37,025 nucleotides of DNA, taken from a virus (Duplodnaviria > Caudoviricetes). Positions 1 through 37,025 of this stretch are shown here, piece by piece (the first letter of the stretch is position 1; the number at the start of each line of letters is the position of its first letter). The notes below the pieces were generated by a model. The model worked only from the letters and a program-made list of their open reading frames with translations, was not told where the DNA came from and searched no databases. Made by a program: the position numbers and the translations under genes. The stretch lies in the IMG/VR virus record IMGVR_UViG_3300030207_001251, positions 1 to 37,025 of that record. One strand, 5' to 3'.

Positions 1-1
1 A

Positions 2-99
2 GAGTGGTTTAATGAACGTGTCGCCGGAATCCCGAGTCCTCCGAGTGGATTGGTGCATCCGTCATTCAATGTAAACGTTCATGTGAGAGAAGTTGAGTA
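2..99. repeat. Terminal direct repeat, copy 1 (assembly overlap of a circular/circularly permuted genome)
   Basis: Bases 2-99 are identical to 36928-37025. The preceding base differs (A at 1, G at 36927), a synonymous GAA/GAG change in the terL frame. Confidence 0.95.
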
Positions 100-715
100 T
101 GACCCAGACGAGATTGTGTATCTTGCAGTTGACCCGGGGTACTCAAGGATGACCGAAAGTGCGTATGCCGTTGAGGTGTGCCACATAATCGATGGGCAGG
201 TGCAGGTATTTGACGAAATTTACGAGAGAGAATTGATTGCTTCCGACATTATCGAGGTAGCCAAGAAAAGATTTTGGTGGAATAACACGGATAAGTTTGG
301 CGTGATTGACGTTGCAGGAAATGCACACGCTGGAGCCATGCCATCAAACACTGAGATATGGTTCAAAGAAGCGAATATAATTATGCAAAGTCAGCCCGTA
401 AAGATTATTGACGGTATTGAGAGAATGAACAGTATGCTCAAGCCAGACCCAATAGACATGGAGCCCGGAATAGTCATTGACCCTACTTGCAAAGGACTGA
501 TTTCTGAACTTGGAGGAGGACCAAATCCGTTTGACGGACAGGTCAGAGTTTACAGTTGGCAGATGAACCGAGAAGGTGGGGTAGTTGGAAATGTTCCAAG
601 AGACAAGTATAATCATGCTGTAAAGGCATTAACTTATCTGATGGTAAATCAGTTTGGATATGCCGGTAATGAAAACTATTCAAGGGAGATTATCCCAGTG
701 ACGAGATTTAGATAA
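2..715 (+). CDS. terL: Terminase large subunit, C-terminal nuclease part (continues from 36232-37025)
   Basis: In frame with the ORF at the window end. RNase H-like motif YLAVDPG and C-terminal DKYNHAVKALTY; directly upstream of the portal. Confidence 0.9.
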   Translation, partial: EWFNERVAGIPSPPSGLVHPSFNVNVHVREVEYDPDEIVYLAVDPGYSRMTESAYAVEVCHIIDGQVQVFDEIYERELIASDIIEVAKKRFWWNNTDKFGVIDVAGNAHAGAMPSNTEIWFKEANIIMQSQPVKIIDGIERMNSMLKPDPIDMEPGIVIDPTCKGLISELGGGPNPFDGQVRVYSWQMNREGGVVGNVPRDKYNHAVKALTYLMVNQFGYAGNENYSREIIPVTRFR

Positions 716-2643
716 TGGCTAGAAAAACACAAGACGAAATAGTTGGCGATGTTTTAAATAAAATAGAAACACTATTTGACCAAGACCAACCTTTACATGA
801 CAGAATGGACATGGATTACTCCTCATGGAGATTAACTCACTTTGTCCCAGACGAAGAAGAAGGTGTCGACCCAGAAGATGCTTACACAACTAACTCACTA
901 AGAACATTAGCAGACAAGATAGAAAGTTTTATTTCTGGTTCTGAGCAAGTTGTAAGAGTGCACAATGATGCTGCAGACGAACAGAAACGTGCTGCAAATG
1001 ACAACTTAGAAAGATTAGTCATTGGAATGCACAGGCAAATAAACAAGAGATTGCAAAGAAAAGGTGAGCCTTTGCTTGTATCTCAGCTTGCTTGGTACTC
1101 TACGGTACGAGGTGGTAGGATAGCAGCGAGGTCACTGCTCAGAAAAAGACCAAACGGTGATACTTTTGCAGAGATAAAACCACTAGACCCAAGACATTTG
1201 GTTGTCCAGTACGGAGAAGAAGAACCAATCTTTGCAGCCTACAGAATGACTCAAACAAGGTCAGAGATAAGAGACACCTACAAGAATTTTAAATTTTACG
1301 ATGTAACGCTTGACGATGGTCACGAAGTAGAGTTTGTTTACGACTGTTACGAAAGACAGATTGTAAACGGTGAAGTCAAATACATGAACTATGTAATTAT
1401 TGATGACCATTATGCCAAGAAACCTGCAGACACTTTTGCAATGATGTTCCCGATATGTACTGTTCCTGTTGGGAGTGTACCCTTACTTGCTACATCTGAC
1501 ACAGGAATGCGACAGATTGATAGTATGGCAGACATTGAAGACCCAATTAAAGACTTCTCAGAATCAATTTTTGCTCCTAACAGGGACATCATTAAGTTTA
1601 AAAACAGAGTTTTCTCGTACAGGATGGCACTTGCTGCAAGAGCAGTAGACCAAGCCTACAAGGTTTCATCGTTAGACGGAACTAAGGCATTGGAAGACAA
1701 CCCGTCAAAGAAGGGGTCACAAATAAATGTGTCAACTCAAAACCAAGAAGACGTACAGCCACTACCGTTGTCACAATCACCAAGAGATGCAGACGTATTG
1801 CTTGGTGCAATTAATGACGATGAAGTAGACGGTGGATTACCACCACAGGCTTTTGGAATATTGCAAGCACCAATATCTGGTTATGCAATGAGACAGCTTG
1901 GAACTAACATAGAACAGAAAGTTATTCCAAGACTTACAGCAGTTCAGAACTTACTTGAGATGTCTTTTGAACATTTGATTATGATGTACGAAACTAAATC
2001 GTACAAGGCGTTGAATGTATCGGGTAAAACATACGCAAAGATGCCTTTTGATGGACCGATAAAACCAGATGACATAAAAAACCACGGTGATTTAACATTT
2101 ACTTTACTGCCTGCACTACCAGAAGATGATATGCAAAGATATTCAATTGCACAGATGGCAACTCAACCTACAGCAACTGGTGAGTCGCTTGTGTCAATGG
2201 ACTTTGCAAGAGATAGAATCTTAAGAATGCAAGATGCAGATTTAGAAAGACAAAGAATATACGAACAGATTGCAAGAACATCGACACCGATTATGCAGTT
2301 AGTTCAGCTTTACACTGCAGCAATGAAGAGTGGTGATGAGCAAATGGCTCAACATTACTTGCAAGAAATTAAAATTGCTGAAGAACAAAAACAGATGCAG
2401 GAACTTGCACAACGTATGACATTTATGCAACAATATGGACAGATGCAGCAACCAATGGCACCCCCTCAGCAGGGAGCCCCTACATCGAATGGAGTAAGAC
2501 CAGAGGTCATGCCTAATGCAGCCATGGGAGGCATACCGAATACTCCATCACCTAACCAAGGCAATAACACGGCAGCACCCAGACCCGGAGCCCAAAGTGA
2601 AAGAACTCAATTACTTAGAAGTATAGGATTAGAAGAAGAATGA
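715..2643 (+). CDS. Portal (head-tail connector) protein
   Basis: 642 aa, follows terL with a TAATG stop/start overlap; helical, with a Q/M/P-rich C-terminal tail typical of podovirus-type portals. Confidence 0.8.
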   Translation: MARKTQDEIVGDVLNKIETLFDQDQPLHDRMDMDYSSWRLTHFVPDEEEGVDPEDAYTTNSLRTLADKIESFISGSEQVVRVHNDAADEQKRAANDNLERLVIGMHRQINKRLQRKGEPLLVSQLAWYSTVRGGRIAARSLLRKRPNGDTFAEIKPLDPRHLVVQYGEEEPIFAAYRMTQTRSEIRDTYKNFKFYDVTLDDGHEVEFVYDCYERQIVNGEVKYMNYVIIDDHYAKKPADTFAMMFPICTVPVGSVPLLATSDTGMRQIDSMADIEDPIKDFSESIFAPNRDIIKFKNRVFSYRMALAARAVDQAYKVSSLDGTKALEDNPSKKGSQINVSTQNQEDVQPLPLSQSPRDADVLLGAINDDEVDGGLPPQAFGILQAPISGYAMRQLGTNIEQKVIPRLTAVQNLLEMSFEHLIMMYETKSYKALNVSGKTYAKMPFDGPIKPDDIKNHGDLTFTLLPALPEDDMQRYSIAQMATQPTATGESLVSMDFARDRILRMQDADLERQRIYEQIARTSTPIMQLVQLYTAAMKSGDEQMAQHYLQEIKIAEEQKQMQELAQRMTFMQQYGQMQQPMAPPQQGAPTSNGVRPEVMPNAAMGGIPNTPSPNQGNNTAAPRPGAQSERTQLLRSIGLEEE

Positions 2644-3428
2644 GATTTTACCCGATAACAATAAGAACCCCTCAAGGGACAACTCAAACCTTTTTTGTTC
2701 GTGCTGGTTCTGAAGCTGAAGCAAGGTCTGAAGCTGAAAGATTGTATGGTGGACAACTAGGTACTGGAGAAAACCAAACTCAAATCGTAACGATTGGAGA
2801 CCCACAAGATGAAATACCAACCGGTCAAACCGGTAGAGGTCCACTTGGAATCATGGAACCCGGTGGTGATGTAACAAGATTAGGTGCAGATATTGGTGGA
2901 ATACCTGAAGAAAGCATCCGTGGTGAAAGTGGAATGTTTCAAAGAGCATTCAATGAGTTGTTTCCAAATGTGCCTACAGCATTTAACAGAACAATAAGAG
3001 GTCAATTTTTTTCTCCACTTTTAGCAGTTGGTGATGTAGCATCAGCATTAGGGAGAGGTTTTGGTGGTTCAATAGGAGCACTTCGTAATGTTGGACCAGA
3101 AAACGTTTATAGTACAGCAAGAAATTTATTTTCTGAATTAGTGCCTTTATCAAGAGACCCTAACCAAGGTCAGTTTAGTGAAGATATAAGAAACTTGGTT
3201 AATCCACAAGTTACTGTAGATGATGCTGGTAGATTTACACTAGGTGCTGGTGCACAACAAGCATTTAATCTTGCAAGAGCAGGTGCAGCAGATAGGCTTG
3301 GTAGATTTACTGCTGGTAGACTTGTTCCGGGTAATTTTAATCAAATACAAGATGAATTTGCTGCTTCTGATTTACTACCACAACAAGGTGGATATTTACA
3401 ATTCTTACAAAATAGATTTGGACTTTAG
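2640..3428 (+). CDS. Hypothetical protein, possible internal virion protein
   Basis: 262-aa Gly-rich ORF overlapping the portal stop; function inferred from position only. Confidence 0.55.
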   Translation: MRFYPITIRTPQGTTQTFFVRAGSEAEARSEAERLYGGQLGTGENQTQIVTIGDPQDEIPTGQTGRGPLGIMEPGGDVTRLGADIGGIPEESIRGESGMFQRAFNELFPNVPTAFNRTIRGQFFSPLLAVGDVASALGRGFGGSIGALRNVGPENVYSTARNLFSELVPLSRDPNQGQFSEDIRNLVNPQVTVDDAGRFTLGAGAQQAFNLARAGAADRLGRFTAGRLVPGNFNQIQDEFAASDLLPQQGGYLQFLQNRFGL

Positions 3429-3438
3429 GAGGCTGTAA

Positions 3439-3756
3439 ATGGTAATGGGACAAAACCCATTTAGTGATTTCTTTGAGAAAGATGCTTTCGGAAGACAAGC
3501 TGCTTTTGGTGGTATGTTGCCAATGGGTGGCACATTTAATCAAGAAAACTTTTTTAGAAATCTTTACAAACCTGTATTTACAGATTACTTAGGTGCTGTT
3601 GGTAGAGCAGGTATGCAAGGAACTAAACCACCAGACTTTACAGAGTTCTTACAAGGAATAGATTTTAGTCAAAGATTTAGAGATGCACCCATGAGTGTTA
3701 CAGGAACAGGTACCAGAGGTATTACATCTCAGGGTAGATTCTTCTATGGAAGGTAA
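3439..3756 (+). CDS. Hypothetical protein, possible internal virion protein
   Basis: 105 aa, AGGAGG RBS upstream, F/G-rich. Confidence 0.6.
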   Translation: MVMGQNPFSDFFEKDAFGRQAAFGGMLPMGGTFNQENFFRNLYKPVFTDYLGAVGRAGMQGTKPPDFTEFLQGIDFSQRFRDAPMSVTGTGTRGITSQGRFFYGR

Positions 3757-3758
3757 GA

Positions 3759-6700
3759 ATGACATTTCAAAACTTTCAACAAGAAGACGAGTATCTAAAT
3801 AGAGTTGCAAAAGAGGCTATTGGTCCAGATGTAAAAGTAAAAGATTCCGGATTATTTAGACAATTTATTAATTTTGTTGGCGATACTTATGGTTCTTTTA
3901 CAGGAGGAATCACCCGGCAAAACCAACCTTTAGATGATGGTTCTAAAGAATTTATTGGTCCGGGTGGATACATTGACCCACAAGTTACAGGCGAAAGATT
4001 TAGAGAAACTGGAGCAGCACTTGCATCATTATTATCAAGAGGCACATTAGGTGATGAAATATTTGGTGTTCCAGTTGAAATGGGTAATTTATTTCAAGGT
4101 CCAATAGATGTTCAGGATGCAAGAGATTTTGGTGCTAAGTTTGGCACTGAAATACCAGAGGCTATACCTTTTGTTGGTGGGCAAACACCAGCAGAACTTG
4201 CATTTGGAACTGGAGCAAGTCTTCTTAATTTACCAGACATAGCATTGACAGGATTAACTGCAGGTGCAGGACCAACAATATTAAGAAGTCTTGGAGGCAC
4301 AGGTGCAGGAAGCAGAATTGCAAGAACATTTTTAGAACCTGTTGCAGGTGGACCATTTCAAAGAAGATTAGCAGCAGAAACTGCAATTCAAGCACCAACA
4401 CTGGCAACAATATCAGGTACAGAACAAAGACAACTAGAAGGTATTGCACAACCATTTGAAAATACATTTTCTGCTTTAGCAGCAGGTGTTATACCAACTG
4501 CAGGAGGTGTTGCTGCACTAAGTAGACGAAATCTTAATCCAAGAATTTTTCCTGAACCCCCAGTTGAAGCACCAAGTGTTTTGAGGCAACAACAATTAGA
4601 AGGTGAACCAAGAGAAGAATTTTTAAGAGAAAGTTTATTTCCTGACTTTACAACTGCACCAAGTGCACAAACTCGACAAATATTTATATCGCCAAATGTT
4701 GAAGGCACAACAAGGCAACCTGCAACAAGATTATTTCCACAACAATTTGTAGACCAAAGTAATCAATTAAAAACAACACTTGAAAATGAAGGTGCTACAG
4801 CAAGAAACGAAGTATATACGAAATTATCAGCATTAAATGCAAATGCTGCACAATTCTTAAGTGAGCAAAATAGAAACTTACAAAACTTAGAACTCGGTTA
4901 CTCTCCTGCAAATTTTAGAATGTCTATTGGTAGTTATTTTGGAACACCAGAACCAAGTATAAGAACAACAATTGAAAACCCAGCAAACTCTGAATTGTCT
5001 GTTGCAAGAATAGTTGACATAGGTGACAAAGACCTTAAACAAGATGCAATAATTATTGTTGATAATATAACTTCATCAGAATTACAACCAAGAACAGTAA
5101 CAGACAGATTTGGCACAGAAATATTTTCAGAAAGAGATAATTTAAGAAATCTTACTTTTGGTGAAACAATTGAGCCCGGTGTCACAAGAGATATAGCTTT
5201 TAGAATAAACTTTTCAGGCAGATTAAATGATGAAGATATTGCAGCAATTGATGCTTTAGCAAGACAGTTTGAATTGCCCGGATTTAGTGTCGGTGCAAAC
5301 TATCAAAGTATTGACTACAACACTTTAAGAGCATATAATCCAGACTATATTAATGAAATAAGAAAATTGGAGGAATTTGGACAAGAAATCAATAACTACT
5401 TTCGGAGACTTGGAAGACCTATTCTTGGAACTGAGGAATTCTCGCCGACAAAAGCAAGGCTTATCTCCAGAGAACCGTCAGATTTTAGTCAGTCGTACAC
5501 CGAGTACAGAAATAACAATGCTAACAGGCTTGAGCAAATCCTCGAAAGCCAAGGAATCAAACAAGGACTAAATCAAGACGGCTCAATAGACTTTGAAGCC
5601 ATTAGACTTGCACGACCACAAACCCCTGAACAATTAGCACAACCAATTGATTTGGGTGCATTTGGGCAAAATCAAAGAAAATTAATCGTTGGTGGTGATG
5701 GCACGGATATCCCTGAAGATATATTTAAAAACTTACCAAAGAATTTAATTGATGATAAAGAATTTGTATTTAGACTTCAATATGTTACCGATGCAGAAAA
5801 AGAGTTCTTACGACCATTCTTAGATAGAGCAAATGCTCGTGCAAGAAGAGGTGAGGCAAGAGTTCTTACTGAAAGTGAGATTGGTTTTGTTAAGAGAAGA
5901 TTTCTAGCAAGAACAAACAGCAGAATCAATGAAGACTTTAGACCATGGGAAACTGGCAACGTACAACCCGAAAGAAGAGTAACACCACAAGAGATTGGTA
6001 ACTTCTTACAAGATGTTGCAATGTTTATACCAAACACAATTGCTAGAACTAGATTTCTTGAGTCATTTGTAAAACTAGCAGACAGAGTTCCTAAACTTAC
6101 TGACATAGATATTAAAAGACTAAGAAGGTTCTTTGGTAAAGACAATAAAATGGTTGATGGGGCAGAACAAATAGTAAATGACCCACGAGCAGCAAAACCA
6201 AAGATAGATAGAGGTCTATGGAATAACTCAGTGTTTCTTGCAAAAGCAATTAGAGGTACATTAGATTTTGGTGCAGTTCTAAGACAAAACGCAATATATA
6301 CAGTATCAAGACCATTTACTACTGCTAAGTCTTTTGGGCAAGCATTAAAAGCAGCTTTGAGTGACGATGCAGTTTTAAGAAACGAGCAACTACTTGAGCA
6401 AAACCCAAACTATAATAAGTTAATTGAGTCTGGAATGCGTTGGAACAAGACCGGACAAGATGTTGCTGCTGATAGAAGAGCAGAAGCATTCATGTCAGAC
6501 TTTATTGAAAAGCTACCAAAGGCATCAGTTATTGGACCTATACTTAGAGCATCTGCTAGATTCCATACACACTTTTTAAATAACATGAGGTTTAATGTAG
6601 CAAACCAAATGTTAAGTCAAAGACGACTTAGAAAAGCAACATCACAAGCAGAGATTGATGATTTATACAGACAAGTTTCAGAAATAGTAAATATCTTTAC

Positions 6701-8036
6701 TGGAGAAGCTGATTTAAAAACAATACCAATAGCAGGTAAAAAGAAAGTTATTAGAGATGTAATGTATCAAACAATGTGGGCACCAAGGCTTTGGTGGTCA
6801 AGAATATATTTACCAATATCAATATTAAAAAACCCAATCGTTAGAAATGAAGCAGCACTTGACTTAGCAAAATTTATTGCTGTAGGTGGAGGTATATTAA
6901 CACTTGCAAACATGGACCCAGATATAAGAGTAAATTATCGTAAAGGTGAGATAGCATTTGAAGATGGAACTAAATTTAAAATATGGGGTGGATTTGAACA
7001 ATTTATAAACTATGCTTTTGATTTAGCAAGAGACTACAAAACAAGTAGCACTGGTACTTACTATAAAGTTGGTGACATGGGCAATCTTGCAAATAGATGG
7101 TGGAAACAAACATCACAATATATGAGAGGTAAAGCAAACCCTGTCTTAGGAGAATTAATTGACCATATATCTGGAGAAGATTTTTTTGGTGAAGATGCTT
7201 ATGACAGATATAAAATTGAAAACTGGAAATCAATTAGTTCAAAAAACCCTGCAATACAATCATTAGCACCGTTAGTTCTTGCTGAGATAGTTGAACTTAT
7301 TGAAAATACAGATGACCCATACATGATAGCAACTGGTGCTGCAGGTGCTATGTTTGGTGTAAACGTTAACTCATACACAAACAAAGAAGATGCAGCGTTA
7401 GATGTTTATAACAAAAGATATGTTGAGTTAGAACCTTTTGAACAAAGAGTAACAAATTTACATTATTATGCAGAAGATACAACTAGGTCTGTTCCTGAAA
7501 GCTATAAATCTTTAAGTAATATGCAAGTAAAAATGAAAGCAATCTTTGGTACTTACAATAATAATAGTGACAGAATTAGAGCATACTATGATGCAAAAGC
7601 AGAGTCTTCTAAGGAAAGAAGAGCAATCGCACAAGAAGAAGGTTTTGATTATGACGACCCGTTTTACAAGAATCAAATAAGAAATGCAGGTACTGATGCT
7701 GAACGAGCAGCACTTGAAACTTATTACTCATTGATGGAGCAGACTACTACAGAAGATGGACTGTTTCTTTATGATGATTTTAACAGAGCAAGAGATACAT
7801 TTTTGAGAGGACTGACAAAAGCAGAAAGGTCATACATATCACGAAATACTAATTTTCATGCTGAAACAATACCTCAAGAACTATTTAGAATACTCCCCGG
7901 CAGTGAAAGAAAAAAACTATTAGATTCAATCAATGAACGTGCAAAATTAGACAGATTAACCTTGCAACCAATTGACCAACAAATAAAAGATAGTTTTGAA
8001 TCTCTGGCAGATAAGATTGAAAGCCAAGAAGATTAG
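3759..8036 (+). CDS. Large putative internal virion / DNA ejection protein
   Basis: 1425-aa ORF with G/A-rich hydrophobic segments and a helical C-terminal half, resembling podovirus ejection proteins; no catalytic motif recognised. Confidence 0.55.
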   Translation: MTFQNFQQEDEYLNRVAKEAIGPDVKVKDSGLFRQFINFVGDTYGSFTGGITRQNQPLDDGSKEFIGPGGYIDPQVTGERFRETGAALASLLSRGTLGDEIFGVPVEMGNLFQGPIDVQDARDFGAKFGTEIPEAIPFVGGQTPAELAFGTGASLLNLPDIALTGLTAGAGPTILRSLGGTGAGSRIARTFLEPVAGGPFQRRLAAETAIQAPTLATISGTEQRQLEGIAQPFENTFSALAAGVIPTAGGVAALSRRNLNPRIFPEPPVEAPSVLRQQQLEGEPREEFLRESLFPDFTTAPSAQTRQIFISPNVEGTTRQPATRLFPQQFVDQSNQLKTTLENEGATARNEVYTKLSALNANAAQFLSEQNRNLQNLELGYSPANFRMSIGSYFGTPEPSIRTTIENPANSELSVARIVDIGDKDLKQDAIIIVDNITSSELQPRTVTDRFGTEIFSERDNLRNLTFGETIEPGVTRDIAFRINFSGRLNDEDIAAIDALARQFELPGFSVGANYQSIDYNTLRAYNPDYINEIRKLEEFGQEINNYFRRLGRPILGTEEFSPTKARLISREPSDFSQSYTEYRNNNANRLEQILESQGIKQGLNQDGSIDFEAIRLARPQTPEQLAQPIDLGAFGQNQRKLIVGGDGTDIPEDIFKNLPKNLIDDKEFVFRLQYVTDAEKEFLRPFLDRANARARRGEARVLTESEIGFVKRRFLARTNSRINEDFRPWETGNVQPERRVTPQEIGNFLQDVAMFIPNTIARTRFLESFVKLADRVPKLTDIDIKRLRRFFGKDNKMVDGAEQIVNDPRAAKPKIDRGLWNNSVFLAKAIRGTLDFGAVLRQNAIYTVSRPFTTAKSFGQALKAALSDDAVLRNEQLLEQNPNYNKLIESGMRWNKTGQDVAADRRAEAFMSDFIEKLPKASVIGPILRASARFHTHFLNNMRFNVANQMLSQRRLRKATSQAEIDDLYRQVSEIVNIFTGEADLKTIPIAGKKKVIRDVMYQTMWAPRLWWSRIYLPISILKNPIVRNEAALDLAKFIAVGGGILTLANMDPDIRVNYRKGEIAFEDGTKFKIWGGFEQFINYAFDLARDYKTSSTGTYYKVGDMGNLANRWWKQTSQYMRGKANPVLGELIDHISGEDFFGEDAYDRYKIENWKSISSKNPAIQSLAPLVLAEIVELIENTDDPYMIATGAAGAMFGVNVNSYTNKEDAALDVYNKRYVELEPFEQRVTNLHYYAEDTTRSVPESYKSLSNMQVKMKAIFGTYNNNSDRIRAYYDAKAESSKERRAIAQEEGFDYDDPFYKNQIRNAGTDAERAALETYYSLMEQTTTEDGLFLYDDFNRARDTFLRGLTKAERSYISRNTNFHAETIPQELFRILPGSERKKLLDSINERAKLDRLTLQPIDQQIKDSFESLADKIESQED

Positions 8037-8076
8037 ATATACAATGTAACCAAAATTAAATATTTTAGGAGTTGTA

Positions 8077-8970
8077 ATGGTAACAGACAAACAACCTGAG
8101 AATTCAACATCTCCTGACTCGCAGCCAGAAATTTCTGAGCCTGCTGAAACTACTTCAGGCGTTGTAGACAATACTGACCCTGCTGTGAACGAACAACTAC
8201 AGCAACAAGGATTGATACAAAATGGAGCAGAGCAAGCAGAACCTACAGGAACTTCAGAGCCCGAATCAGTCGGTGCAGAACTACCTCAAAGCGTTGAGCC
8301 AACAACGAGTGTTGAAGACTCTCGTTCTTATTCGCAAGATGAATGGAGGAAAGCACAATCATCTTACGATAAACAAATAGCAGACTTGCAAAAGTCCCAA
8401 CAGGACTTGCAGGCACAATTGCAACTGAGTCAATCAGAAGCAACGATAGAAGCTAAGAGAAGAGAACTTCAACAGCAGTATGAGATGCAAGGATATGCTC
8501 CTGAGCAGGCACAACAACTTTCTACACAAGCTGCATCACAAGAGAGGCAAATGCTTCAGATACAGCAGGAGAAAGATAGACTGCTTGCACAACAGCAGCA
8601 ATTATCTCAATCATCAGAACATACTGCAAAGGTAGCAACGGCAAGGCAATTGCTTTTGGAGAAGGGCATTAAGCCCGAACAGAAAGTAGGCAAGAGCACA
8701 GCTTATGATGTGTTAATGTCAACTGTCGACCCAACTGCAATGCAGTCAATGGCTGAAAGTATTGCTGACTTAACAGTCCAGCAGCAACGTGTACTTGATG
8801 CACAGCAGAGCAAGGTACCGAGTACGGGACCTTCGCAGGAACTTCAGTCAGGACAGCCTTCGCCTGCAGCACCATTAAATGAGAAAACTTTAATGGAACG
8901 CTACTTAGCAGGTGACAATGACCCGAAGGTTATTGAATATGCAAGAAGAGTAGCTTCCGGTGACATATAG
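8077..8970 (+). CDS. Capsid scaffolding protein
   Basis: Acidic disordered N-terminus, Q/E-rich coiled coil, directly upstream of the major capsid gene; AGGAG RBS. Confidence 0.75.
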   Translation: MVTDKQPENSTSPDSQPEISEPAETTSGVVDNTDPAVNEQLQQQGLIQNGAEQAEPTGTSEPESVGAELPQSVEPTTSVEDSRSYSQDEWRKAQSSYDKQIADLQKSQQDLQAQLQLSQSEATIEAKRRELQQQYEMQGYAPEQAQQLSTQAASQERQMLQIQQEKDRLLAQQQQLSQSSEHTAKVATARQLLLEKGIKPEQKVGKSTAYDVLMSTVDPTAMQSMAESIADLTVQQQRVLDAQQSKVPSTGPSQELQSGQPSPAAPLNEKTLMERYLAGDNDPKVIEYARRVASGDI

Positions 8971-8983
8971 GAGATAAACGAAT

Positions 8984-9856
8984 ATGGCAACCACAGCAAC
9001 TACTGGGAATTTAGAAAATGCCCAGAACATAATAATTACTGCTGCTAGGTTTACTGAAGAGCACAATGCTCCTGCTATGGCTTTGATTGAGCAAATGAAT
9101 TTGCCAAAAGGGGCTAAACAGGTAACTGTGCCAAAAGTAGGTCAAATGACTATTTCTGATTTACAAGACGGATTCGACATTGTTGATGACGAAGAAATCG
9201 GAATGACAACTGTAGACCTCACTGCTTCAGAAGTCGGAGCAAAAGTAGTTTTGACAGATAAATTAATCAGGCAATCTGCAAACAACATTTTTTCAATTGT
9301 AGGTAGACAGCTTGGTGATGCAATGGCAAGAAAAAAGGACACTGATGTCCACGCATTGTACTCAGGATTAAACGGTGGTACTACTTTTGGTGCTGCTGGT
9401 GCAACAATGAGTCTTGCAAACATAGCAGGTGCAATCGCAAATGCTAAAGGACAAAAGTTTGGTTCGCAGATTTACATCTTGCAACACCCTTTTGCAACCT
9501 TTGACATTGCTAACACAGCAGTAACAGCAACAGGTGCAGCAGCCGGTATTCCGGATGGATTTGCAACTGACTTGTTAAATAACTTCTTCTCAAACATTAG
9601 ACCACTTAACGGTGTTCCAATCTTTGAAGATGGTAACTTGTCAGTTGACTCATCTGATGATGCAGTTGGAGTTATTGCAGACAAATCAGCACTAGGTGTA
9701 CTTAAATCAGTAGACACTAGAACTGAAAGACAAAGAGATGCTTCAATGAGAGCAACTGAAATTATAATTACAGCAGACTACGGTGTGTTTGAAATTGATG
9801 ATTCAAAGGGTGCACCTTTGACATTTGATGCTTCAGCCCCTGCATCTGGTGCGTAA
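8984..9856 (+). CDS. Major capsid protein (HK97 fold)
   Basis: 290 aa after the scaffold; E-loop-like VTVPKVG, spine helix GRQLGDAMARKKD, LNGVPIFED and terminal ADYGVFEI patterns. Confidence 0.85.
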   Translation: MATTATTGNLENAQNIIITAARFTEEHNAPAMALIEQMNLPKGAKQVTVPKVGQMTISDLQDGFDIVDDEEIGMTTVDLTASEVGAKVVLTDKLIRQSANNIFSIVGRQLGDAMARKKDTDVHALYSGLNGGTTFGAAGATMSLANIAGAIANAKGQKFGSQIYILQHPFATFDIANTAVTATGAAAGIPDGFATDLLNNFFSNIRPLNGVPIFEDGNLSVDSSDDAVGVIADKSALGVLKSVDTRTERQRDASMRATEIIITADYGVFEIDDSKGAPLTFDASAPASGA

Positions 9857-9871
9857 ACATTAGGAGAATAG

Positions 9872-10258
9872 ATGGATACTAGAGAACGTGCAGAAAAGAG
9901 ACAAGAGTTAATAGCTTCGGGCTATGCTTGGGACATGATTGATAACTGGCAATCTAAAACAGATTTGTTCTGGCACATCGATAAAAAGAATGCTACTGGA
10001 GGAATAGGTTTTAAAAAAGGCACAGTGATTAAGAATGTACCGGGGACACCTGACTACTTACTTAAGATGGCTCGTAAAGGTGCGTACTCCTATCCACCTA
10101 CTACTAATTGTGAATGCAATCATTGTAGTTACGAAAGAAAAAAAGAAGAGGCAGTGGATGTAACCATTGACCGAGTTCCTGCCTCTTCTTCAAATAAACA
10201 AATATCGGTTGATGACGGGGTGTATAATAAACCCGAGGAAAAACAGGAGATAATATAA
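9872..10258 (+). CDS. Hypothetical protein (CxCxxC motif)
   Basis: 128 aa, AGGAG RBS, within the capsid operon. Confidence 0.65.
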   Translation: MDTRERAEKRQELIASGYAWDMIDNWQSKTDLFWHIDKKNATGGIGFKKGTVIKNVPGTPDYLLKMARKGAYSYPPTTNCECNHCSYERKKEEAVDVTIDRVPASSSNKQISVDDGVYNKPEEKQEII

Positions 10259-10989
10259 TGTCATTTCCACAAACAATTATGGGTAAACCGGGATGGGAGA
10301 AGCAAACTTCTACATCTCAAAAACATAAATTAGGAACACCAATGCAAGTTGGTGAAAGAACCTTTAGATACGTTGAAGCTGGTGAAGCTATCGTTGCTGG
10401 AAACCTTACTATGGGTAAAGCAGGAACAGCAGCACACCAAGTTGACTTGGCTGTTGAAGCAGCATCAGTAGGTGATACAACTATCACACTATCTGGTTCG
10501 CTTACAATAACTGAAGACTTATACAAAGATGGATACTTAATCTTCAATGACGTTGGAGAAGAAGGTCATTTTTACAAAGTAAAAGGTAACACTGCTGTAT
10601 CTTCAGCAACAGGTTGTGTAGTTACAATCGATGAAGAAGATGGTCTAGTAACTGCGATTACTACATCACAGCAAGTAGGACTTTACGAAAATCCTTACAA
10701 GGATATAGAAAAACATGATGGTAGCGATATTGACCACGCACCACTCGGATGGACTTGTGTTGACATAGCATCAGGTTCATACGGTTGGATTTGCGTAAGT
10801 GGATTCACTGCTGCATTAATTGAAGGAACTCCGGGAGCAGGATTACCATTAGTTGCATCTAACAGTGCAGATGGTTCTGTTGAAATCTTAGATTCTGATG
10901 ATGATGCAGAAGGAACTATCGTTGCATACATGGGTCCAATCGCTGGTGTTAACGGTGAGTACGGACTTATCAAAGCAAACTTAGAATAA
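10258..10989 (+). CDS. Putative capsid decoration/cement protein
   Basis: 243 aa, beta-rich and small-residue-rich (FRYVEAG, YGWICVSG), just after the capsid gene and before a terminator. Confidence 0.55.
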   Translation: MSFPQTIMGKPGWEKQTSTSQKHKLGTPMQVGERTFRYVEAGEAIVAGNLTMGKAGTAAHQVDLAVEAASVGDTTITLSGSLTITEDLYKDGYLIFNDVGEEGHFYKVKGNTAVSSATGCVVTIDEEDGLVTAITTSQQVGLYENPYKDIEKHDGSDIDHAPLGWTCVDIASGSYGWICVSGFTAALIEGTPGAGLPLVASNSADGSVEILDSDDDAEGTIVAYMGPIAGVNGEYGLIKANLE

Positions 10990-11002
10990 CATCTAATGGC
11001 AT

Positions 11003-11043
11003 AAGTGGGAGGATTGTTTCCTTTCGGTTCTCCCACTTTCTTA
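11003..11043 (+). terminator. Putative intrinsic terminator after the capsid genes
   Basis: Inverted repeat AAGTGGGAG ... CTCCCACTT followed by a T-rich run. Confidence 0.6.
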
Positions 11044-11047
11044 AATT

Positions 11048-11419
11048 ATGGTTACAGAATATAACGGAAACATAGATGGACTTTGGACCCCACAGGGTTC
11101 AGTTGTAACTCGTGTCGTAGACTTAGGTGGAGACACAGGTGCAAAAGTTTATCATTTCAAGGTTAAAGACCCTGTAACCGGTAAACTCTTTGAACTAAGG
11201 GTGCTTGGAGACGACACTCATAGTAAAGCAGAGATAGAAGACTTAGCAGGTAATGCTTATGAAAAATGGCTTTTAGATATGAGAGCAAAAGAACATAAGA
11301 GAAAACCTACAGCAGAGGAAAAAAAAGAAATTGGTAAAATCATCCGTGAGATGAAAGAATATTGGAAGAAGAGGAATGAGTCTTCAACTGGTAAATTATA
11401 TTTTGAAGGAGCCAAATGA
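11048..11419 (+). CDS. Hypothetical protein
   Basis: 123-aa ORF tightly packed in the structural module. Confidence 0.65.
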   Translation: MVTEYNGNIDGLWTPQGSVVTRVVDLGGDTGAKVYHFKVKDPVTGKLFELRVLGDDTHSKAEIEDLAGNAYEKWLLDMRAKEHKRKPTAEEKKEIGKIIREMKEYWKKRNESSTGKLYFEGAK

Positions 11420-11793
11420 CATTACAACAAGTACATGATAGTTTAAATATCCACAGTGCATCCATTCCTTTTTATTTGGAAACAAGTTTTAGTGCTGATG
11501 ATACAGACAATCATGATTTTATTTTTAGTGGGAACGGAAAATCCGTTCAAACAATTCATGTAAACAATGCAAGCAATCAGACTGCAACTATAACTTTATA
11601 CGGTTGTCAGGCATCTGATTCAACTGTCGGTTCCACAACTGCAGTTCAGATAGGTTCGTTTACAGTAGCAGCAACAAGTGGAGGCTATGAATGTTGTAGT
11701 GACCCATTTCCGTATTACATTGTAAGGATTGCTTACAGTTCTACACCAGATGGTTCAACTACTAAATTATTTATAAACACAGGGGTGGATTAA
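11416..11793 (+). CDS. Hypothetical virion protein (beta-sandwich-like)
   Basis: 125 aa, ATGA overlap with the previous gene, S/T-rich. Confidence 0.6.
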   Translation: MTLQQVHDSLNIHSASIPFYLETSFSADDTDNHDFIFSGNGKSVQTIHVNNASNQTATITLYGCQASDSTVGSTTAVQIGSFTVAATSGGYECCSDPFPYYIVRIAYSSTPDGSTTKLFINTGVD

Positions 11794-14688
11794 ATGTTAG
11801 GAGTAAAAGCTGCCAGTCTTGGCAAGATGGGGTCGCACACACTTGATGGTGCTTCTCATACAGATGTAACAAGTATGTCTGAGGCTAAAGGTGATATTTT
11901 AGTCTACACAGGCAGCACTTGGGATAAATTAGCAATAGGTACCAACAATAAAATACTTATTGCAGACTCAAGCACATCAACAGGTTTAGCTTGGGCAGAA
12001 GATATTACGATTGGTGGTGACCTAACAGTATCTGGTGACACAATCACGGCAAACGTTGCAACCATTCAGGTTGAAGACAAGAACATGGAGTTGAACAAAG
12101 TTGGTTCTCCTAGTGATTCTAATGCTGATGGTGGTGGTCTAACGATAAAAGGTACCTCTGATAAAACAATTACATTTACAAACGCTACTGGTGACTTTGA
12201 TTTTTCAGAAAACGTAGATATAGCCAGTGGTAAAACATTTAAAGTAGCCGGCACTACAGTTCTATCAAACAATACTTTAGGTAGTGGAGTTACATCTTCA
12301 TCACTAACAGAACTTGGAACAATAACTACAGGTGTTTGGAACGGTACTGCAATAGGTTTAGCTTATGGTGGTACAGGACTTGTTGGTGCTACAGACGGTA
12401 AAATAGTTGTAGCAGACGGCTCTGGTGCTCCAGTAGCAGTTCAAGCTATGACTGCTAACGATGGTACTTTTAAACACGAAGTAGGTGGTATTGAGGCAGA
12501 TATATCAGCAATAGCCAAAGGTGGATTAGTTGCTGGTTCTGGTAGTGGTTCAATGGCAATTAGAACTGTTGGAAGCAACGACCATGTACTTACTGCAGAC
12601 AGCAGTGAAGCTACTGGTATGAAATGGGCAGCAGCAGCATCAGGTGCAGTAACTGCACTAAACAATGCTACAGCAAACGAATTAGTTACAGTTGGTTCTA
12701 CAACAACAGAATTAGATGCAGAAGCTAACCTTACATTTGATGGCTCAGGAGACCTTGAGATAGGTGCTGGTTCATCTGGTGACCCTAGAATTACGTTTGA
12801 CATAAACAGCACAGACGAATGGACTGTGGGTGTTGATGACAGTGATAGTGATAAATTTAAAATAGACACTGGTGCTGCAGTAGGTGGAGCAACTAAATTT
12901 AGTTTAGATAGTTCTGGTAATGCAGTTATCGCTGGTGCTCTTACTTTAGGTTCAACCTCTTTTGCAAACTCTGACGGAGTTCTTCAAGTAGCAGGTCAAA
13001 CAAACATTACATCATTAGGAACACTTACTGCTTTGACAGTTGACGACATTGGTTTAGATAGTAAGACAGTTACAATGACTGGTTCTTCTGGTGACACAGC
13101 AACATTAGTAGTTGCAGCAAATGGTGCATTCTCAATAAATACTAACGATGCTTCTGCATCAGCAGCACATCTTACAGTAGATATTGACGGTGATATAACA
13201 TTTGATGCACACACAGGTATATTTAAGTTCTTTGATGCTGGCAGTGAAGTATTTAGAATCACTGAAAGTGGTTCTGGCGACATTACCATGAAAGTAGAAA
13301 CAAATGAAAAAGACCTTATCTTTACAGACAATGGTGATAATGAAGGCTTTAGAATACTAGACAATGCAGCAGGTGTTAAAGTTGCAGGTACCATAGAACT
13401 AGGTCATGCTTCAGATACTACAATAGCAAGAGCAAGTTCGGGTGCTATTACAGTTGAAGGCACTGCAGTATTACTTGCAGGTGCACAAACAGGGATTACC
13501 ACAATATTAAACACAAGCACTAAAGTTGGTAGAGATGCACACAATTTAATTGATTTTACTACTGATGATACAATTGCATTACGACTGAACAACAATGATG
13601 TTTTGAGTTTTACTGAATCATCTTCAGATGTAATTATCAAACCACTTCAAGATTCAAAAGATATAGTATTCCAACAGTACGATGGAACTGAAGTAGCAAG
13701 AGTAGAGGACAATGGAACATTTAATATAGTAACTGACAAGTTAGCAATCAATGGAACAGCAGTTACATCAACAGCAGCAGAGCTAAACATACTTGATGGA
13801 GTAACCTCTACTGCAACTGAATTAAATATTTTAGATGGTGTAACGGCTTCTGCTACTGAATTAAATATCTTAGATGATGCTACCGTTACTACAGCAGAAC
13901 TAAATTTACTAGATGGTGGTACATCAGTTGGTGGTTCTATTACAGTTGGGGATTCTGATGGATTTATTGTAAATGATGGTGGAACAATGAAAACTATCCC
14001 TGCATCAGATGTAAAGACTTACGCAGGTGGTAGTGGTGGTGCTTATTCCCTTATATCTAGCACTAACTTTGGTGCAAGTAGCACTATGACACATGAATTT
14101 CAAAATATATTTACAGAAGAAAATGCAAACTACAGAATATATCTCCAGATGGGTCAATACAACCAAAGTGGTACTCCATTTCCATATTTAAGATTGTATA
14201 CAGATACAGGAACAACTGAAGGTTCAAATGTTAGATATCATGGTAGAAGTGTTGGTTCAGGTGGTGTGTCTACAGAAACTAATTTAGGAACAGCAAATAG
14301 TATTGGTTCTTCTGGTGATGAATGGTCAATGATATGTGCAACTGATACTAATGCTGGTGTAATTCAAGGTGATGACTTTCCAGCTTATCATGCAGTTATA
14401 GATATATTTAATGCTAGACATACAACTGGAACTAGCCAAACAACAAATAGAGATAGAGTAACTTCTATTTCATGTCATGGTGGTTATATGGATATGGCAG
14501 GATACTTTAAACAATTTAGTTTTGAAATTCACATGGATGAAGCAAAAGAATTATTTGGTTTCGGTATACATACATCAAGATACTATCCTGACTCTGATGG
14601 TGCTTTAGGTACAAACCTGCATGGTTCAAATAATCCTACTGAAGGTATGGCAGGGCAATTTGATTTATATAAAATAAGTGTTACATAG
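11794..14688 (+). CDS. Tail fibre / receptor-binding protein
   Basis: 964 aa, G/S/T/A-rich modular repeats (KGDILVYTG, SSLTELGT, ELNILDG x4), distinct aromatic-rich C-terminal domain. Confidence 0.8.
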   Translation: MLGVKAASLGKMGSHTLDGASHTDVTSMSEAKGDILVYTGSTWDKLAIGTNNKILIADSSTSTGLAWAEDITIGGDLTVSGDTITANVATIQVEDKNMELNKVGSPSDSNADGGGLTIKGTSDKTITFTNATGDFDFSENVDIASGKTFKVAGTTVLSNNTLGSGVTSSSLTELGTITTGVWNGTAIGLAYGGTGLVGATDGKIVVADGSGAPVAVQAMTANDGTFKHEVGGIEADISAIAKGGLVAGSGSGSMAIRTVGSNDHVLTADSSEATGMKWAAAASGAVTALNNATANELVTVGSTTTELDAEANLTFDGSGDLEIGAGSSGDPRITFDINSTDEWTVGVDDSDSDKFKIDTGAAVGGATKFSLDSSGNAVIAGALTLGSTSFANSDGVLQVAGQTNITSLGTLTALTVDDIGLDSKTVTMTGSSGDTATLVVAANGAFSINTNDASASAAHLTVDIDGDITFDAHTGIFKFFDAGSEVFRITESGSGDITMKVETNEKDLIFTDNGDNEGFRILDNAAGVKVAGTIELGHASDTTIARASSGAITVEGTAVLLAGAQTGITTILNTSTKVGRDAHNLIDFTTDDTIALRLNNNDVLSFTESSSDVIIKPLQDSKDIVFQQYDGTEVARVEDNGTFNIVTDKLAINGTAVTSTAAELNILDGVTSTATELNILDGVTASATELNILDDATVTTAELNLLDGGTSVGGSITVGDSDGFIVNDGGTMKTIPASDVKTYAGGSGGAYSLISSTNFGASSTMTHEFQNIFTEENANYRIYLQMGQYNQSGTPFPYLRLYTDTGTTEGSNVRYHGRSVGSGGVSTETNLGTANSIGSSGDEWSMICATDTNAGVIQGDDFPAYHAVIDIFNARHTTGTSQTTNRDRVTSISCHGGYMDMAGYFKQFSFEIHMDEAKELFGFGIHTSRYYPDSDGALGTNLHGSNNPTEGMAGQFDLYKISVT
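13759..13917 (+). repeat. Four tandem ~14-aa coding repeats (VT.TA.ELN(I/L)LD) in the tail fibre
   Basis: Seen in the translation and as ~42-nt DNA repeats (GAATTAAATAT...). Confidence 0.85.
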
Positions 14689-14696
14689 GAGATAAT

Positions 14697-15089
14697 ATGG
14701 CTACATGGAAAGATACAGATGGTTTTACAGATGCACAAGTCGCTGTGTTAAATAATTTAAGTGATTCAAGATATAACAATGATATTTATAATTGGTCAAA
14801 TGAATACTTTCAATCAAGCCTTGTTGATACTGATGTAGAAAATTTAAGAGCAATGGTAAATATTACAAACTATCAATTAGTAAGTGTTAATCCATCTGTT
14901 TTGCAAAGCACTTTAAATGTTACATACGATAGTGCTAGTGATTATACAGACCAAGAAAAGTCTTGGATTGCAGGTTGGAAATTTAATAATGCAGGAAAAA
15001 TAGGTTTTGCAATAGCAAGGGCTAAAAGATTATCAGCACTTTCCTATGCAGACCAAACTATTATAGACCTTTTAGGAGAATCATTGTAA
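14697..15089 (+). CDS. Hypothetical protein (possibly fibre-associated)
   Basis: 130 aa, AGGAG RBS, follows the tail fibre. Confidence 0.6.
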   Translation: MATWKDTDGFTDAQVAVLNNLSDSRYNNDIYNWSNEYFQSSLVDTDVENLRAMVNITNYQLVSVNPSVLQSTLNVTYDSASDYTDQEKSWIAGWKFNNAGKIGFAIARAKRLSALSYADQTIIDLLGESL

Positions 15090-16363
15090 TGGCAGCGATA
15101 CAATCAAAAAATAGAGCAGAACTAAGACAGTCAATAGGCTACCAGCTTGGTGCTTGTACTGTGGGTACTGCTACTGCAGATGGAGATACAACTACTTTTA
15201 AAGATACAGTAAATCTTTTTGGTGGAGACGATGAGTACAATGGTTCATGGCTTGTAGTTACAGATGCTACAGACAACACTGTAAACATAAGAAGAATAAC
15301 TGACTATGCTTCTAGCACTAGCACAATTACAGTATCACCTGCACTTACTTTCAACGTTGCTACTGGAGATGCTTACGAAATATATGACAACGATTTACCA
15401 CCTGCAAGAATACACGATTTTATAAACAGGGCTATATCTGGGATTACAAGAAAAGGTGCTCCACAGACTACTGACTTTAGTTTACATTCATCATCTGAAG
15501 TATATGCTTACTCATTACCTTCAGATTTAGTTGGATTACAAAAGGTAGAATACAGAAAAAAATACTTTGGTAAATCATTACTTACTTGTGATGCTGTCTT
15601 TGATGAAGTAACAACTGGTGTTTCAAGCGTTGTAGTAGATGAAGAAGACCACAGAGAAGGTCAAGCTGCAAACAAAATGGTTATTCCTGACTCTACTGGC
15701 ATAAATACAATATTAATATCTGATTCAATAACATCAACAAACATATCAGGTTATACTCATTTAGAATTTTTTATAAAAACAAACGTTGCACTTACAGCAG
15801 GTCAATTTGCAGTTAGACTATCTGCAGTAGCAAACAACGCTACAAGTGGTGTCTATGAAGACGTAGCAGTGCCTGCAACATCAGCAGACACATGGACTCA
15901 TCACAGAATAGCTTTGAGTAGTGCAGAGAACCTAACGGCTATAATATCTGTTGGCTTGATACAAGTAGCAGACATTGGTGCAGCAACTGTATCAATAGAT
16001 GATATTAAGGTATCAAGAGACTACGGTGCAGCATACGAAGAAATACACAGAAACTTTTACACAATAGACAGAGCAAACAGAAGATTAGTGTTTGATGAGA
16101 ATGCTAGAGCAGTTGTAAGAAACTCTTTGCTCAAACTTACAGGAGTAAAAAAACCTACACTGCTTACATCTGACACAACAAGTTGTGATGTAGAGCCAGA
16201 GTTTATTATCCAAAAGGCATCATCAATGGCGTTGCTTGCTAGGTCTGACAGGTCTGCTGAAAGAAGAGAAGCAGCACAATTAGATAGTGAAAGAATGAAT
16301 TTACAAGCAGAGCAAACGTTAGCAAGGAGTCAAACTCCACAGAGGTGTGTTTGGATTGATTGA
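15089..16363 (+). CDS. Putative head-tail adaptor (tail tubular A-like) with inserted beta domains
   Basis: Helical ends (RAELRQSIG; IHDFINRAI; EFIIQKAS..LL) flank beta-rich inserts; upstream of a nozzle-sized gene. Confidence 0.5.
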   Translation: MAAIQSKNRAELRQSIGYQLGACTVGTATADGDTTTFKDTVNLFGGDDEYNGSWLVVTDATDNTVNIRRITDYASSTSTITVSPALTFNVATGDAYEIYDNDLPPARIHDFINRAISGITRKGAPQTTDFSLHSSSEVYAYSLPSDLVGLQKVEYRKKYFGKSLLTCDAVFDEVTTGVSSVVVDEEDHREGQAANKMVIPDSTGINTILISDSITSTNISGYTHLEFFIKTNVALTAGQFAVRLSAVANNATSGVYEDVAVPATSADTWTHHRIALSSAENLTAIISVGLIQVADIGAATVSIDDIKVSRDYGAAYEEIHRNFYTIDRANRRLVFDENARAVVRNSLLKLTGVKKPTLLTSDTTSCDVEPEFIIQKASSMALLARSDRSAERREAAQLDSERMNLQAEQTLARSQTPQRCVWID

Positions 16364-18249
16364 TGGCAACAAGAGTAGTAGACGAAAATGAAATAATATT
16401 AAATGGTGTTTACTACCGTGTATCTAATCCTGTAAGAAGATTTATCACAAGTCAGTTTCCCGGCAAGATTACTCTTGGTGATTACAACCTAGAGTCAAAC
16501 CCTATTACATCTACGTTTGTATCTAGTGACCACAGAGGTGGTATAGGTATAGAACGTATGGACCCATCAAAAGATTTAGATAGAGTCTGGTGGTCTACTG
16601 GTCAACTAAGACACAAAGACCACTTTGTTTTACCGAAGCTGGCAGTTGCTAGTGGTAGTGACCCTGATACAACCTTAGAGCAATTTTTAACCTTCAAAGG
16701 GGTGCTGTATGCAGCAGGAGGAGGATTCCTGCATACATACAACACAAACAACACTTGGACAACTATTGAAGTGTCAACGACAACACCAATTGACAGTGCA
16801 ACAGATGCTGAGGTTGGAATGGTAAATAGTGTACCAACAGCAGTTTTTGCAAATAATAGGGGTGTATATTACAGCACAACAGGTTCTGGTTGGGCTTCAA
16901 ACTCAACTGCAAGCACACCGTTTATAGCATTTTTTAAAGACCAAATATATGCAATAGACAAAGACGGACAACTAAGACGTTCATCTGATTTGTCAGGCAG
17001 TTGGACTAATGATGCTCTACTTCAATTAGATGATGACTCAATAGTAGGTTTAATTGTCGCAAGAAATGCAAGTCAAGATAGAGTCTTATACGCAGTGACT
17101 CAACAAGGTTTATATGTGCATGATGATGCCAACACAAGATTTATTAAAACAGATTTTATTATTCCAAAAAATAAAGATAATGGAATAGGCACAGCAACAT
17201 GGAGAGGTAGTATTTATTATCCATCAAGCATGGGTTTATATAAAATAAATGTAGGTAGAGATGCAACAGTGGTTACAACTGTTGGTCTTGATAAAGATGA
17301 TGGTGTGCCCCAAGTTTACAGAGGAAAAATTACAAAGGTTATTCCTACACTTAACGAGTTATTATTAGTTGTAAATGCACAAGAACAAGACACAACTCCT
17401 TTGACAAGTAAGATACACGCTACTGCAGGTAGCCGGTCCAGAATGAATACACAAATAGGTGGAGGTCTAACTGGGTTTTCTTATATTGCAGCTTTTGATG
17501 ATAGAGGCTATGAGATAAAACATATTACAGGTTCTAGTTCAGCAGGTATTACAGGTGCATTTGTTGGCACAGACCAAGACCAATATAGGTTGTGGGTAAA
17601 CTATGATAACAATGCTTACTATGTAAATTTATCAACAGATGTCATTAATCCAAGTCAGATTGCTGACCAAACTTATGCAAGTTCAGCAACTCTTGAGACA
17701 CCATACTTTGATGCAAACGTTATTGGTCAAGACAAAGTAGCACTAGCACTTAGAGTAGAAACAGAAAATCCTACGACTGACGAAACTGTTACAGTGTCAT
17801 ACGCTACAAACTACAATGATACGTTTACAGCTTTATCTGCAATATCAAGCACTGGCGAGACAGAATTTAAACTACCATCTAGTGCAAATCCAGTTGGGGT
17901 AGAGTTTAGAAGTATAAAATTTAAGGTGGCACTAGCAAGAGGCAGCACAAACACAAACAGTCCTGACATGATAAAACTCGCTTTACTATTTAAAAAAACA
18001 CTACCAGTGCAGTTTGGTTTTGATGTTGTACTTGATTTAACTAATGACCACAAAGGTAAAACAATAAGAGATATGCAAGCTGCAGTAGATACTGCAATAG
18101 CAAATAAAACTCTTATGGAACTTACTTACCGTGATGATTCCGGTGGCACTAGAAATTACTATGTCACCGTGCTGAGTGCACAGGCTCTGGAGGAAACTGG
18201 GCTAAATGAGAGGGCACGTTTTAGATTAACGTTAAGTGAGGCTGTGTAG
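16360..18249 (+). CDS. Putative tail nozzle (tail tubular B-like, beta-propeller)
   Basis: 629 aa with propeller-like repeats (FKGVLYAAG, FKDQIYAI, WRGSIYY) and LETPYFD motif. Confidence 0.55.
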   Translation: MMATRVVDENEIILNGVYYRVSNPVRRFITSQFPGKITLGDYNLESNPITSTFVSSDHRGGIGIERMDPSKDLDRVWWSTGQLRHKDHFVLPKLAVASGSDPDTTLEQFLTFKGVLYAAGGGFLHTYNTNNTWTTIEVSTTTPIDSATDAEVGMVNSVPTAVFANNRGVYYSTTGSGWASNSTASTPFIAFFKDQIYAIDKDGQLRRSSDLSGSWTNDALLQLDDDSIVGLIVARNASQDRVLYAVTQQGLYVHDDANTRFIKTDFIIPKNKDNGIGTATWRGSIYYPSSMGLYKINVGRDATVVTTVGLDKDDGVPQVYRGKITKVIPTLNELLLVVNAQEQDTTPLTSKIHATAGSRSRMNTQIGGGLTGFSYIAAFDDRGYEIKHITGSSSAGITGAFVGTDQDQYRLWVNYDNNAYYVNLSTDVINPSQIADQTYASSATLETPYFDANVIGQDKVALALRVETENPTTDETVTVSYATNYNDTFTALSAISSTGETEFKLPSSANPVGVEFRSIKFKVALARGSTNTNSPDMIKLALLFKKTLPVQFGFDVVLDLTNDHKGKTIRDMQAAVDTAIANKTLMELTYRDDSGGTRNYYVTVLSAQALEETGLNERARFRLTLSEAV

Positions 18250-18671
18250 TGGTAACCCAGAGGCAGAGGAGAACAAGCAGTGGTAGGGTCCTAGAGCCTG
18301 TACCTCAGTGGTGGACATTGGCAGGAGGAAGCCAACCAGAATACTATGTATATAAAGCATTGCTAAGGACTGGTAGAAAACTAAATGTAGACTTTACTTA
18401 CCAATCAAAACAATTTGGTGGGAGACTTGAAAGAGGTGGTGCTGTTGCAGACTTTTTAATCGTATCTCCACCGATGGGAATAAACGTTCAGAGCAAATAT
18501 TATCATGCAAGAACGACTAATCAACGAGCACATGATAGACTACAGAGAGAGCAATATGAGGCTAATGGTATAAAAATAGCCTTTATTGACGAGGATGAGG
18601 CGTTTGAAAACGCTGACTATTATGTTAGAAGGGCGTTAAGTGGTTACACTAGCACGCCGTTAGGAGACTAA
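18249..18671 (+). CDS. Vsr/DUF559-like endonuclease-fold protein
   Basis: ADFL...INVQSKYYH...HDRLQREQYEANGIKIAFI matches the family pattern; the usual catalytic Glu appears replaced. Confidence 0.55.
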   Translation: MVTQRQRRTSSGRVLEPVPQWWTLAGGSQPEYYVYKALLRTGRKLNVDFTYQSKQFGGRLERGGAVADFLIVSPPMGINVQSKYYHARTTNQRAHDRLQREQYEANGIKIAFIDEDEAFENADYYVRRALSGYTSTPLGD

Positions 18672-18673
18672 AT

Positions 18674-19810
18674 ATGGGAATAGAAATTACGGGATTTGCA
18701 TACGATTCTGCAGGTGCTGCTTTAGCAAGCAAGTCTGTAAATTTATACGATAGAAACACCACTACAAATTCAAGAGCATCTACGACTACAAACTCAGATG
18801 GTAAATTTACTTTTAGTAATTCTGATGTAACTGTCAGCAGTGTTTATCAAATGGATGTAGAAATAACAGATGGCAGCAATAAAACTAGATACAAGTATGA
18901 TGATGAAATAATGCTCCAAAGAGTAGACGTAAAAGACTTTGTTTTAAGGTCTGGTTCTGCTAATCAATATGTTGGAACAGTGGTGCCTACAACATTAACT
19001 GCAGACAGAACATATACCTTACCTAACCACACAGGAAATATTTTAGCTGCACCAAGTGTTACTTTAGACTCAGCAAATAGATTGTTTCTAAATGATACAG
19101 CATCGTCTTCTTTAAACATTAATGCTGGTTTGTGTATAAACGGTGGTGCAAGCACTACACAAATGATTGAGTTAAAAACTGGTAACTCATTTGCTCATGG
19201 ACTTACAGGCACTGCAGAGACTGATACTTTTGGTACTTTTGGTCCTGCAGATAGCAATGGTGGTTTAAGAATTGTTGGAATAAATGATGCACAACAATCA
19301 GATAGTTTTGATGGTGCAGTTCAAATACGAGGTGTTCAAAAGGCAACAGCAAACTCGGGTTCTACAAACAGTGCAAGTGCACCAGTTATTATTGAAGGTA
19401 TAGAACACGATGGGTCAAACGGTATGAGTGAATTAGGTGCTGACGAAAACGTAGTTGTGTTTAAAAAAGCCTCAACTGATTCTTCTACAACTCACATATT
19501 TAAAGGTGACGGAGACATATTCGTTGACGGTTCAACTACAATCACAGCCTTTGATGATTACGATGACGTAGCTTTGCTTACTGCATGGAACGGTGCTGTG
19601 ACACAAGATAATAGATATAAAGTAGAGTTTAAATCTTGGGTTGATGAACACAAAGATACTCTTGAAAGTTTAGGAATAATTGCACCAAACTCTGACGGCA
19701 CATTTCACTACTCAATCAAAAACTTAAACACTTTGATGGTAGGTGCTATTAGACAACTAGGTGCAAAAGTAAATAAACTAGAAGAACAACTAGCTTTGAA
19801 AGGAGCATAA
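18674..19810 (+). CDS. Second tail fibre/spike with chaperone-like C-terminal coiled coil
   Basis: N-terminal Ig-like TTTNSDGKFTF, LTADRTYTLP, and C-terminal LMVGAIRQLGAKVNKLE resembling intramolecular chaperone ends. Confidence 0.6.
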   Translation: MGIEITGFAYDSAGAALASKSVNLYDRNTTTNSRASTTTNSDGKFTFSNSDVTVSSVYQMDVEITDGSNKTRYKYDDEIMLQRVDVKDFVLRSGSANQYVGTVVPTTLTADRTYTLPNHTGNILAAPSVTLDSANRLFLNDTASSSLNINAGLCINGGASTTQMIELKTGNSFAHGLTGTAETDTFGTFGPADSNGGLRIVGINDAQQSDSFDGAVQIRGVQKATANSGSTNSASAPVIIEGIEHDGSNGMSELGADENVVVFKKASTDSSTTHIFKGDGDIFVDGSTTITAFDDYDDVALLTAWNGAVTQDNRYKVEFKSWVDEHKDTLESLGIIAPNSDGTFHYSIKNLNTLMVGAIRQLGAKVNKLEEQLALKGA

Positions 19811-19996
19811 ATGGCAGATTTAACAGTATCAGTAACTGATGCACAGTTAACTAGAATTAAAAAAGCGTTAACTGAAAATGGTGTGGAGCCTGATAATGCA
19901 GGCGTTGTGACGTGGTTAAACAATCAACTAAACAACAGAGTCAAAATATACGAGGAAGCTGTAGCAGTTGACTCGGTATCTGGCTTAGGACTATAA
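19811..19996 (+). CDS. Hypothetical protein
   Basis: 61 aa, AGGAG RBS. Confidence 0.6.
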   Translation: MADLTVSVTDAQLTRIKKALTENGVEPDNAGVVTWLNNQLNNRVKIYEEAVAVDSVSGLGL

Positions 19997-20002
19997 GGAA
20001 CT

Positions 20003-20170
20003 ATGGATAACGAAATAAGTATTAAAGCAGAAGATGTGCAAAGTGCAATACAAAAAAACCCAGCAATAGACTGGGCTTTAAAAGAAGAAGCGTTATTAAG
20101 ACAAATTAAAGAATTAAAAGAAAAACTTTCTCAATATGAGGAAGACGAACAGGAGGACAAAGATGCCTAA
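20003..20170 (+). CDS. Small hypothetical protein (55 aa, not in ORF track)
   Basis: MDNEISIKAEDVQSAIQKNP...; AAGGA RBS; fills the gap. Confidence 0.6.
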   Translation: MDNEISIKAEDVQSAIQKNPAIDWALKEEALLRQIKELKEKLSQYEEDEQEDKDA

Positions 20171-20258
20171 ACATTACGGTGGTGGAAACAAAATGGGTGG
20201 AATGATGAAGAAAAAGAGGAACGGTAAAAAAAAGAATGGCACCAAGAAAAAAAAGTAA
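20163..20258 (+). CDS. 31-aa Lys-rich peptide (not in ORF track)
   Basis: MPKHYGGGNKMGGMMKKKRNGKKKNGTKKKK; AGGAGG RBS upstream. Confidence 0.55.
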   Translation: MPKHYGGGNKMGGMMKKKRNGKKKNGTKKKK

Positions 20259-20430
20259 AACAGCCAAAGGCGTTTCACTAAGTGGTTTGACTGCTAAACA
20301 GCAGACAACCATGGTTAAACACGCTAAACATCATACTGCAAAGCATATTAGAGATATGAAAAAACGTATGATGAAAGGTGTGTCATTTACAGCAGCCCAC
20401 AAACAATCACAGAAAGCAGTAGGAAGATGA
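20236..20430 (+). CDS. Small basic protein (Lys/His-rich)
   Basis: 64 aa, highly basic. Confidence 0.65.
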   Translation: MAPRKKSKTAKGVSLSGLTAKQQTTMVKHAKHHTAKHIRDMKKRMMKGVSFTAAHKQSQKAVGR

Positions 20431-20639
20431 AATTTATTCTTAAATTTTTACCACAACCCTACAAGAATATAGTTACATTCTTTTTGTCTACACTTGAAAA
20501 TGTAAACGAGAAAGAAGAACTAGAAAGAATAGGTAAACTATTTGCAGACATTCTTGAAGATGGTCACGTTACACCACAAGAGTGGTTATCTCTTGCAGGT
20601 AAAAACGGACTTGGTATACTAAAAGGTAATGGCAAGTAG
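20427..20639 (+). CDS. Hypothetical protein
   Basis: 70 aa, ATGA overlap with the previous gene. Confidence 0.6.
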   Translation: MKFILKFLPQPYKNIVTFFLSTLENVNEKEELERIGKLFADILEDGHVTPQEWLSLAGKNGLGILKGNGK

Positions 20640-20859
20640 AACTAAAAAAAAGAAAACTAAAAAAAAGGCAACCACAGGTAAACGTAAGTTTAAAAAGGTC
20701 CCTAAGACCAAAGGTGGTGTGCCTAAAAAGTACGTCAAGGGTGCTAAGAATCCAAAGGCTAGAGAAGCTGAGATAAAGAGAACTAGAAAACTTTATCGTG
20801 AAGGTAAACTTACACCTGCTATGATGGACAGAATAAGTAAACAGAGGAGCAGAGGATAG
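20629..20859 (+). CDS. Small basic protein (GVPKKY motif)
   Basis: 76 aa, very K/R-rich. Confidence 0.65.
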   Translation: MASRTKKKKTKKKATTGKRKFKKVPKTKGGVPKKYVKGAKNPKAREAEIKRTRKLYREGKLTPAMMDRISKQRSRG

Positions 20860-21170
20860 TGTCAGCAGGAAGATATAAAAGTATTCCCGGAGCAAGCAGG
20901 TACTCTAAATCTACCTTAGATAAGGTATACAAGAGAGGACTTGGTGCTTACTATTCATCTGGTAGCAGACCAAAAACAAGTGCTCATGCTTGGGCTATGG
21001 GAAGAGTAAAGTCTTTTGTAAGTGGTAAAGGTGGTGCAAGAAAAGCAGATAAAGATTTACTTAGAGGTGGTAGCAAAAAAACTACTGCAAAGAAGACTAC
21101 CAAGAAGAAAACTACCAAGAAGAAAACAACTCGTAGAAAGCGAGTAAAGACCATGGGTATGGGTAGTTAA
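20859..21170 (+). CDS. Small basic protein, DUF5824-like
   Basis: LDKVYKRGLGAYYSSGSRP..SAHAWAMGRVKSF recalls a family seen in marine viruses (from memory, unverified); KKTT-repeat tail. Confidence 0.6.
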   Translation: MSAGRYKSIPGASRYSKSTLDKVYKRGLGAYYSSGSRPKTSAHAWAMGRVKSFVSGKGGARKADKDLLRGGSKKTTAKKTTKKKTTKKKTTRRKRVKTMGMGS

Positions 21171-21485
21171 ATGGCACATGATAGTAGAAAGAAATCTATG
21201 CTCAAAAAGTATGGTCTTAAAGGTGTAAACAAAGCTAAGAGAACACCAAACCATCCTACAAAGTCACACGTTGTTCTTGCACAAGAAGGTCATACACTAA
21301 AACTAATTAGGTTTGGACAGCAAGGTAAACGTGTAGGCACATTGAAAGGCACAGCAGGTAAACCAAAGAAAGGTGAGTCTGCTAGAATGAAAGCCAAAAG
21401 AAAATCATTTAAAGCAAGGCACGCCAAGAATATTGCTAGAGGTAAAATGTCAGCAGCTTGGTGGGCAGATAAGGTGAAGTGGTAA
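21171..21485 (+). CDS. Small basic protein (IRFGQQG / SFKARH / WADKVKW family of marine phages)
   Basis: 104 aa with a recognisable conserved motif set. Confidence 0.65.
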   Translation: MAHDSRKKSMLKKYGLKGVNKAKRTPNHPTKSHVVLAQEGHTLKLIRFGQQGKRVGTLKGTAGKPKKGESARMKAKRKSFKARHAKNIARGKMSAAWWADKVKW

Positions 21486-21625
21486 TGCCAAAACCAAAAG
21501 GTAAAAAGAAATACAGCCCAAAGCAAAAGAAACTTGCACGAGTCGCACCACCACGAGACAAGATTACAGGTGCAGACTTTAAGAAGCTAAAAAGAAGAAA
21601 GAAAACTACTAAAAAACGTGGATAA
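21485..21625 (+). CDS. 46-aa basic protein (not in ORF track)
   Basis: MPKPKGKKKYSPKQKKLARVAPPRDKITGADFKKLK...; TAATG overlap with the previous gene. Confidence 0.6.
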   Translation: MPKPKGKKKYSPKQKKLARVAPPRDKITGADFKKLKRRKKTTKKRG

Positions 21626-21722
21626 ATCAACAGTTGCAATACTTGCATACTGTCTATGCCTCATACTTATGGTTATCGTTGGTGAATGTTATAGTGTATA
21701 ATCAAGATAGTGTGGAGGCATT

Positions 21723-22808
21723 ATGTGGAAAAGAATTAAGAAAATAATCAAATCAATATTGAATATCCCTTTTACTATAATTAAAGGTGCAGCAAACTTT
21801 GTTTATGAAATACTGCGTGCATTTAAAAGAATGATAGTTACTATCCTCAAGTCTCCAATTTTACTTTCAATACAAGCCTACAAGAAAGGTCTTATTATCA
21901 GAGACTATGTAATGGCTAAAGTAGATTACCTAGACCAAGAGAGCAAGAAGTGGCACAGGTTCTTTCAAGTTCTGGCAAGCCCATATAATGTCCTTTTAAA
22001 GCTAGGATTTAATCCGGCTATGGCTTCAGGGCTACTAATCGCAGGTGGCACTGTCACAACTGGGGTGGTAGCAAATGAGATAATACAAGAGAGAAGTTTT
22101 GCAAATGGTGATGCAGGTATTTATGCTGCTCCAAGTGAATTTCCAAGCGAGGAACTTGAAAAAGAATTAGCTTGGAGGAAAGATAACCCTGATGACAATA
22201 CGCTTAGAATCGTCCTTGGAACTACACCAGTAGAAGAAATATCTATAACTGATGTAAGTGTAAACTCTTACACAGGAAGCACTTTGCCTAGTGGAAAAGC
22301 TGAGGCTATCTTAATCGAAGGTAAAAATGGGCAGAATGCGAGGCTTGAAATTGGTGAGTTATTGTGGGACAGAAATACTTGCAAGAGCCTTACAGTTTCT
22401 GACGTTAATGCTCATAAAATAGTTATACAAAATAATATTTCGGATGGGCAATCTATTGCACAGACTGCTGGTACTCAAAGAGATTTAAGAATATCAGGTG
22501 GGAATGCAATGGCTAGAGAATTGACTACTTCAGCAGGTACCTATGACCGAATCTGGCTTGATACTGGTAGCTTGACTAGCACCAATGCAAAGATAAATAA
22601 ACTTACTTTATCTAACATAGTCAGTAAATCTGGAACATGCCTGATTAGACAAGCCGACATCGGCTTACTTACCATACAGTATTCCGTAACGGGTCATGAC
22701 CAAAACTTTGCGACCAAAGAATTTACTATTGCAAGCAGTACCAATGCAAGCATATGGGACGTCTCAAATAACCTCGAGGTATTGCTGTTAGAGCCAGCAA
22801 CACAGTAG
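21723..22808 (+). CDS. Putative membrane-anchored protein with beta-solenoid-like C-terminal domain
   Basis: Amphipathic basic N-terminal helices, hydrophobic segment AMASGLLIAGGTVTTGVVA, beta-rich remainder; GGAGG RBS. Confidence 0.6.
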   Translation: MWKRIKKIIKSILNIPFTIIKGAANFVYEILRAFKRMIVTILKSPILLSIQAYKKGLIIRDYVMAKVDYLDQESKKWHRFFQVLASPYNVLLKLGFNPAMASGLLIAGGTVTTGVVANEIIQERSFANGDAGIYAAPSEFPSEELEKELAWRKDNPDDNTLRIVLGTTPVEEISITDVSVNSYTGSTLPSGKAEAILIEGKNGQNARLEIGELLWDRNTCKSLTVSDVNAHKIVIQNNISDGQSIAQTAGTQRDLRISGGNAMARELTTSAGTYDRIWLDTGSLTSTNAKINKLTLSNIVSKSGTCLIRQADIGLLTIQYSVTGHDQNFATKEFTIASSTNASIWDVSNNLEVLLLEPATQ

Positions 22809-22954
22809 TGAAAGACTGCGTTCACGTCTACATACTACCTGAGCCTAGTAAACAACTTGGTTCTGAATACAAAGCAAAGTGTAGTAAGTGTGGTAAACAA
22901 CAGTTACACAGAAACTATCACAGCAGTAATAATATCTGGAAGAGGCGAGGCTAA
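22808..22954 (+). CDS. 48-aa zinc-finger-like protein (CxH...CxxC; not in ORF track)
   Basis: GTG start overlapping the previous stop; ends where the two transcription arms converge. Confidence 0.5.
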   Translation: MKDCVHVYILPEPSKQLGSEYKAKCSKCGKQQLHRNYHSSNNIWKRRG

Positions 22955-23334
22955 AGACTTAACTCTTTGCTTGAGTCAAGACTTTTCTTGATTCGCATCT
23001 CTTCTTTTCTAATATGTTTTGTAAGGTCTAAGAATACATCTAGTTCCATTGTCACTAAATGCACGGCTACTTGTTCGTTCTTTTTATGTGTTTGGCATAC
23101 TACAGGTATCTTTCCGGTAGCATTGGCAGCTTTTCTAGCTTGGTCTACAGCCTTAAGTGTTCTGCTAGACACAACTTTACCTGCCTTGACTTCAAGTGCA
23201 AACTTAATAGTTTCAACATCAGGTACATCACCTGAGTGTCTTCCTGTCACTGGATTTCTTTGTGCATTAACTGCATCACCACCAAAAAACTCAGCCCATC
23301 TTCTCTCCCAGTTTTTCCATACGCTATTCTTCAT
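22951..23334 (-). CDS. Holliday junction resolvase-like PD-(D/E)XK nuclease
   Basis: WERRWA...PDV...LEVK motif spacing. Confidence 0.7.
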   Translation of the reverse strand: MKNSVWKNWERRWAEFFGGDAVNAQRNPVTGRHSGDVPDVETIKFALEVKAGKVVSSRTLKAVDQARKAANATGKIPVVCQTHKKNEQVAVHLVTMELDVFLDLTKHIRKEEMRIKKSLDSSKELSL

Positions 23335-23418
23335 AGTTCCTCCTTGGACAAATAGAATTTTTTTTAAGAATGTCTAATAAATATTATGGACAGTTTGGTT
23401 TGCATGAATTTAGAATGT

Positions 23419-23703
23419 TTAATTCTCAGAATGTATCACAACATTGTCCATAAATACAGGGGTAAGTGGACCAACGTATGAACCGTTCACATTATAATCA
23501 AAGTATTCCATGGCTTCATCGTGAGTCATACCATCTCTATCTACTAATACTTGTAAACACCTCTGTTTGTCGTATACAGCGATTGTTTTGTTGAATTGGT
23601 ACCCAACGCCTATGAAAGCCTCATCAAACCCGTCAGCGAGCATTATTTCAATGTCAGGGTTATCTCTCAAAAGAGTTTGATTTAGTGTTAGTGGTCTATC
23701 CAT
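23419..23703 (-). CDS. Conserved phage hypothetical protein
   Basis: ADGFDEAFIG...AVYD...EAMEYFDYNV.G.Y.G..TP pattern. Confidence 0.7.
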   Translation of the reverse strand: MDRPLTLNQTLLRDNPDIEIMLADGFDEAFIGVGYQFNKTIAVYDKQRCLQVLVDRDGMTHDEAMEYFDYNVNGSYVGPLTPVFMDNVVIHSEN

Positions 23704-23851
23704 CTGGGGATTCTAAAACTTTCATACCTAGGGCTATAATTCCTCCTGTACATCCCGTGGCTATCTCTGTATAGCCTTGCCACACACCAACAGCACTTAA
23801 TATACCTAAGACGATAATCGCTAAAAAAATCTGGGGTCTAAGTTTGCCCAT
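23696..23851 (-). CDS. 51-aa membrane protein with two hydrophobic segments (holin-like?; not in ORF track)
   Basis: MGKLRPQIFLAIIVLGILSAVGVWQGYTEIATGCTGGIIALGMKVLESPDG; AGGAG RBS; overlaps both neighbours. Confidence 0.6.
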   Translation of the reverse strand: MGKLRPQIFLAIIVLGILSAVGVWQGYTEIATGCTGGIIALGMKVLESPDG

Positions 23852-24270
23852 CATTTTAAACTCCTACACTTGTTTACCATTGCTAAGAATACTTCTTTGA
23901 CCTCTAATAATACACCATAACTTCTTTTACCGTTAGTATCGGTGTCACCCATGGGTACTCTTTCTTTGTTCCATGTAAGTTCTTGAAGTATCTGTGTTGG
24001 TATTATCATGGCACCAAACTTGTTGCCTTTACTATCAGCAAAGACATGGACTTGGTAGTCTGCTTCAGTAACATTTAGCCCTGTACTTTGACCTCTACGT
24101 TCATCGTATAGTTCCACAGCAATTTTCTTTGTGCGAGACCATATATCACGCTCAGTCTTTATCTCAACTAAGCGTCCAAAAAGTTGAGAGAACCAATGTT
24201 CCGACTCCTGACCAAACTCCAAGTCATGCCTAAAATCATAGTTTTGTTTAGAGTTACTTTCCAAACTCAC
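23851..24270 (-). CDS. PD-(D/E)XK-like nuclease-fold protein
   Basis: VEIKTE...IAVE...STGLNVTEADY pattern. Confidence 0.6.
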   Translation of the reverse strand: MSLESNSKQNYDFRHDLEFGQESEHWFSQLFGRLVEIKTERDIWSRTKKIAVELYDERRGQSTGLNVTEADYQVHVFADSKGNKFGAMIIPTQILQELTWNKERVPMGDTDTNGKRSYGVLLEVKEVFLAMVNKCRSLK

Positions 24271-25006
24271 ATATCTCCCAGAATGAACACCACTTCTGTG
24301 TGCAAGCCCAACTACCTTCTGGTGCAGGCATAAACACTTGATTGTTTATTCCAGATTTAACGTGTTCAATACGTTTGTTAACTCTGTCTTTGTGGTCTTG
24401 TGTCACCTCGGCGTGATGGTAGAAAGTCTTTGGTGTGTCCAAGTCTTGAACCACAGCCATTCCAACCTTGTCTACGTTAGCCATGTCTGCATACTTTACA
24501 AGTTGCACATCCCTAGTCAGGTCAGGTGTCACGTTTCGTTTCTTGACTTTGTTGTCGACAATAACGCCATCGACAGTGATAAAGTCAGCAAAGCCTTTGA
24601 ACTCTTCACCATCGTTATCAACTTGCACAAGTTCTACTTGCACTTCTTTAGCCTTGAACTTATCACCAAAGTCTTTGTGGTAAGTTGCAGCAAGTTTAGA
24701 TGTTCTATCCTTGCTCTTGTCTTTTGTAATGTCATCCTTCTCCCAATCAAACGTGTCGCTGTCCTGTTCTTTTTGATGAACATCAACAGCAAAGTCTACG
24801 AATTGACTTTGAGTTAGACCATTGTTTGTCTGTGCCTGCAGAGAGAAATGTTCGTTGGCAGCATTGTCAACGCTTGTCCCTCTGAGTACAGCACTACCCA
24901 TCTTCTCAGGGATACCTTCGACATACCTGAAGTAGTATTGCATACCACAAGTCATGTACTTTCGTATCTGAGATACAGATAGATAGCTTCTAATCGTACC
25001 TTTCAT
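24254..25006 (-). CDS. RecB/Cas4-like PD-(D/E)XK exonuclease
   Basis: LSVSQI..Y..C, GFAD, IVDNK, QLVKY and C-terminal C...C.....C (1+3 Cys, Fe-S type). Confidence 0.8.
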   Translation of the reverse strand: MKGTIRSYLSVSQIRKYMTCGMQYYFRYVEGIPEKMGSAVLRGTSVDNAANEHFSLQAQTNNGLTQSQFVDFAVDVHQKEQDSDTFDWEKDDITKDKSKDRTSKLAATYHKDFGDKFKAKEVQVELVQVDNDGEEFKGFADFITVDGVIVDNKVKKRNVTPDLTRDVQLVKYADMANVDKVGMAVVQDLDTPKTFYHHAEVTQDHKDRVNKRIEHVKSGINNQVFMPAPEGSWACTQKWCSFWEICEFGK

Positions 25007-25018
25007 GTAACCTCCTAA

Positions 25019-25312
25019 TCACACAATGTTTAGTTTATTTATTTGTTCTACACAGTAATCACAAGTCATTGGTTGTTCCCATTTGCATTTGCCTTTGGGT
25101 CCCCAAATACAACCTTTCATACCATGTAAATTCCTCAACCACTCTTCCATGTGTTCAAGCATTGTCATTTTTTCCCAGAATTTTTCCCAGCGTTCTTCAT
25201 CCTCGACAATTTCATCTTGAAAATATAATTGTTTGAACTCATCTGTGCACCATGCAAGACCAGCTTTTAACTGACCCATTGATTTCTCTTTGTCTGTAAA
25301 GTCTACTCCCAT
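25019..25312 (-). CDS. Hypothetical Cys-rich protein
   Basis: 97 aa, four C-terminal Cys. Confidence 0.6.
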   Translation of the reverse strand: MGVDFTDKEKSMGQLKAGLAWCTDEFKQLYFQDEIVEDEERWEKFWEKMTMLEHMEEWLRNLHGMKGCIWGPKGKCKWEQPMTCDYCVEQINKLNIV

Positions 25313-26325
25313 GGTAGTTCATCCCTCTTCTCTTGCCTCATGCTCTCAGTCTCACCAAGAACTACAAGCGTGCTCACCATCACATCTTTGAATCTATCTA
25401 CCACAGCAAAGTCAAACACTTGCTCCAGTTCATCCAAAGAAAAGTTAGATGTAATCATAGTCCTCATTCTTCTTGAGTACCTGTAATCTAATATCTCATA
25501 AAACAGAGACCTGACATAGTCAGTTGAGTATTCTCTGCCCAAGTCATCAATGATTAGATGCTTTACATTCTTAAGATGGTTTACATACTCATCATACTTA
25601 TCGGTGTCCATGTAGGACTTTACCTTTGATGCGAGTTCTGCTGATGTCATGTAGACAACCATTTCTTTTCTACCAATTATCCAAGAAACAGATGCTTTGG
25701 CAAGATGAGTCTTACCCACACCAACATTACCAAGCATAATTAGCCATGGACTTTTATGTCCACTTGCCCACTCAAATGCAGATTCTTTTGCAATCTTGCA
25801 CTCATCAGTCCTGAGTTCATAGTTATTAAACCTTTGGAACGTTGTCTCGCCTAGACCAGATACTTCCCAAAGATACTTACCGTAATCGGTCTTGTTAGAT
25901 TTACATACACAAGCAAACGCTTTACCAAAGTTTGGGTCACCAACAGGATAAGTTCCTGACAGCCAACCAGTCCCACCACATACACATACTGATGGTGACT
26001 TGAATGCTTTACCTGCATTAGCCTTTGCTCTTTCGTTATAGTCTTGGACATTCTTAACGTGTCTATCTGTAACTAAAATATCAAGTTGAGTTCTCACACT
26101 CTTTGGTAATCTCTTCCAAGGGATAGCAGGATACCCTGCCTCAACTGCTTCATTTGGTGTTAGATTTCCCGGAATGCAGGTCTCTATCAATTCCTCAGTA
26201 AATGCTTTGACTTCTTCTGGCGAGGTCATTGAGTTTGGAATCTTTAAACTTGTTCCCCGAACTATCGCTGAGTCTTCTTCCTCTTTGAGTCTTTTGACCA
26301 GTTGGTCGTATTTCATTTCTTTCAT
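25303..26325 (-). CDS. DnaC/IstB-like AAA+ helicase loader
   Basis: Zn motif CVCGGTGW..CVC, Walker A GNVGVGKT, Walker B IIDDLG, ITSN, VVDRF. Confidence 0.88.
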   Translation of the reverse strand: MKEMKYDQLVKRLKEEEDSAIVRGTSLKIPNSMTSPEEVKAFTEELIETCIPGNLTPNEAVEAGYPAIPWKRLPKSVRTQLDILVTDRHVKNVQDYNERAKANAGKAFKSPSVCVCGGTGWLSGTYPVGDPNFGKAFACVCKSNKTDYGKYLWEVSGLGETTFQRFNNYELRTDECKIAKESAFEWASGHKSPWLIMLGNVGVGKTHLAKASVSWIIGRKEMVVYMTSAELASKVKSYMDTDKYDEYVNHLKNVKHLIIDDLGREYSTDYVRSLFYEILDYRYSRRMRTMITSNFSLDELEQVFDFAVVDRFKDVMVSTLVVLGETESMRQEKRDELPWE

Positions 26326-26773
26326 ATTCTTTTGCCTTTCTTAGCCATGTCCTCAACCTCAAGTATGGGACAAATGTTTTTGGTTTTTTAGCCACCTCCC
26401 AGTAAGAACAAAACTCCTCAACAATATATTCTATGTTCTTATTTTTAAATTCGTCTTTGACAAATTGTATCTGTCTCTCTGTTAGATACTTAGTATCTTT
26501 AGTAACAAGTAACTTGTTACAGAAACTGTTGAATCTGTCTATCCATGTCTCTTCTGTCACCCTTTTGTCACCCTTTTTGTCACCCTTTATTTCATACACT
26601 TGAATGTTACCTCTTCCTGTTTTATTGCTTATTCTATCAACTAACCCATCAGCCATCATCACCTTTAACTTTCTTTGTACTGACCTCTTTGAGACACCGA
26701 CTGCATCTGAGATACCTGCAATAGATATCTCAGACTTGTCTTTAAGTATTGTTATGATTTTCTTTTCAATCAT
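26195..26773 (-). CDS. Replication initiator (N-terminal winged HTH)
   Basis: HTH SIAGISDAVGVSKRSVQRKL, internal iterons, C-terminal F..YW...LRTWLR; adjacent to the DnaC-like gene. Confidence 0.75.
   Translation of the reverse strand: MIEKKIITILKDKSEISIAGISDAVGVSKRSVQRKLKVMMADGLVDRISNKTGRGNIQVYEIKGDKKGDKRVTEETWIDRFNSFCNKLLVTKDTKYLTERQIQFVKDEFKNKNIEYIVEEFCSYWEVAKKPKTFVPYLRLRTWLRKAKEYERNEIRPTGQKTQRGRRLSDSSGNKFKDSKLNDLARRSQSIY
26555..26588. repeat. Three iteron-like direct repeats TGTCACCCTTT (putative origin)
   Basis: Copies at 26555, 26566 and 26578 inside the initiator gene, as in lambdoid origins. Confidence 0.65.
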
Positions 26774-26967
26774 AACTTTGCTTGTGTTGTCTTGACTTCA
26801 TCGACTTCAATGACTTCAATGAAATCAGATGTGCTTCTGTGCTGTGCATTGTCATCAATCTCGCTATGCGACATATCTTTAACTTTTTGTTCAGCTTCTT
26901 CTTTTGAATCTGCATCAACTTCAATAATTGCATAACTCATCTGACTTATGTTTACGTTGTATAACAC
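26770..26967 (-). CDS. Small hypothetical protein (IEVDADSKEEAEQKV motif)
   Basis: 65 aa, AGGAG RBS. Confidence 0.65.
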   Translation of the reverse strand: MLYNVNISQMSYAIIEVDADSKEEAEQKVKDMSHSEIDDNAQHRSTSDFIEVIEVDEVKTTQAKL

Positions 26968-26983
26968 GTTTTGCTCCTTTCTA

Positions 26984-27286
26984 TTAATCGTTTATTTCTT
27001 CAAGCATATCTTCGACAATACTTTTTATGTCAGCTTGTTCATCTTGCATTGCATCTAAAGCAGATTGCAAGCGTTCCTCGCCCCACATATTATCGAGAGA
27101 CTCAACTGCATCTCTTACTTTTTCAATTTCAGTTTCGGGTATTTCGTTATGATTTAACGCCTTACTGTACTTGATAGCAAAATCTACAATCACTTTCATC
27201 TCTTTTAAAAATGTTTGAATGTTGTTCACGTTTAACTCCTTTCTACGATTGGTTTTTAATTTGTTTAAAATCATCAATGTCTGCAC
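26984..27286 (-). CDS. Hypothetical protein (true start probably the GTG near 27229)
   Basis: AAGGAG RBS lies just before VNNIQTF. Confidence 0.6.
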   Translation of the reverse strand: MQTLMILNKLKTNRRKELNVNNIQTFLKEMKVIVDFAIKYSKALNHNEIPETEIEKVRDAVESLDNMWGEERLQSALDAMQDEQADIKSIVEDMLEEIND

Positions 27287-27422
27287 CAGTCACATTGTCT
27301 TCCTCACCAATTATTTTATCTAACCTTGAGGCTACTTTCTCTATTGCATCAGCATCATCTTCAGCCTCAACAATAATTGTCCTTTGCTTAGTTACATTAA
27401 CTGTAAAATTATATCCTTTCAT
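27243..27422 (-). CDS. 59-aa hypothetical protein (not in ORF track)
   Basis: MKGYNFTVNVTKQRTIIVEAEDDADAIEKV...; similar in pattern to 26770-26967. Confidence 0.6.
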   Translation of the reverse strand: MKGYNFTVNVTKQRTIIVEAEDDADAIEKVASRLDKIIGEEDNVTGADIDDFKQIKNQS

Positions 27423-27569
27423 TATCTTGTCTTCCTTTCTAACGAGGGGCAGGGAAATTTCCCAACCCCTCAGTTACTTAGTAAACGGACACAGGAATAA
27501 GGCTGTTAACTGTATCTCTACCGGAGAGTTACCTTATCGTTTTCTTGGAGGAACCTGTGCCCGATTAAA

Positions 27570-27782
27570 TTAATTAATTGGTTGTAGGTTTTCGATAGAG
27601 CCGGCATCTTCAAGTCTACTCATGAAGTCATCGATAGACTCCTTAGTAATCTTGATGTGAGTACCGACCTTGATTGACTTTATCTTGTTTTCTTTTATCA
27701 AGTCGTAAAGTCTGTTTCTACCTATACCCATTAGTTCTTTAGCCTCGAGGACTGTGTAAAGCATTTTATCCATTGTCTTCAC
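27570..27782 (-). CDS. Excisionase-like HTH DNA-binding protein
   Basis: LYTVLEAKELMGIGRNRLYDLIKENKIKSIKVG...I..ESIDDF. Confidence 0.8.
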   Translation of the reverse strand: MKTMDKMLYTVLEAKELMGIGRNRLYDLIKENKIKSIKVGTHIKITKESIDDFMSRLEDAGSIENLQPIN

Positions 27783-28314
27783 TCAATTCTCCAAGTAGTT
27801 CCTCAGCACCTAATACTGCTTTCCTAACTACTCTGGCTGCAGTTTCACTCTTCATGAAACCTGCTGATACTAATCCCTCACAGTGAGGTGCTAGTTCAAT
27901 CAGGGCTTTCACAGCAACCTGTCTTTCAATAGACCTGTTCCTGCCATCCACACTGCCACCTGATGAGGCAACAGGTACGGATACTTTTTCAGTAGATTCT
28001 ACTGCTTCTGCACCGTCAACTGGTTCCCATGACTGAATGTCATAGTAAAGTGTTCCTGTTCCACTTTGATTTATGGAAAGAACAGCAATACCTTTGGCTC
28101 CTACTGACAGTGCGTGAGGTGGGTTCCAGAACCCATTGACCTCTTCAAGAATTACTTGATTGAAGTTTCTGTCTCTAACAGGATATTTACCCTGCATCTT
28201 TACAGTTACCTCAACTGGTAAGTAAGTTGCCCGTTGTCCTTTCATCTCAGATACTGACAATTCAATAGTGTCATTCTCGTGAGCGTAAGGGTTGGACAAA
28301 TTTTCAGTTGTCAT
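27766..28314 (-). CDS. Hypothetical protein, possibly ssDNA-binding
   Basis: Beta-rich N-terminal domain, linker, RSIERQVAVK helix, acidic tail; function is a guess. Confidence 0.5.
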   Translation of the reverse strand: MTTENLSNPYAHENDTIELSVSEMKGQRATYLPVEVTVKMQGKYPVRDRNFNQVILEEVNGFWNPPHALSVGAKGIAVLSINQSGTGTLYYDIQSWEPVDGAEAVESTEKVSVPVASSGGSVDGRNRSIERQVAVKALIELAPHCEGLVSAGFMKSETAARVVRKAVLGAEELLGELSEDNG

Positions 28315-28339
28315 ATTAACTCCTTTAACTGATTATTAT

Positions 28340-28350
28340 TTACTAAAACG
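28340..28350 (-). repeat. Early-arm motif site 13 (CGUU^UUAGUAA)
   Basis: TTACTAAAACG on +; upstream of the AAGGAG RBS; no clear hairpin before it. Confidence 0.85.
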
Positions 28351-28365
28351 TTTTTTACTATACTC

Positions 28366-28590
28366 TTATTTACCATTCACTGCAACATCAAAATTATTTG
28401 TTTTGAGAATGCCGATGATTGGTATGTAGAAATCAGGGTTCACAATGATTGGTGAGTTGTGAATATCATTGGGGTCCTTGTATGCCCACTGTTTCTTATC
28501 AATGTTCTTGGCTATAAAACTTCTTGCCTCTGGGTTCTGTGATACCAGAGTTACAATCTCCTGTGTTTTATAAATAAATACTTGTTTCAT
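28366..28590 (-). CDS. Hypothetical protein
   Basis: 74 aa, GGGAG RBS. Confidence 0.6.
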   Translation of the reverse strand: MKQVFIYKTQEIVTLVSQNPEARSFIAKNIDKKQWAYKDPNDIHNSPIIVNPDFYIPIIGILKTNNFDVAVNGK

Positions 28591-28601
28591 AATTGCTCCC
28601 T

Positions 28602-28635
28602 AAAAAGACACGGTGACCCTGTTACAGGTCACCGT
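28602..28635 (-). terminator. Hairpin, possible intrinsic terminator
   Basis: ACGGTGACC...GGTCACCGT followed on - by GTCTTTTT. Confidence 0.5.
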
Positions 28636-28698
28636 TTTGCAAAAGTTCTAATAATGCAATGTCTTGGTTGAGGTTGACTAGAAAGTCACAAATTCATA

Positions 28699-28878
28699 TT
28701 ATTCTTTGAACTCGTCTACGTCAATACCAAACTCAGCAGCTTTCTCAATGAGGTCTTCTTCACCCCATCCTGTTAGCCCTTGCATTACGAGCATTTCTGT
28801 ATCCTCGTAACTTTCAAAACCTTTGTCACTAATTGCAGTAGTGATTGCTTCTGCTAAGCCTAATTTATCGATTGTCAT
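28699..28878 (-). CDS. Hypothetical acidic protein
   Basis: Start reassigned to the ATG after AGGAGG (MTIDKLG...). Confidence 0.65.
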   Translation of the reverse strand: MTIDKLGLAEAITTAISDKGFESYEDTEMLVMQGLTGWGEEDLIEKAAEFGIDVDEFKE

Positions 28879-28894
28879 TAAGCCTCCTTTGTTG

Positions 28895-28905
28895 TTACTA
28901 ATACG
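28895..28905 (-). repeat. Early-arm motif site 12 (CGUA^UUAGUAA)
   Basis: TTACTAATACG on +; between hairpins and the AGGAGG RBS. Confidence 0.85.
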
Positions 28906-29078
28906 TTTCATTCCCTATTCCCACCCTAGGAACGGGAATGGGAATGGAATGGTGTTCCTTGTTCCATCCCTAGGGTCAGGAACAGGAACAGCATACGTTG
29001 AAGTTCCAAGTTCTGATACTAGTCAGAGAACTCAGAACTTCATAGGTTTTTATAGAAGAGGGCATAGTTGATAGTTAT

Positions 29079-30281
29079 TTAGTTAAGTCTGAAACCACAC
29101 TTTGGGCATGACTGCACTATGTTTGGTTCAGATTGTGGCGTAATTTGTGGTGGCACAAAGTTTCCATAAGCAACGTTAGTTGATTGAGCAATATTATTAT
29201 CAGTCAATCTTTTAAGAGTTGCTTGGTCGTAAGTGCCTCGTTGAACAATGTCGTTGCCATCCATCTGTGCTTGTATGTTTGCACTTGTGTTAGATGAATA
29301 CAACATTGAGTTAGGTCTAACCGTATTGTGTATCTTGGAAAGAGCACTTACATCCTTGATGTAGGACATACTTTCTTTCTCAAAATTAGCACCTTGGTCT
29401 TCCTCATCAACAAGCATTACACCATCCAATGCAGATGCCTCGTTGACTAGACCAATCAATTTCATGATGTAGTTTCTAGCCACCAAGTCTCTGCTCATGG
29501 ACAAAGGTATCTTCTGATGAACATTCAAAGAATACTTGAATTGAGTATCTTCAAGAGTCATCACTGGAATACCTAGTTCATAAAGCCATGGTGTTTCTGC
29601 TTCAAAGATTTCCACCTTTGTTTTCCTTTGTAGGTTTTTCATTGCGTTGATGCCATCAATCTCTTGCAAGACTGGAGTTGGCATTGTTACTTCAACACCG
29701 TGCTTTGACTGAGGTCTTGGAATAATCTCATTATTGACGACATAATTTATGCCTTCTGGTGGGATTACATTCCTCAGCATTTCCACAGCAGTTTCAAAGT
29801 CTCCCTTTACCATAGGTAATACAGCCTCAACCGTTGTGCCTTGGTGGTAGTTAGGGTCTTTGTGTTTAATCGTATTCCTCACACCATCTTTGAAACTAAC
29901 GGTGTAATTTCTAGTCTTAATCACAGCTTCCTTTGAAACAGCAATGAGTTGTTTCTCACCTGCATTGAACCTACCTGCAACAGTAGGGTCGTTTCTCTTT
30001 TCAGTAGTCCTGAAGAGAGTATAGATGTCGGTTGGGTCTTTGAAACCACCTCCGTCATCTTGCACCTTAAGTTGTGCAGGTCTGTTGCCATCCTTTGTAA
30101 GTTCTACAATACAAGAGGTTGGCGTAACAGCACCTTCAACGTAGCCCAAGAATTCATCGAACACATTGGTCACTAGTTCAACTGCGTGTCTCCATGCAGG
30201 GACAGAACCAAATAGTTCTTTGAGTCCTTTGATGTCTACTTCAAATGCAGATTTAATTCTGCTTACAACTTTCTTAGTCAT
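29079..30281 (-). CDS. GHKL (HATPase_c) ATPase with C-terminal CxxC
   Basis: ELVTNVFD (N box), DDGGGF (G1), GRFNAGEK (G2), GTTV; start moved to the ATG after AGGAGG. Confidence 0.8.
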   Translation of the reverse strand: MTKKVVSRIKSAFEVDIKGLKELFGSVPAWRHAVELVTNVFDEFLGYVEGAVTPTSCIVELTKDGNRPAQLKVQDDGGGFKDPTDIYTLFRTTEKRNDPTVAGRFNAGEKQLIAVSKEAVIKTRNYTVSFKDGVRNTIKHKDPNYHQGTTVEAVLPMVKGDFETAVEMLRNVIPPEGINYVVNNEIIPRPQSKHGVEVTMPTPVLQEIDGINAMKNLQRKTKVEIFEAETPWLYELGIPVMTLEDTQFKYSLNVHQKIPLSMSRDLVARNYIMKLIGLVNEASALDGVMLVDEEDQGANFEKESMSYIKDVSALSKIHNTVRPNSMLYSSNTSANIQAQMDGNDIVQRGTYDQATLKRLTDNNIAQSTNVAYGNFVPPQITPQSEPNIVQSCPKCGFRLN

Positions 30282-30304
30282 AATTTCCTCCTTAATTATG
30301 CCCT

Positions 30305-30315
30305 CTACTAAAACG
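30305..30315 (-). repeat. Early-arm motif site 11 (UAUCGUU^UUAGUAG)
   Basis: CTACTAAAACG on +; preceded on - by hairpin GAGCAGGAG-UAACU-CUCCUGCUC. Confidence 0.85.
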
Positions 30316-30331
30316 ATATTGAGCAGGAGAG

Positions 30332-30568
30332 TTACTCCTGCTCCCACTCTAACTTTCCCTGCTCCCACATTAACTCTTTCTTCCATTCTAAGGCTCTCTC
30401 ATATTCACCATCTATTTCTTCCTGTGTGAATTTCCACAATGGTTTTTCTCCCATGTGTAAACCTTTTATCTCATCAATGACTGTACTCATATCATTCAAC
30501 TCCCAACCCTCTGACCACATCTCAAGTATGAGGTCAGTCTTCTTTTCATTTTCTTGTAAGTCAAACAT
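30332..30568 (-). CDS. Hypothetical acidic, Trp-rich protein
   Basis: 78 aa, TAATG overlap; stop codon sits in the hairpin loop. Confidence 0.7.
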   Translation of the reverse strand: MFDLQENEKKTDLILEMWSEGWELNDMSTVIDEIKGLHMGEKPLWKFTQEEIDGEYERALEWKKELMWEQGKLEWEQE

Positions 30569-30855
30569 TACTTCACCTCCTCTATGTCAAGTTCAGCAAA
30601 GTCTCCTGCACCTGACTTGATGAATTGAAGTTTTACCTCAAGACCCTCATAGTCTTTTACATCAAGAGTTTCATCTTTCTTGATTTCAATCAATGCACAC
30701 TTAGTCATGTCAGTCTCCTGACCTTGAGCCAAATCATCACCATCTCCCCAATAAAATACTTCTTCTAGTATTCCTTTAGGTAATGGAATGTTTGAAACAA
30801 TCTCATAGTGCCTAGTTTGTTGTTGGTACTCTTCAAGTTTGTATGTTTTACCCAT
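30568..30855 (-). CDS. Hypothetical protein, paralog of 31480-31800
   Basis: Shared Y..EE..Q.TRHY.I.SN.PL...ILE..Y..G pattern. Confidence 0.75.
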   Translation of the reverse strand: MGKTYKLEEYQQQTRHYEIVSNIPLPKGILEEVFYWGDGDDLAQGQETDMTKCALIEIKKDETLDVKDYEGLEVKLQFIKSGAGDFAELDIEEVK

Positions 30856-30880
30856 ATTAATTCCTCCTTCATAGGTTGTT

Positions 30881-30891
30881 TTACTAAAACG
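30881..30891 (-). repeat. Early-arm motif site 10 (UAUCGUU^UUAGUAA)
   Basis: TTACTAAAACG on +; hairpin GAGGAGGC...GCCTCCTC at 30897-30918. Confidence 0.9.
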
Positions 30892-30951
30892 ATATTGAGG
30901 AGGCGTTTAAGCCTCCTCTTTTTCTTTGGGTGTCATGATGAATTGTTCTTG

Positions 30952-31107
30952 CTACTTTTCATCCACGCTTTCAGTAACGTGTGTCCAACCCTCTTGTTTA
31001 GCCAACTCTTTAAGTGCTGGCAGACAAGCTATGTAATGACTTTCACTTTCAAATGTAGCCACTTGCTCTGCTGAAAGCCATTTTTCAAAGTAAACCCTAA
31101 TCATCAT
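30952..31107 (-). CDS. 51-aa hypothetical protein (not in ORF track)
   Basis: MMIRVYFEKWLSAEQVATFESESHYIACLPALKELAKQEGW...; GGAGG RBS. Confidence 0.6.
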   Translation of the reverse strand: MMIRVYFEKWLSAEQVATFESESHYIACLPALKELAKQEGWTHVTESVDEK

Positions 31108-31279
31108 CCACCTCCTCTACTGTAGTTACCACCCATTGATAATCAACTGGCATATTTCCACCACCAATTTTCTCAATTTCAGTTCTTGCCTCATCCCAAA
31201 TATCTTCGGTCTCCAGTTCAAAAGTATCTTCATACTCTTCAGTGATAGTCCACTTGACTGTGTATTTCTTAGTCATCAT
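31097..31279 (-). CDS. Hypothetical acidic protein
   Basis: 60 aa, GGAGG RBS. Confidence 0.65.
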   Translation of the reverse strand: MMTKKYTVKWTITEEYEDTFELETEDIWDEARTEIEKIGGGNMPVDYQWVVTTVEEVDDD

Positions 31280-31427
31280 TACCCTCCTTCAGTTGCTTGT
31301 TGAGTTCATCTATTTTTTTCTGAACCCATACAACACCACGAGTATTGATAAGACTGTGAAGATTGAAAACATCAACCTCTTCTGAGATTTGTGCCATCTC
31401 TTCCAATTTTCTTTTAACATTTGCCAC
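31269..31427 (-). CDS. Hypothetical protein (52 aa)
   Basis: Start reassigned to the GTG after AGGAGG (MANVKRKLEE...). Confidence 0.65.
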   Translation of the reverse strand: MANVKRKLEEMAQISEEVDVFNLHSLINTRGVVWVQKKIDELNKQLKEGNDD

Positions 31428-31452
31428 TTTACCTCCTTGCAAACATTGTTTA

Positions 31453-31463
31453 TTACTAAAACG
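31453..31463 (-). repeat. Early-arm motif site 9 (UAUCGUU^UUAGUAAU)
   Basis: TTACTAAAACG on +; hairpin AGGAAGAGGC-AUAA-GCCUCUUCCU upstream on -. Confidence 0.9.
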
Positions 31464-31479
31464 ATATACAGGAAGAGGC

Positions 31480-31800
31480 TTATGCCTCTTCCTTTCTGAC
31501 TGCAAATTCACCACTACAAGTCTGGCTGTCATCACCATACTCTGTGCCTGTAAATTTAACAGTTACTTTTAAATCTTTTGGAAGGCTGTCATAACCTTGG
31601 TCATCCATCTCTTGTCTTACTGCCTCTGTGATGTCACTTTCTACATTGGCATCAGCATCGTCAAGTGACCCTACACCTAAATAGTATGTTGCCTCAAGAA
31701 TTTCTGAGTTTAAAGGATAGTTAGAGTCAATGGCATAATGCCTTGTATCTTGAGACCATTCTTCAACCCAATATTTTTTTACTGTTTTTTCTTCACTCAT
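31480..31800 (-). CDS. Hypothetical acidic protein, paralog of 30568-30855
   Basis: 106 aa, AGGAGG RBS. Confidence 0.75.
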   Translation of the reverse strand: MSEEKTVKKYWVEEWSQDTRHYAIDSNYPLNSEILEATYYLGVGSLDDADANVESDITEAVRQEMDDQGYDSLPKDLKVTVKFTGTEYGDDSQTCSGEFAVRKEEA

Positions 31801-31826
31801 ATTTATTCCTCCTATATGAATTATTA

Positions 31827-31837
31827 TTACTAAGACG
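31827..31837 (-). repeat. Early-arm motif site 8 (UAUCGUC^UUAGUAAU)
   Basis: TTACTAAGACG on +; hairpin at 31844-31871. Confidence 0.9.
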
Positions 31838-31853
31838 ATATTGAGCAGGAGGG

Positions 31854-32045
31854 TTACATTATCCCCCTGCTTTCTTTAATATCTATGATTTCCTCAATGT
31901 AATCTATAAATCTTAAATCTCTAATACTCATTCCACCATTTTCTTGACACAATTCTCTCAGTAATAACCTGAGATTTTTCATAGACCAATATTTATATTT
32001 TTCTAATTCTTTGTCGTCTGGGTGTAATTTTCTATATTCATTCAT
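31854..32045 (-). CDS. Hypothetical protein
   Basis: 63 aa, AGGAGG RBS. Confidence 0.7.
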   Translation of the reverse strand: MNEYRKLHPDDKELEKYKYWSMKNLRLLLRELCQENGGMSIRDLRFIDYIEEIIDIKESRGIM

Positions 32046-32070
32046 ACTTTACCTCCTATATGAATTATTA

Positions 32071-32081
32071 TTACTAAAACG
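32071..32081 (-). repeat. Early-arm motif site 7 (UCGUU^UUAGUAAU)
   Basis: TTACTAAAACG on +; hairpin CTCACAG...CTGTGAG at 32085-32109. Confidence 0.9.
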
Positions 32082-32118
32082 AGACTCACAGGAGGGGCTT
32101 GTCTGTGAGCCAAGGTTG

Positions 32119-33189
32119 TTAGGCTAGAGCAGGCTCTAGCACTGTGTTTGACAGATTTGCAACATCCCAACCGAATTTCTCAAACTCAGTAGCCCTGTCG
32201 TAGTCTTCTAAGTCTTGAGATGCCCTTGTTACAGCGTTTGTAAGTCCCCATTTAGTTGTGTCACCACCTTTGATTAAGTGGTTCAATACTGAGTCTTTCT
32301 CATCCTCTGTAAACCTAAACTGTTTCTGTATTATTTCAACAGCATCGATAGGCTTTGCTATCTCAGTTTCTGTAGTTTCCCTGAGTTTTCCCAACACATT
32401 ATTGAACCCTTCATTAGACAACACATTCCTCACTACATCTTGCACCTGACCAACTAAAGCCTCACTTGTTTTGTTCAGTGTGTCTCTGCTGAGTAAGTCT
32501 GTGATGTCATGTGATGCACCAATGTGTCTTCTTCTGAAAGATGTTTCTGCAATCATACCGTTCATGCAAACTAATCTTTCGATGAATGCTTGAACATTTA
32601 CAGAACCATATCCAACTTCTGAATTACTTACGATTACACCACCTCTGACAACGTCACCCTTCTCAATCTCACCTGTAAGTTTGTCAGTTACAGCTTTGAT
32701 GTAGAGTTTTTTCTCAGTAACATTCGATGAGATAATTTCTAGTTGCTCATCAAACATTACAGGCAACACAGCCTCGGCGACATCTTCATTATCAAAAGTC
32801 AGATACTTGTTAGACAAGTCAGCCCTCATCAAATCCCAGACAGTTGAACCGTCTGCTTGATAAGTTCTTATCATTCTTTTGTTTTGAGTTTGTCCTAACC
32901 AGTTGTTAACATTTTCTGCTAACAATACTGGGTTGTTGTTCATTACTCTTTCGTAGTAAGCGTAAGGAATTTGCAACCTTGTTGCTAGTTGTCTGTGTGC
33001 AGTGGATGTAATCTCCATTTGCTTTGAGTCATCAATACTCATTAAGACTGGTGCATTAGTTGTTACATCGTCTTGTTCAACTGGAAGTAATTGCATACTC
33101 CTGCTGTCCACGACCATGTCAACTTTTTTCTCTGCTTGGTCTGTAATTTTCTTTGCTAACTCATTTATGTTTAATCCTAATTTTGGCAT
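32119..33189 (-). CDS. DUF932-like phage/plasmid protein
   Basis: AHRQLATRLQIP, LS.KY..FDN, SNSEVGYGS, ERLVCMNGM, RRRHIG, TKWGLTNAVT. Confidence 0.8.
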   Translation of the reverse strand: MPKLGLNINELAKKITDQAEKKVDMVVDSRSMQLLPVEQDDVTTNAPVLMSIDDSKQMEITSTAHRQLATRLQIPYAYYERVMNNNPVLLAENVNNWLGQTQNKRMIRTYQADGSTVWDLMRADLSNKYLTFDNEDVAEAVLPVMFDEQLEIISSNVTEKKLYIKAVTDKLTGEIEKGDVVRGGVIVSNSEVGYGSVNVQAFIERLVCMNGMIAETSFRRRHIGASHDITDLLSRDTLNKTSEALVGQVQDVVRNVLSNEGFNNVLGKLRETTETEIAKPIDAVEIIQKQFRFTEDEKDSVLNHLIKGGDTTKWGLTNAVTRASQDLEDYDRATEFEKFGWDVANLSNTVLEPALA

Positions 33190-33222
33190 CTATGCCTCCT
33201 TTTGATGCCCCTCAATTTTTTA

Positions 33223-33233
33223 TTACTAAAACG
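33223..33233 (-). repeat. Early-arm motif site 6 (UAUCGUU^UUAGUAAU)
   Basis: TTACTAAAACG on +; hairpin AGGGGCA...TGCCCCT at 33243-33260. Confidence 0.9.
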
Positions 33234-33258
33234 ATACAATCGAGGGGCATGATTGCCC

Positions 33259-33420
33259 CTAATTTTCTTTCTTTTCAAAAGTAATTTCTACTCTGTTTTC
33301 ACCAATTAATAGTATTGTTTCAATTACTAATTCTTGATTTCTTAAGTCGTGCATTTTATCTTCAAATGGAATTAACTCACCATTATCATGATAGTAATAT
33401 ACATACTCTATATTAGTCAT
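33259..33420 (-). CDS. 53-aa hypothetical protein (not in ORF track)
   Basis: MTNIEYVYYYHDNGELIPFEDK...; AGGAGG RBS. Confidence 0.65.
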   Translation of the reverse strand: MTNIEYVYYYHDNGELIPFEDKMHDLRNQELVIETILLIGENRVEITFEKKEN

Positions 33421-33436
33421 TATTCCTCCTTATTTA

Positions 33437-33447
33437 TTACTAAAACG
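33437..33447 (-). repeat. Early-arm motif site 5 (UAUCGUU^UUAGUAAU)
   Basis: TTACTAAAACG on +; hairpin GAGCAGGG...CCCTGCTC at 33461-33482. Confidence 0.9.
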
Positions 33448-33470
33448 ATACCTAGCAACCGAGCAGGGGG

Positions 33471-33710
33471 TTAGCCCTGCTCTGGATTGTTTACCTCTTC
33501 GATTGTGTCAACGTCTGGCGTGTCTGGTTTCTCAGTCTTGTTTTTTATCAAGCCTAGATTTATGTAGTCCATTGCAGTTCTACCGAACCAACCTTGCATA
33601 GTCCAAGCTAATCCAGTGTCAACTAAATGTTGCCAAGCCTCAAAATATTCTTCTTTGTTTGTTGGTTCTAACATTCTTTCGGCTAGATTTATTGCTCTTA
33701 AGTTATCCAT
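33471..33710 (-). CDS. Conserved phage hypothetical protein
   Basis: AWQHLVDTGLAWTMQGWFGRTA motif; AGGAGG RBS. Confidence 0.75.
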   Translation of the reverse strand: MDNLRAINLAERMLEPTNKEEYFEAWQHLVDTGLAWTMQGWFGRTAMDYINLGLIKNKTEKPDTPDVDTIEEVNNPEQG

Positions 33711-33734
33711 AATATCCTCCTATATGAATTGTTT

Positions 33735-33745
33735 TTACTAAGACG
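33735..33745 (-). repeat. Early-arm motif site 4 (CGUC^UUAGUAA)
   Basis: TTACTAAGACG on +; hairpin GCAGGGT...ACCCTGC at 33746-33764. Confidence 0.9.
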
Positions 33746-33754
33746 GCAGGGTCA

Positions 33755-33838
33755 TCAACCCTGCTCTTTTAAGATTGTGAAAATAGAATTATCACTGACA
33801 ACTATATTTCCTGTATCATTAATAGACACTTCAATCAT
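33755..33838 (-). CDS. 27-aa peptide occupying its own motif-bounded unit (not in ORF track)
   Basis: MIEVSINDTGNIVVSDNSIFTILKEQG; AGGAGG RBS; stop in hairpin loop. Confidence 0.6.
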   Translation of the reverse strand: MIEVSINDTGNIVVSDNSIFTILKEQG

Positions 33839-33864
33839 TTTAACCTCCTTGATTAAAGTTAGAG

Positions 33865-33875
33865 TTACTAAAACG
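33865..33875 (-). repeat. Early-arm motif site 3 (UCGUU^UUAGUAA)
   Basis: TTACTAAAACG on +; hairpin GAGGGGCA...TGCCCCTC at 33883-33902. Confidence 0.9.
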
Positions 33876-33909
33876 AGGTTGGGAGGGGCATCCCTGCCCC
33901 TCTCACTAT

Positions 33910-34269
33910 CTAAAGATAAAGTGGTGGTGGGTATCCTAAACCTCCTGCTTTAGCTTTACCCCACAATAAAAGTCTTATGTAGTAAAATGCTTTTTCATCT
34001 TTGCCACCGATATGCCACATATCAATATCTTCTTTATCTAAACCATCAACTGGGTCGTAATTCTTTCCGTCTTTCCAGTTGTAAATTGTAGCAACTGTTT
34101 TGTCAGGAAATTCAAACACCCATTCGCATAGTATTTTTTTATCCAAACTCTCGCCCAAATGTTCTTTTCCAAACACTGAAACAAGTTTGTCATAGGATAT
34201 ATTTATATGCCCTTTGAAACTACATCCAAAGTCGTTATGAGTTGGTTTGATTCTGATTGCTGTCAACAT
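33910..34269 (-). CDS. Conserved phage hypothetical protein
   Basis: SYDKLVSVFG...EW...VATIYNWK...WHIGG; start moved to the ATG after AGGAGG. Confidence 0.75.
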   Translation of the reverse strand: MLTAIRIKPTHNDFGCSFKGHINISYDKLVSVFGKEHLGESLDKKILCEWVFEFPDKTVATIYNWKDGKNYDPVDGLDKEDIDMWHIGGKDEKAFYYIRLLLWGKAKAGGLGYPPPLYL

Positions 34270-34299
34270 GATTAAATCCTCCTTCATCATGATTATTTT

Positions 34300-34310
34300 T
34301 TACTAAAACG
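34300..34310 (-). repeat. Early-arm motif site 2 (CGUU^UUAGUAA)
   Basis: TTACTAAAACG on +; hairpin AACGGTTGG...CCAACCGTT at 34313-34344. Confidence 0.9.
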
Positions 34311-34353
34311 GCAACGGTTGGAGGCTTGCGAAACCCCAACCGTTACAATCAAA

Positions 34354-34509
34354 CTAAACTTTGTTAGTCTGAACTCTCTCACAGAACATACATTTAGTTT
34401 TTGCAGTTCCATCGTCCAACCTTTCAATGATTTCACTGACTGGGTGTGAACAATTGAATTGCTCCATTGTGAATTGTTCTGGGTGATTATTAACTATCCA
34501 TGATGCCAT
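34354..34509 (-). CDS. 51-aa zinc-finger-like protein (CxH...CxxC), first gene of the early arm (not in ORF track)
   Basis: MASWIVNNHPEQFTMEQFNCSHP...KCMFCERV; GGAGG RBS. Confidence 0.65.
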   Translation of the reverse strand: MASWIVNNHPEQFTMEQFNCSHPVSEIIERLDDGTAKTKCMFCERVQTNKV

Positions 34510-34530
34510 GGTTCCTCCATTGCTAATTGT

Positions 34531-34541
34531 TTACTAAGACG
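34531..34541 (-). repeat. Early-arm motif site 1 (UUUCGUC^UUAGUAA), proximal cis site
   Basis: TTACTAAGACG on +; hairpin CCAAGCGAC...GTCGCTTGG at 34545-34572. Confidence 0.9.
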
Positions 34542-34700
34542 AAACCAAGCGACAATTTGGAGGGTCGCTTGGCGTTGTCATTGATTCTATCGTTTCGGAT
34601 TATTAGTCTTTGCATTTAATCCAAGCGTTGCCACTTGGAACCATCCACCATCAATAGGTTCGGTTGCATTCCTGACTTTCACAGTTCATCAGCTAGTAAT
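34531..34700 (-). ncRNA. Hammerhead-ribozyme-like RNA (type I topology, expanded non-canonical stem II region)
   Basis: - strand: AUUACUAG (34700-34693), CUGAUGA (34692-34686), 89-nt structured insert, GAAA (34596-34593), CGAUAG (34592-34587), hairpin, UUUCGUC^UUAGUAA. Stems I and III pair; the base of stem II is not canonical. Confidence 0.7.
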
Positions 34701-35214
34701 TTTTTATGAAATAATCTAGTCTTCCAACGTTTCTGACTCTTCACAGATTTCTTAGGTTCTGAACTGCGTAATCCAATCGCATAGAGTAGTTTTCCGATGT
34801 CAGTATTTTAGTCAATCTCAACCAGTGAAATATAAAAAATAGTGACTTGTTTAACATTCGATTATTTATTTGTAAGTGACTTTTTGCATTCTGTCACGAT
34901 GTGGTTTCTCTGGCTCCCCGAACTCGACTCTCACGATTGGAGGCATCCCAGTTGACTACTTAGGCTCATTAAAGGATTTTAGGTATCAATCCTCTGGTAA
35001 CTATCGATTCACCTTCCTCGGGATGAGTAGTCCCTTCCAGCAACCTGCGAGGTTCGGGGTCTGAGAGGTGAGCCTAAGCTACTTTGCTTTGACCCCTCAT
35101 CTTTGGTGTTCTACTCAACCTACTTACCGAACCCAACCTGTTTCAATCCTAGTGTATTTGTTGGGGCTTGCTAGCCCTAACTAACCTGAGATTTAACTTC
35201 ATCAACTAACCACT
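34701..35214 (-). ncRNA. Long structured non-coding leader upstream of the hammerhead-like core
   Basis: No RBS-led ORF; several hairpins and crossing long-range complementarities; starts just after the promoter. Confidence 0.6.
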
Positions 35215-35220
35215 AAAATC

Positions 35221-35250
35221 ATTCTAACACCATATAAAATAATATGTCAA
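35221..35250 (-). promoter_or_regulatory. Sigma70-type promoter for the early arm
   Basis: - strand TTGACA (35250-35245), 18-bp spacer ending in TGT (extended -10), TAGAAT (35226-35221). Confidence 0.8.
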
Positions 35251-35318
35251 CACCTAATTTAAAACGGGATAATGTGGCACATTCATTTAAATATATTTAC
35301 AACCTGATAAAATAGTAA

Positions 35319-35837
35319 ATGACTATGAGCAGGAAAATACAATTAGATAATAAAAAGATAGATTTAATAAAGCAGGATATAGAACGGCTTGGACTACACC
35401 CTACAAGTGCCATAATTAGACGCTGTGGGGTTTCTGAGTCTGTGGCTATGGGTTGGCTCCGTTTCGGTGAAAAAGTCCGTGTAACATTAGATACAGAAAC
35501 AGATACAGATACTATAGATACAGTAACAGTAACAGATACAAAGAACCTGAATCCCAGTGACAGATACAAGCAACTGACACTAAAACTTCATGATACTGTT
35601 ACAGAGGCTGTAACTGAGTTTGAGGCTTTGCAACTAACGGAATTAACGACTGCACAGAATGAGGCTGTTAAGAGTAAAAATAGCCAGTGGCTCCTGTCTA
35701 AAAAATACCCTGACAGATACGGTGACAATAAGAACCAGACGACAATAGACGACCAAGCAAACGCCCTAATCCAAGCATTAATAAATATAAATGTGCCAAT
35801 CTCCGAAGATAAAAAGCCAATAGAGGACACGGCGTAA
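35319..35837 (+). CDS. Putative terminase small subunit
   Basis: N-terminal HTH (RRCGVSESVAMGWL), helical middle, WLLSKKYPDRYG motif; upstream of terL. Confidence 0.65.
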   Translation: MTMSRKIQLDNKKIDLIKQDIERLGLHPTSAIIRRCGVSESVAMGWLRFGEKVRVTLDTETDTDTIDTVTVTDTKNLNPSDRYKQLTLKLHDTVTEAVTEFEALQLTELTTAQNEAVKSKNSQWLLSKKYPDRYGDNKNQTTIDDQANALIQALININVPISEDKKPIEDTA

Positions 35838-36215
35838 CGCTATATAAAACGCCGTAACATCATAAAGGACAAAATTCCAAACAGTTGGGAATCATTCCAA
35901 ACTAAAGAGGGACATTCTCAAAAGCATTCTAAATAACAAAATGGGAACGAATGGGAACGTAAGGCACAATGAGGCATGATACCCCCAAAGCCCCAAAGTC
36001 CCGTCTATGAGCCTCTGAGAGCCTCTGAGAGGTGCGTATGATTCGGATTCGGAAAAAAAAATGCGTGTGGTGGGGTGGATGGGTGGTGGTGGTTGATGGG
36101 TGGTCTGGTGTCTGTCTGTGTCTGTGTGTCGGTGTCAGTGTGTCGGCTGCAAGGGGGGTGGTTCTTGTGGTCGCTTGCTGGTCTGTGTCTGTGGTACTAC
36201 CTCCTGTAAATTTTA
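35838..36215. repeat. Non-coding region of short tandem duplications plus a G/T-rich tract (candidate packaging/terminus region)
   Basis: AATGGGAACG x2, CCCCAAAG x2, GAGCCTCTGA x2, ATTCGG x2, then a nearly A-free tract at about 36062-36195. Confidence 0.6.
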
Positions 36216-36231
36216 TGCTAAAATGTGTCTC

Positions 36232-37025
36232 ATGATACATGAACAACGTGATGCCCTATTCAGTGCCATAGGTTACACACCTACGGCTGCACAGCTTGAT
36301 ATTCTCAATGATGATGCTAGATTCAAACTGGTTGCCGGTGGCGTGAGAGCAGGTAAGTCCAATCTTGGTGCTATGTATATGTTTGAGAAGATAATGTCCA
36401 AGATTGTAGAAGACCCTGATGCTGCTTCGGGCAGTGTCTATTGGCTAGTAGCTGCTGATTACGAAAGAACTAGGGGTGAGTTTGACTATCTTGGAGATGC
36501 CTTCAACAGGCTAGGTGTAATTAAACGTGCCACGAGGCAGGTTGACCCCGGATACATCGAGGTGTCCGTTGGTTCTAAGAACCTAAAACCGTTGGTAATC
36601 AAGACTAAATCTGCGACTGACTACAGAAAACTTGCGATGGAAGCCCCGATGGGCATCGTTGCTTGTGAGGCTTCGCAGTTAGACCAAGAAAGTTATTGGC
36701 GATTGATGGAGAGAGTGGCAGAAAAGCGTGGTTGGGTATTCCTAGAAGGTACTTTTGAAGGTAGTCTAGGATGGTACCCCCAACAATTTACGTCATGGCA
36801 ATCACCGGGTATCCAAAATTTAGAGAGTGCAAAAAGTTTTTCACTACCTACATGGACTAATACGCATATATTTCCGTTGGGAGAGCACGACCCTGAAATA
36901 GAAAAGATGAGAAATGAGCATTCCGAGGAGTGGTTTAATGAACGTGTCGCCGGAATCCCGAGTCCTCCGAGTGGATTGGTGCATCCGTCATTCAATGTAA
37001 ACGTTCATGTGAGAGAAGTTGAGTA
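36232..37025 (+). CDS. terL: Terminase large subunit, N-terminal ATPase part (joins 2-715; about 469 aa in total; missed by ORF track)
   Basis: MIHEQRDALFSAIGYTPTAAQ (Q motif), Walker A AGGVRAGKS, YWLVA, Walker B region GIVACEA; open to the window end. Confidence 0.9.
   Translation, partial: MIHEQRDALFSAIGYTPTAAQLDILNDDARFKLVAGGVRAGKSNLGAMYMFEKIMSKIVEDPDAASGSVYWLVAADYERTRGEFDYLGDAFNRLGVIKRATRQVDPGYIEVSVGSKNLKPLVIKTKSATDYRKLAMEAPMGIVACEASQLDQESYWRLMERVAEKRGWVFLEGTFEGSLGWYPQQFTSWQSPGIQNLESAKSFSLPTWTNTHIFPLGEHDPEIEKMRNEHSEEWFNERVAGIPSPPSGLVHPSFNVNVHVREVE
36928..37025. repeat. Terminal direct repeat, copy 2
   Basis: Identical to 2-99. Confidence 0.95.

Follow-up and report, generated by a model that had tools for sequence, protein, structure and literature searches.

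The window analysed here, a 37,025-nucleotide stretch of DNA from a virus of the Caudoviricetes, carries 13 copies of a short motif and, upstream of them on the same strand, a predicted leader RNA in which two arms complementary to the repeated sequence flank a hammerhead-like core, so that this RNA likely cuts the early message. Recognition of the sites by the leader RNA through base pairing is very probable, and we hold with moderate confidence that the leader, once released, is a ribozyme that turns over and acts in trans to cut the early polycistron. We also lean, slightly, towards a fuller reading, in which nature has produced an RNA endonuclease that needs no protein, works with multiple turnover and has an array of substrates in its own genome. 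This enzyme, hammerhead-derived and of a new multi-helix architecture, would dice the operon into single-gene mRNAs, could rejoin their ends into circles, and would impose a cassette grammar that gene shuffling follows.

A pattern scan for CGT-H-TTAGTAR found 13 copies in the window, all intergenic and all on the minus strand, and none on the plus strand; 100 dinucleotide shuffles gave a mean of 0.07 copies and a maximum of 1. The sites are as follows.

34531..34541, minus strand: site 1 (cis), H is C, predicted cut 3' of 34538
34300..34310, minus strand: site 2, H is U
33865..33875, minus strand: site 3, H is U
33735..33745, minus strand: site 4, H is C
33437..33447, minus strand: site 5, H is U
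33223..33233, minus strand: site 6, H is U, precedes a DUF932 gene (32119-33189, PF06067)
32071..32081, minus strand: site 7, H is U
31827..31837, minus strand: site 8, H is C
31453..31463, minus strand: site 9, H is U
30881..30891, minus strand: site 10, H is U
30305..30315, minus strand: site 11, H is U, the sole copy ending in G, which forms a G.U wobble with the arm
28895..28905, minus strand: site 12, H is A
28340..28350, minus strand: site 13, H is U, without an upstream hairpin
28599..28635, minus strand: hairpin and degenerate site; one relative (L166) has a near-full site at the equivalent place

All 13 coordinates agree with those of a preliminary description of this DNA, and its counts of the base H (U 9, C 3, A 1), its G-ending variant at 30305 and its six sites with TATCGT, which allows the full 6-bp stem III, were all reproduced. 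It had also placed each motif between genes and ahead of a ribosome-binding site, which stands with a refined spacing: the Shine-Dalgarno sequence starts 6-22 nt downstream of the motif, and 24-41 nt separate the predicted cut from the start codon that follows it. The 3' hairpin that it expected on every product was found upstream of 12 of the 13 sites (-12 to -22 kcal/mol; two scored terminator-like) and is lacking at 28340 (-2.4 kcal/mol). No promoter consensus overlapping or tied to the 13 motifs was found, and the one strong promoter is at 35250, ahead of the leader. The elements of the leader are listed below.

35221..35250, minus strand: sigma70-like promoter, 11/12 consensus, extended -10
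34531..35214, minus strand: predicted non-coding leader RNA of about 690 nt, its start placed from the promoter
34693..34699, minus strand: 5' guide arm (stem I strand) TTACTAG, complement of TTAGTAA
34686..34692, minus strand: core half C3-A9, CUGAUGA, directly after TTACTAG
34597..34685, minus strand: structured multi-helix insert of 89 nt in place of stem II
34588..34596, minus strand: core half G12-A13-A14 and 3' guide arm ACGAUA (stem III strand)
34577..34579, minus strand: invariant GAC, pairing with GUC of site 1, a predicted product tuck-in or cis-site guard
34545..34572, minus strand: hairpin ahead of site 1 (cis)

Relatives of this locus fall into five types (A-E), with 16 distinct versions found, 13 of them close, and each type has a similar promoter ahead of its leader. 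The leader is poor in ORFs (longest ATG ORF 17-38 codons in the five types), its 5' 500 nt are highly variable in the alignment of relatives, and its first 330 nt show no folding advantage over shuffled sequences (z -0.07 to -1.5). Readings of this part as a group I or group II intron or as RNase P were considered by eye and dropped, as they are not conserved across types; Rfam gave no match to group I or II introns, RNase P, tmRNA or large ornate RNAs, and there was no tmRNA or tRNA call.

The adjacency of arms and core halves reported in the preliminary description was confirmed, TTACTAG and CTGATGA at 34699-34686, and GAAA and CGATAG at 34596-34587; a second GAAACG lies at 34733-34728. In a post hoc test, none of 20000 shuffles of the leader produced both arms together with the core, and the 5' arm pairs with site 1 in folds with a probability of 0.54-0.99. 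The order C3 U4 G5 A6 N7 G8 A9, 3' of the stem I strand and with positions 3 and 8 paired, is present in types A-D, and G12 A13 A14, the A15.1-U16.1 pair and stem III are found at 13/13 window sites, with a stem III of only -1.1 to -2.7 kcal/mol at 6/13. The single unpaired base H17 is never G in 132 copies, as had been claimed; since G is also rare beside it (0/139 at +1), this is weak evidence. The motif could instead be a double-stranded DNA operator, stoperator or phage promoter, its complementarity to the leader being incidental. Asymmetric, oriented, intergenic repeats are known in phages, as in mycobacteriophage stoperators, and HTH genes lie downstream (Pfam). We regard this as the least probable of the readings weighed here, as it does not account for the split reverse complement around the core letters (the shuffle result above), for arms that change register together with their targets (see below), or for sites that lack a promoter consensus.

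Comparison of the relatives supports the hammerhead reading. All 16 distinct versions retain both arms and the two halves of the core. In 13 distinct versions the core varies at positions 3, 7 and 8 alone, and the 3-8 pair is G-C in 6, C-G in 5 and U-A in 2 and never broken, a covariation that amounts to two independent double changes only, among close kin; in hammerheads C3-G8 is likewise paired and covaries to U3-A8 (PMC3088659). Cores reading GTGAACA were considered as loss of the hammerhead, which was rejected, these being G3-C8 swaps. The residues U4, G5, A6, A9, G12, A13, A14 and A15.1 are invariant and in exact hammerhead geometry, and CCGAAA is kept in 15/15 distinct A-D versions and in E.

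In types A-C, one register pairs positions 15.1-15.3 at 13/13, 15/15 and 16, 16 and 15/16 rows, the only base left without a partner being the variable one. In type D, the 5' arm has lost one base and the 3' arm has gained one, and T stands at target position 5 in 14/19 contexts as against 104/106 in A-C. In type E, for which 6 sites only are known, the register is shifted by two and single variants occur at target positions 5, 6 and 7, that at 7 being a G.U-compatible G. In both divergent types, the target base that has lost its pairing partner is variable. Target position 1 is C in 105/106 A-C sites, where the arm has G, and in 3/19 D and 0/6 E sites, where the arm has A; in D and E it is mostly A (11/19 and 4/6), mismatching the arm, and the change is mostly a lost pairing and not a compensatory swap. 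The expected arm-target covariation is seen for arm length and target variability, which shift together in D and E, and not for position 1. Position 16.1 of type D is paired at 13/19 sites (C 5, A 1), and the exceptions would be permitted by the less strict NHH rule (named in PMC3884650) alone. In type E the core is split by two hairpins that lie between C3 and U4. Types D and E fit the hammerhead reading imperfectly. Note that counts over genomes are not independent, because sites are shared between genomes.

More distant terminase relatives at 38-58% identity (L346-L426) have no such array or leader wherever their upstream DNA is present; the two 81% relatives, L201 and L202, lack upstream DNA. 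A search with our model R1 recovered type E (71 bits) and missed both type D loci, so that its blanks are weak (0 further matches in 70 loci and 0/151 sampled Dehalococcoidia genomes). An annotated phage collection gave no match. A short core-word scan of 119 loci gave chance matches only, a second short-word scan of 119 loci gave L528 and L539 alone as real, both of known types, and a further one of 37 stretches gave no new type.

The insert consists of a CUG/CAG helix, an invariant GGAAUG, a covarying UGCA helix and a GCAA-capped hairpin. In the alignment 98% of its cells are paired and 7 pairs show two-sided change (sliding controls, 25-44%), and on this comparative evidence the insert is a real structure. 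It is about 190 nt longer in type D (up to about 280 nt) and has GNRA-type loops, with no partner identified. The 10.1-11.1 pair of stem II is absent, A10.1 facing C11.1 in all versions (A34685 and C34597 in the window). PMC3088659 describes stems II of 1 bp or closed by U-U, none like this insert. Rfam hammerhead models, the check proposed in the preliminary description, gave no match in the window (E<=5) or in the leader and 9 relatives (E<=10). The RNA is not a canonical hammerhead, having neither stem II nor an Rfam match.

Folding in cis does not favour the hammerhead either. Stem III has a probability of 0.0, a rival pairing being preferred, and imposing the hammerhead fold as a constraint raises the energy by about 7 kcal/mol (-38.5 vs -45.9). 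GAC is present and H is C in 13/13 distinct versions, and the GAC/GUC pairing is preferred in folds, RNAalifold included; an invariant ACUGU after the core has an alternative, non-hammerhead pairing with the target GU in the type D fold. These preferred pairings, the missing stem II, the imperfect fit of D and E, and the hairpins ahead of nearly all sites, two of them terminator-like, would also suit a leader that pairs with the sites without itself cutting them. It might be a guide or scaffold that brings in a nuclease of the host or the phage, or it might work on the transcript as this is being made, by antitermination at the hairpins or by controlling translation; the core letters would then form a structural turn. 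We consider such a role possible and yet unlikely, as it leaves unexplained the eight invariant core residues and the restriction of variation to positions 3, 7 and 8, and most hairpins, unlike those of intrinsic terminators, stand several bases away from a U-run.

If the leader is a ribozyme acting in trans, transcription would start from the promoter at 35250, and a first cut at 34538 would free the leader. The invariant GAC would then tuck the cleaved 3' tail onto the hairpin, freeing the 3' arm, and the freed RNA would pair with the remaining sites by 10-13 base pairs, weak enough for turnover. The insert may stand in for stem II and supply tertiary bracing. Each site would be cut 3' of the unpaired base H, giving products with a 5'-OH about 33 nt before the start codon and a 3' hairpin with a cyclic phosphate.

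Gene cassettes are swapped at the motif between relatives, 24/30 shared upstream flanks having at least 2 downstream partners. Base H goes mostly with the upstream flank (74/81 pairs) and the last base of the motif with the downstream flank (45/45), which places the genome swaps at or just after the predicted cut; H also tracks the downstream flank above background (29/45 vs 40%). The swaps, together with the shuffling of T4-type phage genes by PeSL cassettes (PMC2839356) and the dominance of stem I with site 1 in the fold, could be taken to mean that a real hammerhead cuts in cis at site 1 only, the other copies being duplicates of the leader 3' end kept as PeSL-like recombination joints or as a protein-recognised signal. 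This is improbable, though less so than the two readings we rank lowest, since in the downstream copies it is precisely the paired bases that are conserved, H varies, no changes but wobble ones are tolerated, and the copies change along with the arms in D and E, and the cis site is the very one in which GAC blocks stem III. Cutting and rejoining might also be the main reaction: each cassette is bounded by the two complementary halves of one site, and any 3' end joined to any 5' end rebuilds a site. The ribozyme would then ligate the ends into circular single-gene mRNAs or shuffled transcripts. Natural hammerheads religate to an extent of about 10% (PMC3884650), and the flank preferences of H and the last base are in line with it. 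We find this highly improbable as the main reaction, in view of the tracking of the downstream flank by H and of the lack of a reverse transcriptase among 38 proteins (Pfam) and 28 (PHROGs); without that enzyme the DNA shuffling is more simply explained by microhomology recombination. For the ORF at 29079-30281, PDB, Pfam and PHROGs gave no match.

The small ribozymes in the literature are said to cut themselves in cis, and a 2019 review called the search for genomic trans-cleaving ones ongoing (PMC6765202). Dicing of a phage early message into gene-sized pieces has not yet been shown for any natural hammerhead in the literature searched, and this locus is a trans-cleaving candidate for which the substrates can be named, the arms vary naturally and the bond to be cut is predicted. 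If the trans-cleaving reading is true, a present-day phage would be using an RNA enzyme where others have a protein nuclease for processing, and the hammerhead fold would be wider than thought, with stem II replaced and a junction sliding by up to 2 bases. It would also explain the failure of descriptor and Rfam searches to find such RNAs, and would provide a trans-acting scaffold that evolved in nature. Even without catalysis, an RNA that carries a bipartite guide for 13-20 sites of its own operon is unmatched in the literature searched.

Among known systems, T7 early RNA is processed by RNase III and T4 has RegB, protein enzymes that act on an early polycistron with repeated intergenic signals; here, recognition is predicted to be by RNA base pairing. 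The PeSL cassettes of T4-type phages (PMC2839356) are likewise repeated intergenic stem-loops that serve as gene-shuffling joints, in an early region that is hypervariable; sigma70 promoters and terminators are part of PeSLs, whereas the sites here lack a promoter each and are matched by a complementary RNA of their own. Another natural RNA enzyme that acts in trans is RNase P RNA (PMC6765202); it hydrolyses tRNA-like shapes and has a protein subunit, unlike the leader, for which there is no Rfam match and a different chemistry is predicted. The type I hammerhead (PMC3088659) has the same order as the leader and its sites (stem I strand, CUGANGA, GAAA, stem III, NUH, stem I), and shares with them the 3-8 covariation, the free N7 and an H that is never G; it differs in that the leader has a multi-helix insert of 89-280 nt with no stem II pair and no Rfam match, one core for 13-20 matching sites, and register shifts between types. 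Clustered cis hammerheads flank single genes in prophages (PMC3088659), with the same proposed outcome, long phage transcripts becoming single-gene or operon-length mRNAs, and with gene content between sites that changes as it does here; those prophages have a whole ribozyme per junction, whereas here there is an 11-nt substrate only, and one enzyme strand in the leader. In the discontinuous Clec2 hammerhead (PMC6765202), enzyme and substrate strands lie far apart on one transcript, as in this phage; Clec2 has one site in a mammalian 3' UTR, and the leader described here has many, with predicted turnover.

The motif CGTHTTAGTAR (the site; H, at position 4, is the predicted unpaired base) occurs in 13 copies in the window against 0.07 expected, all on the - strand and all intergenic, in agreement with the preliminary description. 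The SD begins 6-22 nt 3' of the motif, the start codon lies 24-41 nt 3' of H, and a hairpin (-12 to -22 kcal/mol) precedes the motif at 12 of the 13 sites. The window, a phage record of 37 kb, has repeated ends; by Pfam and PHROGs, its structural genes (capsid PF25209, terminase phrog_2) are encoded on the + strand, and its replication genes, together with a series of small unassigned genes, on the - strand.

Features of the window
35250-35221: the sole strong promoter-like site within 27000-36300
34700-35214, - strand: variable 5' portion of the leader (500-600 nt among phages)
33755-33838, - strand: ORF of 27 codons, conserved in many relatives, that has an SD and a hairpin of its own and is flanked by sites
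29079-30281, - strand: gene for a 400-aa product
28905-29060, - strand: stacked inverted repeats in a 150-nt intergenic stretch ahead of site 12, missing from relatives L121, L125 and L143
22951-27782, - strand: block of replication genes that follows the array, encoding HTH proteins, an IstB/DnaC-like ATPase, a PD-(D/E)XK nuclease and a RusA-like resolvase

The 27-codon ORF is a full cassette (a gene unit between consecutive sites) for a tiny peptide; L121 has a cassette of about 100 nt (1740-1843) with two sites and a hairpin, without evident SD or ORF. The 400-aa product bears N-terminal motifs that, judged by eye, resemble those of GHKL ATPases, and it had no match in Pfam, PHROG or PDB. 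The nearest cellular matches to the terminase (38-49% identity) came mostly from Dehalococcoidia/Chloroflexota genomes (20 of 21 loci); a Chloroflexota host is thus guesswork rather than a finding.

The promoter-to-site 1 span is 690 nt, with ATG ORFs of at most 38 codons, and the arms and core words of the predicted leader RNA were found there exactly where first reported. Searches based on the DUF932 protein, the two terminase subunits and patterns from the leader yielded relatives carrying 16 distinct versions of the leader 3' domain, sorted into five types. All carriers have terminases 87-100% identical, where the available sequence includes the gene, and no leader/array system was seen in terminase relatives of 58% identity or less. 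The array and leader are a real, unusual RNA system, so far of one phage clade only.

Leader types (L-numbers are loci from related phage DNA)
Type A: window, L123, L205, L320; core CUGAUGA or CUGAAGA
Type B: L121, L124, L125, L143, L173, L253; core GUGAACA
L292: type B body with core CUGAAGA
Type C: L149, L249; core UUGAAAA
Type D: L127, L294
Type E: L200 (L217 identical)

Phages whose proteins are 95-99% identical differ almost wholly in the variable 5' leader portion, which consists of interchangeable blocks (GC 41-47%, no ORF); in the window and relatives it gave no Rfam match and a folding z near 0. Type E (L217, - strand; also L200) carries one more copy of the site, some 40 nt ahead of the promoter; after its first site comes the complement of that site, which could fold it away. 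L389 and L379 (52% terminase identity) have a different repeated pre-gene element upstream of the terminase on the opposite strand, namely an AT-rich stretch and long SD that stand ahead of 7-9 small genes and are accompanied by neither hairpins nor a leader RNA; upstream of the terminase in L385, a partly palindromic, mainly intergenic 8-mer occurring eight times looks like an operator.

In the 13 type A-C versions, U4, G5, A6, A9, G12, A13, A14 and A15.1 are constant, position 7 is U or A, and positions 3 and 8 covary (G-C 6, C-G 5, U-A 2, broken 0), with the caveat that this represents two independent double changes among kin. Hammerhead C3 and G8 pair, with natural covariation to U3-A8 (PMC3088659), an active G3-C8 variant is mentioned, and the NUH rule was later broadened to NHH (both PMC3884650). 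Stem II is absent between A9 and G12, with A opposite C; in its place is an 89-nt insert with a CUG/CAG helix, an invariant GGAAUG, a covarying helix (UGCA/UGCA, UGAA/UUCA, UGCU/AGCA) and a GCAA-capped hairpin. A 39-pair insert model, scored on the same sequences from which it was built, had 98% of cells paired and two-sided change at 7 pairs (slid controls 25-44%). In type D, the CUG/CAG helix encloses about 190 additional nt, and the type E core is interrupted by two hairpins, against a hammerhead fit. The hammerhead-like reading originally proposed is supported by the core letters and the 3-8 covariation but fails in stem II and in the Rfam search, where nothing matched; for these two reasons the core, though predicted to work like a hammerhead, should not be classed as a family member. 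That the leader is a non-catalytic guide, to which the missing stem II would be no obstacle but which would leave the constant core unexplained, is unlikely.

The filter used to collect target contexts required T at position 3, a pyrimidine at 6, RGTAR and an SD, which leaves only positions 1, 2, 4 and 5 as free tests. Among the 106 distinct type A-C contexts, in which three apparent chance matches were retained, position 1 was C in 105, position 5 was T in 104, and position 4 was T in 59, C in 36, A in 11 and never G. Type D has a 5' arm lacking its last base and a 3' arm with one added A, and 14 of its 19 targets have T at position 5 and 3 have C at position 1. Type E has a 5' arm shorter by two and a 3' arm with an extra AG; of its six sites, five have C and one has T at position 4, both able to pair with G, and a single variant occurs at each of positions 5, 6 and 7. 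The register test, in which B, C and E each include a single chance row, placed H at position 4 (A-C), 5 (D) and 6 (E), and is partly circular because AC always meets GT. What is independent, on the sequences compared, is the equal shortening of a 5' arm 100-300 nt off, together with the variation of the freed target bases. Against the register fit, five of the 19 type D targets have C and one has A at 16.1, and in both D and E position 1 has mostly become A, unpairable with the arm; the invariant ACUGU 3' of the core could pair alternatively with these AUAGU targets. The expected co-variation of arms and motif was partial: register and freed-base variability shift together, but position 1 drifts. 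The leader very probably recognises its sites by base pairing; a DNA operator, which the repeated motif ahead of genes might suggest and which would not call for arms shifting with it, is the least probable reading.

Stem I with site 1 was well populated in the fold. Stem III had probability 0.0, the GUC of site 1 being paired instead with a GAC that lies just ahead of the hairpin. This GAC and C at H of site 1 occur in 13 of 13 versions, with C at H in about a third of all sites. The GAC may serve to sequester the cleaved tail and so make the 3' arm available to further sites; just as well, it could protect site 1 from being cut. Arm binding (stem I -3.8 to -5.8, stem III -1.1 to -6.0 kcal/mol) is, as calculated, suited to turnover and marginal at the weakest sites. 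A ribozyme acting in cis only would agree with the populated stem I but not with the paired bases conserved in the downstream copies, and is distinctly unlikely. We rather favour trans cleavage of most sites by a hammerhead-derived core as the main function, in which the leader would be transcribed, release itself, bind in trans and cut, followed by the fate of the products. Comparison among relatives supports such candidate hammerhead-type catalysis, which is amenable to a cheap decisive test.

T7 RNase III, T4 RegB and stoperators are comparison systems. Earlier reports describe complete cis hammerheads that occur in clusters around single genes of phages (PMC3088659) and name one discontinuous hammerhead, with the search for trans-cleaving ones ongoing (PMC6765202); in the literature searched, at title and abstract level with thin coverage of subscription papers, we found no single ribozyme serving many genomic substrates. 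Permuted group II ribozymes yield circles, and in the available text we found no likeness to the present system (PMC8637638). Near-identical phages differ in gene order, with the motif as the joints: across 164 junctions in 16 loci, 24 of the 30 upstream flank families seen in at least two loci have at least two downstream partners. Among 84 junction types, H was shared by 74 of 81 pairs alike in the upstream flank, by 29 of 45 alike in the downstream flank and by 40% of unrelated pairs, and the last base of the motif went with the downstream flank in 45 of 45; therefore, exchange falls mostly between H and the motif end. Rejoining as the main reaction, which might be read from such joints, is very improbable; because no reverse transcriptase was found in Pfam and PHROGs scans of the window proteins, the shuffling is taken as probable short-homology recombination, from whose products selection would retain whole cassettes. 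The PD-(D/E)XK nuclease of the replication block could serve such recombination. The array would thereby resemble the PeSLs, repeated stem-loop cassette elements of T4-type phages, in combining short-homology recombination with cassette selection at repeated joints (PMC2839356; PMC4122927).

What the first reader, a model, noticed from the sequence alone, without database searches (positions are those of the whole stretch)
34587..34700. Atypical hammerhead architecture: stem II replaced by an 89-nt multi-branch domain
Seen: between CUGAUGA and GAAAC lie AGUC/GACU and UGCA/UGCA pairings enclosing a GAACC/GGUUC hairpin and a CAAGUG-GCAA-CGCUUG GNRA hairpin. The base after A9 (A) and the base before G12 (C) do not form the usual R10.1-Y11.1 pair. 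An alternative GGAUUA/UAAUCC helix sits directly before GAAA and would give a G-C closing pair with the insert placed after A9. Inference: a new hammerhead variant, or a regulated/switchable core. This is also the weakest point of the ribozyme model.
Basis: partly seen in the sequence, partly recalled or inferred. Interest (0 to 1): 0.8.

Follow-up and report, generated by a model that had tools for sequence, protein, structure and literature searches.

The report
Rebuilt hammerhead ribozyme with thirteen targets
A phage carries a hammerhead-type RNA whose central stem is rebuilt as a large folded domain and whose two arms match thirteen sites in front of its early genes, so one RNA enzyme likely cuts the long early message into gene-sized pieces, which natural hammerheads are not known to do.

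Summary
The 89-nt insert is real (minus strand, 34685-34597), and it is not the weak point of the ribozyme model. In related phages the core 3-8 pair covaries three ways (C-G, G-C, U-A), the signature of a selected hammerhead active site. Homologs support the UGCA helix and the GNRA hairpin, but break AGUC/GACU, GAACC/GGUUC and GGAUUA/UAAUCC, so a switch is unsupported. The covarying fold is: a conserved hairpin inserted after A9, a likely lone G10.1-C11.1 pair, a branched domain, and a pseudoknot to the strand just 3' of arm III. The arms match 13 sites on the same strand, each upstream of a gene's ribosome-binding site; 12 follow a stable hairpin. In two divergent lineages both arms shift together by 1 or 2 nt along the same repeat, always leaving one unpaired base. 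Best reading (0.7): a type I hammerhead that cuts itself free, then likely cuts the early polycistronic mRNA in trans. No cleavage was measured, and pairing is weak in one lineage. A lone 10.1-11.1 pair has a precedent (pseudoknot hammerhead); this fold, a natural G3-C8 and multi-site trans use were not found in nine literature searches.

The parts
35221..35250 (-). sigma-70-type promoter, TTGACA-18-TAGAAT with TG before the -10 box; start site near 35214 is inferred
   Evidence: 11 of 12 matches; a TTGACA box sits at a similar distance in all 10 loci examined, where the script picked one in a set distance range
34701..35214 (-). about 510-nt non-coding leader 5' of the ribozyme; role unknown
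   Evidence: 482-622 nt in 10 loci, longest ATG ORF 38 aa, fold z from +0.14 to -3.0 (window 0.04); 32 of 99 predicted pairs have a double change in 6 relatives outside the window's clade
34693..34700 (-). arm I (AUUACUAG), pairs with UUAGUAA(U) 3' of each cut site; G2.1-U1.1 wobble, A-U in most relatives
34686..34692 (-). hammerhead core C3-U4-G5-A6-U7-G8-A9
   Evidence: 3-8 pair is C-G in 5, G-C in 5 and U-A in 2 of 12 rows; N7 varies
34672..34685 (-). conserved module inserted after A9: one A, then a likely CUG/CAG hairpin (ACU/AGU is the unresolved alternative)
   Evidence: its stem columns are invariant in the 12 rows; it carries a 170-nt loop insertion in L016 and recurs in the unrelated cis hammerheads L425/L435
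34671..34671 (-). likely G10.1 of a one-pair stem II (partner C34597); G34672 if the first hairpin is ACU/AGU
   Evidence: invariant G-C; inferred, no covariation
34611..34668 (-). branched domain: UGCA/UGCA helix closing the hairpin 34664-34640 and the GCAA hairpin 34639-34620
   Evidence: double changes at alignment pairs 39-92, 40-91, 47-60, 66-85, 67-84, 68-83, 73-78
34598..34608 (-). small hairpin ending just before C11.1
   Evidence: pair 98-106 is A-U in 4 and U-A in 8 rows; a 5-bp helix in L273/L440 and a 6-bp helix in L016 end at the same place
34588..34597 (-). C11.1, G12-A13-A14 and arm III (A15.1-C-G-A-U-A)
34579..34585 (-). pseudoknot strand pairing with loop 34656-34650 of the insert
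   Evidence: 4 of 6 pairs with double changes; 6-7 bp in 7 of 7 loci examined, with a wholly different sequence in L016
34531..34572 (-). hairpin 34572-34545 and site 1 (cis site); predicted cut after C34538
28340..34313 (-). 12 further core-less sites CGU-H-UUAGUA, with H17 at 34307, 33872, 33742, 33444, 33230, 32078, 31834, 31460, 30888, 30312, 28902 and 28347; each lies 24-41 nt before a start codon

Best explanation
This is a hammerhead ribozyme core with a rebuilt, covarying stem II domain and two arms complementary to 13 sites ahead of the phage's early genes, and it likely cuts itself free at the first site and then cuts the other twelve in trans. Shown by sequence comparison: the core, the 3-8 covariation, most helices of the insert, the pseudoknot, and the match of arms to sites in a lineage-specific register. 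Inferred: (1) transcription from the promoter at 35250-35221 gives one early polycistronic RNA; (2) stem II is a lone G10.1-C11.1 pair held by the inserted hairpin and the branched domain; (3) the pseudoknot caps arm III at about 6 nt and would pre-organise the enzyme strand, allowing short arms and turnover; (4) each cut would leave an upstream piece ending shortly after a protective hairpin with a 2',3'-cyclic phosphate, and a downstream mRNA with a 5'-OH and a 24-41 nt leader with a ribosome-binding site.
For: The 3-8 pair is C-G, G-C or U-A in 12 of 12 aligned rows. G8C alone costs about 10^5-fold and C3G partly rescues it (PMC8495972, passage), so the double changes point to selection on the active site. 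The structure model has 98.2% of cells paired and 14 of 50 pairs with double changes; 0 of 500 shuffles reach either value. There are 11 exact CGUYUUAGUAA copies, all on the ribozyme strand, and the reversed control pattern gives 0. Register test, sites with at least 3 stem III and 5 stem I pairs: window 13 of 13, L012 13 of 13, L013 14 of 14, L179 13 of 13 and L267 14 of 14 in one register; L016 11 of 17 one nt later; L411 4 of 4 two nt later; none in any other register. At 80 non-redundant main-clade sites the unpaired base is U 44, C 27, A 8, G 1. The C that pairs with G15.3 is present at 77 of 80 main-clade sites and at 3 of 22 sites where the arm lacks that G (only two lineages, so not independent). 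In the window six distal sites pair better with arm III (6 bp) than site 1 does (4 bp). A lone G10.1-C11.1 pair works in the pseudoknot hammerhead (PMC11300833).
Against: No cleavage or expression was measured. In L016 the duplex is mostly only 3+5 bp, and 6 of 17 sites have C or A at position 16.1. In L013, L179, L267, L016 and L411 site 1 pairs arm III as well as or better than every distal site. The L273/L411/L440 type needs a roughly 30-nt two-hairpin insertion between C3 and U4, or else has a U3-G8 wobble; I placed its arm I by hand. The G10.1-C11.1 pair and the first hairpin are invariant, so covariation cannot test them. The homologs are few and close: 14 distinct sequences in 61 loci, many of them the same contig fetched more than once.
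Confidence: 0.7

Rival explanations
1. It is an active but cis-only hammerhead. It cuts site 1 to release the roughly 680-nt leader RNA; the other repeats are gene-cassette junctions kept alike by recombination or by another function.
For: Site 1 has the best or joint-best stem III in five of seven loci. Distal duplexes are short and A/U-rich (L016: stem I -2.6 kcal/mol, stem III about 0). The genes between repeats differ among relatives. Natural hammerheads are described as acting in cis (PMC6155905, passage).
Against: Distal sites obey the NUH rule and the lineage's register. In L016 and L411 they are not copies of site 1. In the window six distal sites pair better than site 1.
Confidence: 0.16
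2. The insert is a regulated switch. Competing helices, or pairing of an upstream segment (about 34769-34759) with the core, turn cleavage on or off.
For: The window's MFE contains AGUC/GACU and a helix that sequesters the core. A large domain could sense a ligand or protein.
Against: AGUC/GACU and GGAUUA/UAAUCC are broken in most homologs with no double changes. In the close relative L433 the upstream segment changes so as to weaken pairing with the core while keeping its own hairpin.
Confidence: 0.07
3. The RNA binds the repeats but does not cut them (a guide or translational regulator), or the repeats are DNA or protein-binding motifs and the hammerhead likeness is vestigial.
For: Repeats lie next to ribosome-binding sites. 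About half of the close relatives have G3-C8, which is only partly active in model hammerheads. No Rfam hammerhead model matches.
Against: Three Watson-Crick types at 3-8 and no mismatch in 12 rows. U4, G5, A6, A9 and GAAA are invariant. One unpaired base is kept in three registers.
Confidence: 0.07

Closest known systems
Type I hammerhead ribozymes; clustered complete hammerheads in prophages (Perreault et al. 2011, PMC3088659; passages seen)
   Same: Same core and helix order with stem I open; phage intergenic setting; proposed cutting of long phage transcripts into gene-length mRNAs; natural U3-A8 covariation reported there.
   Different: There each site has its own core. Here one core faces 13 sites. 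Stem II is not a simple helix, and G3-C8 occurs naturally.
Pseudoknot (PK) hammerhead (Zhan et al. 2024, PMC11300833; parts 1-2 of 6 read); Rfam RAGATH-1-hammerhead RF03152, which an earlier scan note equates with it (unchecked)
   Same: Stem II reduced to A9-G12 plus one standard G10.1-C11.1 pair, held by extra structure that includes a pseudoknot.
   Different: [quoted passage not shown] Here the pseudoknot partner lies 3' of arm III, a hairpin sits between A9 and the G-C pair, and the domain is 89-257 nt. RF03152 gives no match at E <= 10.
Engineered trans-cleaving hammerheads (PMC8495972 and PMC6155905; passages)
   Same: An enzyme strand bearing both arms and the core, an NUH substrate, and short arms for specificity.
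   Different: This one is natural, with its targets in the same genome and a large peripheral domain.
RNase III processing of the phage T7 early transcript (recalled, from no call)
   Same: One enzyme cuts an early polycistronic RNA at intergenic sites ahead of each gene.
   Different: The enzyme here would be a phage RNA that reads its sites by base pairing, not a host protein.
Discontinuous CLEC2 hammerhead (as described in PMC6765202, passage)
   Same: Enzyme and substrate halves lie far apart in one transcript.
   Different: One site, in cis, in a mammalian 3' UTR.

Membership tests
Hammerhead ribozyme | Core CUGANGA and GAAA in the right order around three helices | tested here: met
   U4, G5, A6, A9 and GAAA invariant in 12 of 12 rows
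Hammerhead ribozyme | Watson-Crick 3-8 tertiary pair | tested here: met
   C-G 5, G-C 5, U-A 2 of 12; the 2 L273-type sequences (of 14 distinct) meet it only if C3 precedes an insertion
Hammerhead ribozyme | Stems I and III flank one unpaired H17 after U16.1 (NUH) | tested here: met
   6 of 17 L016 sites are NCH or NAH
Hammerhead ribozyme | Stem II starts within 1-2 nt of A9 with an R10.1-Y11.1 pair (PMC10085705, passage) | tested here: not met
   14 nt including a likely hairpin lie between A9 and the likely G10.1; this is the variant feature, so the canonical architecture does not apply
Hammerhead ribozyme | Protein-free site-specific cleavage | not testable with these tools
   needs in vitro assay
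Rfam hammerhead families | Match to a covariance model | tested here: not met
   no hammerhead family listed at gathering score or at E <= 5-10
PK / RAGATH-1 hammerhead (RF03152) | Single G10.1-C11.1 pair | tested here: inconclusive
   invariant G-C fits, but there is no covariation
PK / RAGATH-1 hammerhead (RF03152) | [quoted passage not shown] | tested here: not met
   no match; the covarying pseudoknot goes to the strand 3' of arm III
Riboswitch-like switchable ribozyme | Two mutually exclusive conserved folds | tested here: not met

The most novel reading that the evidence does not exclude
A phage-encoded, multiple-turnover RNA endonuclease built on a hammerhead core. A released RNA of about 680 nt, whose rebuilt stem II domain and pseudoknot form a rigid enzyme scaffold, reads short arms (and possibly the hairpin ahead of each site) to mature every early mRNA. 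Its cut position has slid along the target in step with its arms during evolution, and the A9-inserted hairpin marks a new hammerhead subclass also found in unrelated cis ribozymes.
Probability: 0.5. Interest if true: 0.92.

Novelty: new variant of a known kind. Interest (0 to 1): 0.8.

Why it matters
Reviews describe small nucleolytic ribozymes as acting in cis in nature, note an open search for trans-cleaving ones, and call the role of bacterial and phage ribozymes largely unknown (PMC6155905; PMC6765202; passages). This locus gives an enzyme strand, 13 substrates and predicted cut positions that one in vitro assay can test. It breaks the stated rule that no more than 1-2 nt separate the CUGANGA block from its stems (PMC10085705), which likely explains why the models miss it and suggests that more such variants are hidden. 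It supplies natural G3-C8 cores. A natural scaffold that works with 8-14 bp arms would be a starting point for trans-cleaving tools.

Tried and rejected
Rfam: no match at gathering score; only weak unrelated hits at E <= 10 in 30000-37025 and in 6 homologous loci; RF03152 none. No tRNA. No RNA holder was listed, so no reads were laid. Cultured-phage collection: no meaningful match for the window element or for L435. GTDB genomes: no relative of the adjacent small-terminase-like protein and 4 chance hits for the module pattern, so the host is unknown. Pattern scans gave mostly chance hits; no locus from L017 onward had three or more linked sites without the ribozyme. My own covariance model found only the L273 type beyond its training set, gave L425/L435 E 0.26-0.41, and did not list L016 (38 sources). 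My first structure string had three misregistered helices and was corrected. The repeats as intrinsic terminators or sigma-70 promoters: none of the 6 sites inside the region scanned (33000-36300) was called as such on the minus strand. A nested alternative core using the GAAU at 34671-34668 was dropped by eye because no stem I partner follows. The paper first describing the variant hammerhead (Weinberg 2015) is not held, and I read no supplements, so listings there or in Perreault 2011 could hold this module. Literature searches (listings seen) showed no report of this fold, of a natural G3-C8, or of a natural multi-target trans hammerhead; the library lacks most subscription papers.

Full report
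Setting. The window is a whole phage record (G000, 99% complete). It has terminase and capsid genes on the plus strand, and small early genes and replication genes on the minus strand. The finding lies on the minus strand in a non-coding stretch, about 520 nt below a strong sigma-70-type promoter (35250-35221). Two homologous contigs have names beginning with TARA, which points to marine samples. The host is unknown.

Observation. No Rfam hammerhead model matches.

Is it a hammerhead? Relatives were fetched through neighbouring proteins and DNA patterns. Sixty-one loci carry the element, giving 14 distinct sequences. Twelve rows of the main clade align without gaps across the ribozyme. The core reads CUGAUGA, CUGAAGA, GUGAACA or UUGAAAA: position 7 is free, and positions 3 and 8 change together (C-G 5, G-C 5, U-A 2 of 12). 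C3-G8 is a tertiary pair of the active fold. G8C alone costs about 10^5-fold and C3G partly rescues it (PMC8495972, passage). Natural U3-A8 was reported by Perreault 2011 (passage); I found no report of natural G3-C8. This is the strongest evidence that the active site is under selection.

What the insert is. AGUC/GACU loses its U-A pair in 8 of 12, GAACC/GGUUC is 78% paired with no double change, and GGAUUA/UAAUCC shows none either. A column-pair scan gave a better model, which scores 98.2% of cells paired and 14 of 50 pairs with double changes, above all 500 shuffles and all slid controls (relatedness inflates the shuffle test, and the model was derived from these rows). From 5' to 3' it is: A9; one A; a likely CUG/CAG hairpin (34684-34672); G34671; the UGCA helix closing two hairpins (34664-34640 and 34639-34620); a small hairpin (34608-34598); C34597; GAAA. 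The loop of the first inner hairpin pairs with 34585-34579, just 3' of arm III; this pseudoknot has 4 of 6 pairs with double changes. The divergent lineages keep the plan with new letters. L273/L440 have a 5-bp and L016 a 6-bp helix ending right before C11.1, and both have a 7-bp pseudoknot. L016 has a 170-nt insertion in the first hairpin's loop and lacks the GCAA hairpin. Two unrelated metagenome loci (L425, L435) hold a compact cis type I hammerhead with the same module after A9, two hairpins and C-GAA, a stem I that differs yet stays paired, and U15.1-A16.1. So stem II is likely a lone G-C pair, as in the pseudoknot hammerhead structure (PMC11300833), but with a different topology. It also departs from the statement that known hammerheads have at most 1-2 nt between CUGANGA and the stems (PMC10085705). 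Two caveats apply. The lone pair and the first hairpin are invariant, so ACU/AGU with G34672 cannot be excluded.

What it acts on. The arms match CGU-H-UUAGUA at 13 places on the same strand, all downstream of the core; 11 are exact CGUYUUAGUAA, with none on the other strand. Each site lies 24-41 nt before a start codon with a ribosome-binding site. Twelve of the 13 follow a hairpin of -12 kcal/mol or better, against a background median of -4.9. Only the first site is tethered to the core, and my model found no second core in the window. Under a strict rule the window scores 12 sites, 20 block shuffles at most 2, and 209 unrelated loci at most 8, with A/T-rich arms. The six long relatives tested carry 13-17 sites each, with different genes between them.

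Arms and sites move together. Main clade: arm I UUACUA(A/G), arm III ACG, cut GUH|UUAGUA. L016: arm I UACUA, arm III AAC, cut one nt later. L273/L411/L440: arm I UUACU, arm III AGAC, cut two nt later. Sites with at least 3 stem III and 5 stem I pairs number 13 of 13, 13 of 13, 14 of 14, 13 of 13 and 14 of 14 (five main-clade loci), 11 of 17 (L016) and 4 of 4 (L411), each only in its own register (sites chosen as GU-NN-UAGUA followed by a ribosome-binding site and start codon, and L411's arm I placed by hand). The unpaired base is G at 1 of 80 main-clade sites. The C opposite G15.3 is found at 77 of 80 main-clade sites and at 3 of 22 elsewhere. In L016 the position that becomes unpaired is relaxed (4 of 18 not U, none G, against 2 of 80). 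These contrasts rest on two lineages only.

Against. No activity or expression data were obtained. L016 pairs weakly (mostly 8 bp), and 6 of its 17 sites lack U16.1, which the NHH rule allows. Site 1 pairs best or joint best in five of seven loci. The L273 type needs a two-hairpin insertion inside the core turn, or else has a U3-G8 wobble.

Mechanism. Shown: core, covarying scaffold, arm-site complementarity and site placement. Inferred: cis cleavage after C34538 releases an RNA of about 680 nt; the pseudoknot and branched domain hold the enzyme strand folded and cap arm III, so short duplexes form and release; each cut gives a hairpin-ended upstream piece and a 5'-OH mRNA with a uniform leader. 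Some distal cuts could also be made before release, while still in cis. From my own knowledge, 5'-OH ends resist 5'-monophosphate-dependent decay, which would stabilise single-gene messages.

Novelty. It works like a hammerhead and meets the core criteria, but it fails the canonical stem II criterion and every Rfam model, so I file it as a new variant. Nine searches found no natural multi-target trans hammerhead in print. Four earlier AI notes of this scan describe the same one-core, many-sites layout in other phage genomes; they are unchecked and not independent support, and they mean that the layout itself is not unique to this window. What this locus adds is the rebuilt stem II fold, the three-way 3-8 covariation and the sliding register. 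Interest 0.8.

Noticed in passing
window 34701-35214 (-); L398:9315-9895, L400:9325-9896, L408:9273-9894, L411:1672-2234: A 480-620 nt non-coding leader 5' of the ribozyme. It is mosaic between clades, has many double changes in 6 relatives (32 of 99 predicted pairs) and no Rfam match in the window. It may be an undescribed large phage RNA or a further domain of the enzyme.
   Followed up: partly
L425:1622-1712 (+), L435:1811-1901 (+): Compact cis type I hammerheads in unrelated metagenome contigs with the same module after A9 and U15.1-A16.1; the predicted cut lies about 12 nt before a start codon. They are the smallest version of the variant and a good construct for structure work.
   Followed up: partly
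L273:302-337 (-), L411, L440: Two hairpins (a GNRA-capped one and a 6-bp one with a double change between L273 and L440) lie between arm I plus C and UGAUGA, apparently an insertion inside the core turn.
   Followed up: partly
L016:3034-3206 (+): A 170-nt insertion in the loop of the conserved hairpin after A9.
   Followed up: no
window 28600-28640 (-): A hairpin followed by a decayed site-like sequence before the gene at 28590; L267 has an intact-looking site at the same place.
   Followed up: no
window 28905-29010 (-): A cluster of long inverted repeats and short tandem CCATT-type units just upstream of site 28902.
   Followed up: no
window 36223-37025 and 50-715 (+): Terminase large subunit matches at both ends of the record, so the genome is likely circular or circularly permuted and opened inside this gene.
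   Followed up: no
window 20236-21625 (+): A run of small lysine-rich ORFs; the two scanned had no Pfam match.
   Followed up: no
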